Source of the DNA: an uncultured Verrucomicrobiota bacterium
Lineage (GTDB): Bacteria; Verrucomicrobiota; Verrucomicrobiia; Palsa-1439
NCBI GenBank assembly: GCA_903847335.1
Contig: CAINDI010000069.1
Span: 1,677-65,676 of the forward strand
Length of the DNA stretch: 64,000 bases
Direction of reading: 5' to 3'
The position numbers were made by a program, and so were the translations under genes. Under the pieces are notes generated by a model. The model did not search any database, was not told the DNA's origin, and saw only the letters and a list, made by a program, of their open reading frames with translations. This document shows, piece after piece, positions 1 through 64,000 of the stretch (the first letter of the stretch is position 1; each line of letters opens with the position of its first letter).

Positions 1-5
1 CGATA

Positions 6-566
6 ATGAAGCGTGAATCACGCAAACGAATGTTGGCGCACTTAGCCGAATTAGATATCGGTACAGTCCACCGGCATAGTCTTGCTGTCGCAAAACAACT
101 AGCAACAGTACCGGCGTTTATCAAAGCGAAATCGTTGGTGGTGTATGTTTCGTTCGGCAGTGAAATCGAAACGCATGTTCTCATTCGTCAGTTACTAACG
201 GAAGGCCGGCATGTTTGTGTGCCGGCGTTTCAGAATGGTAAATATTTTGCAGCGGAGATTGAGGATTTCGACCGGGATTTAATTACCGGTAAATTAAACA
301 TTCTCGAGCCCAAGCTTCTGCGTCACGTGCCGGTGGCTCGACCGGAGGTGTGGCTCGTGCCAGGATTGGCGTTTGACCGAAAGGGGAATCGACTAGGACG
401 AGGGAAAGGTTACTTCGACGCTTTGCTCCAACATGCGCCCGGCATTAAAATCGCGCTGACGCACGATTCCCAGTTATTGAACGAAGTTCCAGTTGAACCG
501 CACGACGTGCGAATGGACTTCATTGTCACCGAAAACCAAGTTGTTCAAATTCACCAGAAATCATGA
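6..566 (+). CDS. 5-formyltetrahydrofolate cyclo-ligase (MTHFS)
   Basis: 186 aa; C-terminal motif GLAFDRKGNRLGRGKGYFD typical of MTHFS family; stop overlaps next start (ATGA). Confidence 0.8.
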   Translation: MKRESRKRMLAHLAELDIGTVHRHSLAVAKQLATVPAFIKAKSLVVYVSFGSEIETHVLIRQLLTEGRHVCVPAFQNGKYFAAEIEDFDRDLITGKLNILEPKLLRHVPVARPEVWLVPGLAFDRKGNRLGRGKGYFDALLQHAPGIKIALTHDSQLLNEVPVEPHDVRMDFIVTENQVVQIHQKS

Positions 567-2008
567 TTCCAATTATTATTAGCCTAATTGCTGGCATACT
601 CATTGGTTGGGCGATTCAGCGACTCCGGGCGCAAGATCAACTTTTGAAATTACGCGAGGAGTTTGACCGGGAAACTGCAACGCGACGACACGAATTGGCT
701 GAGTCTGAAAAACGTTTACTGCAACGCGAGAACAATCTCGACCGGAAGGTTGAGTTGCTTGACCATAAAACTGAGAACGTCGCAAAGAAGGAAGTTGGCG
801 TTATTGAACGCGAAAAGGAACTCCACAAGCTGCATGGTGAGCTCGATACATTAAAGCACCGCTCGCAAGTAGAACTTCAGCGGCAAGCGGGATTGACCGG
901 TGAGCAAGCAAAGGCGCTATTACTTCAGCGCACCGAGGAGGAAGCGCGTGACGATGCTGGCGCATTAACCCATCGGATTCTTGACGACGCCAAGACCAAT
1001 GCTGACCGGGAAGCGCGTCGCATGATTAGCATCGCTGTTGAACGGTGTGCGGCGAGTCATATCCAGACGGCAACGAGTTGCACCGTCACATTGCAAAGCG
1101 AGGATATGAAAGGCCGCATCATCGGTCGGGAAGGCCGTAATATTCGCTCATTTGAAGCCGCGACCGGCGTTAACGTTGTAATTGATGACACACCGCTGGT
1201 AGTCGCGCTTAGTGGTTTTGATCCTGTGCGACGGGAAGTGGCGCGCCAAACTCTTGAACGCTTGATCGCTGATGGTCGCATCAATCCCGCACGGATCGAG
1301 GAAGAAGCGGGCAAAGTACGTGAAGAGCTAGAAGCGTCCATTGTAAAGTCCGGTGAGGAAGCGGTTTTTCGTCTCGGTATTCCGAAAGTTCATCCGGAGC
1401 TAATCAAACTTTTGGGGCGATTGAAATTCCGGCACAGCTTTGCACAAAATGTTCTCGACCATTCAATTGAGGTTGCCACGCTGGAAGGAATGCTGGCCGC
1501 CGAAATCGGCTTGAGTCAGCCGCTTGCCAAACGCGTTGGACTTTTCCATGATATTGGCAAGGCGGTGGATCACGATGTGGAAGGTTCACATGCGGCTATC
1601 GGCGCGGAATTACTTCGCAAATACGGTGAACCGGAGGAAGTTTATCAAGGCGTCGCCTCACATCACCACGAAGCCGAGCCGGTCACTATCTACGGCATTC
1701 TTGCCAGTGCCGCCGACGCCATCAGCGCCTCCCGGCCCGGCGCACGCAGTGAAAGTATGGAGCTTTACCTACAACGTCTCGAAAAATTGGAAACTGTTGC
1801 CAACAACTTTGCTGGTGTAGAAAAAAGCTATGCGCTCCAAGCTGGTCGTGAGATTCGTGTTTTCGTCGAACCCAGCCGCATCAATGACACCGAAGCGATG
1901 ATTCTTGCGCGCAACATCAGCCGGAAAGTCGAACAAGAATTGCAATACCCCGGTCAAATCAAAGTGACTGTTATTCGTGAAACTCGTTGTGTAGAGTATG
2001 CCAAATGA
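563..2008 (+). CDS. rny: ribonuclease Y
   Basis: 481 aa; N-terminal TM helix, coiled-coil region, KH domain (GRIIGREGRNIRSFE), HD domain (HDIGK, HHHE); canonical RNase Y architecture. Confidence 0.85.
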   Translation: MIPIIISLIAGILIGWAIQRLRAQDQLLKLREEFDRETATRRHELAESEKRLLQRENNLDRKVELLDHKTENVAKKEVGVIEREKELHKLHGELDTLKHRSQVELQRQAGLTGEQAKALLLQRTEEEARDDAGALTHRILDDAKTNADREARRMISIAVERCAASHIQTATSCTVTLQSEDMKGRIIGREGRNIRSFEAATGVNVVIDDTPLVVALSGFDPVRREVARQTLERLIADGRINPARIEEEAGKVREELEASIVKSGEEAVFRLGIPKVHPELIKLLGRLKFRHSFAQNVLDHSIEVATLEGMLAAEIGLSQPLAKRVGLFHDIGKAVDHDVEGSHAAIGAELLRKYGEPEEVYQGVASHHHEAEPVTIYGILASAADAISASRPGARSESMELYLQRLEKLETVANNFAGVEKSYALQAGREIRVFVEPSRINDTEAMILARNISRKVEQELQYPGQIKVTVIRETRCVEYAK

Positions 2009-2790
2009 ACATTCTTTTTATCGGTGACATCGTCGGAAAACCGGGACGACAAGCGGTGGCGGCATTACTGCCAAGTCTCAAACGCGAACACCATCTCGAC
2101 TGCGTTATCGCTAATGGTGAAAATGCCGCGCATGGCTCTGGCATGACAACGGCGACGGCTAAGGAGTTATTAGCAGCCGGCATAGATGTGATTACCACCG
2201 GTGATCATGTTTGGGATCAAAAAGGATTTGAAGAGGAGATTGAAAATCTGCCACAAGTCATTCGCCCAGCAAATATGGCAACGTCTGCACCCGGGCGCGG
2301 TTCGGTAGTGATTAACATCGGTGACAAAGCGCGCGTCGGTGTGTTGAATTTGCAAGGCCGGGTGTTTATGCCGGCGACCGATTGCCCGTTTCGAGCCGCG
2401 CAAACTGAAGTGGCGAAACTGCGCCGGCAAACAAACATGATCGTCGTTGATTTGCATGCGGAAGCGACCAGCGAAAAGATTGCGATGGGGCGCTATCTTG
2501 ATGGTCAAGTTAGTCTTGTCGTCGGCACACACACGCATGTTCAAACTGCTGATGAACAAATCCTGCCGAAAGGAACAGCGTATCTTACCGACGCTGGTAT
2601 GTGTGGACCGCATGACTCGGTACTGGGACGTGATGTCAACATGGTGATTCGTAAGTTTGTCTCCGGGATGCCGCAACGCCTCGAAGTCGCCACCGGTAAG
2701 GTTGAATTATGCGGTGTGGTAGTGGAGATGGATGAGCTTACTGGGTTAGCGCAAAAGATTATTCGAGTTCGGATACCCTACGCACTATGA
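2005..2790 (+). CDS. YmdB-like metallophosphoesterase (TIGR00282 family, 2',3'-cyclic nucleotide phosphodiesterase-like)
   Basis: N-terminus MNILFIGDIVGKPGR and GENAAHGSGMT motifs; conserved rny-ymdB gene pair; ATG at 2005 overlaps rny stop (ATGA); the ORF track start at 1987 is a TTG. Confidence 0.8.
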   Translation: MNILFIGDIVGKPGRQAVAALLPSLKREHHLDCVIANGENAAHGSGMTTATAKELLAAGIDVITTGDHVWDQKGFEEEIENLPQVIRPANMATSAPGRGSVVINIGDKARVGVLNLQGRVFMPATDCPFRAAQTEVAKLRRQTNMIVVDLHAEATSEKIAMGRYLDGQVSLVVGTHTHVQTADEQILPKGTAYLTDAGMCGPHDSVLGRDVNMVIRKFVSGMPQRLEVATGKVELCGVVVEMDELTGLAQKIIRVRIPYAL

Positions 2791-3905
2791 GGCTGCACGC
2801 AAAGTGGGTGTTGCCGATTGATGCGCCGCCGATTGAGAATGGCGTCGTCGAAATTACCGGCGACACCATTACTGCGGTTGGCCAACTCGCCGGGCCGAAC
2901 CGTGATCTTGGCGATGTGGTGTTCTTACCAGGATTGATTAACGCGCATTGCCACTTTGATTACACGCAAATAGCGGTGCCGTACCGGGAAAGTTTCACGG
3001 AATGGATTCGTGACATTGTCGCCGAAAAAGCAAAGCAGACACCCGCCGATTATCTGGCTGGGATTCAAGCTGGAATGAAACTGGCGCTACACGCCGGCAC
3101 CACGACGGTGGTGAATATTGAATGTTTTCCAGGATTAATTCCACAGTTACCGGCATCACCCTTGCGAGTGATTTGGTGTCCAGAGTTGATTGATCTGGTC
3201 AAGCGACCAGAGTTACCGGCTGATGGTATGGGGTTATCGCCGCATGCGCCGTACACCGCGAGTGCGGAACTTTACCGGCGCTGCGCGCAGTCGAGACGGT
3301 TCATCACCACGCATGTTGCGGAAAGCATCGAGGAAGATGAAATGTTCCGGCAGGGCAGAGGAAAGTTGTATGACGCGTTCCGACAACGCGGACGCGATAT
3401 GTCGGACTGCGGACGGATCGGTCCGGTCGAACTGCTGCACAGCTACGGCGTGTTGGGTGGGAATTGTTTGGCAGCGCATGCGAATTGCTTGACGGCTGAG
3501 GATGTGCGATTACTCGCGGAGACGGGAACGAGTGTGGTCCATTGTCCGAAGACGCACCGGTATTTCCAGCGCGCACCGGCTCCAGTGGCGGCATTGCTAG
3601 CGGCCGGCGTAAATGTTTGTTTAGGAACCGACAGTTTGGCCAGTAATGACACACTCAATATGTTTGCCGAAATGCGTGAACTGGCGCGAGGATTTCCGGA
3701 TTTGTTACCAGCGCAGATTGTTGCGATGACAACCGCCAATGCAGCAAAAGCTTTGAATCAATCCGATCGTCTTGGCAGGATTGCGGAAGGATCAGTTGCT
3801 GACTTGATCGCTGTACCGATGGATGGCCATGCCGATCCTTACGAGGCGGTTGTGTTGGCAGAGAAACCAGTCGCGTTTATGATGCTTAACGGATGTCAAA
3901 TCTGA
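2787..3905 (+). CDS. amidohydrolase-family deaminase/chlorohydrolase (MTA/SAH- or aminofutalosine-deaminase-like)
   Basis: 372 aa; metal-binding HxH motif (LINAHCHFDYT); chlorohydrolase-like N-terminus; exact substrate cannot be read from sequence. Confidence 0.55.
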   Translation: MRLHAKWVLPIDAPPIENGVVEITGDTITAVGQLAGPNRDLGDVVFLPGLINAHCHFDYTQIAVPYRESFTEWIRDIVAEKAKQTPADYLAGIQAGMKLALHAGTTTVVNIECFPGLIPQLPASPLRVIWCPELIDLVKRPELPADGMGLSPHAPYTASAELYRRCAQSRRFITTHVAESIEEDEMFRQGRGKLYDAFRQRGRDMSDCGRIGPVELLHSYGVLGGNCLAAHANCLTAEDVRLLAETGTSVVHCPKTHRYFQRAPAPVAALLAAGVNVCLGTDSLASNDTLNMFAEMRELARGFPDLLPAQIVAMTTANAAKALNQSDRLGRIAEGSVADLIAVPMDGHADPYEAVVLAEKPVAFMMLNGCQI

Positions 3906-5026
3906 ACGACCAACTTAGTGCCGATCTGGAGCAACTTCGTGTCGCCGGCCTTTACCGGCAATTTCGCGACATTGCCGGTGCGCAAGGCCCGCGTGTGAAC
4001 ATTGGCAGGCGCGAACTACTTAACTTTTCGAGTAATGATTATCTTGGACTCGCAAACGAGCCGCTGCTGAAACGCGCTGCAACCGACGCCATCACTCGCT
4101 GGGGTGTTGGTGCCGGTGCATCCCGGTTTGTCTGCGGCAATTTGGAACCGTACCTGTTGTTGGAGGAGAAACTCGCCTGTTTCAAAAACAAAGAAGCCGC
4201 GCTTGTCTTTGGCTCCGGTTACGCGGCGAATGTCGGCACGATTACTGCGCTCGCCGGTGACGATGATATTTTGATTCTCGATAAACTTGATCACGCCAGC
4301 ATCATTGACGGTGCCCGACAGAGCGGCGCAGCGATTCGAGTTTATCCACATCGCAATCTCCGGAAGCTCGAAGAAATCCTCCAGCAATCCCAATCATACC
4401 GGCGGCGATTAATCATTACCGAAACTGTTTTCTCAATGGATGGCAATCTTGCGCCGTTAGCGGAGATTGTCGAGCTCAAGGAAAAGTATGCAGCATGGTT
4501 GATGATTGATGAAGCGCATGCCACCGGTCTGTTTGGAAAATACCAACGCGGACTAGCCGAGCAACTTGGGGTGGAAAATAAAATCGAAATTACGCTAGGA
4601 ACATTGAGCAAGGCGTTGGGTTGCGCCGGCGGATTTGTCGTCGGTTCGCAGACCTTAATTGATTTACTCCGCAATCGAGCACGCAGTTTGATTTATTCGA
4701 CGGCATTACCGCCTTCCGTCTGTGCTGCGGCAGCAACGGCAGTGAGCTTTGTAACGAGCGAAGCCGGCGCAGAACGTTGTGAGCGACTGTGGGACAATGT
4801 CCGTACGCTGGGCGCACAAAGCCCGATTCATCCGGTCATTGTCGGTGATGAAAGGGCTGCGATGGAGTTAGCCGGTAAGCTATTTGATGCCGGTATTTTT
4901 GTACCGGCAATCCGGTATCCTACGGTTCCAAAAGGGAAAGCCCGGTTGCGTGTCACCGTTTCAGCAGCGCACACGGTAGCCGATGTTCAACAATTTCTGA
5001 AGGTTTATGCAACACTCACTCGCTGA
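3893..5026 (+). CDS. bioF: 8-amino-7-oxononanoate synthase (PLP-dependent, AONS/KBL family)
   Basis: 377 aa class-II aminotransferase-fold acyl-CoA:amino acid C-acyltransferase; directly followed by, and overlapping, bioA. Confidence 0.75.
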   Translation: MSNLNDQLSADLEQLRVAGLYRQFRDIAGAQGPRVNIGRRELLNFSSNDYLGLANEPLLKRAATDAITRWGVGAGASRFVCGNLEPYLLLEEKLACFKNKEAALVFGSGYAANVGTITALAGDDDILILDKLDHASIIDGARQSGAAIRVYPHRNLRKLEEILQQSQSYRRRLIITETVFSMDGNLAPLAEIVELKEKYAAWLMIDEAHATGLFGKYQRGLAEQLGVENKIEITLGTLSKALGCAGGFVVGSQTLIDLLRNRARSLIYSTALPPSVCAAAATAVSFVTSEAGAERCERLWDNVRTLGAQSPIHPVIVGDERAAMELAGKLFDAGIFVPAIRYPTVPKGKARLRVTVSAAHTVADVQQFLKVYATLTR

Positions 5027-6251
5027 CGCCGACCACCGGTATCTTTGGCATCCATTTACGCAGATGAAACAATGGGTGGCTGAGGAACCGGTCATTATTG
5101 AAGCGGGACAGGGAGCTGTGCTACGCGACGTGACCGGCAAGGAATACATCGACGCAAATTCTTCCATCTGGACAAATCTCCATGGCCACCGGCATCCAAA
5201 AATCACGCAAGCGATTAAAGATCAACTTGACCGGATTGCGCATTCATCATTTCTCGGTTTGTCGAATGTGCCAGCCATCGAACTAGCAGAACGATTGAGC
5301 AAGTTAACCGGTTTACCTCGGGTATTTTATTCCGATGACGGTTCGACAGCGATGGAAGTTGCCATCAAAATGACGCTGCAATACTGGCAACATCGCAACC
5401 AACCACACCGGAAGAAGTTCATCGCATTTACTGATGCTTACCACGGCGATACCATTGGCGCGGTGAGTATTGGTGGTATTCAGCTATTTCATCAGACATT
5501 TCAACCGCTAACGTTTGAAGTTTTACGCGCCGGTAATATTGCAGAACTAAAAAAACTTTTATCCGATGAGATTGCCGGTGTTTGCATTGAGCCGTTAATT
5601 CAAGGCGCAGCCGGAATGCGACTCTGGCCATCTGGAATGTTGCGTGCGGTTCGACAGCTTTGCAGTCACACCTTACTAATTGCTGACGAGGTCATGACCG
5701 GTTTCGGACGGACCGGTAAGATGTTCGCCTGCGAACACGAAGGTGTGAAGCCTGACCTGATGGCAGTGGCAAAAGGTATCACCGGCGGCTATCTGCCATT
5801 GGCGGCAACGTTGGCGACTGAGGAAATCTTCAATGCGTTTCTCGGCGAGTACACGGAGTTTAAGACTTTTTTTCACGGCCACAGTTACACCGGCAATCAA
5901 CTCGGCTGTGCAGCGGCATTGGCAAATCTCCAGGTGTTTGAGGATGAAAACGTGCTGAAAAAACTACAAGCCAAGATTGGCGATTTGCAATCCCGATTGG
6001 CGATGTGCCGACGACTACCGGGTGTCGTGGATGCCCGACAATGCGGCTTCATTGGTGCGATTGAAGTTGGCCCTTACCGGGTGGAAGAACAAATGGGGGT
6101 TAAGATATGCCGATTGATGAGCGAGCGGGGAGTACTGACTCGTCCGATTGGTAATGTCATTGTCATCATGCCGCCGTATTGCATCACCGGCGAGCAATTG
6201 GATAAAATCTTTGACGCGCTTGCGCAGTCGCTAGTCACAATTATTACTTAA
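5007..6251 (+). CDS. bioA: adenosylmethionine-8-amino-7-oxononanoate aminotransferase
   Basis: 414 aa; N-terminal [11 protein letters not shown] motif typical of BioA; class-III aminotransferase. Confidence 0.85.
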
Positions 6252-7059
6252 ATAGATGGCGTAGAACTCGAAGATTTTCGACATCTTCGAGTAAATCTGG
6301 ACCTTTCGGAGTTTCTAAGACCATCAACAAATTACTCCATCGCTCGTCACGGAGTACATTCCGAAAAGCCGGTAAGCCAATACAACCTTTGCCAATTTGC
6401 TCATGCCGATCGACGCGTGAGCCGAGTGGTTTTTTTGAGTCATTAAGGTGAAATGCCACAATGCGGTTGCAGCCGAAAGTTTGCTCCATTTCGGAAACAG
6501 TTAACCGATAACCTTTCATGGTACGAATGTCATAACCGGCAGCGAAAATGTGGCACGTATCTACGCAAACAGCCAAACGCGACGGATGTTTTGAGAGTTC
6601 AATAATGTTCGCTATTTCTTCAAATCGGTGTCCAAGACAGGAACCTTGTCCGGCGGTGGTTTCCAAAGCAATTTTAACCGGACTATGTTTTGTAGCGGCG
6701 AACACCTCATCAAGACTTTGGGTTGCGTCGTGCATATTTCCTTGTGCGCCGGGATGCAAAACAATGAATGGAAGTCCTAGCACCGTGGCACGATTAATTT
6801 CGTCGATGAGAGCGATAATCGACTTACGGCGAAACACTGGATTCATCGAGGCCGGATTGATTAGGTACGAACTATGCGCAAATGCCAGTAGGTTATGCTG
6901 ACGGAAGCGAGCAATCTCATCGGTTGCGAGTGGCTTACCGGCCCATTGCATATTATTTTTCAGAAAAATCTGGACAACCTCACAGCCAATGGACGCGCCG
7001 CGTTCAAGCGCGCGGTCAACTCCGCCGGTAATTGACATATGAGCACCCAGTCTTGGCAT
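6244..7059 (-). CDS. nfo: endonuclease IV (AP endonuclease, xylose-isomerase-like TIM barrel)
   Basis: ORF 6244-7140; likely true start at the internal Met (MPRLGAHMSITGG aligns with the E. coli Nfo N-terminus MKYIGAHVSAAGG); reading the plus strand gives CAT at 7057-7059. Confidence 0.8.
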   Translation of the reverse strand: MPRLGAHMSITGGVDRALERGASIGCEVVQIFLKNNMQWAGKPLATDEIARFRQHNLLAFAHSSYLINPASMNPVFRRKSIIALIDEINRATVLGLPFIVLHPGAQGNMHDATQSLDEVFAATKHSPVKIALETTAGQGSCLGHRFEEIANIIELSKHPSRLAVCVDTCHIFAAGYDIRTMKGYRLTVSEMEQTFGCNRIVAFHLNDSKKPLGSRVDRHEQIGKGCIGLPAFRNVLRDERWSNLLMVLETPKGPDLLEDVENLRVLRHLFK

Positions 7060-7097
7060 GGCTTGATTATCTAAGAAAGCAGTGGTAAAAACCAGAT

Positions 7098-7835
7098 ATG
7101 AAAAAACTTCTTTTCGGAATCCTAATTGCGTTAGTCGCACTGCTAGTGATTGGCGTTCTCTCTCGGAACTTTATTGCCCGCAAGTCGGTTGAGGTGGGCG
7201 TCAGAGAGCTTACCGGGTTTCCATTGGAAATTGGCGCAGTTCAGGTTGGTTTGTTTAACAGCCAATTTGAAGTGCATGACCTCAAGCTCATGAACCCATC
7301 AGAGTTCGAAGATAGCCGGTTTGTGGATTTGCCGCTGTTCCATGTGAGCTACGATTTAAGTTCAATGCTTCACGGAGTTCCGCATATCAAGGAATTGGTG
7401 GTCAACATCAAAGAAGTGGTAGTTGTAAAAAATTCGAAAGGTCAATCGAATGCGAATGTCATTCAAGACAAGTTAGCACCGGCGAGTAGCTCGACAGGGA
7501 AAGATTCTCAGTCGGCCACTCCTGCAAAAAAGGCGTCTTACCGGGTGGATCTAATGCGCATTCATATCGGAACTATTGTGCTGAAGGATTTCTCCAAAGG
7601 TGGTCAGCCGACGGAACGAAAAATTAATCTCAATCGCGATGTAACGTTTGAAAACATTTCAGAATCAACGAGCGTTTCAGCATTGGTGATGAAAGTTGTT
7701 TTTGGTCAGTTAGGCGACGTGGCTGGTGGACTTATCAAGGGTGGCGCTGCTGCTGTCAAAGATGTCGGTCAGACATTACAGAAGACCGGCAAAGGTTTAT
7801 TCGATAACCTGAAGAAAGTTGTCCCACAGCAATAG
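7098..7835 (+). CDS. hypothetical membrane-anchored protein
   Basis: 245 aa; N-terminal TM helix (LLFGILIALVALLVIGVL), no recognisable catalytic motifs; divergent from nfo. Confidence 0.4.
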   Translation: MKKLLFGILIALVALLVIGVLSRNFIARKSVEVGVRELTGFPLEIGAVQVGLFNSQFEVHDLKLMNPSEFEDSRFVDLPLFHVSYDLSSMLHGVPHIKELVVNIKEVVVVKNSKGQSNANVIQDKLAPASSSTGKDSQSATPAKKASYRVDLMRIHIGTIVLKDFSKGGQPTERKINLNRDVTFENISESTSVSALVMKVVFGQLGDVAGGLIKGGAAAVKDVGQTLQKTGKGLFDNLKKVVPQQ

Positions 7836-7840
7836 GCTGG

Positions 7841-8296
7841 TCAAAAATCACGAACTTGCCGGAGCGCTTCGTAGAGGACAATGGCAACGCAGTTGGATAA
7901 ATTTAAGCTCCGTGTCTGGGGATTAAACTGTGGAATTGCGACGACTGAATCCCGGTATCTTTCCAATAACGAGACCGGCAAGCCTGCTGACTCTCGACCA
8001 AAAACCAGGTAATCACCGGCGCGATATTGCACCCCGGTATAAAGCCGTTCAGTTTTATTCTCGACGAGAAAGACTTGAGCTGTGGTCGGTATTTTTGAGT
8101 TTAGCTCTTCCCATGACTTCCAAGACTTCCAGATGACGTACTGCCAATAATCCATTCCCGCGCGTTTTAGTTCCCGGTCATCGAGACGGAACCCCAGAGG
8201 TCCAACTAAATGCAACATCGATCCGGTCGCAGCACATAGTCGCGCCACGTTGCCGGTGTTCGGAGGAATTTCTGGTTCAACAAGGACGATATTCAT
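7841..8296 (-). CDS. trmL: tRNA (cytidine/uridine-2'-O)-methyltransferase TrmL (SpoU family)
   Basis: 151 aa; near-identical motif run with E. coli TrmL (MNIVLVEPEIPPNTGN...LCA.TG, SLNLSN..AIVLYEA). Confidence 0.85.
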   Translation of the reverse strand: MNIVLVEPEIPPNTGNVARLCAATGSMLHLVGPLGFRLDDRELKRAGMDYWQYVIWKSWKSWEELNSKIPTTAQVFLVENKTERLYTGVQYRAGDYLVFGRESAGLPVSLLERYRDSVVAIPQFNPQTRSLNLSNCVAIVLYEALRQVRDF

Positions 8297-8330
8297 TAAA
8301 AATTAAGGGCGGGAACTCTTGTTCCCGCCC
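8297..8330 (-). terminator. rho-independent terminator downstream of sod
   Basis: perfect inverted repeat GGGCGGGAAC-tctt-GTTCCCGCCC at 8307-8330, followed on the minus strand by a T-rich run (TTAATTTTTAA). Confidence 0.6.
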
Positions 8331-8350
8331 TGGTGTTAGTTCGTTTTTTC

Positions 8351-8938
8351 CTACTTTGCTTTCGCTAAACGAGCCGCGACAGCATCCCAGTTGATAACAT
8401 TCCACCACGAGCCGACGTAGTCAGCCCGGCGGTTCTGATATTTGAGATAGTAGGCGTGCTCCCAAACATCACAAGTCAAGAGAGGCACATCACCGGCGGT
8501 CAATGGATTTGCAGCGTTACCGGTTTGAACAACCGCTAATGTGCCCTCTTTCTTTTTAACCAACCAGCCCCACCCAGAACCGAATTGCGTTACCGAAATT
8601 TTGGAAAGCTGATCTTTGAAACCAGCAAAATTTCCAAATGATTTTTCGATGGCGGCAAGTAATTCGCCCTTGGGTTCACCGCCACCGTTCGACTTCATGC
8701 TTTCCCAGTAGAAAGTGTGATTCCAGACTTGAGCAGCATTGTTAAATACCGGCCCCTGAGCCTTCAGGATAATTTGCTCTAACGATGCATCGGCAAATTC
8801 CGTACTGGGCACAAGTTTGTTGAGATTGTCGGCGTAGGTTTGGTGGTGTTTACCGTAGTGAATACTGATGGTAGTCGCATCAATATGTGGCTCAAGTGCG
8901 TCGAGTGAGTAGGGGAGTCTTGGGAGTTGATGAGTCAT
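8351..8938 (-). CDS. sod: Fe/Mn superoxide dismutase
   Basis: 195 aa; MTHQLPRLPYSLDALEPHIDATTISIHYGKHHQTY and DVWEHAYYL motifs. Confidence 0.9.
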   Translation of the reverse strand: MTHQLPRLPYSLDALEPHIDATTISIHYGKHHQTYADNLNKLVPSTEFADASLEQIILKAQGPVFNNAAQVWNHTFYWESMKSNGGGEPKGELLAAIEKSFGNFAGFKDQLSKISVTQFGSGWGWLVKKKEGTLAVVQTGNAANPLTAGDVPLLTCDVWEHAYYLKYQNRRADYVGSWWNVINWDAVAARLAKAK

Positions 8939-9004
8939 TTTGAGTTCCTTTCGTTTGTTTGATATGTCAACCGGCGGTCAACGTAGACCGACAATGCCCA
9001 CTTG

Positions 9005-9742
9005 TCAACGCGCGGCCTTGCTATACCAATGTTCACAATATTTCTTGTCGCGAATTTTCTTCTGCAATCCAAATCCGAAGCCAATTAGCTTGGCGAGCAT
9101 TTCCCACAATGGGGTCTGGTCAAGTTTGCGCGTCGAGGTGATAATCCAGCCTTTATGAAGTAGCTCAAACTTTTGCCCGCGCGGCCGGCCGATTTTCTTG
9201 AGCGCATAGGCTAATTGTACATCTTCCGCGGCAAAAATCGTTTCATCAAATCCACCGAACGCCTCGAAATCAACCTTTCGGCAATGCATCATGCCGACAC
9301 CGACCCGACTGCACCACACATAAATACCCCAGAGCAGAAAAAAGAATCTAACCTTTAAACTTCGCGTTGCCGGTTCAATCCATGTCCCGCCGCCAACAAT
9401 TCGCGAATCTTCAAGGTGGTCATGGATGAGAACGAGTAAGTTTTCGGTGACTTCATTGTCTGCATCACAAAAGGCAAGATATTTACCGGTAGCCGCTTTC
9501 ACACCGGTATTACGAGCTTTACCAATGTTATTGACCGGTTCAAAAACCACCGTTGCACCACCTTGTTGAGCAATTGCACCGGTGCGGTCAGAACTATTAT
9601 TGTCGACGACGAGAATCTCGGCAATCGCACCACGTTCGCACTCATATACCGCCATCGCACGCCGCAAAGAAGCAATTGTACGACTGATCAACCTTTCTTC
9701 GTTCCAAGCCGGAATGATTACCGACAAAGTCACATTGCTCAT
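9005..9742 (-). CDS. family 2 glycosyltransferase
   Basis: 245 aa; LSVIIPAWNEE plus DNNSSD (DxD-like) GT-A motifs. Confidence 0.7.
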   Translation of the reverse strand: MSNVTLSVIIPAWNEERLISRTIASLRRAMAVYECERGAIAEILVVDNNSSDRTGAIAQQGGATVVFEPVNNIGKARNTGVKAATGKYLAFCDADNEVTENLLVLIHDHLEDSRIVGGGTWIEPATRSLKVRFFFLLWGIYVWCSRVGVGMMHCRKVDFEAFGGFDETIFAAEDVQLAYALKKIGRPRGQKFELLHKGWIITSTRKLDQTPLWEMLAKLIGFGFGLQKKIRDKKYCEHWYSKAAR

Positions 9743-9757
9743 TTGAAAATTTGTAAC

Positions 9758-9934
9758 TTACTTCTCGCTCGTCGGCCGTTCCGCCTCATCAATCAGCATG
9801 ACCGGAATGCCGTCACGAATCGGATAACGCAACCCGCACTGTGGATTAGTGCAAATAATCCAGTCTCCTTCGAGTTTTACCTCGGTCTTGCATTTCGGAC
9901 AGGCAAGAATTTCGAGCAATTCTTTATCAATCAT
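9758..9934 (-). CDS. Trm112/UPF0434-family small protein (58 aa)
   Basis: Not in the ORF track (<60 aa). My translation is MIDKELLEILACPKCKTEVKLEGDWIICTNPQCGLRYPIRDGIPVMLIDEAERPTSEK; it shows the CPxC...C Trm112 zinc-ribbon signature; start overlaps the larC stop (ATGA). Confidence 0.6.
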   Translation of the reverse strand: MIDKELLEILACPKCKTEVKLEGDWIICTNPQCGLRYPIRDGIPVMLIDEAERPTSEK

Positions 9935-27260: not shown

Positions 27261-28736
27261 CTAAAGCTGCGCCACGAAATTCTTGAGCAGTGCCAAGAGT
27301 GGCTGCGGGTTCAAGCCTAGATAGATAACGGCAATCGCGACAGCCGCGAGGGTGAGATTCAGATAGACCGGCGTTTTGAGGCGTTCTTCATTACGCGCTT
27401 TGTGGACATACATGTGCTTCAGCAGGATTAAATAGTAGTACAACGACACGGCGCTCATCGCGATGCCGATGATCACCAGCCAGAGCAGGCCGAAGTTGAC
27501 CGAGTCGCGTTCCACCGCCGCCATGAATAGATAGAATTTTCCGAAGAACCCACCCAACGGCGGCACACCGGCGAGTGATAGGATGAAAATTAACATCAAC
27601 AGCGACAGGAACGGTGCGCGCTTAGCCATGCCGTCGAAATGTTCCAAGTCATCACCGCCCACACGTTCCGATAACGCCGTGACCACGCCGAACGCGCCGA
27701 GGTTCGTTAAGGCATAGACAATCACGTAAAAGAAAACTGAGGTCGCGCCGGTCACCGACGCGGCGAGTAAACCAACGAAGATGTAGCCGGCATGGGCAAT
27801 ACTTGAATACGCGAGCATCCGTTTGACGTTGTGCTGCACAATCGCCGCCAGATTTCCCAACACCATGCTGGCGACTGCCATGAGCGCCAGCAACATCGTC
27901 CAGCCGGGCGTCAGATGTTTCCAAAACGCCGAGCCGGGCATTCCGGCAAAGCTGAGCATCACAAATTTGGTGAGAACAAAAAAGCTCGCGACCTTTGAGC
28001 CGGTGGCAATGAAAGCTGTCACCGGCGTCGGCGCGCCTTCGTAGGCATCCGGCGCCCAGAGATGAAACGGCACGACTGCCACCTTGAATCCAAACCCGAC
28101 GAGAATAAAGAGTAACGCCACCACCAGCAGCGGCGTACTTCCGGTGGCCTGAATCGCGACTGCAATCTCCCGCAGGTTGGTGCTGCCAGTAACGCCATAC
28201 AAGTAACTCATCCCAAACAACAGAAACGCTGACGAAATCGCGCCAAACATGAAATACTTCACCGCGGCCTCTTGTGACCGGAGCGCGCCTTTGTGGAATG
28301 CGGTCAGGATGTAAAGGCTCAGACTGGTTAGTTCTAGCGCGACAAAAACCGTAATCAGTTCCTCGGCACTAACCAGCAACATCATACCGATGGCTCCGAA
28401 TAATACCGTCGCGAAATACTCGCCGACATGCCGCCCCACCGGATACTCAATCGAAATAATCACCGTCAGCACTGTCAATGCGACGACGACAATTTTAAAA
28501 ATCACCGTCAACTGATTGACGACCAGCGTGCCGCCTAACAATGTCACCGGTGCTTGCTGGATCAGCAACACGATTGCTCCAAGCAATCCGACAATGGCAA
28601 ATACCCCGGCAATTCGCATCCGTTGCTGAAGTTCGTGGGAATGTTGCAGCAGCAGATCAAAGGTGAGCGCGACGAATGCCGCCAGCAATAGTATAACCTC
28701 CGGTGCGAGCGCGCGGAAAAGAGTCAGATAATTCAT
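27261..28736 (-). CDS. nuoN: NADH-quinone oxidoreductase subunit N
   Basis: 491 aa polytopic antiporter-like subunit; last gene of the nuo operon. Confidence 0.8.
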   Translation of the reverse strand: MNYLTLFRALAPEVILLLAAFVALTFDLLLQHSHELQQRMRIAGVFAIVGLLGAIVLLIQQAPVTLLGGTLVVNQLTVIFKIVVVALTVLTVIISIEYPVGRHVGEYFATVLFGAIGMMLLVSAEELITVFVALELTSLSLYILTAFHKGALRSQEAAVKYFMFGAISSAFLLFGMSYLYGVTGSTNLREIAVAIQATGSTPLLVVALLFILVGFGFKVAVVPFHLWAPDAYEGAPTPVTAFIATGSKVASFFVLTKFVMLSFAGMPGSAFWKHLTPGWTMLLALMAVASMVLGNLAAIVQHNVKRMLAYSSIAHAGYIFVGLLAASVTGATSVFFYVIVYALTNLGAFGVVTALSERVGGDDLEHFDGMAKRAPFLSLLMLIFILSLAGVPPLGGFFGKFYLFMAAVERDSVNFGLLWLVIIGIAMSAVSLYYYLILLKHMYVHKARNEERLKTPVYLNLTLAAVAIAVIYLGLNPQPLLALLKNFVAQL

Positions 28737-30241
28737 CGCGCCACCCCCGGAAATAACGCCACATTCGCCTTAATCATATCCAGCATGATGGACGGATAAA
28801 GCCCGACAATTACCAGCAGCGCCATCAAAATCACTGACGCCACAACTTCCGGACAAGTAATCCCCGGTAAGTTCCACCGCGATTCTCCGACTACTTCGCC
28901 GTGACCGTGACCATCACCGGTGACATGTTCTTCCTCCGCAAAAAAAACTTTATGCAACGCCAGCAGAATGTACGCCGCCGTGATTGCGATACTAATCGCC
29001 GCGCCAGCCGCCAACCACGGACTCATCTGGAATGCGCCGATGAGCACTTGAATCTCCGCCACGAATCCGCTGAATCCCGGCAATCCCATTGAAGCTGTAC
29101 CGCCAATCAGGAACGTCCAGAACGCAAACGGAAGCGCCTTACGTAAGCCGCCGAGTTCGTCGAGCTGACGGGTGTGAGTCCGGTCATAGATCATCCGGCC
29201 AACCACTGCAAACAAAAGACTCGCCACGACGCCGTGCGAAAACATCTGCAAAATCGCACCCGACATACCGGTGACATTCAGCGTCGCCAACCCAAGAATT
29301 ACAAAACCCATGTGACTGACGCTTGAATAGCCGATGATGAACTTGAAATCTTTTTGCACCAGTGCCACCGCCGCGCCATAGACGATGGCGATGACGGCCA
29401 TCCAAGCGATGATCCACCGCCAATATTCAAATCCTGCTGGGAACAACAACATCGCCGCCCGCAGGCAGCCGTACGCCCCAAGCTTCATGACTACGCCGGC
29501 CAGTAACATACTTGCCGCCGTTGGCGCGGCAACGTGACCAGTTGGTGCCCAAGTGTGAAACGGCCACATACCGGCCAAGACTCCAAACCCGACAAAGATT
29601 AACGGAAAAACCCACACCTGAATGTGACCGGCAATCGGATATTTGGATAACTCCAAGATGTCGAAGGTGATGCCACCGGCGGCGAAATATGCCGCCAGTA
29701 CACCGATGAAAACCAGCGCGCTGCCGATGAATGAATACAGCACCAACTTCATCGCGCCATATTCCTTCCGAGTCGAACCCCAGATCGCGATGATGAAGTA
29801 TTTTGGAATAATCGCCAACTCATAGAACACAAATAGCAAAAACAAATCCATCGCCATGAACACGCCATAAACCGCCGCAATCAGCGTCAGGAAGAAGGCG
29901 AAAAATTCCTTCACGCGCTCTTCGATGTTCCAGCTAAACAGGATGCCGGTGACGCAGACAAAACCATTTAGCACCACGAGCGGATAATTAATGCCGTCCA
30001 CGGCGAGGTGGTAATTTGAGCCGAGCAGTGGAATCCACGGCAAGTTGATAACTTGCCAGAGTCCGGCGTTACCGGTCTTAATCCACGAGTTATAAGCAAG
30101 ATAGCCGGTCAGTGCGACCGTTAACGCTGCCACGCCGGTCAGTAGCGCGGTCCATCGGATCAGATTTTTCGCGTTCCTCGGTAGGAGCATCACCAGCCCG
30201 GCCCCGATAAATGAAATATAAATTGACCAGTCAGCGCGCAT
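28733..30241 (-). CDS. nuoM: NADH-quinone oxidoreductase subunit M (copy 1)
   Basis: 502 aa antiporter-like subunit with the NuoM/ND4 pattern. Confidence 0.75.
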   Translation of the reverse strand: MRADWSIYISFIGAGLVMLLPRNAKNLIRWTALLTGVAALTVALTGYLAYNSWIKTGNAGLWQVINLPWIPLLGSNYHLAVDGINYPLVVLNGFVCVTGILFSWNIEERVKEFFAFFLTLIAAVYGVFMAMDLFLLFVFYELAIIPKYFIIAIWGSTRKEYGAMKLVLYSFIGSALVFIGVLAAYFAAGGITFDILELSKYPIAGHIQVWVFPLIFVGFGVLAGMWPFHTWAPTGHVAAPTAASMLLAGVVMKLGAYGCLRAAMLLFPAGFEYWRWIIAWMAVIAIVYGAAVALVQKDFKFIIGYSSVSHMGFVILGLATLNVTGMSGAILQMFSHGVVASLLFAVVGRMIYDRTHTRQLDELGGLRKALPFAFWTFLIGGTASMGLPGFSGFVAEIQVLIGAFQMSPWLAAGAAISIAITAAYILLALHKVFFAEEEHVTGDGHGHGEVVGESRWNLPGITCPEVVASVILMALLVIVGLYPSIMLDMIKANVALFPGVAR

Positions 30242-31815
30242 CAGGGCAACACTCCGGTTACGGTTTTAATCAAGCCCACGACGGCGTCATTCGAGACCCG
30301 CGTCAGGAAGGCCGGGTAAATGCCGATTCCGAACATGAACAGCATCAGCACGGCGCCAATGAAAATCTCGCGGGCTGTCATATCCGGCAGGTCTGTCCAT
30401 TTCAGATTAAGCGGTCCAAAACAAACTTTTTGCATCATCCCGAGCAGGAACACGCCGGTCACCACCAGACCAATTGTTGCCGCAATCGTCCAACCGGCTA
30501 CAATTGGAAACGCGCCCTTAAAAATTAAAAATTCGCCGACAAATCCATTCAGCCCCGGTAACCCTAGCGACGAGAACATTGAGATGCCAAGAATGCCGGC
30601 GTAGATCGGCATAATTTTACGCAAGCCGCCGTACTCCGCCAAATTCCGAGTGTGGGTTCGTTCGTAGATGACACCAACCATGAAGAACAACGCCGCCGCG
30701 CTAATCCCGTGATTGAACATTTGCAACATTGCGCCGTTGAGCGCTGCCGCTTTCTCGTTCATCACATCCGCTACGTTGTGCGCTCCGGCTACCACCGTAA
30801 AGATACCGAGCATTGCGTAACCCATGTGATTGACTGACGAATACGCAACCAATCGTTTGAAATCCGTCTGAGCCAGTGCCGCAAACGCGCCAAAGACGAT
30901 ACTGGCAAACGCCAAAAACATCAGCACATTCAAGTTTGCCGCAACCTGTACCGCATAGAGTGGTAAAATAATTCGCAGGAAACCGTACACGCCCATCTTC
31001 AGGAGAATTGCAGCCAGCACCATCGAGCCACCAGTGGGAGCCTGCGTATGTGCGTCCGGTAACCAAGTATGAAATGGCCAAATCGGCACTTTGATTGCAA
31101 ATCCGAGAAATGTTCCCCAAAACAACACCGTCATCATCCCCACTCCGGTCAGATGTAGACCGGTCTGCGTATTGATACCGGTGATAAGGTTGCCCACCAG
31201 ACCGGCAAGCTTACCGGTAGAGGCGAGTTGACGGAGTTCAAGAAAATCAAAAGTTCCGGTTGCCAGATACAAACAGCCAAACGCCACCAACATCGCCACG
31301 CTGCCGGCGAGTGTGTAGATGAAAAATTTGAACGAGGCGTAGGTGCGCTCCTCAGCGCCCCAAATCTTGATTAGGAAATACATCGGAATCAAACCGAGTT
31401 CCCAGAAGATGAACCAGTGTAAGAAATTCAGCGCCGTGAACACTCCAAACATTCCGGACTGCAAGAGTAGGAACAGAAAGAAAAACAACTTTACGTCTTT
31501 TTCTTGTTTCCAATGCGCCAGCAATGCGAGCGGCGTGATGATTGCCGTCAGCAACACCATTGTCACACTCAGTCCGTCCACGCCGAGACGATAATCTACG
31601 TTGAGCGCCCGAATCCACGACCAGCGCTCTTCGAACATAAGCGTTTGCGCTGAGTCGAATGCCAACCAAACTTTCAGCGTCAACAACAACGAGACCGCAC
31701 TAGCGAGGAGCGCGATAAACTTGGCGGCCTCTTTTCGGACACACAACACACCCACAGCGCCTACCAACGGGGCGATAGTGATTGCTGTCAAAATGTGATT
31801 AGTAGCAAGCCAGTT
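30241..31815 (-). CDS. nuoM: NADH-quinone oxidoreductase subunit M paralog (copy 2)
   Basis: NuoM/ND4-like; start set at MNWLATNHILT, immediately after the nuoL stop (the ORF track extends to 31917). Confidence 0.7.
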   Translation of the reverse strand, partial: NWLATNHILTAITIAPLVGAVGVLCVRKEAAKFIALLASAVSLLLTLKVWLAFDSAQTLMFEERWSWIRALNVDYRLGVDGLSVTMVLLTAIITPLALLAHWKQEKDVKLFFFLFLLLQSGMFGVFTALNFLHWFIFWELGLIPMYFLIKIWGAEERTYASFKFFIYTLAGSVAMLVAFGCLYLATGTFDFLELRQLASTGKLAGLVGNLITGINTQTGLHLTGVGMMTVLFWGTFLGFAIKVPIWPFHTWLPDAHTQAPTGGSMVLAAILLKMGVYGFLRIILPLYAVQVAANLNVLMFLAFASIVFGAFAALAQTDFKRLVAYSSVNHMGYAMLGIFTVVAGAHNVADVMNEKAAALNGAMLQMFNHGISAAALFFMVGVIYERTHTRNLAEYGGLRKIMPIYAGILGISMFSSLGLPGLNGFVGEFLIFKGAFPIVAGWTIAATIGLVVTGVFLLGMMQKVCFGPLNLKWTDLPDMTAREIFIGAVLMLFMFGIGIYPAFLTRVSNDAVVGLIKTVTGVLP

Positions 31816-31817
31816 CA

Positions 31818-33833
31818 TTATTTCAGAAAATAAACCACCAAGAGAATAATCGTTCCAAGACCGAGGATGCGGAAATAGTTCTGCACCCGGCCGCTTTGCA
31901 GTTTTGACATTAACCAACCCGAACCGCGTACAGTCTGGCAGCCGGCATCGAATCCGCCGTTGATGAAGAACTCATCGCCCACCCATCGGCAGACCTGCGA
32001 AATTCCGCGCACAATCCAGACGATGGAATGCAGAATGCCGTCCACCAATCGTTTGTCAATCACCCGGAACAAAGTGCCGCCCACCATTGTCGCACGGATA
32101 ATCGTCGCTTCGTAAAACTCATCCACATACCATTTCCGGTTCAAGCAAGTGAACAACCCGCCCAGCTTGCTTTCCAATGGATCCGGATCACTCGCGTGTG
32201 CCAGCGGCTTGCGACCGTACAAAAACCAGCCCAGTAAAATCCCCAGCGTGCCAACAGTAACCGATAGTCCCATCACTAATGCCTTACCGGATAATTCCTC
32301 TTCTTCCGCGCCAAGATAGTGAGCGTATTTGCCACCAAAGAAACCAAGTCCAATCGCAAAGAGACTCAACACCGCAATCGGCAACCACATATTCCATGGC
32401 ACTTCGTGCGGTTCGTGACCGCCATGACCATGAGCTGCACCATGGTCGCCGCCGCGCCATTTACCGGCAAACACCATAAACATTTGGCGCGTCATATAAA
32501 ACGCCGTCAGGAACGCCGCAAATGTTGCCATGCCCCACGCCAACTTGCTGCGCTGGAATGTCACGAGTAAAACTTCGTCTTTTGAGAAGAAGCCAGCAAA
32601 TGGCGGAACACCCGCCAACGCCAACATCCCGATGAGATAGCATACGAATGTAATCGGCATGTATTTCCGTAAGCCGCCCATTTTGCGCATGTCCTGCTCG
32701 TGGTGCGTGCCGATAATCACACAGCCGGAACCGAGGAACAGTAGCGCCTTGAAGAACGCGTGCGTCAGTAAATGAAATTGTCCCGGCACCAAGCCACCGG
32801 CACCGAGCGCCATCACCATGAAGCCGAGCTGCGAACAGGTCGAATACGCCAATACTCGTTTGATATCGAACTGCGCCACCGCAATTGTCGCCGAGAATAA
32901 CGCCGTAAATGCGCCAACATATAGCACCATGTCCATCGCAAACGTCGGATGTTCGAGGGAACCACCGGCGATGAATAACGGAAACATTCGTCCGACCATG
33001 AATACACCGGCGGCCACCATTGTCGCAGCGTGAATTAGCGCGCTCACCGGCGTCGGACCTTCCATCGCGTCCGGCAACCACACGTGCAGTGGAAACTGCG
33101 CGCTCTTGCCCATTGCGCCAATAAATAGCAGCACCGCAATCGTCGTCGCAACTGACCAACCAAACCAGCCGGGACCAAGTAGCTCGCCGACTCTCTGAAG
33201 TGCGCCGGTACCTTCTGCGGTATAAAGATTCAGAGTCCCGGTTTTCCAGAAGAGCATCAGGATGCCGAGAAAAAATCCGACATCGCCAATGCGTGTCGTG
33301 ATGAAGGCCTTCTTGCAGGCCGCCGCTGCGCTCGGTTTGTGGAACCAAAAACCGATCAGTAGATAGCTGCACAATCCGACCAGTTCCCAGCACATGAACA
33401 ACAGTAGAATATTATTCGAGACCACCAACCCGAGCATGGCTGCCGCAAACAAAGACAAGAAACAAAAGAACCGCGTGAAATTCTCGTCATCGTGCATATA
33501 GCCGGTGGCGTTTACAAAAATCCAGAACCCGACAAACGTCACCATTGCCGCCATCGCCGCCGTTAGTGGATCGAGGATGAATCCTAATTTGAATGACACT
33601 GTACCGTAGTCAAACCAGGTGAAATTCCAAACTGCCCGTACTACCTCAGCGTGACCGAGTGTTGCAAAAAATGCTCGCAACGCAAACAGACAAGAAATCC
33701 CCATCGCCATGAGGCATAGCCCCGCCGATAATTTCTTGGCACTGCGTGGCAACAGCGATTGAATTGCCGCTGCAGCGAGTGGAATCGCTGGAATCAACCA
33801 CTGTTGGCGGGCGAGTTTGTGAAGGTGATCCAT
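31818..33833 (-). CDS. nuoL: NADH-quinone oxidoreductase subunit L
   Basis: 671 aa; long antiporter-like subunit with a C-terminal amphipathic extension (HAFFKALLFLG). Confidence 0.85.
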   Translation of the reverse strand: MDHLHKLARQQWLIPAIPLAAAAIQSLLPRSAKKLSAGLCLMAMGISCLFALRAFFATLGHAEVVRAVWNFTWFDYGTVSFKLGFILDPLTAAMAAMVTFVGFWIFVNATGYMHDDENFTRFFCFLSLFAAAMLGLVVSNNILLLFMCWELVGLCSYLLIGFWFHKPSAAAACKKAFITTRIGDVGFFLGILMLFWKTGTLNLYTAEGTGALQRVGELLGPGWFGWSVATTIAVLLFIGAMGKSAQFPLHVWLPDAMEGPTPVSALIHAATMVAAGVFMVGRMFPLFIAGGSLEHPTFAMDMVLYVGAFTALFSATIAVAQFDIKRVLAYSTCSQLGFMVMALGAGGLVPGQFHLLTHAFFKALLFLGSGCVIIGTHHEQDMRKMGGLRKYMPITFVCYLIGMLALAGVPPFAGFFSKDEVLLVTFQRSKLAWGMATFAAFLTAFYMTRQMFMVFAGKWRGGDHGAAHGHGGHEPHEVPWNMWLPIAVLSLFAIGLGFFGGKYAHYLGAEEEELSGKALVMGLSVTVGTLGILLGWFLYGRKPLAHASDPDPLESKLGGLFTCLNRKWYVDEFYEATIIRATMVGGTLFRVIDKRLVDGILHSIVWIVRGISQVCRWVGDEFFINGGFDAGCQTVRGSGWLMSKLQSGRVQNYFRILGLGTIILLVVYFLK

Positions 33834-33834
33834 C

Positions 33835-34146
33835 TTAACCTTTCAACTCCTTCATTTCGTCCACATCGACAGATTTATAGTGCCGGTACACCGCGATCAC
33901 CAGCGCGAGTCCGACGGCAGACTCCGCTGCGGCAATCGCAATGGCAAAAATAGCGAACAATTGCGCGGTCGGCACGGCGAAATGTTTATAATGCCAAAAG
34001 GCAACTAGATTCAGGATGGCCGAGTTAAACATCACTTCGATACCCATCAGCACAATGATTGCGTTCTTCCTTGTCAGCGCACCAGCTAAGCCAATCGCAA
34101 ACAAGATTGCCGCCAAAATTAAATAATGTCCGAGAGGAATATTCAT
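33835..34146 (-). CDS. nuoK: NADH-quinone oxidoreductase subunit K
   Basis: 103 aa from the internal Met MNIPLGHYLILAAILF; 3 TM helices; ATGA overlap with nuoJ. Confidence 0.8.
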   Translation of the reverse strand: MNIPLGHYLILAAILFAIGLAGALTRKNAIIVLMGIEVMFNSAILNLVAFWHYKHFAVPTAQLFAIFAIAIAAAESAVGLALVIAVYRHYKSVDVDEMKELKG

Positions 34147-34652
34147 CACGATTTCTGAATCTCCTCTAACGCAATCACGACCGCACCAATCAATGCCGCC
34201 GTCAGCAAGATCGCAATCGCCTCCAATGACACCACCCAACCGGCCACCAGCGCCTTGCCAATCTCCGCGACCGAACTTTGCGCCTTGTCTCCGGCCGGTA
34301 ACAACGTGGCCAGTGGATCGCTCAGAATTGCTTTCTTGAGCAAAATCGCCAACGTGGCTGCAATCGCCGCGCCGCTCCACCACTTCACGCCAAGCAACTC
34401 TTTCGGACCATCCACACCGGTGACATTATGTGTCAGCATAATCGCAAATAAAATTAAGACGGCAACCGCGCCGACGTAAATCAGAATCTGAACTGTCCCC
34501 AAGAAGTCAGCGCGGAGTAGAAAATAATGCGCCGCAATCCCAATGAAAAATAGGATTAACGCTAGAACACAATGCACGAGATTGCGAAGCGTAACCGCCA
34601 ACACTGCGCCAAGTACCGCAACCGCTGAGATGATCCAGAAGGCGATATTCAT
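34146..34652 (-). CDS. nuoJ: NADH-quinone oxidoreductase subunit J
   Basis: 168 aa polytopic protein MNIAFWIISAVAVLGAV. Confidence 0.75.
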   Translation of the reverse strand: MNIAFWIISAVAVLGAVLAVTLRNLVHCVLALILFFIGIAAHYFLLRADFLGTVQILIYVGAVAVLILFAIMLTHNVTGVDGPKELLGVKWWSGAAIAATLAILLKKAILSDPLATLLPAGDKAQSSVAEIGKALVAGWVVSLEAIAILLTAALIGAVVIALEEIQKS

Positions 34653-35812
34653 ACGTACCGGTACTCCCGCTTTTCAAGTATCGCGGACGCATTGCATTTC
34701 GTTAACACAAGGAACCAAATCACCAGCCAGCCAGTCGTGACCACCCACGCTAGCGGTCGTGGTGTCAGGAAGTGCCAGAAACCAACTGCGACGATATTGA
34801 CTAACGCCAGCGGCAACAGAACTTTCCACGCGAACCCCATTAGTTGATCCACTCGCAGCCGTGGCCACGTACCGCGAATCCAAATATTCAACATAATCAT
34901 GCCAGCTAACTTGCTAAAAAACCAAAGCATCGCGATCAAACTACCGACCAAGCCCGGTCCGCTACCGGGACCCATGTAACCACCGAGAAACAACGTCACC
35001 GTCACGCCTGCCATTGCCATTCCGGCGAGGTATTCGCCCATCTGGAAGAGCGCAAATTTGAAACCGCTGTACTCGGTATGATAACCGCCGATTAATTCTG
35101 ATTCCGCTTCCGGTAAGTCAAATGGACACCGGGCAGATTCAGCCAATCCGCCAATCACGAACAATACAAAGCCCACCAGTCCCCACGGGCGGAACACGTA
35201 CCAATTGGAAATATTCAAGATTCCCCCGCCCTGTCGTTGCACAATGGTCAACGTCGAGAGCGTACCGGCGGCCATAATGACTGCGACACCGGCCATCACC
35301 GTCGGCACTTCGTAGGAGACGACTTGCGCCACCGCACGCACCGCACCAAGCAATGAAAACTTATTGCGTGAAGCCCAGCCTGCCATAAACAATGCGATTG
35401 CCGACATCGTTCCCACTGCCAGCGCAAATAACACACCGATTTTGAGGTCCACCGCCACCATTCCCGGTGCCACCGGCACGACTAAATAAACCAGCAATCC
35501 CGGTACGACAATCAAGACCGGCGCTAGAAAATGCGTAAACTTATCCGCAACTCGCGGCACAATGTCTTCCTTTAATAAAATTTTTAACCCGTCAGCTAAC
35601 GGTTGTAGTACTCCAAAGATACCGACGCGATTCGGACCGTACCGGTTCTGAATTCGGCCAAGTGCTTTTCGTTCGACTAAAGTTGTTAATGCAAAGATGG
35701 CCGGATACACACCGAAGATAAAGGCAATCGGAATCAGAAACGCCGCGACCTGCACCGTCCACGCCGGTACATTTGCAAATGTCACATGTAATAATTGGTA
35801 AATCGTTTCCAC
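34649..35812 (-). CDS. nuoH: NADH-quinone oxidoreductase subunit H
   Basis: NuoH/ND1 signature (LVERKALGRIQNRYGPNRVG, PFDLPEAESEL); probable GTG start (METIYQLL) 1 nt after the nuoI stop; the ORF track N-terminal extension is rejected. Confidence 0.75.
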   Translation of the reverse strand: METIYQLLHVTFANVPAWTVQVAAFLIPIAFIFGVYPAIFALTTLVERKALGRIQNRYGPNRVGIFGVLQPLADGLKILLKEDIVPRVADKFTHFLAPVLIVVPGLLVYLVVPVAPGMVAVDLKIGVLFALAVGTMSAIALFMAGWASRNKFSLLGAVRAVAQVVSYEVPTVMAGVAVIMAAGTLSTLTIVQRQGGGILNISNWYVFRPWGLVGFVLFVIGGLAESARCPFDLPEAESELIGGYHTEYSGFKFALFQMGEYLAGMAMAGVTVTLFLGGYMGPGSGPGLVGSLIAMLWFFSKLAGMIMLNIWIRGTWPRLRVDQLMGFAWKVLLPLALVNIVAVGFWHFLTPRPLAWVVTTGWLVIWFLVLTKCNASAILEKREYRYV

Positions 35813-35813
35813 G

Positions 35814-36407
35814 TTAGGTCGCGCTTCCCGCCGGTGGTGTCGCCGCTGCTTTAGCAGCGGCAGCCGCCACTGCAGCCGCTTTCTTGGCGGCTTTTGCTTC
35901 AGCTTCAGCCTTGAGCTTGGCGTCCACCTCGGCAGCCTTAACCGGTTTGATCTGCCGGTAGTAATCATTCGATTTCAACAAATCCGGCAGACGCTGCACT
36001 AAATCATTAAACCGGCCGTACTTGGATTTCTCATAATCGTTGTCCATCTTGATTGACTCAAACGGACAAACCTCGACGCAAATCTGGCATTGCATACAAA
36101 CGCTGATGTCGATGTCAAACGCCTTCGGTCGTTGCAGCGGCTTGCCCTTGTCGTCGCGATCCATGACGATATAGATGCACTTCGGCGGACATTCGACTTC
36201 ACAAATTTTGCAAGCGGTACAGCGCGGCTTGTCCGGTGACTCATCAAATACCAAAAATGGAAAAGTCCGCGAATTCTCCGGTGTCTGAATGCGTTCTTCG
36301 GGATATTGCACCGTGGTCAGCCGATCTTTGTAAAAATAGCTGCCGACAAAATTCCGAGCCGTTACCGCCAAACCTTCGACTAAACCTTTACCAGGATAAT
36401 TCATCAC
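35814..36407 (-). CDS. nuoI: NADH-quinone oxidoreductase subunit I (2x[4Fe-4S] ferredoxin)
   Basis: two CxxCxxCxxxCP motifs; unusual C-terminal Ala/Lys-rich tail ([29 protein letters not shown]). Confidence 0.85.
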
Positions 36408-37546
36408 CGGTCCACCTCACCCAGCACGATGTCGATGCTGCCGAGAATGATAATCGCGTCCGCAACTTTGTGGCCGACGCACATATCTTCGAGTACCGTC
36501 AAATTAATGAAGCTCGGCGGACGGATATGATACCGGTACGGTTTTGGTCCACCTTCCGACACAAGATAAAATCCGAGTTCGCCCTTTGCCCCTTCCACTC
36601 GTCCATAACCATCGCCAGCCGGAATCTTGAACCCACGCAGTTTAACTTCCACCGCCTGCACTGGCCCCGCCGGAATATCGCGCAATACCTGTTGCAAAAT
36701 CTTCACTGACTCGCGCATTTCCAACACGCGAATGTAATACCGGTCATACACATCGCCAACCGCACCGACCGGCACGCCAAACTCGAGTTGGCCATAAACA
36801 CCATACTTGTCCACCTTGCGGATGTCATACTCGACGCCGCTGGCACGTGCGACCGGACCGGAAATGCTACCGGCAATCGCCAATTCCTTCGGGAGAATGC
36901 CAACGCGCTGACACCGAGCGAGTACGACTTCGTTGGTGGTCATCAGCTTCTCAAATTCATCAAGAAACTTCGGAAATTCCGCGACGATTTTGCGCGCCAT
37001 CGCCAGCATTTCGTCGTTGAGATCGACACGAACTCCACCGAACCGGAAATAATTACACATCATTCGCGAACCGCTGACGGTTTCAAAGAAATCCAAAATC
37101 TTTTCTCGTTCCTTGAAAGCATACAGCAATGGCGTGCCCCACGCACCGCAGTCTTGCAGGAGAAATCCGATTGCCGAAGCGTGGTTTTGCAGACGCGACA
37201 ACTCCGCCATGATCACGCGAATGTATTCGGCGCGCTCCGGTACCTTAATGCCAGCTAATTTTTCCACGGCGAGCGCGTAGGCCCAATTGTTGGACATCGA
37301 GTTAAAATAATCGAGCCGGTCGGTGTACGGCATTGAGCCGAGCCAACTCATTTTCTCGGCGAGCTGCTCGTGATTCCGGTGGAGATAGCCAACTACCGGC
37401 TTCAAGGCGCGGACGACTTCGCCATCAAGCACCACATCCATCCGAAACACGCCATGAGTGCTAGGGTGTTGCGGGCCGATGGAGATTTCAAGCAGCTGCG
37501 TCGTAATCGCTCCACCAGCAGGAATAGTTGATGGTGCGGCAATCAT
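36404..37546 (-). CDS. nuoD: NADH-quinone oxidoreductase subunit D (49 kDa)
   Basis: 380 aa; [14 protein letters not shown] motif. Confidence 0.85.
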
Positions 37547-38106
37547 TTCTTCACTTCCACTGCCGCGCTTGGCGGCATAATGCCACCGGCGGCCTTTGTG
37601 CGTTTCAAAACTTCATCGTGCGGCGTCGGCTCCCACTCGTAATCGGCCGGTGGAACGTAATCCTTCCGCATCGGATGATCGGTAAATTCGTTCCACATCA
37701 GAATCCGTCGCAAATCAGGATGGCCGTCAAACTTCACGCCGTATAAATCAAACGCCTCGCGTTCTTGAAATTCACAACCGCGCCAGACCGTCGTCAACGA
37801 CGGCACATGGCATTGATTGAGTTCGCGAGGAGCGCGCACTTTCAAGACGACCGGCCCGTGTTTCAACGCCACCGAGTACAAATGATAGACAATCTCAATA
37901 AACCCTTTCGCGAGATAATCCACACCGGTCACGCACGAACAGAAATCTAGCTGGCAGCTCGGCTCATTCTTGAGATAGCGCGCCACCGCCACCAAGTGTT
38001 CCCGGTCTACAAGCATCGCCGGTTGCGCTGCAGCCGGCGTCGAAGGCACAATCTCAATCACTGCGCCCGGAACTGCTGCGCAAAGTTGTTCGCTGGTGGG
38101 AATCAC
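37543..38106 (-). CDS. nuoC: NADH-quinone oxidoreductase subunit C (30 kDa)
   Basis: 187 aa; separate from nuoD (not fused). Confidence 0.8.
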
Positions 38107-38738
38107 GATTTCTTCGTTGACTCCTCGTTAGTCACGTCCCGGTAATCTTTCGGCGGCTGCCAGACTTCTGGATTCGCTGCCGGTAACAAATCATGCTCGC
38201 CGCAGACTGGAATTGGAAATTCAGTTGTCGCCGTCGCATCATACCAACGCGTCTGATCGATATGTTGACCGGTAATCTTCTCCTGCAAAGTAATAATCGC
38301 GTGCAACAATGCTTCCGGCCGGGGCGGACAACCGGGAATATGCACATCGACTGGAATGTAGCGGTCGACACCTTTAAGAACGTTGTAACCGTCTTTGAAT
38401 GGACCACCGGAGATTGCACAAGCACCCATGGCGATGACGTATTTCGGCTCCGGCATTTGATTAAAGAGTCGAACGACTTGCGGTGCCATTTTCTTTGTGA
38501 CAGTGCCGGCAACAATCATCAAGTCCGCTTGCCGGGGAGTTGCGCGAAACACTTCCGCGCCAAAGCGTGCGAGATCATACCGGGCGGCGGCGGCGGCAAT
38601 CATTTCAATCGCGCAACAGGCCAAGCCGAATTGCAGCGGCCAAATGGAAGATTTGCGACCCCAATTATAAAGCCATTCGGTCGAGACGACGAAGACGCCT
38701 TGCTTCTGCAATTCGCTTTTTAAGCCTTCGTCGATCAT
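38103..38738 (-). CDS. nuoB: NADH-quinone oxidoreductase subunit B (20 kDa, N2 cluster)
   Basis: CCAIEM...GCPPRPE cysteine motifs; start at the internal Met MIDEGLK, overlapping the nuoA stop. Confidence 0.8.
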
Positions 38739-39100
38739 TTCCACTCCAACGCGCCTTTGGCCCATGCGTAAACCAAACCTTCAACCAGCAGTAGCACAAA
38801 CACCATCATGACCACGAATGCGCCGAGACTCAGTCCGTGAAACGCGACCGCCCACGGATAAAGGAATACCGTTTCTGCAGCAAAAATCACATACACCAAT
38901 GCGTAGATGTAATAGCCAACACGGAATTGCACCCACGGATCGCCTTTGGCAGTCAATCCGCATTCGTATGTGTCTATTTTAATCGGCGTCGGCTTATGCG
39001 GCGCGAGTAGACGCGATAAAATCAACGGCGCGAGCGGAAAGGCCACCGCTACACCGAGAAATACCACGACAAATAGATACTGTGTTGAATATGAATCCAT
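38735..39100 (-). CDS. nuoA: NADH-quinone oxidoreductase subunit A
   Basis: ~121 aa, 3 TM; start at [10 protein letters not shown] (alternative Met 21 nt upstream at 39121). Confidence 0.75.
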
Positions 39101-39229
39101 TTCGGAATCGGGAACTATCAACCCTGCGACAGGTTACGCTGAGTTCCTAACAAGATTGCCGGAACTTGTCAACAGGCCGGCGCGTCTGTTATTTTACGGC
39201 ATGGGCGCAACTCTCGCAGACCAAAATCA

Positions 39230-40660
39230 ATGACAGCCCAACTCTCTTCTCGTTTGCTCTATGGAATATTGCTCTTAGGCATATGGATCGAAAGCGTTCA
39301 TGCCATTAGCGAGTTCACACCGGTGCGAGTGCGGGATCGTATTGTCATCGTCGCCCCCCACCCTGACGACGAGGTGTTAGCCGCGAGTGGCTTAATCCAA
39401 CAAGCGATCGCGGTCGGTGCAAAAGTAAAAATTATTTATCTGACCAACGGTGACCACAACCAAGCCGCTTATCGTCGCTACACACAACGCCAACAACATC
39501 CAAGCTTCAGGCCGACTCAATTTGCATTGGGCGAACAACGCCGTGTTGAAGCATCTGCCGCAATGCAACTTCTGGGTTTAGCCAGTAAGAATTTAATATT
39601 TCTCGGTTATCCAGATTGGTCAACTTTACGCCTCTGGCGAGACTATTGGGAAACCGACGAAGTACTTTTCAACAATGCGACCGGTGTAGATCGCGTGCCC
39701 TATCCGGAAGATTTCAGTTACCGGCACGCCTACCGGTCGGAGAATATCACCGCCGATCTTTGCGCAACGCTGCGGACATTCAAACCCACTCGCGTTTTTG
39801 TTACGCATCCGTGTGACACCCATCCGGACCATCGCGCCGCCGCCAACTTTGTACAATTGGCGCTGCTAGAATTGGAGGCAGAAGGAATTCGCCCGGAGTT
39901 AGATTTTTATATTGTCCATTTTGGTAGCTGGCCGGCCACGCTTAATTACCATCCTACCTTGCCACTTGAACCACCACGGACGTTGCGCGATGACAGCGAC
40001 TGGCAATCCTTGCCGCTGACCCCAAAACAAATCCAGCGGAAATATCAGGCGATTTTAACCAATCAAACACAAGTCACCGATCAACGCGGACTACTCACCG
40101 CGTTCGCACGAACCAATGAACTTTTCGCCACCGGTCAAGCGCCGACTGTTCCACTACTACCGGAGCACGCGGAATTAGACTGGACGAAAGCCGCGCACTT
40201 GCGAGCGCTGGCCGTCTTACCTTCCGAGAGTGGTTACGTAACAAATAGTCTCGCTGAGTTGCCATCGTCGAAGACGGTAGTGGATTTGGAATGCATTGAT
40301 TTCCTCCGGCAAGATGACGATCTCGTCGCTCAGCTGAACTTGAAAAATCTTACCGGCCAGCGTGGCAACGTGCGGTTGCTTTTATTTGGCTACCGGCAAG
40401 GCACCGCATTCGCAAGTCTGCCGAAAGTTCAAATTAACATCACTCCCGACAATCGTCTAAACGTGCAAATCACCCACGAAGGCGTTGAAGATCCAGGCGT
40501 GACGCTGACCAACATTGATACGCGAATGATTTTACGAATTCCGCTAAAGCTCCTCGGAGGAACTGACATCGACCACCTTTTTGCAACAGCAATTGCGTAT
40601 TTTGGCGCAAAAATTGCCGACGATACCGCTTGGCACCTCCTCCGAATTTCACCAAATTAA
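39230..40660 (+). CDS. PIG-L/LmbE-family N-acetylglucosaminyl deacetylase with extra C-terminal domain
   Basis: 476 aa; signature VIVAPHPDDEVLAASG; N-terminal signal/TM segment; ~230-aa C-terminal extension of unknown fold; divergent from nuoA. Confidence 0.6.
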   Translation: MTAQLSSRLLYGILLLGIWIESVHAISEFTPVRVRDRIVIVAPHPDDEVLAASGLIQQAIAVGAKVKIIYLTNGDHNQAAYRRYTQRQQHPSFRPTQFALGEQRRVEASAAMQLLGLASKNLIFLGYPDWSTLRLWRDYWETDEVLFNNATGVDRVPYPEDFSYRHAYRSENITADLCATLRTFKPTRVFVTHPCDTHPDHRAAANFVQLALLELEAEGIRPELDFYIVHFGSWPATLNYHPTLPLEPPRTLRDDSDWQSLPLTPKQIQRKYQAILTNQTQVTDQRGLLTAFARTNELFATGQAPTVPLLPEHAELDWTKAAHLRALAVLPSESGYVTNSLAELPSSKTVVDLECIDFLRQDDDLVAQLNLKNLTGQRGNVRLLLFGYRQGTAFASLPKVQINITPDNRLNVQITHEGVEDPGVTLTNIDTRMILRIPLKLLGGTDIDHLFATAIAYFGAKIADDTAWHLLRISPN

Positions 40661-40732
40661 ACGGCTTTTAAAAAAGCCACCGGTGACAATTGACTTGCCT
40701 CGAAGGAAATTTTCCGCACAATGGCAACGCAA

Positions 40733-40809
40733 CGGGACGTAGCGAAGTTTGGTATCGCGTCTGCTTTGGGAGCAGAAGATCCCGGGTTCAAATCCCGGCG
40801 TCCCGACCA
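40733..40809 (+). tRNA. tRNA-Pro (anticodon TGG)
   Basis: manual cloverleaf: acceptor CGGGACG/CGTCCCG, D-stem GCGA/TCGC, anticodon stem TCTGC/GCAGA with loop TTTGGGA (anticodon TGG), T-arm CCGGG-TTCAAAT-CCCGG, discriminator A, encoded CCA. Confidence 0.8.
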
Positions 40810-40812
40810 CTT

Positions 40813-42540
40813 TTACGGCAACGACAACTGCTCGATGTACCGGTCTTCAAAACCGGCGTCTAAATTCAACTCCACCACGTCCATCTTCTTAGCGGCGCGG
40901 GCAATTTCATCCAACGCACCGCAATCTAGCAACGCCAAATACGCGCCAGCCAAACTGGTGTTGCCGACCACTTCAATTTGCTCCGGTACAAATCCCGGCA
41001 ACAATCCACACGCAATTGCATTCTCGCGATCGAGGTGCAAACCAAATCCACCGGCAAGATAGAGTTTTTTAATCTGCGCGGGTTTCAACCCGGCGCGCTC
41101 CAACAACGTCAGAATACCGGCAGCAATCGCCGCCTTCGCCTGCATCAATCCAGCAATGTCCATTTCCGTCACCACGATATCAGTCTTACCGGAACCTGTC
41201 GCCACCCGCAACGCCCGGCCATAATCTTTCCACGGCATTGTCTGCTCCGTAAACGCATTCTCAAACCGCCCGCGCTCGTTCAGAAAACCGGTGGCGCGGC
41301 CTTCCGCTAGAAAATCCACATACGCCGTCCCGCACAAACCAATCGGCATCCCCTGCCCGATTTTTTCCAGCGCAACTGAAAATGGATTTGGATTCAATTT
41401 TATATGCGCAATCGCACCGGCGGTGGCGCGAACGCCGTTAGTCATCCCGGCGCCTTCAAACGCCGGACCCGCTGCCGTGGCGCAGCCGGAAAGATTGTTG
41501 CCGCGCTTCAGGATGATTTCTCCATTCGTTCCGACATCCACCAACAACGCCGGACCTTCGTCGTACACCAAGCCGGTCGCGAATGCGCCGGCGGTTAAAT
41601 CCGCACCGACATACGCTGCGGCACTCGGTAAGAGATGAATTATGAACGACCAGCCGGGAATCGCTGCGAGCCGGTGCTCCAGAAATGTCGCTGTGAACGG
41701 CGCCAACCCCATCGACGACGGATCCACTCCGGCAAACAAATGCAACATGGTTGTGTTCGCCGCCACCGTCATACACCGGACTTGCGCTAACGTTGCGCCA
41801 GCCTTGCTGAGTGCTTCATTGAGTAATGGTTTTAGCGTTTCCTCGACAATCAAATCTTGCAAATGCTTGAGTTGAGTCGGGTCGGTACTGCAAAGATTAA
41901 TCCGCGTCAGAACGTCGTCGCCGAGATGCATCTGCCGATTGAAGTTTGCCGCGCCGCCCAACACTTTGCCATCGCGTAAATCGCAAATGAGCAACGCCAC
42001 CGTCGTCGTGCCGATGTCCACCGCCACGCCGAGCGGTTGCGCCTCCGGTGTTGCGGAAACGCTAGTCACAAGCCAATGGTCGTCTCGGTATTCGAGCGTC
42101 GCAATCGCGTCCACCGGCAGGTTCGGCGTCACACGGACCGGTCGCCGGCGTTGAATACCAGCTACACCATTCGCCGGTACCGCAACCTGTTGCCAGAGCG
42201 GATCGTGAGCGCGCGGAACATTCGTTTTGAATTCGCTGACAACCTGCGGTTCGTACGCTAACAACGAGCGCGCCGGAATCCGCACGGTTACCGGACCGTC
42301 GTGTGCGAGCCGGTATTCGCAACCGCGCAAAGCTTGACCGGTACCGGTCACAGTTTCACCGGTCGCCATATTCGTGAGACTACCGGTGAGCAATTCAATA
42401 ATGCAACCATCACACAAACCGCGCTGACCACACCGGGTATTCAGTGGAAAATGTTTTCGCCGGAGCAAATCGCTCAAACGCTCGGCACCGGTGACGTTGA
42501 GAACTTGCGGACCTTTGGCAGTTTCGATGGTGAGATTCAT
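40813..42540 (-). CDS. RACo-like reductive activator of corrinoid proteins (N-terminal 2Fe-2S ferredoxin + ASKHA ATPase domain, DUF4445)
   Basis: 575 aa; plant-type ferredoxin motif CGQRGLCDGC; actin-like ATPase GVAVDIGTTTV and GGFG motifs; architecture of corrinoid activation proteins. Confidence 0.7.
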   Translation of the reverse strand: MNLTIETAKGPQVLNVTGAERLSDLLRRKHFPLNTRCGQRGLCDGCIIELLTGSLTNMATGETVTGTGQALRGCEYRLAHDGPVTVRIPARSLLAYEPQVVSEFKTNVPRAHDPLWQQVAVPANGVAGIQRRRPVRVTPNLPVDAIATLEYRDDHWLVTSVSATPEAQPLGVAVDIGTTTVALLICDLRDGKVLGGAANFNRQMHLGDDVLTRINLCSTDPTQLKHLQDLIVEETLKPLLNEALSKAGATLAQVRCMTVAANTTMLHLFAGVDPSSMGLAPFTATFLEHRLAAIPGWSFIIHLLPSAAAYVGADLTAGAFATGLVYDEGPALLVDVGTNGEIILKRGNNLSGCATAAGPAFEGAGMTNGVRATAGAIAHIKLNPNPFSVALEKIGQGMPIGLCGTAYVDFLAEGRATGFLNERGRFENAFTEQTMPWKDYGRALRVATGSGKTDIVVTEMDIAGLMQAKAAIAAGILTLLERAGLKPAQIKKLYLAGGFGLHLDRENAIACGLLPGFVPEQIEVVGNTSLAGAYLALLDCGALDEIARAAKKMDVVELNLDAGFEDRYIEQLSLP

Positions 42541-43259
42541 GGCACGAGTTCAATCACGCGTTCGTCGGCGACCAGCCGGAAAGTTTGCCCGGGAGGGACG
42601 ACAAGAAACCGGTCATTATCCCACGGACCGGAGAGCAATGCTTTCAGTAGAGATGGATCGCCAGCTTGGCAATCGCATTTCCAGCCGAGCCAATCCGCGC
42701 ATTTTTTGGTGTAGGCGTGTTGCTGCTCAACGTCACCGGTGTCGAGGTGCACAAACGCGGCGTTATCGTATTTTTTGAACCAAGCCTGTTCAGTCTCCAT
42801 CAAAAAATCGGCATTGTCCTCGCCGTATTTTTCGACGTACTCGCCCCGGGTTTGCTCATACCGTTCCTTGCCGGGTGGGGCGTGATGTTTATTCCAGCCG
42901 ATGCTGTACCAGTAGGTCCCGGGATTTTGCTTCACGTATTCCGCGTAGCGTTCTTTACTGCCGAGTAGATGCGTGATGCAATCGTGTGCGCGGGCGATAA
43001 CGAGTCGGCACCGATTTGTTTTCACGCCTTCGGTACCGCGACTGCACAAGCCGTAACCGAGAACGATAACTTCGGCATTCGTCTCCACCTCGACCCGGTT
43101 AATGGCGGCCTGAACGGTGGTTCGTAGTTTATCCGGCTCTCGGTGTAAAGCCCACTCGAGTTTCTCGATTCGAACGATGTGCGTCAAATCGGTCGCGAAA
43201 TGCGCGATTTCCGTTTCGAGGACGGCGCAGGTGATGACAGCGACACGCGGTGTATTCAT
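42537..43259 (-). CDS. DUF1638 domain protein (accessory protein of corrinoid methyltransferase loci)
   Basis: 240 aa; overlaps RACo start; my recollection is that the DUF1638 family co-occurs with corrinoid protein/methyltransferase genes. Confidence 0.55.
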   Translation of the reverse strand: MNTPRVAVITCAVLETEIAHFATDLTHIVRIEKLEWALHREPDKLRTTVQAAINRVEVETNAEVIVLGYGLCSRGTEGVKTNRCRLVIARAHDCITHLLGSKERYAEYVKQNPGTYWYSIGWNKHHAPPGKERYEQTRGEYVEKYGEDNADFLMETEQAWFKKYDNAAFVHLDTGDVEQQHAYTKKCADWLGWKCDCQAGDPSLLKALLSGPWDNDRFLVVPPGQTFRLVADERVIELVP

Positions 43260-43271
43260 GAGCGCAATAAT

Positions 43272-44165
43272 TTAGCGACCAATCTCCGGTATGTCCAGAC
43301 TCGGAATCTGGAGATGTTGGATGACGGGATTACCGGTGATGAGAAACCCGGATTGCATCGAGGCCCGGTAATCACGCGGCGAAAGCCCATACACTTTGTG
43401 GAACTTGTTCGAGAAATGATAGGGCGAGGCAAAACCGACGATGTCGGCAATTTGGCGAATCCGCAAATTGCTCCGGAGCAGCAACGACGCGGCGCGTTCC
43501 AGTCGGGCGAGACCCGCGCATTCCAGCGGACCGAGATCGAGATGGCGGCGAAATAGCCGGCAGAGATATTCCGGTGAGACGTGCGCGGCTTTCGCCAACG
43601 CGGTTAAGGTAATCGGCAACGGCGGGTCGTGCGCAAGAGCTTGCCGGATTGAACGGAGTGTTTTTTGGACAGCCGGCGGCAGATTTTCCAGCGGTTCCAA
43701 GGCGATGGCGGTTTGATTATCGAGAAATCCGCGCAGCATTAGAGTGACCGCCGCTTCGAGTAGTGGAGTGTGAATCGGTTTCTGATTTTGAGCCATACCG
43801 ATGACGTACCGGAACATCGGGCGTAAAATATCTTCCGGTGTCATGGTTCGGTTCAGCGGCCATTCGTTTAACGGCGGCCAGCCGGGGTCGGAGTAGTCGA
43901 AGCTAAAGTGAAAAAATGCCTGCATTGTCCGACGCGTCGAATCCCAATCGTACCGGTCAGTCATGCCGGGGCGTCCCAAAAGAACGGTACCGGCAGGGGC
44001 ATCGATATTCCGGCCATCGAAACTTGCTTTGGCGTGGCCGTCAATAATCCAGACGAATTCAAAGTCATGCAGTAAGCGCGGCCCAAAAGTCGCCCCCGGA
44101 GGATAGACGGAAATCCCGGCGTTGCCAACGAGCAGGCCTTCTGTGGTGGTAAAAGCCATGGTCAA
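43272..44165 (-). CDS. AraC-family transcriptional regulator
   Basis: C-terminal double HTH (YLCRLFRRHL...IADIVGFASPYHFSNKFHKVYGLSPRDYR); N-terminal cupin-like sensing domain. Confidence 0.75.
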   Translation of the reverse strand: MTMAFTTTEGLLVGNAGISVYPPGATFGPRLLHDFEFVWIIDGHAKASFDGRNIDAPAGTVLLGRPGMTDRYDWDSTRRTMQAFFHFSFDYSDPGWPPLNEWPLNRTMTPEDILRPMFRYVIGMAQNQKPIHTPLLEAAVTLMLRGFLDNQTAIALEPLENLPPAVQKTLRSIRQALAHDPPLPITLTALAKAAHVSPEYLCRLFRRHLDLGPLECAGLARLERAASLLLRSNLRIRQIADIVGFASPYHFSNKFHKVYGLSPRDYRASMQSGFLITGNPVIQHLQIPSLDIPEIGR

Positions 44166-44297
44166 TTACCGGTAGGTTTCCGTAATTTTAAGATATTGTC
44201 AAGAATGCAAGCTTCTGGTAATTCTGACGACAGTTGCAACAGGCCGGTGTTTCATCATGGTCAATTCACGGCAGGCGCAACCATAAAAGGAAATCAA

Positions 44298-44930
44298 ATG
44301 AGCGAACTACAGAAACTGTCCGAGTCCGTAGAAAAAGGTAATCGTAACGAAGCCAAGCGGATTACGAATGAACTCCTCGCCGCCGGTATGAAACCACTCG
44401 ACGTCGTCGAACAAGGTCTCGTCCCCGGCATGAACACCATTGGCGAAAAGTTTAAGAACAACCAGATTTTTGTCCCCGAAATGCTCATCGCCGCCCGCGC
44501 TATGAAAGAAGCGATGGCGATTCTCGAACCACTTCTCGTTAAAGCCGGCATCAAGCCTGCGTTTACTGCCGTCATCGGCACTGTGCAAGGCGATCTCCAT
44601 GACATCGGCAAGAATCTTGTCGCCATGATGTGGAAAGGTGCAAACTTCGGTGTCGTTGACCTCGGAACGAATGTAACGCCAGAAAAATTTGTCGCGGCTG
44701 CCAAAGAACATAACGCTCAGGTTATCGGTCTCTCCGCGTTGTTGACCACCACAATGCCGGCAATGAAGACCACAATTGCCGCCGTCAAAGCGGCGGGCCT
44801 CACCGGTGTTAAAATCGTCATCGGTGGCGCGCCAATCACCAGCGAGTTCGCCAAAGAAATCGGTGCTGACGCTTTTGCACCCGACGCCGCCAGCGCGGTG
44901 GATGTCGTCCGAAATCTTATTGCGGCGTAA
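44298..44930 (+). CDS. cobalamin-binding corrinoid protein (MtaC/MtbC/MetH-B12-domain-like)
   Basis: start at MSELQKL (good AAGGA SD); B12-binding-cap helix bundle, then Rossmann domain with DxHxxG (GDLHDIGKN) and GG motif. Confidence 0.8.
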   Translation: MSELQKLSESVEKGNRNEAKRITNELLAAGMKPLDVVEQGLVPGMNTIGEKFKNNQIFVPEMLIAARAMKEAMAILEPLLVKAGIKPAFTAVIGTVQGDLHDIGKNLVAMMWKGANFGVVDLGTNVTPEKFVAAAKEHNAQVIGLSALLTTTMPAMKTTIAAVKAAGLTGVKIVIGGAPITSEFAKEIGADAFAPDAASAVDVVRNLIAA

Positions 44931-44943
44931 ATTCGACAATAAC

Positions 44944-45780
44944 CTATTGAAAGTCGCGCCGGTAAGCAGCAGGCGAGCGTCCCATTGTCTTTTTGAAGAC
45001 TCGGTAGAATTGTGGGTAGCTCCCAAAACCGGCCTCCAGTGCTGCCGTGAGCATTTTCATCCGCTGACCGGTTCCGTAGAGTTGTAAAAAACGCTCGATC
45101 CGCTGCCGGTTGCGAAAGTCGAGTAAAGTCACGCCAGTCTGTTGCTTGAATAAATGGCTTAACCGGGAAGGACTCAGACCGGCCTGGTGCGCCAGTTCTT
45201 CAATGGACAGCGCTGCGCCAGCGTCACGAATCAAGTAGGTTGCCTTTTCCACAGCCGGATGGACATCGCTACCAGTTAAATTATCACCGGTGGTGATAAA
45301 TTTTTCCCAAGTTAATAAAAGCGCGTAGGCCAAACCAGTGTTAAAAAGACTGTCTTGATTCCGGGCGGCTTCAATTTCTTCGTATACCAATTCAAGGCGA
45401 TTGAATGTCGCCGCTGTTAAACGACGATTGCATTGACCATCGGGATTGGTTTCGCGCAAGGTTTGGGCGTTCGTGTCACAAACGATTCGATCAATAAGTT
45501 GCGGTTTGAAAACACCAATCCACATTTTGAAATCCGGCGATTGATCGATCAACACATGTTCCTGTGCCGGAAAAAGCCAGAGTAAATCACCCCGGCGAAT
45601 TTGGTATTTACGCTTCGCTAAAAGATAGCAAGCCGTACCTTGTGTGATCAGATTAAATTCCAGTTCGGCATGATGATGCATGGGCACAACGCGCCCTTGA
45701 TTCTGATACAACCAGAGATTCCCATCGTGGTTATCTGGCAGGTTTAACCGTGATTTCATAACAGCTGCAAATGATAACAC
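44944..45780 (-). CDS. AraC-family transcriptional regulator (second copy)
   Basis: C-terminal AraC HTH (LAHQAGLSPSRLSHLFKQ...GFGSYPQFYRVFKKTMGRSPAAYRR); cupin-like N-terminal domain. Confidence 0.75.
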   Translation of the reverse strand: MLSFAAVMKSRLNLPDNHDGNLWLYQNQGRVVPMHHHAELEFNLITQGTACYLLAKRKYQIRRGDLLWLFPAQEHVLIDQSPDFKMWIGVFKPQLIDRIVCDTNAQTLRETNPDGQCNRRLTAATFNRLELVYEEIEAARNQDSLFNTGLAYALLLTWEKFITTGDNLTGSDVHPAVEKATYLIRDAGAALSIEELAHQAGLSPSRLSHLFKQQTGVTLLDFRNRQRIERFLQLYGTGQRMKMLTAALEAGFGSYPQFYRVFKKTMGRSPAAYRRDFQ

Positions 45781-45833
45781 GTCGCCTGAAAATGAGAAGT
45801 CGCCGCAATAGTTATCTGTTAGAATTTTAACTC

Positions 45834-46631
45834 ATGAATATTATTACCGAAGCTCATCGTGAATTGTACCAGAAAGAAGGCTACATGATTTTGCCGGGGG
45901 TAATCCCGCCAAATCTATTAAAAATGTTACGAGAGGAATGTTCGTATTTCCTCGGATATTACGATTCCCAAATGGATGCACGCCGTGTGCAAGTGGACGG
46001 CATCAACCACCGTGGAAAGCGCTATTTCATCAACAATCGTTATCGTCTAAGCAACCGGCTGTGGGAGTTTATTTTCAGTCCGCTAATGGCCGAGATCGCC
46101 CAAGCCGCACTCGGTCCAGATGTATATTTATTTCACGAACAATGGGTCGTTAAAGGCGCAGAGCAAGGGATGAAATTCGCTTGGCATCAGGATAGTGGGT
46201 ACGTGAAATACGGCGATCCGCAAACCAAGCACAAACCGTACGTCACTTGCTGGTGCACACTCGACGATGTGAATGAAGCCAACGGTACCGTTTATCTTTT
46301 ACCGCACTCACGCGGAGGCACAAAGAACACAATTTTTGATCACACCAAACAAGCCGGTACAAACGATCTGATTGGCTATACCGGAAATGATCCCGGCGAT
46401 CCGCTCCTTGTGCCCGCTGGTAGCATTGTGGCATTTACTAGCTACAACTTCCATCGAAGCGGTGCCAACACCACCAATCGGATGCGGCGCGTTTACCTCC
46501 CACAATACAGCTCCGAACCGATCACTCGCGCCACCGGAGAGTTTTGGCAACTCGCGACACCCTTCGTTAAAGACAATCAAATTATCTACAACCGCGCGAA
46601 TGATACCGCCGAGAACTACGGACCAAAATGA
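45834..46631 (+). CDS. phytanoyl-CoA dioxygenase (PhyH) family Fe(II)/2-oxoglutarate oxygenase
   Basis: 265 aa; HxD facial-triad motif (FAWHQDSGY) and a distal His near the C-terminus. Confidence 0.7.
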   Translation: MNIITEAHRELYQKEGYMILPGVIPPNLLKMLREECSYFLGYYDSQMDARRVQVDGINHRGKRYFINNRYRLSNRLWEFIFSPLMAEIAQAALGPDVYLFHEQWVVKGAEQGMKFAWHQDSGYVKYGDPQTKHKPYVTCWCTLDDVNEANGTVYLLPHSRGGTKNTIFDHTKQAGTNDLIGYTGNDPGDPLLVPAGSIVAFTSYNFHRSGANTTNRMRRVYLPQYSSEPITRATGEFWQLATPFVKDNQIIYNRANDTAENYGPK

Positions 46632-47716
46632 ACGACACACTCCAATGGAAGTCAGATTGGCTACAAGCTCGACAAGCACTGACCGCATGGTGGGAACATC
46701 GCGGTTTGGCGTTGCACATCACCGCGCCGAAAAATCCGCCGTGGGAAAATATTCCCCACCCTGGTAAACCGCGTGATCTCCAGCAGCAATGGACTGACTT
46801 AGATTATTGGGTCGCGACTTACGAACACGAAATGGCGCATACATTTTATGGTGGCGTCTCCTTTCCACGTTTATGGACGCTTGTCGGTGGTCCCGGCAGT
46901 CTCGGTTTATTCCTTGGCGCAAACGGCGTGCTTTCGCCTTCCACCGTGTGGTACGACCCGGTGATTCATGAGCCAGAATCATATCCACCATTCCGGCTCG
47001 ATAAATCCGGCACTTGGTGGCGGCGGCATATGGATGTCATTGAACTCAGCCAGCACCGGTCGCGCGGTCGGTATCTAGTCGGGTTTCCGGATATTGTTGA
47101 GAACATTGATACACTCGCGCAATTACGCGACGGCCAATTGTTGTTGATGGATTTACTGGAGCGACCGGACTGGGTGAAATCCAGGCTCACGGAAATCAAC
47201 GCCGCATTTTTTGAATGTTACGAAGATTTTTGGCAACGCTTACGCGATCCGTGGGGTGGTTCAACTTTCTGCGCGTTTGATCTCTGGGGCCCTGGTAAAA
47301 CCTGCAAAATTCAATGCGATTTCTCCTGCATGATTTCAACTGATATGTTTCAGGAGTTCGTCGTACCTGGACTGACAGAACAATGCGAACGGCTGGATTA
47401 CGTGATGTACCATCTTGACGGAACAAACGCCGTCCATCAACTCGATGCTTTACTCGAAATTGAAGCGCTGGCCGCCATCGAATGGACGCCTCAATCCGGT
47501 CTTCCCGGTGGCGGTTCACCACAATGGTATGACATGTACCGGCGCATCAAAGCCGCCGGTAAGAGCGTCCAAGCTGTCGGCGTGAAACCGGAAGAAATCG
47601 CGCCGCTCATTGACGCGGTTGGCGCGGATGGTTTGTATGTTTTGACCACCGGCACCTCGACAGAGGCAGAAGCGCGCGCCCTACTCCATCGTTTTGGCTG
47701 GCAAGGCGACGCCTGA
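46628..47716 (+). CDS. URO-D/MtaA-superfamily TIM-barrel protein, putative corrinoid-dependent methyltransferase (atypical)
   Basis: 362 aa; the C-terminal half resembles uroporphyrinogen decarboxylase / MtaA: AFDLWGPG versus IFDTWGG, and VMYHLDGTNAVHQLDALLEIEAL versus ILHICGDTTPILEDMADTGADAL; the Zn-ligand Cys of HxCG is replaced by Asp. This is an alignment by eye, not a computed one. Confidence 0.4.
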   Translation: MNDTLQWKSDWLQARQALTAWWEHRGLALHITAPKNPPWENIPHPGKPRDLQQQWTDLDYWVATYEHEMAHTFYGGVSFPRLWTLVGGPGSLGLFLGANGVLSPSTVWYDPVIHEPESYPPFRLDKSGTWWRRHMDVIELSQHRSRGRYLVGFPDIVENIDTLAQLRDGQLLLMDLLERPDWVKSRLTEINAAFFECYEDFWQRLRDPWGGSTFCAFDLWGPGKTCKIQCDFSCMISTDMFQEFVVPGLTEQCERLDYVMYHLDGTNAVHQLDALLEIEALAAIEWTPQSGLPGGGSPQWYDMYRRIKAAGKSVQAVGVKPEEIAPLIDAVGADGLYVLTTGTSTEAEARALLHRFGWQGDA

Positions 47717-47734
47717 TTCATATACCTTTCCAGC

Positions 47735-48598
47735 ATGCATCCGGTAATCAAACAACTTCTTGCCACCGGTTCTGTCATTACCGACGGAGCTTGGGGTACT
47801 CAACTTCAAGCTCGCGGTTTACCGGTCGGCGCTTGTCCCGATGAATGGAATCTCACTCAACCCGGTAAGGTTGAAGAAGTCGCCGCCGCCTACGTTGCCG
47901 CCGGTAGCCGTATTATTTTGACCAATACATTTGGCGCCAACCGGATTCGCCTTGCTGAATTTAATCTAGCTGACAAAGTCGCGGAAATTAACCGGCGCGG
48001 TGCGGCGATTTCTAAAAAAGCCGCCGGTAATAAAGCGCTCGTTTTTGCATCCGTTGGACCCACCGGCAAAATGCTCGTCGCCGGCGACGTGACCGAAGAC
48101 GAATTGCGCGTCGCATTTACCGAGCAAGCACAAGCTCTCAAAGCCGGCGGTGCTGATGCGCTCGTCATCGAAACGATGGCCGAACTCGAAGAAGCGCAAA
48201 TCGCTCTCGACGCCGCGAAAAGCACCGGCCTGCCGGTCGTTGTCTGCATGACTTTCGATACCGGTGGCCGCACGATGATGGGCGTTGCTCCCGACCAAGC
48301 CGCCAAGCAATTTACCTCTGCCGGCGCGGATGTCATCGGCAGCAACTGCGGCAACGGCATTGCCGCCTTTATCCCGATTTGCCGCGAACTACGCACCGCG
48401 ACTGACTTGCCAATCTGGATTAAAGCCAATGCCGGCCAACCAGAATATGTGGACGGTAAAGTTATCTACCGGATTACACCGGAAGAATTTGCCGGACATG
48501 TTCCCGCCTTGCGTGCCGCCGGCGCAAATTTCATCGGTGGTTGTTGCGGCACCTCACCGGAACACCTTCGCGTTGTGGTTCAGCAGTTAACTCGTTGA
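47735..48598 (+). CDS. homocysteine S-methyltransferase-domain protein (Pfam S-methyl_trans, MetH N-terminal-domain-like)
   Basis: 287 aa; TDGAWGTQLQ start, NTFGAN, and Zn-binding GGCCGTSPEH motif characteristic of Hcy-binding methyltransferases. Confidence 0.7.
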   Translation: MHPVIKQLLATGSVITDGAWGTQLQARGLPVGACPDEWNLTQPGKVEEVAAAYVAAGSRIILTNTFGANRIRLAEFNLADKVAEINRRGAAISKKAAGNKALVFASVGPTGKMLVAGDVTEDELRVAFTEQAQALKAGGADALVIETMAELEEAQIALDAAKSTGLPVVVCMTFDTGGRTMMGVAPDQAAKQFTSAGADVIGSNCGNGIAAFIPICRELRTATDLPIWIKANAGQPEYVDGKVIYRITPEEFAGHVPALRAAGANFIGGCCGTSPEHLRVVVQQLTR

Positions 48599-48616
48599 AG
48601 TCGGGTTTTCGGTGTA

Positions 48617-50722
48617 ATGTCCGCCTGCATGATTGACACGACGCAACGCCACCGGTTGTTGGAACAACACTTCGGCTTTCGAGAATTTCTCGAAGGCCAA
48701 GAGCATGTCATTGAAAACATTCTCGCCGGTCAAGATACGCTAGTCATCATGCCCACCGGCGGTGGCAAATCGCTTTGTTACCAATTCCCGGCACTCGCGC
48801 TCGATGGCATCACTGTCGTCGTCTCACCATTGATTGCGCTGATGAAGGATCAAGTGGATGCACTTGCGGCGAAAAAGATACCGGCGACCTTTATCAACTC
48901 TTCGCTCAACCAATCAGAAATTGATAGTCGCATCACCGGAATGCAGCGCGGCGATTACCGGCTCGTCTACATCGCACCGGAACGTTTCAAAAGCGAACGA
49001 TTTATCCAAGCACTCGCGCCGCTTTCCATTGCGCTCTTTGCGGTGGACGAAGCGCATTGCATTTCGCAATGGGGCCACGATTTCCGTCCCGATTACATCC
49101 GGTTGAAATGGGCATTGAAAGAACTTGGCCAGCCGCAAGTCATCGCACTTACAGCGACCGCCACACCGGAGGTTCGCGCCGACATTGTAGAACAACTTGC
49201 ACTCGGCAAATTTGGCCGGCAAGAACCGCAAATTTTCGTTTCCGGTTTCGCCCGGCACAATCTTCACCTCGCCGTTAGTCACGTGAAAGGCAAGGCCGCC
49301 AAACTCCACCGGATTACGGAGACAATTCGCCAACTCAAGACCGGCATTGTTTATTGTTCAACACGCAAGCACGTCGAAAAAGTCGCGGCGGAACTCGGCG
49401 TGAAATGTATCGCCTATCACGGCGCAATGACGCCGGAGCAACGCACCAAGGCGCAGACGAAATTTATGAACGGCGATTGCGACGTCGCCATCGCAACGAA
49501 CGCGTTTGGCATGGGAATCGACCGGGCGGATTTGCGGTTTGTCATTCACTTCGATATTCCCGGTAGCGTCGAGGCATATTACCAAGAAGCGGGTCGCGCC
49601 GGACGCGACGGCGAACCGGCGCGATGTGAAATGCTTTTCAATTACGCCGACGTGCGAACGCAGGAGTTTTTTATTGAAGGCGCAAACCCGACGCGCGAAA
49701 TCATTGCCGGACTGTATCACGCACTTTTGCAACTCTGCCGGCGCGGCCCGATTACAATGTCCATTGACGATATTGCCGAACAGCTACCGACGGTGAAGAA
49801 TTCGATGGCCGTCGGCAGTGCGCTATTTCAACTGGAACGCGCCGGCTTCATTGCTCGTGACTACGAGTCCGGTAATCGCACCTACACCACCGGCTTAGTT
49901 GAACCGGTCAAGGCGTTCGACGAATTACAGATTGATTTCGAGCGACTGGAAAACAAACGCCAGCGTGACCTCGGCAAGCTTCAGAAAATTATCGCCTACG
50001 CTGGCCATCACGACTGCCGGCACAATTTTATCCTCGATTATTTTGGCGATGATGAAGCTGCACCGCATTGCGTCGTTTGTGATAATTGCCTTGCACATAC
50101 GAACACCGCTATCCGCCAGCCAACGGAAGACGAAACGGTGAGTATCCAGAAAGCATTGAGTTGTGTGGCGCGAGTGAATGGCCGGTTCGGTCGTGCTCGC
50201 ATCGCGCAGACATTGGTCGGTTCACGCTCGAAAGAAGTGGTGGACGCTCGCCTAGATCAGCTTTCAACTTACGGCTTACTTGCGGCGCAAGGCTCAGATT
50301 ATGTCTGGGCGTTACTGGATAGCTTGATTCGCGCTGGTTGCATCGCCGTTAGCACCGGTGAATATCCGACCTTGTCACTGACGGAGTTGGGCCGGGAAGT
50401 GATGTTGCGCCAAAAAACAATTTCTCTAGCTTTACCGGAGGTTGCCAAACCGAAGAAGCGCACGGAAAAGAAGTCCGCAAAGGTCGCGGAAGAAGTGGAT
50501 TACAACCGAGAGGTTTTTGAGGCGTTGAAGAAATGGCGACGCGAACGCGCTAGTCGGCTGGGCAAGCCAGCGTATCACGTCTTCCCGGACAAAACGCTGG
50601 AAGAATTGGCGCGCATTTTACCGGAATCGCCGGCGGATTTACTAAACATTCGCGGCATCGGCCCGGCGAAGGCGAAAATGTTCGGTGATGAAGCACTAAA
50701 GATTATCACGGGTGCGAGATAA
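48617..50722 (+). CDS. recQ: ATP-dependent DNA helicase RecQ
   Basis: 701 aa; helicase motifs (TGGGKSLCYQ, DEAHCISQWGHDFR), Zn-binding RQC cysteines, C-terminal HRDC domain. Confidence 0.9.
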   Translation: MSACMIDTTQRHRLLEQHFGFREFLEGQEHVIENILAGQDTLVIMPTGGGKSLCYQFPALALDGITVVVSPLIALMKDQVDALAAKKIPATFINSSLNQSEIDSRITGMQRGDYRLVYIAPERFKSERFIQALAPLSIALFAVDEAHCISQWGHDFRPDYIRLKWALKELGQPQVIALTATATPEVRADIVEQLALGKFGRQEPQIFVSGFARHNLHLAVSHVKGKAAKLHRITETIRQLKTGIVYCSTRKHVEKVAAELGVKCIAYHGAMTPEQRTKAQTKFMNGDCDVAIATNAFGMGIDRADLRFVIHFDIPGSVEAYYQEAGRAGRDGEPARCEMLFNYADVRTQEFFIEGANPTREIIAGLYHALLQLCRRGPITMSIDDIAEQLPTVKNSMAVGSALFQLERAGFIARDYESGNRTYTTGLVEPVKAFDELQIDFERLENKRQRDLGKLQKIIAYAGHHDCRHNFILDYFGDDEAAPHCVVCDNCLAHTNTAIRQPTEDETVSIQKALSCVARVNGRFGRARIAQTLVGSRSKEVVDARLDQLSTYGLLAAQGSDYVWALLDSLIRAGCIAVSTGEYPTLSLTELGREVMLRQKTISLALPEVAKPKKRTEKKSAKVAEEVDYNREVFEALKKWRRERASRLGKPAYHVFPDKTLEELARILPESPADLLNIRGIGPAKAKMFGDEALKIITGAR

Positions 50723-51242
50723 ACGGATTACCGGCAATATAGAAGCGGAGGTGGCGGCGCGCCCAACTGCCGGCGTAATCGACACCAATACGCGGACGTT
50801 TGATGATGCGGAAAGTTTCAGACTTACCGGCGGAAATGTAAAAATCCTTACTGAGAAGATCGTGACCGTTGAGTTGCCGGTCAATATTCATGGCGTTGCA
50901 GAGCAAACCGGGGCCGGTGGTTTTACCGGTGAGATTCGCGACCGGTTCCAACGCACGGAGCAGAACCGCCGAGGCGTGCCCTTCCCTTTCAGTAACGACG
51001 TTCATGCAACAGTAGATTCCATAAATGAGATAGACATAGGCGTAGCCGGGCGGACCAAACATCGGCGCGTTGCGTTTGGTCAAACCGCGAGCGGAATGGG
51101 CGGCGCGGTCATGCGGTCCGAGATAGGCTTCAGTTTCAACGATGCGACCGATGCGATTGCCGTGAACGAGGAATTTGCCGAGTAATTCACGAGCGACAAG
51201 CGTGGTGTCGCGGTCGTAAAATGTTCGCGGAAGCTTGCGCAT
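50706..51242 (-). CDS. DNA-3-methyladenine glycosylase (MPG/AAG family)
   Basis: 178 aa; ARELLGK...GRIVETEAYLG...D.A.H motif run typical of the Mpg family. Confidence 0.8.
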   Translation of the reverse strand: MRKLPRTFYDRDTTLVARELLGKFLVHGNRIGRIVETEAYLGPHDRAAHSARGLTKRNAPMFGPPGYAYVYLIYGIYCCMNVVTEREGHASAVLLRALEPVANLTGKTTGPGLLCNAMNIDRQLNGHDLLSKDFYISAGKSETFRIIKRPRIGVDYAGSWARRHLRFYIAGNPFISHP

Positions 51243-51347
51243 GGGAAAAATATAGCAGGTTCAATGTGGCGTTGACAGGCCGGGACAGTCTGATAGACTC
51301 CGCCACGTTGTTCCCCCGTTTATTTAACTACAAGGAATCGATTCAAT

Positions 51348-54083
51348 ATGGCTAAACAAGTGAAGAAGTCTGTAAAGAAGTCTCCGAAGTATGTGTATTT
51401 TTTCGGACCGGGTAAATCGGATGGCAATGGTTCAATGAAGCCGTTGCTCGGCGGTAAAGGTGCCAACCTCGCGGAAATGGCGCGCATCGGCTTGCCGGTA
51501 CCTCCGGGGTTGACCATCACCACCGAAGTCTGCACTTATTACTACGAAAATAAAAAGTCCTATCCGAAGTCGCTCGAAGCAAGCGTCCGGGACGGCGTCG
51601 CGAACATCGAAAAAATCATAGGCACGAAGTTCGGTGACCAGACGGCGATGCCGTTGCTCGTCTCCGTACGCTCCGGTGCGCGCGATTCGATGCCGGGCAT
51701 GATGGATACGATTTTGAATCTCGGTCTCAACGATGCCACCGTTCTCTCGCTCGTCGCAGCCACGAAGAACGAACGGTTCGCGTGGGATTGCTACCGCCGG
51801 TTTATTCAGATGTACGGCGATGTGGTCATGGGCGTGCAGAAGCGCGCCGGTGAAGACAATGAGCCGTTCGAGGTCGTGATCGACAAGTTGAAACACAGCC
51901 GGTATCACGCCGAAATTGAAGATACGAAACTCACCGTGGGCGACCTCAAAGAGATCGTCAAGCAGTTCAAGGCGCTCATCAAGGAATACACCGGCAGCGA
52001 ATTCCCGCAAGATCCATGGAAGCAGCTCTGGGGCGCCGTCGGCGCTGTGTTTGGTTCATGGATGAACGACCGCGCGATGGTTTATCGTCGTAAATACAAT
52101 ATCCCTTCCGAGTGGGGCACGGCCGTCAACGTTCAAGCGATGGTGTACGGCAACACCGGTAACACCTCTGGTTCAGGCGTCGCGTTCACGCGAAATCCGG
52201 CCAATGGCAATAAAGAATTCTACGGCGAATTTCTCATCAACGCGCAAGGCGAAGATGTCGTCGCCGGTATCCGCACACCGGAACCAGTCGCGCAGTTGAC
52301 GAATCACATGCCGGCGGCGTTTGCTGAATTGGAAAAAATTCGCGCCACGTTGGAAAAGCATTTCAAAGACGTGCAGGATTTTGAGTTCACGATTCAAGAT
52401 GGTAAAGTATTCATGCTCCAGACTCGTAACGGCAAGCGCACGGCGTTTGCGGCGTTGAAGTTCTCGATGGACATGGTGAAGGAGAAGCTCATTGACTGGC
52501 AGACCGCCATCAAGCGTAATCCGTCCGATCAGCTCGATCAATTACTCGCGCCGATTTTCGACTCGAAGGCCGAAAAAGCCTCGAAAGTCATTGCGAAAGG
52601 TTTGCCCGCCGGTCCCGGTGCGGCTTCCGGCAAAATGTATCTCTCTTGGGAACGCGCAGTGGCTGCCGCTGAAAAAGGCGAGAAAGTCTTGCTCGTTCGC
52701 AATGAAACCACACCGGAAGATTTGCGCGGCATGATTGCCGCCGAAGGTATTCTCACAGCGAAAGGTGGCGTCAGTTCTCACGCCGCGCTCGTCGCCCGGC
52801 AAATGGGTAAGGTTTGTGTTTGCGGTGCCGGTGCGTTGCAAATTGATTACGCCGCTAAAACTCTCACCGTGGGTGGCCAGACTTGGAAGGAAGGTGACTT
52901 CCTTTCTATCAACGGCACACTCGGTAATGTGTATGCCGGCGAGATTGCGACGGCCGAATCCGAAATCGTGGCCGGCTTAATTCACGGCGACAAAGAAGCG
53001 CAGAAGACGGAAAAATTCCAGAGCTTCCAACAGCTGATGAAGTGGTGCTCGAAGGTCACCAAACTCCAAGTCCGCACCAATGCCGACACGCCGGAGCAGA
53101 CCGAAAACGCATTGGCGTTTGGAGCAACCGGCATCGGCCTCACACGCACCGAGCATATGTTCTTCGAAGGAAATCGCATTGACGCGATGCGCGAGATGAT
53201 TCTCGCCGGCAATGTGGAAGACCGGAAGAAAGCACTCGCGAAGATTCTACCATTCCAGAAGAGCGACTTCGTCGGAATCTTTAAAGCGTTGAAAGGTTTC
53301 CCGGCCACCATCCGATTCCTCGATCCACCGCTCCACGAATTCTTGCCGCACGAAGCGAAAGCACAGCAAGATCTCGCCACGAAGATGGGCGTACCGGTGG
53401 AAAAAATCCAACAACGCGTGAAAGAACTCCACGAGTTCAATCCGATGTTGGGCTTCCGGGGTTGCCGGTTAGGTATCGTCTATTCGGAAATTTCCGAAAT
53501 GCAGGCGCGCGCTGTATTCGAAGCCGCTGCCGAAGTCCAGAAATCTGGCATCAAGGTCAAACCCGAACTCATGATTCCGCTCGTTGGATTCAAGAAAGAA
53601 CTCGACTTGCAAGTCGCGGTCGTTCATCGCGTCGCCAAAGAAGTCATGGCGGAAAAGAAAATCAAACTGAGCTACATGGTCGGCACGATGATCGAAGTTC
53701 CACGTGGCGCGTTGACGGCAGATGAAATCGCACAGACGGCGGAGTTCTTCAGCTTCGGCACGAACGATCTCACGCAAACCTGTCTCGGCATGAGTCGCGA
53801 TGACTCCGGCAGCTTCCTGCCGCCATATACGGAACTGGAAATCGTGAAGAAGAATCCGTTTGCTTCGATTGACCAGACCGGCGTCGGCCAGTTGATGAAG
53901 ATTGCCGTCGAAAAAGGCAACGCCACACGGCCTGGCATTAAGCTCGGCATCTGCGGTGAACACGGCGGCGATCCTGAGTCTGTGAAGTTCTGTCACAAAC
54001 TCGGCCTGACCTATGTCAGCTGCTCACCGTATCGTGTTCCGGTCGCCCGGCTTGCGGCAGCGCAAGCGGCGCTGGAAGACTGA
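51348..54083 (+). CDS. ppdK: pyruvate, phosphate dikinase
   Basis: 911 aa; ATP-grasp N-domain, central phospho-His domain ([15 protein letters not shown]), C-terminal PEP-utilising TIM barrel (GICGE). Confidence 0.9.
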
Positions 54084-54100
54084 GAGAAGTAAATTCAGAA

Positions 54101-54136
54101 GACGGGCAACGTTCACGCGTTGCCCGTCTTTTTTTG
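54101..54136 (+). terminator. rho-independent terminator of ppdK
   Basis: GACGGGCAACG-ttcac-GCGTTGCCCGTC followed by TTTTTTTG. Confidence 0.8.
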
Positions 54137-54193
54137 TAATGCAAAGTTCTTGCGAAGATTCTGGCGAGTCTATATCGTTGCTGGCAATTACCT

Positions 54194-55054
54194 ATGGCAA
54201 TTGTACGCGAACGCGAAGGCGATAACGGAATCAAGATTTATCTCCGGGAGATTGGTCAGTATCCTCTGATCACCGTCAAGGACGAGATCGCTTTGGCCGC
54301 TAAAATCAAACGTGGCGATAAGAATGCCCGCGCCACCATGATTAAGGCCAATCTGCGCCTCGTCGTGAAAATCGCCCACGACTATTCCAATCTCGGCTTG
54401 CCGTTGCTCGATTTAATTAGCGAAGGCAATATTGGATTGATGAAAGCCGTTGAGCGATTTGATCCGAAAAAAGGCGGCAAACTTTCGACCTATGGTGCGT
54501 GGTGGATTAAGCAGTCCATCAAACGCGCCCTCGCCAACCAAGCAAAAACCATCCGCCTGCCGGTGCATTTGGTAGACAAGATTAGCAAAATGAAACGCAC
54601 CGCCATGAAGATGAGTGAGCGCCTCGGACGAGAACCGAGCGACCAAGAACTCGCCGACGTGCTGGGCATGCAGCGGGCAAAAGTTTCACAACTCCGTGAA
54701 ATTAGCGTTCGTCCGGCCAGTCTCGACGCCACCATCGGTGACGAAGATGACACACAGTTTAGCGAGATTGTCGGCGACGAAAACGCTGCATCGCCCTTTG
54801 AGCAGTTGCGCGACAAAACCATGCGCGACGATATTCGCGATTTATTGGAAGAACTTGAGCCTCGCGAAGCGGAGATTTTGACGGCACGGTTTGGATTAGA
54901 TGGCAGTAAGCCGCTGACGCTGGAAGAAGTCGGAAAAGTAAAGAAAGTGACTCGCGAGCGGATTCGTCAGCTCCAAAATATTGCCCTAAACAAGCTCCGG
55001 AAGCTGCTAGAAAAACAGGACAAACCTCTGCCGAAGATTTTTACCGAGGAGTAA
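54194..55054 (+). CDS. RNA polymerase sigma-70 factor (compact RpoD/SigA-like, 286 aa)
   Basis: regions 1.2-2.4 (YLREIGQYPLI...ANLRLVVKIAHDY...GNIGLMKAVERFDP) and region 4 HTH (LTLEEVGKVKKVTRERIRQ); lacks the long region 1.1 / non-conserved region of proteobacterial RpoD. Confidence 0.85.
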   Translation: MAIVREREGDNGIKIYLREIGQYPLITVKDEIALAAKIKRGDKNARATMIKANLRLVVKIAHDYSNLGLPLLDLISEGNIGLMKAVERFDPKKGGKLSTYGAWWIKQSIKRALANQAKTIRLPVHLVDKISKMKRTAMKMSERLGREPSDQELADVLGMQRAKVSQLREISVRPASLDATIGDEDDTQFSEIVGDENAASPFEQLRDKTMRDDIRDLLEELEPREAEILTARFGLDGSKPLTLEEVGKVKKVTRERIRQLQNIALNKLRKLLEKQDKPLPKIFTEE

Positions 55055-55060
55055 GCAACC

Positions 55061-55579
55061 ATGAGCGATCAACTAAAAAATGCTATCCGCGATGTGCCGG
55101 ACTTTCCAATCAAAGGTATCCTTTTCAAGGACATCACCCCGATTCTCCAAGACCCGAAACTTTTTCGTCTTGCCGTGGATACTCTCGCCGACCGGCATGC
55201 AGGGAAAAATCTGAAAGCTGTCGTAGGAATTGATGCGCGTGGATTTATCTTTGCTGGAGCTGTCGCCTACAAACTCGGCATCGGTTTTATTCCAGTGCGC
55301 AAAAAAGGCAAGTTGCCGTGGAAAACCGTTGTCACCAGTTACACGCTTGAATATGGCAGCGAAACCAGCGAAATGCACATCGACGCGCTCGCCAAAGGCG
55401 ACAATGTCGTCATTGTAGATGATTTACTCGCCACCGGTGGCACGGCGATGGCAGCCGCAACGCTCGTCAATAATCTCGGCGGGAAGATTGTCGAGATTGA
55501 TTTTCTCATCGAACTCGCCTTCCTTAAAGGCCGGGAACGCCTGAAGGATTATCCCGTCTTTTCCGCCCTCGCCTACTGA
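55061..55579 (+). CDS. apt: adenine phosphoribosyltransferase
   Basis: 172 aa; PRPP-binding motif VVIVDDLLATGGT. Confidence 0.85.
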   Translation: MSDQLKNAIRDVPDFPIKGILFKDITPILQDPKLFRLAVDTLADRHAGKNLKAVVGIDARGFIFAGAVAYKLGIGFIPVRKKGKLPWKTVVTSYTLEYGSETSEMHIDALAKGDNVVIVDDLLATGGTAMAAATLVNNLGGKIVEIDFLIELAFLKGRERLKDYPVFSALAY

Positions 55580-57642
55580 GGTGGAAAGACCGCGGTGAGC
55601 GCCGCGCGAAGCGAAGTCTGCGTCAACGGTTTACTCAGAATGGTCCGGATATGCGGCGGTTTTTCACCGGTGGCTTTCATTAAGTCGCCGAATCCGGTCA
55701 TTAAGATTACCGGCAAATTGGGAATGGCTTTTGAAATTGCGGCAGCGAGTTGCTCTCCGTTCATCTCCGGCATCGCCTTGTCAGTAATCACCAAGTCAAA
55801 CAAACCAGCCGCAAGTTGCGCTAACGCCTCCGCGCCGTTCTCGGCGGTCACGACTTTGTGGTGATCGGCAAGCAACCACGCCTCGGCCACCGCGCACAAC
55901 AGCGGTTCGTCGTCCACCACCAACACACGGAGCGACCGGGACACAGTCGCGGCTGAGGACGGAATCGCCGGCAGGCTCTCCTCCGTCTGAATCGGCAAGC
56001 GAATCATCACCGTCGTGCCTTGACCGACTTCGCTTTCGATTTCCACCGTTCCGCCGTGCCGTTGTACAATGCCTTGCACCATCGACAACCCCAAACCGGT
56101 GCCCAGCGGACGTTTTGTCGTGAAGAACGGTTCCAAGCAGCGCCGGCGGACTTCCTCGGTCATGCCGCTCCCGGTATCGCGAACCCACAACTGCACAAAC
56201 TCATCCTCGAGCTGCGCGCCCAGTGTGATGGTTCCGCCCTCCGGCAGCGCATCCACCGCGTTAAAAATTAAATTCGTCAACACCTCACGAATCGCAAACT
56301 CTTCACCGGCGACAGATGGCACCGGCCGCAGCTCCGTCACCAAATGAATGGTGCGCCCTTCGGCTTGCGCCTGATCTTTCCAGCGCTGCTGCGTATGTTC
56401 AATCGCTTGCCGAATCAACTGATGGAGATCAACGCTCCGGTAATCCGTACCGGTGCCGTGCCGATGACCAAACTCACACATCTGACGGACCGTGTGGGCG
56501 GCATCGGTGCCGCTGGTGTTGATATGCTGGAGATATTTCCTCACCAGCGCGTGGTCGGCGAGTTTTTCCGGATGCTGCAATAGCAACTCGCTGAACCCAA
56601 TAATCGGCGACAACGCATTATTAAAATCGTGCGCAACTCCGGCGGCCATCTGGCCGAGCACGCGCAAGTTTTCATCCTGGACGACTTGCGCCTGCATTTC
56701 CTTCAACTCTTGCTCCGCCTGCTTGCTCGCCGTTATGTCGCGAGCGACGTGGACGCTACCAAGCAGCGAGCCATCCGTGTCGCGCACCGGTGTGCAGGTG
56801 ACAAAGAAATGTCCGCCGAACCGGTGTTCGAAAACTTCACAACCATGTTGCTGTTGGTCCGCCAATAGCTTGGTGTGCGGACAAAAATCAGGCGCACCCT
56901 CTAAACCGTGAACGCATTCATAACACTTCAGACCAACCGCTTCATTCGTCGTCACACCGAGCTTATCTGCAAAAGCGCGATTGGCGCGCAGAATTGTGTG
57001 ATTCCGGTCAATGATACTAATCAAGTCCGGTACGGCATCAAAGGTGCGCGCCCATTCATTCTTCTCGTACAACACTCGTTCGGCTGCCAGCTTGCTCACC
57101 GTGATATCGGTAACGGTGAGGCAAACCACCGGTGCGCCGGTCGCATCCGTCGTGCTGGTGGCGTGCACTTGCGCCCAAAAGAGCAAGTCCGCCTGTTTCA
57201 TCATTCGGAGATCGGCACACGCCGGTGGCGGTAATGTGCCAAAGTGCGCCGCCGTAATTTGTTTGCGATACAGATAGTAATGGTCGGCATCCTCGCTGTA
57301 GATGAACCGGGAAAACGGTTGCCCGATGAGCGGGTGCTTGGCCACGCCCAGCAGCGTGGCACCGGCGCAGTTGACTTCGGTAATCAAACCGCTTTTGTCG
57401 ATGGTGAAATAACCGACCGGCGCTAAATCATACAAATCAAAATACCGGGCCCGCACGGTATCCAGCTCCGCTTGAGTCCGGCGCAGCTCATCGTTCTGCA
57501 TCTCTAGCTCAATCTGGTGGACTTGCAATTCGTGCAGCAGCTCAGCGGCTTTCAGTTCCGACTTCGGCGGCGATTGCTTCAGGCGCACTTCCGCTTGCCG
57601 GCGCAATTCAGCGGCGTTACCGGACTTCGCTTGGTCACTCAT
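55573..57642 (-). CDS. hybrid sensor histidine kinase/response regulator with PAS domains
   Basis: 689 aa; coiled-coil, PAS repeats, HisKA (AHDFNNALSPIIGFSELL), HATPase_c (GSGMT...GTGLGL), C-terminal receiver (LRVLVVDDEPLL...MTG). Confidence 0.8.
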   Translation of the reverse strand: MSDQAKSGNAAELRRQAEVRLKQSPPKSELKAAELLHELQVHQIELEMQNDELRRTQAELDTVRARYFDLYDLAPVGYFTIDKSGLITEVNCAGATLLGVAKHPLIGQPFSRFIYSEDADHYYLYRKQITAAHFGTLPPPACADLRMMKQADLLFWAQVHATSTTDATGAPVVCLTVTDITVSKLAAERVLYEKNEWARTFDAVPDLISIIDRNHTILRANRAFADKLGVTTNEAVGLKCYECVHGLEGAPDFCPHTKLLADQQQHGCEVFEHRFGGHFFVTCTPVRDTDGSLLGSVHVARDITASKQAEQELKEMQAQVVQDENLRVLGQMAAGVAHDFNNALSPIIGFSELLLQHPEKLADHALVRKYLQHINTSGTDAAHTVRQMCEFGHRHGTGTDYRSVDLHQLIRQAIEHTQQRWKDQAQAEGRTIHLVTELRPVPSVAGEEFAIREVLTNLIFNAVDALPEGGTITLGAQLEDEFVQLWVRDTGSGMTEEVRRRCLEPFFTTKRPLGTGLGLSMVQGIVQRHGGTVEIESEVGQGTTVMIRLPIQTEESLPAIPSSAATVSRSLRVLVVDDEPLLCAVAEAWLLADHHKVVTAENGAEALAQLAAGLFDLVITDKAMPEMNGEQLAAAISKAIPNLPVILMTGFGDLMKATGEKPPHIRTILSKPLTQTSLRAALTAVFPPQ

Positions 57643-64000: not shown

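Follow-up and report, generated by a model that had tools for sequence, protein, structure and literature searches.

The gene cluster at positions 40813 to 48598 is a real and conserved version of a known corrinoid methyl-transfer system that differs on the donor side; its biochemistry and its methyl donor we infer. There is about an even chance that it functions as a substrate-inducible, corrinoid-dependent methyl relay, which ends in methionine and which combines a known split core with a new donor module. This module would replace the pterin-binding or MttB-type module of the split methionine synthase.

Gene content of the cluster

An ORF scan and profile searches of the window, i.e. the entire 64-kb stretch of DNA analyzed, recovered the complete eight-gene inventory of the initial annotation, with every ORF in its place and the domains and catalytic motifs of its products undamaged. 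The features are:

40813..42540, minus strand: RACo-type ATP-dependent reductive activase, 575 aa (Raco_middle, RACo_C_ter)
42537..43259, minus strand: DUF1638 protein, 240 aa (DUF1638, 1e-38)
43272..44159, minus strand (ORF to 44165): AraC-family regulator 1 (AraC1), 295 aa from the ATG at 44159 (HTH_18, HTH_AraC)
44157..44176, plus strand: 20-nt direct repeat CATGGTCAATTnnCGGnAGG, copy 1, candidate operator (DNA motif search)
44256..44275, plus strand: 20-nt direct repeat, copy 2 (DNA motif search)
44298..44930, plus strand (ORF 44196-44930): corrinoid (methyl-carrier) protein, CP, 210 aa (B12-binding_2, B12-binding)
44944..45759, minus strand (ORF to 45780): AraC-family regulator 2 (AraC2), 271 aa (AraC_binding, HTH_AraC)
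45834..46631, plus strand: PhyH-family Fe(II)/2-oxoglutarate dioxygenase (PhyH), 265 aa (PF05721)
46628..47716, plus strand: F362, 362 aa, URO-D/MtaA TIM-barrel fold, proposed MT1 (no Pfam/NCBIfam match)
47735..48598, plus strand: HcyMT, standalone MetH-type homocysteine-binding Zn methyltransferase, 287 aa, proposed MT2 (PF02574)

The same cluster occurs again in at least 24 metagenome contigs, all from one population. In identical contigs AraC1 is called as 295 aa and CP as 210 aa; because of the latter call, 44298 is preferred over 44196 and is probably the true start of CP. The scan of the window covered ORFs of at least 240 aa; none of these encodes an MttB, MtaB, pterin-binding, MetH or MetE protein, and the earlier remark that MttB, MtaB and pterin-binding modules are lacking holds for this set.

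The split core

The activase matches Raco_middle (1e-40) and RACo_C_ter (2e-71) in Pfam and, under the cutoff, an AcsV-like NCBIfam model (8e-99). In the PDB it matches RACo best (3zyy, 7e-78), in an alignment that includes the CGxxGxCxxC segment. Pfam makes no Fer2 call for the N-terminal ferredoxin; in the 3zyy alignment, C37-x5-C43-x2-C46...C74 aligns with the 2Fe-2S motif of RACo. All three domains of a RACo (2Fe-2S, middle and ASKHA ATPase) are present, the 2Fe-2S part by inspection. The start of the gene overlaps the stop of the DUF1638 gene by 4 nt; DUF1638 proteins are partners of RamA/RACo-like activases.

CP consists of a B12-binding cap and a Rossmann domain (Pfam B12-binding_2, 1e-24; B12-binding, 1e-26). 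Its cobalamin motif is of the His-on DxHxxG type, D99-L-H-D-I-G (D99xH101xxG104), together with S146-x-L and G176-G. The PDB matches are 1y80 (3e-57), MttC (1.5e-39) and the B12 domain of MetH (4e-31); scores for the NCBIfam models MtgC_2 (1e-58) and pyl_corrinoid (1e-52) are both under the cutoffs.

HcyMT belongs to PF02574 (S-methyl_trans, 3e-67), and its Zn ligands Cys205, Cys270 and Cys271 are invariant in 17 relatives. The best PDB match is the Hcy domain of T. maritima MetH (1q7m, 1.5e-51), followed by BHMT (4e-20) and MmuM-type proteins (6e-10); the sequence scores under the NCBIfam cutoffs for BHMT-like models. This match to a MetH-type Hcy domain bears out the assignment of the 47735-48598 product as a methyltransferase. 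The presence of CP, a MetH-type Hcy domain, RACo and DUF1638 also supports the initial reading of the cluster as a split-MetH-type corrinoid methyl-transfer cassette.

A split methionine synthase made up of CP, a standalone Hcy module, a RamA/RACo-like activase and DUF1638 has been demonstrated by genetics in Phaeobacter and Ruegeria (PMC5764234, PMC12478193). Its members are PGA1_c13370/c13350/c16040 plus a RamA-like protein and DUF1638 in Phaeobacter inhibens and MtgB, C, D and E in Ruegeria pomeroyi; this Rhodobacterales core makes methionine and, by way of MtgB, uses glycine betaine as a methyl source (PMC5764234, PMC12478193). The initial view that the gene combination is uncharacterised fails for the core, which is the known split methionine synthase, and stands for the F362 donor side.

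Transcription units and candidate operator

Both AraC regulators predicted to control the cluster were found in Pfam. AraC1 (HTH_18 3e-21, HTH_AraC 3e-18, weak AraC_binding) lies 12 nt from the DUF1638 gene and heads an AraC1-DUF1638-RACo transcription unit, which is divergent from the CP gene. In the promoter region between them, the 20-nt direct repeat (2 matches versus 0.00 expected) forms a candidate operator; copy 2, 99 nt downstream of copy 1, precedes the CP start codon by 22 nt. AraC2 has a full cupin ligand-binding domain (AraC_binding 3e-10, HTH_AraC 3e-20) and is divergent from PhyH. A search for riboswitches, including SAM and B12 types, found none in the cluster. The AraC control together with the lack of a riboswitch agrees better with an inducible function than with a housekeeping one.

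F362, the candidate for the donor side

Homologs of F362 number about 1300 and come from Verrucomicrobiota, Armatimonadota, Planctomycetota and Chloroflexota. Searches against Pfam and NCBIfam gave no family match; the PF01208 profile does not match F362, and only 2 of 40 relatives reach an E of 0.21. Structure and profile-profile comparison identify the protein as a (β/α)8 barrel of the URO-D type, homologous to URO-D paralogs. The best structural match is MtaA, an MT2 enzyme and corrinoid methyltransferase; the earlier prediction of a methyltransferase fold for 46628-47716 proved correct. At the position of the MtaA Zn site H-x-C...C, F362 has H262-L-D264-G, in which only the His is kept, and the aligned C-terminal segment contains no Cys. 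With the thiol-Zn motif replaced by H-x-D-G, the suggested analogy to MtsA/MtpA is weak.

MT1 enzymes with a URO-D fold are already established, namely OdmB, VdmB, MtvB, MtoB and CdmB (PMC13222342, PMC10418091). We propose that F362 is a methyl-donor:corrinoid methyltransferase (MT1). The MT1, CP and RACo/RACE gene types of the acetogen O-demethylases are then all present, with the MT1 role of F362 suggested by its fold and context. The main F362 clade has a median identity of 51% across four phyla and is usually single-copy, features that could also point to a general module, not tied to one substrate. Several clusters hold two F362 copies, and the URO-D paralogs are highly divergent (26% mean column identity).

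Conservation of the gene neighborhood

The gene-neighborhood analysis indicated that other genomes and phyla keep the same parts together, as the initial annotation presumed, and that their grouping is not fortuitous. F362 is located beside corrinoid-system genes in 43 of 63 informative loci, with neighbors that include MtaB and arrays of URO-D paralogs with up to about 15 members; the remaining 20 loci have no corrinoid gene within reach. In corrinoid-linked loci CP (16/18), HcyMT (18/19) and MtaB (11/11) are found within 2.5 kb of F362, almost always on the same strand. The operon orders CP-MtaB-F362-UROD-HcyMT-DUF1638 in Chthonomonadales and AraC-CP-UROD-F362... in Verrucomicrobiota are conserved, and F362 stands among the URO-D paralogs of CP-headed operons. 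The fact that metagenomes hold minimal UROD-CP-HcyMT-DUF1638-RACo clusters makes HcyMT a recurrent partner of URO-D-type enzymes. F362 was not found in a reverse search for linked clusters based on HcyMT. No pterin-binding or MTHFR gene is recurrent among the neighbors in about 40 related clusters.

Other neighbors of F362 encode GFO/IDH/MocA, GH2, GH35 and GH67 proteins as well as xylose and lyxose isomerase. In Chloroflexota, an α-xylosidase-type GH31 gene divergently adjoins F362, without CP or HcyMT, and a gene for an FAA-hydrolase (XylX-like) is also near.

PhyH (PF05721, 2e-23) has an intact iron triad, H118-x-D120...H207. Its best PDB match is EvdO2 (4xab, 1.2e-7), and its scores are far under the NCBIfam cutoffs for ectoine or methylphosphonate hydroxylases. 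There are 2679 homologs; the best 120 of these are about 70-80% identical. An ATGA overlap between the PhyH and F362 genes indicates translational coupling. In the loci compared, AraC2 orthologs always accompany this PhyH subfamily; regulators 47-56% identical to AraC2 lie divergently beside PhyH in loci L176-L179, L002, L054 and L068. The AraC-PhyH pair is kept across phyla, and the next gene is either F362 or a GPH transporter plus an α-xylosidase-type GH31. AraC-PhyH-F362 triads occur also in loci without a nearby corrinoid gene.

Proposed methyl relay and its donor

From what is known of its family, RACo would spend ATP and use its 2Fe-2S cluster to reduce Co(II) on CP to Co(I), and DUF1638 would assist this reactivation. 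F362 would bind the methylated substrate, from which Co(I)-CP would take the methyl group to form CH3-Co(III)-CP. HcyMT, given its strong homology to the MetH Hcy domain, would move the methyl group to homocysteine; this would yield methionine and regenerate Co(I). AraC2 may turn on PhyH-F362-HcyMT upon substrate, and AraC1 may govern CP and the reactivation genes. For the same substrate or pathway, PhyH could supply an alternative, O2-dependent demethylase or else a hydroxylase. Several points count against the relay: F362 keeps only the His of the MtaA Zn triad, its main clade is unusually conserved, 20 of the 63 informative loci have no corrinoid gene within reach, and the reverse search from HcyMT did not recover F362. 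In addition, homocysteine alone cannot take up the methyl groups of a large catabolic flux, and PhyH requires O2, yet Co(I) is O2-sensitive.

Our best guess for the donor is a carbohydrate-linked methyl group, e.g. an O-methylated sugar from a complex glycan and possibly an α-xyloside, because AraC-PhyH alternates between F362 and the GPH transporter plus GH31 and because sugar-enzyme genes are neighbors. Second comes a methoxylated aromatic aglycone. The methylthio and other small-molecule donors considered initially find no support in this context, which points to a carbohydrate-linked substrate. Against a sugar donor, Co(I) demethylation of an aliphatic (sugar) ether is chemically harder than that of an aryl ether, and no report of Co(I) demethylation of sugar ethers was found in the literature searched.

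A more far-reaching interpretation, which we consider unlikely, is that F362 and the URO-D arrays, with a shared CP, RACo/DUF1638 and the MetH-type module, constitute a previously unrecognised corrinoid-dependent O-demethylation of methylated carbohydrates. The methyl group would be conserved as methionine, and the highly conserved AraC-PhyH module would add a route to the same substrates that depends on O2 and 2-oxoglutarate. Candidate substrates are 2-O-methyl-xylose or 2-O-methyl-fucose of rhamnogalacturonan II and 4-O-methyl-glucuronate. If true, respiratory glycan degraders among the Verrucomicrobiota, Armatimonadota, Planctomycetota and Chloroflexota would unblock methylated sugars and keep the methyl group as methionine.

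Alternative explanations

The cluster could be a housekeeping split methionine synthase, in which a pterin-binding protein encoded elsewhere performs the methyl-THF step or F362 serves as the folate-side module, with PhyH being unrelated or auxiliary. The cluster does contain four of the five parts known from the Phaeobacter/Ruegeria system (PMC5764234, PMC12478193), and the highly conserved, mostly single-copy F362 lies between CP and HcyMT in many operons; the window offers no other candidate for a donor module. We still consider this improbable: a Pterin_bind gene is absent from the window ORFs of at least 240 aa and not recurrent in the roughly 40 related clusters, MTHFR is unlinked, and two AraC regulators are present instead of a SAM or B12 riboswitch. 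Furthermore, F362 is translationally coupled to PhyH, whose other conserved partners are a sugar transporter and the α-xylosidase-type GH31, and F362 is duplicated in several clusters and found beside GH31 without CP or HcyMT. We also know of no URO-D-fold protein that binds folate.

A different wiring is even less probable. Here HcyMT would act directly like BHMT, MmuM or Bmt, without CP, or F362 would be an acceptor-side, MtaA-like MT2 for another nucleophile. A homolog of HcyMT from Phaeobacter, Bmt, needs neither cobalamin nor THF to convert DMSP or betaine directly to methionine in vitro (PMC12366255). Structurally, F362 is most similar to an MT2 enzyme, MtaA, and in Chthonomonadales F362 follows CP-MtaB, the slot of MtaA in methanogens. 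However, HcyMT is much nearer to the cobalamin-dependent MetH domain than to BHMT or MmuM-type proteins, and its linkage to CP, DUF1638 and RACo is tight and repeated; F362 lacks the thiol-activating Zn site, and the clusters contain no other recurrent acceptor-side candidate.

Least probable of all is that F362 belongs, together with PhyH and GH31, to a xyloside or sugar pathway as a corrinoid-independent TIM-barrel enzyme, and that its adjacency to CP and HcyMT reflects no shared reaction; the 20 solo loci, the GH31 and FAA-hydrolase adjacency in Chloroflexota, the triads without a corrinoid gene and the lost Zn motif would agree with this, but same-strand adjacency to CP, HcyMT and MtaB in at least 16-19 loci of several phyla, the interleaving with URO-D paralogs and the corrinoid methyltransferase as nearest structural relative argue against it.

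Comparison with known systems

The proposed relay shares with the split MetH of Rhodobacterales a standalone PF02574 protein, a standalone CP, a ferredoxin plus ASKHA activase and DUF1638. Both are conceived around one CP that a donor-specific methyltransferase can charge and that passes the methyl group on to homocysteine, and the hosts live with oxygen. In contrast to that system, the fifth, pterin-binding part (PF00809, MtgD) and the MttB-family protein (MtgB) are missing among the window ORFs of at least 240 aa; in the related clusters no pterin-binding gene recurs and the MttB-family protein is likewise missing. The cluster has F362, PhyH and AraC control, occurs in other phyla and scores under the NCBIfam MtgC and BHMT-like cutoffs.

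MtaABC, the methanol:coenzyme M methyltransferase, differs from the cluster in its MtaA (4ay7), to which F362, with its H-x-D-G and no C-terminal Cys, is only about 8-10% identical. To our knowledge, coenzyme M is not expected in the bacteria that host F362.

The OdmABCD, VdmB, MtvABC, MtoABCD and CdmBCA systems of acetogens and Desulfitobacterium would resemble the cluster, with F362 as the putative MT1, in their URO-D-fold MT1, small CP, RACo/RACE activase and many MT1 paralogs per genome (PMC13222342, PMC8630106). However, in these O-demethylase and chloromethane systems a pterin-binding MT2 leads to methyl-THF or methyl-H4MPT, whereas the cluster has a MetH-type Hcy module; they belong to strict anaerobes rather than respiratory polysaccharide degraders, and F362 is outside PF01208. 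Type 1 mlp clusters, proposed for methyl-sulfur/selenide metabolism, also contain several URO-D-superfamily proteins, CP and Ram/RACE without a pterin-binding MT2, but their hosts are strict anaerobes, for the most part Firmicutes, their Mlps are near CoM methyltransferases, and an Hcy module, DUF1638 and PhyH are all missing (PMC10418091).

The core methionine synthases MesA-D likewise make methionine from homocysteine with a methyl group not taken directly from methyl-folate, and belong to the MetE side of the URO-D/CIMS fold clan; MesA-C are predicted to draw it from corrinoid proteins (PMC7857596). Their Hcy catalyst is MetE-like, whereas the one here is a MetH-like PF02574 protein, and F362 is without the His-Cys-Glu-Cys Hcy/Zn site. 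If the donor is a methyl sugar, the relay would finally be comparable to the P450 6-O-methyl-D-galactose demethylase of marine Bacteroidetes, the only characterised way to unblock methylated sugars in glycan degradation; this enzyme is oxidative, uses no corrinoid and releases formaldehyde, so that the methyl group is not conserved (PMC6292453, PMC9400963).

Organization of the cluster and its surroundings

The eight open reading frames that the initial annotation had described between 40813 and 48598 were found in the arrangement it gave, and searches with Pfam and NCBIfam confirmed seven of the eight gene assignments. Three transcription units can be deduced from strand, spacing and overlaps.

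Genes of the cluster and the adjoining tRNA (window coordinates)
40813-42540, minus strand: RACo, the reductive activase of corrinoid proteins, Cys37/43/46/74 intact; in one unit with DUF1638 and AraC1
42537-43259, minus strand: DUF1638 protein; 4-nt overlap with RACo
43272-44159, minus strand: AraC1, regulator; same unit, 12-nt gap to DUF1638
44298 (most likely start, as called in identical metagenome contigs), plus strand: corrinoid protein (CP), 210 aa
44944-45759, minus strand: AraC2, regulator; divergent from the PhyH unit
45834-46631, plus strand: PhyH, Fe/2OG dioxygenase, H118-x-D120...H207; ATGA overlap with the 362-aa gene
46628-47716, plus strand: F362, 362-aa protein; ATGA overlap with PhyH
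47735-48598, plus strand: HcyMT, standalone MetH-type homocysteine methyltransferase, Cys205/270/271; 18-nt gap after F362
tRNA-Pro(UGG), 3 nt past the RACo stop codon

The catalytic signatures of CP are intact (D99-x-H-x-x-G, S146-x-L and G176-G). HcyMT is much closer to the homocysteine domain of cobalamin-dependent MetH (1q7m, 1.5e-51) than to BHMT (4e-20) or MmuM-type enzymes (6e-10), which favors a methyl-corrinoid as its donor. The DUF1638 protein gave a confident structure model with no informative structural neighbor.

The intergenic region between AraC1 and CP contains a 20-nt direct repeat, CATGGTCAATTnnCGGnAGG, at 44157-44176 and 44256-44275 (2 matches versus 0 expected). The first copy overlaps the AraC1 start codon, and the repeat is a candidate AraC operator. 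A riboswitch search of 38-52 kb returned the tRNA only and no cobalamin riboswitch; promoter and terminator scans did no better than shuffled sequences. No Pterin_bind, MttB, MtaB, MetH or MetE was detected among the ORFs of at least 240 aa scanned across the window.

The cluster is surrounded by housekeeping genes (nuo operon, PIG-L, RecQ, PPDK, sigma-70). A genomic island at tRNA-Pro was rejected: there is no integrase, the composition is ordinary and synteny with nuo, RecQ and PPDK is conserved. Elsewhere in the window, 11409-17646 is probably an integrated filamentous (inovirus-like) prophage; it encodes a Zot/pI-like morphogenesis ATPase (Pfam Zot 6e-19, PHROG Zot-like 2e-22, M13 protein I 3e-19) followed by small unannotated ORFs, and GC dips to 0.447 at 14-16 kb. 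A 661-aa B12-binding radical SAM protein (61250-63235, minus strand) and a LarC-type nickel-insertion protein (PF01969, 1e-147; 9931-11106, minus strand) have no visible relation to the cluster. Three genes at 21724-24313 (a TP_methylase of 226 aa, an ORF of 142 aa and an AMP-binding enzyme) are syntenic with 1445-4028 of a related verrucomicrobial contig, L004, where they stand just upstream of an AraC-CP-UROD3-F362 cluster (UROD, URO-D PF01208 paralog).

Fold and active site of F362

The window F362 protein had no matches in Pfam, NCBIfam or PDB sequence searches (phmmer for the PDB). When 40 family members were scanned singly against Pfam (E<=1) only noise was returned, with two of them touching URO-D at E 0.21. 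The URO-D-like fold proposed in the initial annotation is thus not checkable by sequence hits; structure prediction and profile comparison bear it out. An AlphaFold2 model built on 40 homologs (pLDDT 94.8, pTM 0.91) had as its top Foldseek match the Methanosarcina mazei methylcobalamin:CoM methyltransferase MtaA (4ay7/4ay8, E 1e-7), with uroporphyrinogen decarboxylases next. In a profile-profile alignment with 40 bona fide PF01208 paralogs taken from related loci, F362 matched with a probability of 97.2% (E 4.5e-11); these paralogs themselves match MtaA at 2e-21. F362 therefore lies outside the annotated URO-D family despite the shared fold.

The residues H262-L-D264-G align with the MtaA zinc motif H-x-C-G, and F362 lacks an equivalent of the third Cys ligand. 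Because of these two differences the proposed analogy with MtsA/MtpA is weak, and methylthiol chemistry of that kind was rejected, the Zn-thiol motif being absent. The family has residues of its own: C230-D231 are invariant and C234 is nearly so. Together with H262, D264 and E285-W286-T287 they are all predicted to lie at the C-terminal ends of barrel strands, and a different metal or acid-base site is possible.

Distribution and gene neighborhoods of the F362 family

F362 has 1317 homologs at E<=1e-3, every one unnamed or "hypothetical". In GTDB species genomes 428 hits were confirmed, distributed over Verrucomicrobiota, Armatimonadota (Chthonomonadales, Fimbriimonadales), Planctomycetota, Chloroflexota (Anaerolineae), Lentisphaerota and Kiritimatiellia. 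For 80 such loci we called ORFs, grouped them into clusters, built HMMs from these and assigned names through Pfam.

Gene families near F362 (number of loci)
URO-D PF01208 paralogs: 36 (114 genes, up to about 15 per 20 kb)
Corrinoid protein: 20
PF02574 homocysteine methyltransferase: 20
GFO/IDH/MocA: 18
DUF1638: 14
MtaB (PF12176, E 9e-163): 11
PhyH: 8
GH2: 8
RACo: 6
GH31: 6

A corrinoid-system neighbor was present in 43 of the 63 loci with enough flank. These neighbors were within 2.5 kb of F362 in nearly all cases (CP 16/18, homocysteine enzyme 18/19, MtaB 11/11) and almost always on the same strand. The recurrent operon in Chthonomonadales is CP-MtaB-F362-UROD-HcyMT-DUF1638-(SAM-MTase)-UROD-GFO; in Verrucomicrobiota it begins AraC<CP-UROD-F362-UROD and continues beyond. 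The initial annotation had named two outcomes that would count against it, non-methyltransferase folds and components that are not conserved together. Neither was found: F362 has a methyltransferase fold and HcyMT is a MetH-type homocysteine domain, the parts recur together across loci, and at least 24 contigs of one population share the arrangement of the window in full synteny. Pterin-binding and MTHFR genes were not recurrent among the unlabelled neighbors of the F362 loci. Solitary F362 genes had no conserved partner, their adjacent genes being mixed (TatD, glutaminase, M20, DegT, HAD, ADH).

A reverse search of metagenomes from the homocysteine module did not recover F362 and was diluted by fusion proteins, YitJ-like ones of about 610 aa and MetH-like ones of about 800 aa. 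It did reveal minimal UROD-CP-HcyMT-DUF1638-RACo clusters without F362 (L093, L096, L100, L102). These indicate that the general architecture is a URO-D-superfamily enzyme with CP, HcyMT and a reactivation pair, in which F362 is one of several interchangeable partners.

Several other features of these loci were observed. Large tandem URO-D arrays, with up to about 15 genes in 20 kb, are interleaved with F362 copies in L019, L073, L083, L014 and L175; the array paralogs have the MtaA-type HxCG in 54 cases, HxDG in 28 and neither in 23. A second family of about 419 aa without a Pfam hit (U419) lies inside the same URO-D/corrinoid arrays (L019:2491, L021:12222, L023:12264, L040:8582, L083:1267) and may be a further component that has gone unrecognised. 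Full-length homologs of MtaB, the methanol:cobalamin methyltransferase, stand directly between CP and F362 in L021-L038, L053, L060 and L175. The carriers, Chthonomonadales and others, are non-methanogenic, non-acetogenic bacteria with a homocysteine methyltransferase downstream, which suggests methyl transfer from methanol to methionine. A Methyltransf_24 class I SAM-dependent methyltransferase directly after DUF1638 is conserved in Chthonomonadales operons (L028, L037, L038, L053, L067, L074, L087) and hints at onward use of the methyl group linked to methionine/SAM.

PhyH and the carbohydrate context

The PhyH subfamily is strikingly conserved: it comprises 2679 homologs, the best 120 of which are about 70-80% identical across phyla. 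Its nearest solved relative is the sugar-modifying oxygenase EvdO2, a weak match (1.2e-7). A divergent AraC2 ortholog (47-56% identity) was paired with PhyH in every context examined. The gene after PhyH is F362 in the window and in L002, L007, L017, L050, L054, L068, L081 and L177; in L178 (7010-7723) it is F362 in two overlapping fragments downstream of AraC<PhyH>, either a frameshifted pseudogene or an assembly error. In L176 and L179 PhyH is followed by a GPH-family MFS_2 transporter and a GH31 whose best solved relatives are α-xylosidases (BoGH31A, 2.4e-141).

The operon in L176 (Acidobacteriaceae) and in L179, another contig, reads AraC<PhyH>MFS_2>GH31(α-xylosidase-type)>GH141-like. With the GH141-like β-helix protein and an apionate lactonase nearby, this gene set, containing the same PhyH subfamily as the window, is reminiscent of rhamnogalacturonan-II side-chain degradation.

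GH31 also occurs beside F362. In Chloroflexota the same α-xylosidase-type GH31 (BoGH31A, 1.9e-164) divergently adjoins F362, with an FAA-hydrolase (XylX-like) gene downstream, and in L073 such a GH31 is co-transcribed with UROD-UROD-F362. The corrinoid cluster of L174 is set among xylulokinase, xylose isomerase, lyxose isomerase and GH4, and that of L175 adjoins a 3-keto-disaccharide hydrolase, GFO, PhyH and a GH67 α-glucuronidase. Through these associations AraC2, PhyH, F362, the GPH transporter and the α-xylosidase-type GH31 are linked in a single network, which points to a glycoside-derived substrate. The most attractive candidate for the methyl donor is an O-methylated sugar, which would account for the sufficiency of homocysteine despite its low capacity as a sink. 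For a URO-D-type donor-side methyltransferase (MT1), a methoxylated aromatic aglycone is the chemically more conservative candidate. The searchable literature yielded no description of corrinoid-dependent methyl-sugar demethylation or of systems like this one in F362-bearing phyla, and searches on MtaB in Armatimonadetes and on O-demethylases in those phyla returned nothing relevant.

Proposed methyl relay and alternatives

The analysis establishes gene content, folds, motifs and co-occurrence; the reaction steps are all assigned by homology. RACo and DUF1638 would hold CP in the Co(I) state, F362 would methylate Co(I)-CP at the expense of the inducing substrate and the MetH-type module would pass the methyl group on to homocysteine, yielding methionine. 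The AraC regulators would render the system inducible, and PhyH may be a hydroxylase of the same substrate or an alternative, O2-dependent enzyme for its demethylation. We give this complete scheme about an even chance of being correct.

The leading, though unlikely, rival is a housekeeping split MetH with its folate-side module encoded elsewhere or represented by F362 itself. The high conservation of F362 fits such a role (median identity 51% over four phyla, versus a mean column identity of 26% in the URO-D paralogs), but AraC control, the coupling of F362 to PhyH, its adjacency to GH31 and its duplicate copies argue against it, as does the failure to find any folate linkage. A different wiring, with HcyMT acting directly on the donor or F362 serving as the acceptor-side enzyme, is less probable; the Phaeobacter homocysteine module can use DMSP or betaine directly in vitro (PMC12366255). 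Slightly less probable again is that F362 is a corrinoid-independent sugar enzyme.

Significance and relation to known systems

The finding is real, and the architecture-level interpretation of the initial annotation holds. F362, with about 1300 sequence clusters and no Pfam/NCBIfam match, represents a new branch of the URO-D/MtaA methyltransferase-fold superfamily, and many "hypothetical proteins" gain a testable function. The relay centered on it is embedded in a far larger, undescribed URO-D-type gene expansion of glycan-degrading phyla. Corrinoid systems with a homocysteine methyltransferase as sole recurrent acceptor are widespread beyond the marine Alphaproteobacteria in which split MetH was discovered. 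Often they also encode MtaB and as many as about 15 URO-D paralogs, and their host phyla are known less for methylotrophy than for the aerobic breakdown of polysaccharides. Should the methyl donors prove to be methylated sugars or the aglycones of glycosides, the system would supply a missing means of clearing methyl groups that obstruct glycan breakdown, and would directly tie the methionine economy of soil and freshwater bacteria to glycan degradation and to the supply of B12. A related operon is apparently present in the cultured species Chthonomonas calidirosea (in a MAG assigned to the species), which would open experimental access. The interest of what we infer here is substantial.

The initial annotation had not recognised the combination of genes as a characterised system, but its core has already been described in Phaeobacter and Ruegeria (PMC5764234, PMC12478193). 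The methionine synthase of Phaeobacter inhibens is split into homocysteine, B12 and pterin modules and depends on two further proteins, one of the DUF1638 family and the other a RamA-like ferredoxin/DUF4445 protein (PMC5764234). MtgC, the corresponding corrinoid protein of Ruegeria pomeroyi, also takes a methyl group from glycine betaine via the MttB-family MtgB and is unloaded by MtgD (pterin) and MtgE (homocysteine) (PMC12478193). Corrinoid-loading MT1 enzymes of the URO-D fold are established for aryl methyl ethers and chloromethane, with zinc in some only (PMC13222342). URO-D-rich corrinoid clusters without a folate methylase occur in anaerobic Firmicutes (PMC10418091). Membership in the type 1 mlp clusters was rejected, as these are found in different phyla and have no homocysteine module. 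The window has four of the five parts of split MetH, with the donor side replaced by F362 and PhyH. The cluster is a new donor-side variant of the split, corrinoid-protein-based methionine synthase/methyltransferase relay, in which we infer the roles of F362 and PhyH.

Follow-up and report, generated by a model that had tools for sequence, protein, structure and literature searches.

The window, which is the whole stretch of 64,000 nucleotides analysed here, encodes a 362 aa protein (the target) that raises the question of what a relative of uroporphyrinogen decarboxylase and of the methyltransferase MtaA might do when its zinc site is altered. The initial annotation, made by eye, had proposed a URO-D/MtaA-like protein in a corrinoid context, in which the zinc-ligand cysteine of the H-x-C-G motif is replaced (H-L-D-G). 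The context is as described: the target gene is surrounded by genes for a corrinoid protein, a RACo, a DUF1638 protein and a homocysteine S-methyltransferase, in the following arrangement.

40813..42540, minus strand: RACo/RamA-type ATP-dependent reductive activase of corrinoid proteins (PF14574, 2e-71; PF17651, 1e-40; NCBIfam AcsV model)
42537..43259, minus strand: DUF1638 protein (PF07796, 1e-38)
43272..44165, minus strand: AraC-family regulator, divergent from the corrinoid protein gene (domain scan)
44298..44930, plus strand: corrinoid protein, B12-binding_2 cap and B12-binding domain (PF02607, PF02310; DxHxxG at residues 99-104)
44944..45780, minus strand: second AraC-family regulator, divergent from the operon formed by the PhyH, target and homocysteine S-methyltransferase genes (domain scan)
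45834..46631, plus strand: PhyH-family Fe(II)/2-oxoglutarate dioxygenase, whose gene is translationally coupled to that of the target (ATGA overlap; PF05721, 2e-23)
46628..47716, plus strand: the target, a divergent UroD-fold protein of 362 aa, predicted substrate:corrinoid methyltransferase (MT1)
47735..48598, plus strand: homocysteine S-methyltransferase-domain protein, predicted MT2 (PF02574, 3e-67; NCBIfam MetH and BHMT models)

The activase has a Cys-rich N-terminal motif (CGQRGLCDGC). The corrinoid protein likely starts at Met35 of the listed ORF, which gives 210 aa, the length of the homologous corrinoid proteins of three related loci (L002, L004, L007). The homocysteine S-methyltransferase carries the zinc triad Cys205/Cys270/Cys271 and is predicted from its sequence to transfer the methyl group of the methyl-corrinoid to homocysteine. 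The MetH-type modules (homocysteine-binding domain with zinc triad, B12 cap and B12-binding domain) are present in the island on separate genes, and no pterin-binding domain (PF00809) was found in the eight island proteins, the ten flanking ORFs that were scanned or the related clusters. In Phaeobacter inhibens, the DUF1638 family and a RamA-like protein are genetically required for the function of a split methionine synthase (PMC5764234). The ATG of the target gene shares the ATGA overlap with the stop codon of the PhyH gene, whose product has EvdO2 and PhyH as its best PDB matches. A PhyH gene also lies directly upstream of members of the target's family in six other loci, from Verrucomicrobiia (one), Planctomycetota (three), the Capsulimonadaceae of the Armatimonadota (one) and an unclassified bacterium (one). 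No cobalamin riboswitch or other Rfam element was detected near the island, and scans of the island for promoters and terminators gave results no better than shuffled sequence. The host is respiratory, with a nuo operon among the ORFs that flank the island.

The relationship of the target to URO-D cannot be seen with ordinary sequence searches. Pfam and NCBIfam scans returned nothing at E<0.1, PF01208 and the HemE/URO-D models included (a sub-threshold match to CooT was dismissed), and none of the 120 homologs listed for the target has a precomputed Pfam domain. Searches of the PDB with the single sequence (phmmer) gave no real match, nor did those with a profile of 36 sequences, for CdmB (9rui) as for other chains; matches to antibody fragments, formate dehydrogenase and the like were attributed to chance. 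The family profile misses CdmB, which is reached by a profile built from Pfam-positive URO-D paralogs. The AF2 model of the target (pLDDT 94.5, pTM 0.91) consists of eight strand-helix units. The best 15 Foldseek matches of this model in the PDB are all MtaA of M. mazei (4ay7/4ay8) or uroporphyrinogen decarboxylases (E 6e-8 to 9e-6, probability 1.00, TM 0.53-0.62, alignments with MtaA/UROD covering 343-404 columns), while other folds have E>=1e-3 and TM<=0.35. hhalign aligns the family profile with 20 Pfam-URO-D-positive paralogs with a probability of 98.2-98.7% and E values of 5e-14 to 4e-16. The individual profile-profile comparisons have probabilities of 98.2%, 97.7% and 98.7% and E values of 5e-14, 2e-12 and 4e-16, over at most 287 columns. 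Judged from the profiles and the predicted model, which agree with the initial annotation, the target has a UroD-superfamily fold whose homology is invisible to sequence-to-profile methods and visible to profile-profile and structural comparison. The N-terminal 110 residues or so had been described as unlike URO-D. This holds for the sequence, which has no similarity to URO-D in this region, but these residues form the first two barrel strands in the model, according to which the N-terminal part belongs to the same barrel and is no foreign domain.

Three elements of the target are relevant to a putative active site.

47312..47320, plus strand: Q229-C230-D231, at the C-terminal end of the preceding barrel strand (D231 is 100% conserved)
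47411..47422, plus strand: H262-L-D264-G265, counterpart of the H-x-C-G zinc motif (hhalign and MtaA 4ay7 alignments)
47642..47662, plus strand: loop after the last barrel strand, L339-T345 (LTTGTST), at the site of the third zinc ligand, a Cys, of MtaA

The motifs quoted in the initial annotation are present, AFDLWGPG at residues 216-223 (nt 47273-47296) and Y-H-L-D-G-T at residues 261-266, with HLDG at nt 47411-47422. The profile-profile alignment (98.7%, E 4e-16) places HLDG on the H-x-C-G motif just as the alignment by eye had done: H262 aligns with the His and D264 with the Cys, so that the His is kept and the Cys is replaced by Asp. The bridge from the target to MtaA is a URO-D paralog whose HLCG aligns with HICG of MtaA. 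Given this placement and the UroD fold, the position of the zinc-ligand Cys is occupied by neither Cys nor His in a protein that is indeed of the URO-D type. The proposed match of the target to the FDxWG motif is less clear-cut. An ungapped match of FDLWG to the FDSWG motif of UROD is possible, but hhalign pairs D231 (of QCD) with the strand-end Asp instead, or leaves the FDLWG segment as an insertion. The sequence and the model make D231 a candidate additional metal ligand or acid catalyst. The third ligand of MtaA, the Cys of APGCG, aligns with T340-T-G-T343, a position that varies within the family: the loop has no ligand residue in the target's clade, and a Cys is found there in 33 of 124 family representatives. 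The His-x-Cys...Cys zinc site of thiol methyltransferases of the MtaA/MtbA type is therefore absent from the target, which has Asp264 and T-T-G-T instead. C230 and C253 were considered as replacement zinc ligands. Both are invariant among close relatives, but they are unlikely to be essential, because their conservation falls to 82% and 54% in the whole family and C230 is replaced by Ser in 110 of 120 Bacteroidales fusion proteins.

The initial annotation regarded the target as an atypical family member, a view that needs revision. The family comprises at least 2,721 clusters at 50% identity and is found in Verrucomicrobiota, Planctomycetota, Armatimonadota, Chloroflexota and Bacteroidales. 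Human-gut and rumen metagenomes are rich in its members, and neither Pfam nor NCBIfam has a model for it. Across 124 diverse representatives, H262, D264 and G265 are 99% conserved and D231 is 100% conserved; W108, D161, Q229, W286 and K312 are also conserved family-wide. HxDG moreover occurs in 6 of 20 Pfam-recognized URO-D paralogs from related clusters. On the basis of these alignments, the replacement of Cys by Asp is a trait of the whole family and not the anomaly of one protein.

In the UroD superfamily, S-methyltransferases have a His-Cys-Cys site, and O-methyltransferases have one or both Cys replaced by Asp, Glu or non-ligand residues (PMC10418091). Some MT1 of the UroD type contain no zinc, namely CdmB and an O-demethylase of M. 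thermoacetica (PMC13222342). With a carboxylate in place of one Cys and non-ligand residues in place of the other, the target has the pattern published for O-demethylase-type MT1. Given this precedent (PMC10418091), the HLDG pattern points to a donor of the O-methyl class and to the role of an MT1, rather than to a defective thiol methyltransferase of the MtaA type. The explanation that we find fairly probable is that the target is the donor-binding MT1 of a three-component corrinoid system, with a hard-ligand His/Asp site and an O-methyl donor, whose methyl group ends up in methionine. The window contains the full set of partners (corrinoid protein, RACo, DUF1638 and a homocysteine S-methyltransferase that has its Cys triad), and nothing in it other than the target is a candidate for the donor module.

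We infer the direction of methyl flow, the use of a metal and the class of substrate from the fold and homology of the target, the motif alignment and its conservation, the gene neighbourhoods and the domain fusions. The O-methylated donor would bind to the barrel at the C-terminal face of the strands, where the hard-ligand site (His262, Asp264, the invariant Asp231 and possibly Glu285) would activate the ether oxygen as a leaving group. Zn2+ or some other divalent metal may be bound at the putative site, which may alternatively act through acid catalysis. The neighbouring corrinoid protein, in its Co(I) state, would attack the methyl group, which the adjacent zinc-dependent homocysteine S-methyltransferase would hand to homocysteine; the net reaction would be R-O-CH3 + homocysteine → R-OH + methionine. 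RACo and DUF1638 would re-reduce oxidized Co(II), and the two AraC regulators would render the system inducible. For the co-translated PhyH dioxygenase, the probable substrate is either that of the target or the product formed from it. One point against the explanation is that a PhyH partner that depends on O2 and a host that respires are odd beside the O2-sensitive chemistry of Co(I); aerobic corrinoid methyltransferase systems are known (PMC12478193).

Compared with the MT1 of the UroD superfamily (OdmB, VdmB, MtvB and CdmB), the target has the same type of barrel and the same predicted role as a donor-specific MT1 with a separate corrinoid protein, genes for a corrinoid protein and a RACo-type activase accompany it, genomes have many paralogs, and the zinc-ligand Cys is lost or exchanged for a carboxylate, some of these MT1 being zinc-free (PMC10418091, PMC13222342). 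Unlike them, it matches neither PF01208 nor any PDB chain detectably in sequence. The acceptor module also differs, a homocysteine S-methyltransferase in the island and a pterin-binding MT2 that forms CH3-H4folate in the O-demethylase systems, and the target's family has hosts that include respiratory and aerobic lineages, a conserved PhyH partner and a carbohydrate rather than an aromatic context.

The best structural match, MtaA (4ay7; Foldseek E 6e-8, TM 0.56-0.59), belongs with MtbA and MtsA to the methylcobamide:coenzyme M methyltransferases, which work on the thiol acceptor side. The His of its H-x-C-G motif has the same strand-end position as that of the target, but the identity is about 10%, the target has Asp instead of Cys, the third Cys is missing in its clade, and its predicted role is on the donor side. 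Since the closest solved structure is an MT2, the target could instead be an MtaA-like MT2 that moves the methyl group of a methyl-corrinoid to oxygen or another nucleophile, the corrinoid being loaded by another protein. The URO-D paralogs and MtaB-like proteins of many clusters could then be the donor modules, and a fusion of pterin-binding, B12 and target domains could run from CH3-H4folate to an acceptor. We consider this improbable: the thiol-activating His-Cys-Cys site that defines the MT2 of the MtaA type is absent, and we know of no precedent for the methylation of a hydroxyl group by methyl-Co(III). The only other methyltransferase of the window is the homocysteine S-methyltransferase, an established acceptor of methyl groups from methylcobalamin, which leaves the target as the donor module.

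HemE/UROD has the same fold (TM up to 0.62), and the region of its strand-end Asp aligns with the target. However, the target does not match PF01208, UROD has T-K-G where the target has H-L-D, and the corrinoid context and fusions of the target have no counterpart in haem synthesis. The suggestion that the target is a decarboxylase-like enzyme acting on the methyl donor finds nothing in its support, and the fusions to B12-binding domains favour a methyl transfer that goes straight to the corrinoid. The most common fusion, of about 1,000 aa, joins the target domain to S-methyl_trans, a B12 cap and a B12 domain; it forms at least 120 full-length clusters, some with more than 1,000 member sequences, and its N-terminal domain, in which D231 and HLDG are retained, shares 35% identity with the target (E 1e-72). 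The target domain is fused to B12 alone on three contigs, and to Pterin_bind and B12 in a single case (P0203). A fusion to a GH106-like domain (P0263), a singleton in which the target domain is cut to profile positions 11-254, was set aside, and a C-terminal six-hairpin-like region in another protein (P0260) has only sub-threshold Pfam matches.

Among 89 family loci, 44 have URO-D paralogs, 24 a corrinoid protein and 23 a homocysteine methyltransferase. The order corrinoid protein, target, S-methyl_trans is found in L089; L090 and L092 keep the corrinoid protein before the target and have other genes between the target and S-methyl_trans. L002, L004 and L005 begin with a corrinoid protein, an MtaB-like gene and the target, after which come URO-D paralogs, S-methyl_trans and DUF1638, and L006 has the same genes except DUF1638 in a different order. 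Every cluster that was inspected, like the window, has PF02574 S-methyl_trans as the partner. On the other hand, 34 of the 89 loci have no corrinoid gene or other gene of the cluster families within 10 kb, and in the six other loci that have it the pair of PhyH and target has no corrinoid protein nearby. Some family members may thus be independent of corrinoids, or may have their partners elsewhere in the genome. The target could itself be a corrinoid-independent barrel enzyme that acts on a carbohydrate (a decarboxylase, hydrolase or isomerase, for example) with a secondary link to B12, as His/Asp/Asp sites are common in metal-dependent hydrolases and isomerases. This is very improbable in view of the covalent fusions to B12 domains, in three architectures, one of which is extremely abundant, and of the recurrent order of corrinoid protein and target; the sole detectable homologs are moreover UroD-superfamily proteins that, in these clusters, mostly accompany corrinoid proteins.

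The island shares with MetH and with the split MetH of P. inhibens the homocysteine-binding zinc domain, the B12 cap, the B12-binding domain, the RamA-like activase and DUF1638 (PMC5764234), that is, the P. inhibens set minus the pterin piece. The common fusion has the domain order of MetH, with the UroD-fold domain in the place of the pterin-binding domain, and no Pterin_bind gene was found in any inspected cluster. The target could accordingly be the methyl-tetrahydrofolate-binding module of a split methionine synthase, a non-homologous stand-in for the pterin domain of MetH, and the island a housekeeping MetH. MetE, which binds methylfolate, belongs to the same Pfam clan as URO-D. We nevertheless hold this to be unlikely. 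In the P0203 fusion, which has both Pterin_bind and the target domain, one of the two would be redundant. Regulation by AraC proteins, the conserved pairing with PhyH and the presence of several paralogs per genome or locus (L006, L011/L012, L044) are unlike a housekeeping enzyme; such paralogs fit substrate-specific donor modules. Many members have glycoside hydrolases and sugar regulators as neighbours and lack a corrinoid gene in their vicinity, and the Bacteroidales fusion is located inside a module of GH141, GH31 and transporter genes. A catabolic methyl donor and methionine synthesis do meet on one corrinoid protein in MtgBCD of Ruegeria pomeroyi (PMC12478193). In the target system, the donor module is a UroD-superfamily rather than an MttB-superfamily protein.

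If the target is an MT1 for an O-methylated donor, the genomic context across the family suggests a methylated sugar. The fusion is abundant in gut Prevotella and Bacteroides, beside GH141, GH31 and a sugar transporter: among 82 gut and rumen loci with the fusion, GH31 is found in 51, a sodium:solute (SSF-family) transporter in 47 and GH141 in 42, and one locus also has a fucose isomerase, a mutarotase, a kinase and a transketolase. Unfused members have GH5, GH2, GH30, heparinase II/III and GtaA six-hairpin proteins, LacI regulators and GFO/IDH/MocA oxidoreductases in their vicinity. The genomes of these phyla are rich in CAZymes, which could account for part of this context. As a leaving group, alkoxide is poor, and methanol (MtaB) is, to our knowledge, the sole precedent. 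Phenolate would be far better, and the donor may accordingly be a methoxylated aromatic, as for the O-demethylases OdmB, VdmB and MtvB, or a small methyl compound such as methanol; the mechanism would be the same and the substrate alone would differ. The UroD-type MT1 cited above act on aryl methyl ethers or chloromethane (PMC10418091, PMC13222342), and the target shares the carboxylate-substituted ligand pattern with O-demethylases. We see a non-sugar donor as rather unlikely, since glycoside hydrolases, sugar transporters, sugar isomerases and LacI/AraC regulators dominate the neighbourhoods, no aromatic-catabolism genes are found among the annotated neighbours, and MtaB-like genes of the methanol type are separately present in many clusters.

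It is possible, and proposed here tentatively, that carbohydrate O-demethylation by a corrinoid (B12)-dependent enzyme has its first case in this family, which would remove the methyl ethers of sugars without O2 and conserve the methyl group as methionine. The enzyme would work as a single MetH-like polypeptide in gut Prevotella and Bacteroides, and through several separate proteins in Verrucomicrobiota, Planctomycetota, Armatimonadota and Chloroflexota. Examples of donors would be methylated glycans of algae or, from rhamnogalacturonan II, 2-O-methyl-xylose and 2-O-methyl-fucose. Glycans whose sugars carry methyl ethers are blocked in their catabolism. If true, such a B12-dependent route would account for the handling of methylated sugars by anaerobic bacteria of gut and sediment, would tie a new B12 requirement to the use of polysaccharides, and would connect methyl groups of the diet or of algae directly with methionine.

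Literature searches found no paper on the target's family. Because the family has no Pfam or NCBIfam model, annotation pipelines call its members hypothetical, or name just the homocysteine methyltransferase part of the fusions. The replacement of Cys by a carboxylate in O-demethylases of the UroD type is already published, and the divergent, unnamed family widens the rule for the UroD fold (soft His-Cys-Cys for S-methyl, hard carboxylate for O-methyl) to a clade that sequence models miss. In the searchable literature on carbohydrate demethylation, the sole route found is that of the O2-dependent P450 (PMC6292453). These enzymes, which act on 6-O-methyl-galactose, would have the same task as the target if the donor is a sugar, the removal of an O-methyl group that blocks catabolism (PMC6292453). 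The fold and the chemistry are unrelated: the P450 reaction is oxidative and releases formaldehyde, whereas the route of the target would conserve the methyl group via the corrinoid.

The protein carrying HLDG is encoded by an ORF called at 46628-47716 on the + strand (362 aa); its start codon and the stop of the preceding gene overlap in the sequence ATGA. Both motifs quoted in the initial annotation are present, AFDLWGPG at residues 216-223 and HLDG within YHLDGT at residues 261-266. Pfam and NCBIfam scans gave no match at E<0.1, and PDB sequence searches with the protein alone or with a 36-sequence profile returned chance matches only. The AlphaFold2 model, computed from an alignment of 36 homologs, is a confident barrel of eight strand-helix units (mean pLDDT 94.5, pTM 0.91). 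Its top 15 Foldseek matches in the PDB are exclusively M. mazei MtaA (4ay7/4ay8), a methylcobalamin:coenzyme M methyltransferase, and uroporphyrinogen decarboxylases (E 6e-8 to 9e-6, probability 1.00, TM 0.53-0.62, about 10% identity). The alignments cover 343-404 columns; the remaining folds have E>=1e-3 and TM<=0.35. Comparison by hhalign of the family profile (the target and its homologs) with Pfam-recognised URO-D paralogs from related gene clusters gave 98.2% (E 5e-14), then 97.7% in a second comparison (E 2e-12), and 98.7% with a deeper profile (E 4e-16, 287 columns). Because the structural and profile-profile matches are significant, the target is a member of the UroD superfamily that divergence has placed beyond the reach of PF01208. 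The 110 N-terminal residues, described as unlike URO-D, indeed lack sequence similarity, but in the model they provide the first barrel strands.

In all three hhalign runs Y-H262-L-D264-G fills the H-x-C/D-G column, H262 at the His position and D264, rather than Cys or His, in place of the Cys, so the by-eye alignment of HLDG with HxCG was correct. The paralog profile aligns MtaA directly, and HLCG of the reference paralog matches HICG of MtaA 4ay7. The proposed FDxWG motif is less certain: FDLWG is there, but instead of equating it with FDSWG, hhalign favours matching the strand-end Asp to the invariant D231 (QCD). MtaA has its third ligand, the Cys of APGCG, just after the last strand; its counterpart is T340-T-G-T343, in a stretch which varies within the family. 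Of 124 diverse representatives, 33 do carry a Cys in this loop, mostly in the form x-x-C-[GS]-T-E, which supports a probable descent from the zinc site, with loss of the third ligand in the clade of the window.

The homolog search returned more than 1,300 proteins, named hypothetical, with no Pfam domain among the 120 listed. An exhaustive profile search found 2,721 clusters (50% identity) at E<=1e-3 and 846 at E<=1e-30. Among the 124 representatives (27-53% identical to the target), D231 is 100% conserved, H262, D264, G265 and W108 99% each, D161 95%, K312 93%, Q229 92%, C230 82% and C253 54%. In the UroD superfamily, S-methyltransferases have a His-Cys-Cys zinc site, while O-methyltransferases carry Asp/Glu or non-coordinating residues in place of one Cys or of both (Kountz and Balskus, PMC10418091). 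Zinc is absent from CdmB, a UroD-fold MT1 (substrate:corrinoid methyltransferase), and from the M. thermoacetica O-demethylase; the vanillate and veratrole enzymes do contain zinc (PMC13222342). Since HLDG is conserved family-wide and fits this replacement pattern, it is, judging from sequence, a signature of the donor-side, O-type branch. The Cys replacement was thus rightly recognised, but it is ordinary among O-type enzymes and not the anomaly it had been taken for.

The same column in neighbouring Pfam-positive paralogs reads HxCG (7), HxDG (6) or DCDG (3), and it is highly plastic inside single gene clusters (loci L002, L004 and L006). Three paralogs have D-C-D-G (L002 15529-16620, L004 15592-16641, L006 7632-8744) and one has H-C-H-G (L006 5324-6433). 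Between the URO-D paralogs and the gene of the homocysteine S-methyltransferase (Hcy-MT) lie conserved proteins of 384-419 aa without Pfam domain (L002 12276-13535, L004 13281-14525, L006 8787-9941). The last of these contains HLDG and is also matched by the family HMM, which shows that the superfamily has still other divergent branches.

To one side of the methyltransferase island of the window (40813-48598) lie a complex I operon and a PIG-L deacetylase, to the other RecQ. The island comprises:

RACo-type activase, minus strand
DUF1638 protein, minus strand
AraC regulator, minus strand
Corrinoid protein with DxHxxG, plus strand
Second AraC regulator, minus strand
Operon of a PhyH dioxygenase, the target and an Hcy-MT, plus strand

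The corrinoid context described initially is borne out by the corrinoid protein and the activase. The Hcy-MT has a zinc triad (Cys205/270/271), and the target is the sole candidate methyl-donor module in the island. No riboswitch was found around it. The split methionine synthase of P. inhibens has a genetic requirement for DUF1638 and a RamA-like activase (PMC5764234), and in Ruegeria one corrinoid protein is common to catabolic demethylation and methionine synthesis (PMC12478193).

The best-supported model is that the target is probably an MT1. Its fold, homology, motif mapping, conservation, neighbourhoods and fusions are observed; which way the methyl group moves, whether a metal is used and what the donor is we infer as follows. 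An O-methyl donor would bind in the barrel, where His262, Asp264 and Asp231 (perhaps with Glu285) may together act as a metal site with hard ligands, or as an acid site, and activate the ether oxygen. The methyl group would be taken by the Co(I) corrinoid protein and methionine made by the Hcy-MT, RACo and DUF1638 repairing the oxidised cofactor. That the target is instead an MT2-type module, passing the methyl group from the corrinoid to an acceptor, is quite improbable: the thiol-type site is missing and a dedicated Hcy-MT is present.

In species-representative genomes, a pattern scan detected 562 stretches encoding a relative, the best 80 of which belong to Verrucomicrobiota, Planctomycetota, Lentisphaerota, Kiritimatiellae, Armatimonadota (including Chthonomonas calidirosea) and Anaerolineae. 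Within 10 kb of the family gene, 44 of 89 loci have URO-D paralogs (as many as 14 in one locus), 24 a corrinoid protein, 23 an Hcy-MT, 16 DUF1638, 15 an MtaB-like gene and 7 PhyH. The order corrinoid protein-target recurs in other loci. About a third of the 89 loci have no corrinoid gene within this distance, and in these the family gene often has carbohydrate-related genes around it (GH5, GH2, GtaA six-hairpin, LacI, GFO/IDH/MocA oxidoreductases); GH30 and heparinase II/III adjoin complete clusters. PhyH lies directly upstream of the family gene in the window (45834-46631) and in L012, L016, L049, L053, L068 and L084, in Verrucomicrobiota, Planctomycetota, Armatimonadota and one unclassified bacterium.

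These PhyH pairs often lack a nearby corrinoid gene. The best solved relative of the PhyH of the window is EvdO2 (E 1e-7), a sugar-modifying oxygenase of orthosomycin biosynthesis. In Armatimonadota and related clusters (e.g., L002 8441-9853, L004 8592-10001, L006 661-2058), the MtaB-like genes (methanol:corrinoid methyltransferase family) directly follow the gene for the corrinoid protein, in lineages which include Chthonomonas, whose isolates are aerobic. Arrays of 10-14 URO-D-type ORFs in about 20 kb surround a family member in L013, L018 and L086 (Verrucomicrobiota, each also with an Hcy-MT gene) and L076 (Chloroflexia), a density of putative corrinoid methyltransferases that is unusual outside acetogens and methanogens.

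The family domain also occurs in fusions: with B12 cap and B12 domains (P0156, on three contigs), with Pterin_bind and B12 (P0203), and with S-methyl_trans, B12 cap and B12 (P0151). These fusions make a corrinoid-independent barrel enzyme highly improbable. That the target serves as a non-homologous methylfolate-binding component in a split MetH is also improbable, given the fusion to both Pterin and B12 domains, the expansion of paralogs and the contexts of a catabolic kind. A singleton, P0160 (549 aa), joins the family domain to DUF362.

P0151 stands for an abundant architecture, covered in full by at least 120 clusters (about 1,000 aa, some with more than 1,000 sequences); in Bacteroides and Prevotella NCBI names it "homocysteine S-methyltransferase family protein". 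Its N-domain shares 35% identity with the target (E 1e-72) and keeps D231, HLDG and WTP. Among 82 loci from gut and rumen, 56 have a standalone MetH-type activation domain alongside the fusion, 54 a His-Cys-Cys URO-D protein, 51 GH31, 47 a sodium:solute symporter and 42 GH141. One Bacteroides locus also has a fucose isomerase, mutarotase, sugar kinase and transketolase. GH141 was founded on the alpha-L-fucosidase of the rhamnogalacturonan II system, and B. thetaiotaomicron is not known to cleave the 2-O-methyl-xylose-fucose disaccharide linkage, which makes 2-O-methyl sugars attractive candidate donors for this subfamily. The family as a whole may possibly consist of B12-dependent sugar O-demethylases. 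An aromatic or otherwise non-sugar donor, which would change the substrate alone and keep the MT1 mechanism, is unlikely.

Full-text literature searches found no description of the family and, for carbohydrate demethylation, returned only a P450-based route (PMC6292453). What is new is that a large clade escapes Pfam, that it is coupled to a homocysteine methyltransferase and not to a pterin-binding MT2, that gut Bacteroidales have it in a MetH-like fusion, and that it has a conserved PhyH partner and carbohydrate-related contexts.

The conserved module of fusion, GH141, GH31 and symporter is seen in human-gut and rumen Bacteroidales, in L093 (10001-13036), L094 (10001-13021) and L095-L174. 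Near the fusion lies a divergent pair, in L093 a URO-D protein (16038-17048, minus strand) and a Met_synt_B12 activation domain (15174-15899, minus strand). This URO-D protein is canonical His-Cys-Cys (HNCG ... SSGC), as in MtaA-type thiol methyltransferases, and neighbours a fusion already containing an Hcy domain. In the window, a tRNA gene (40733-40806, plus strand) lies between the PIG-L deacetylase and RACo genes, at the left edge of the island, and an 886-aa protein with CheB methylesterase, CheR methyltransferase and PAS domains (57635-60295, minus strand) adjoins a hybrid PAS histidine kinase/response regulator (55573-57642).
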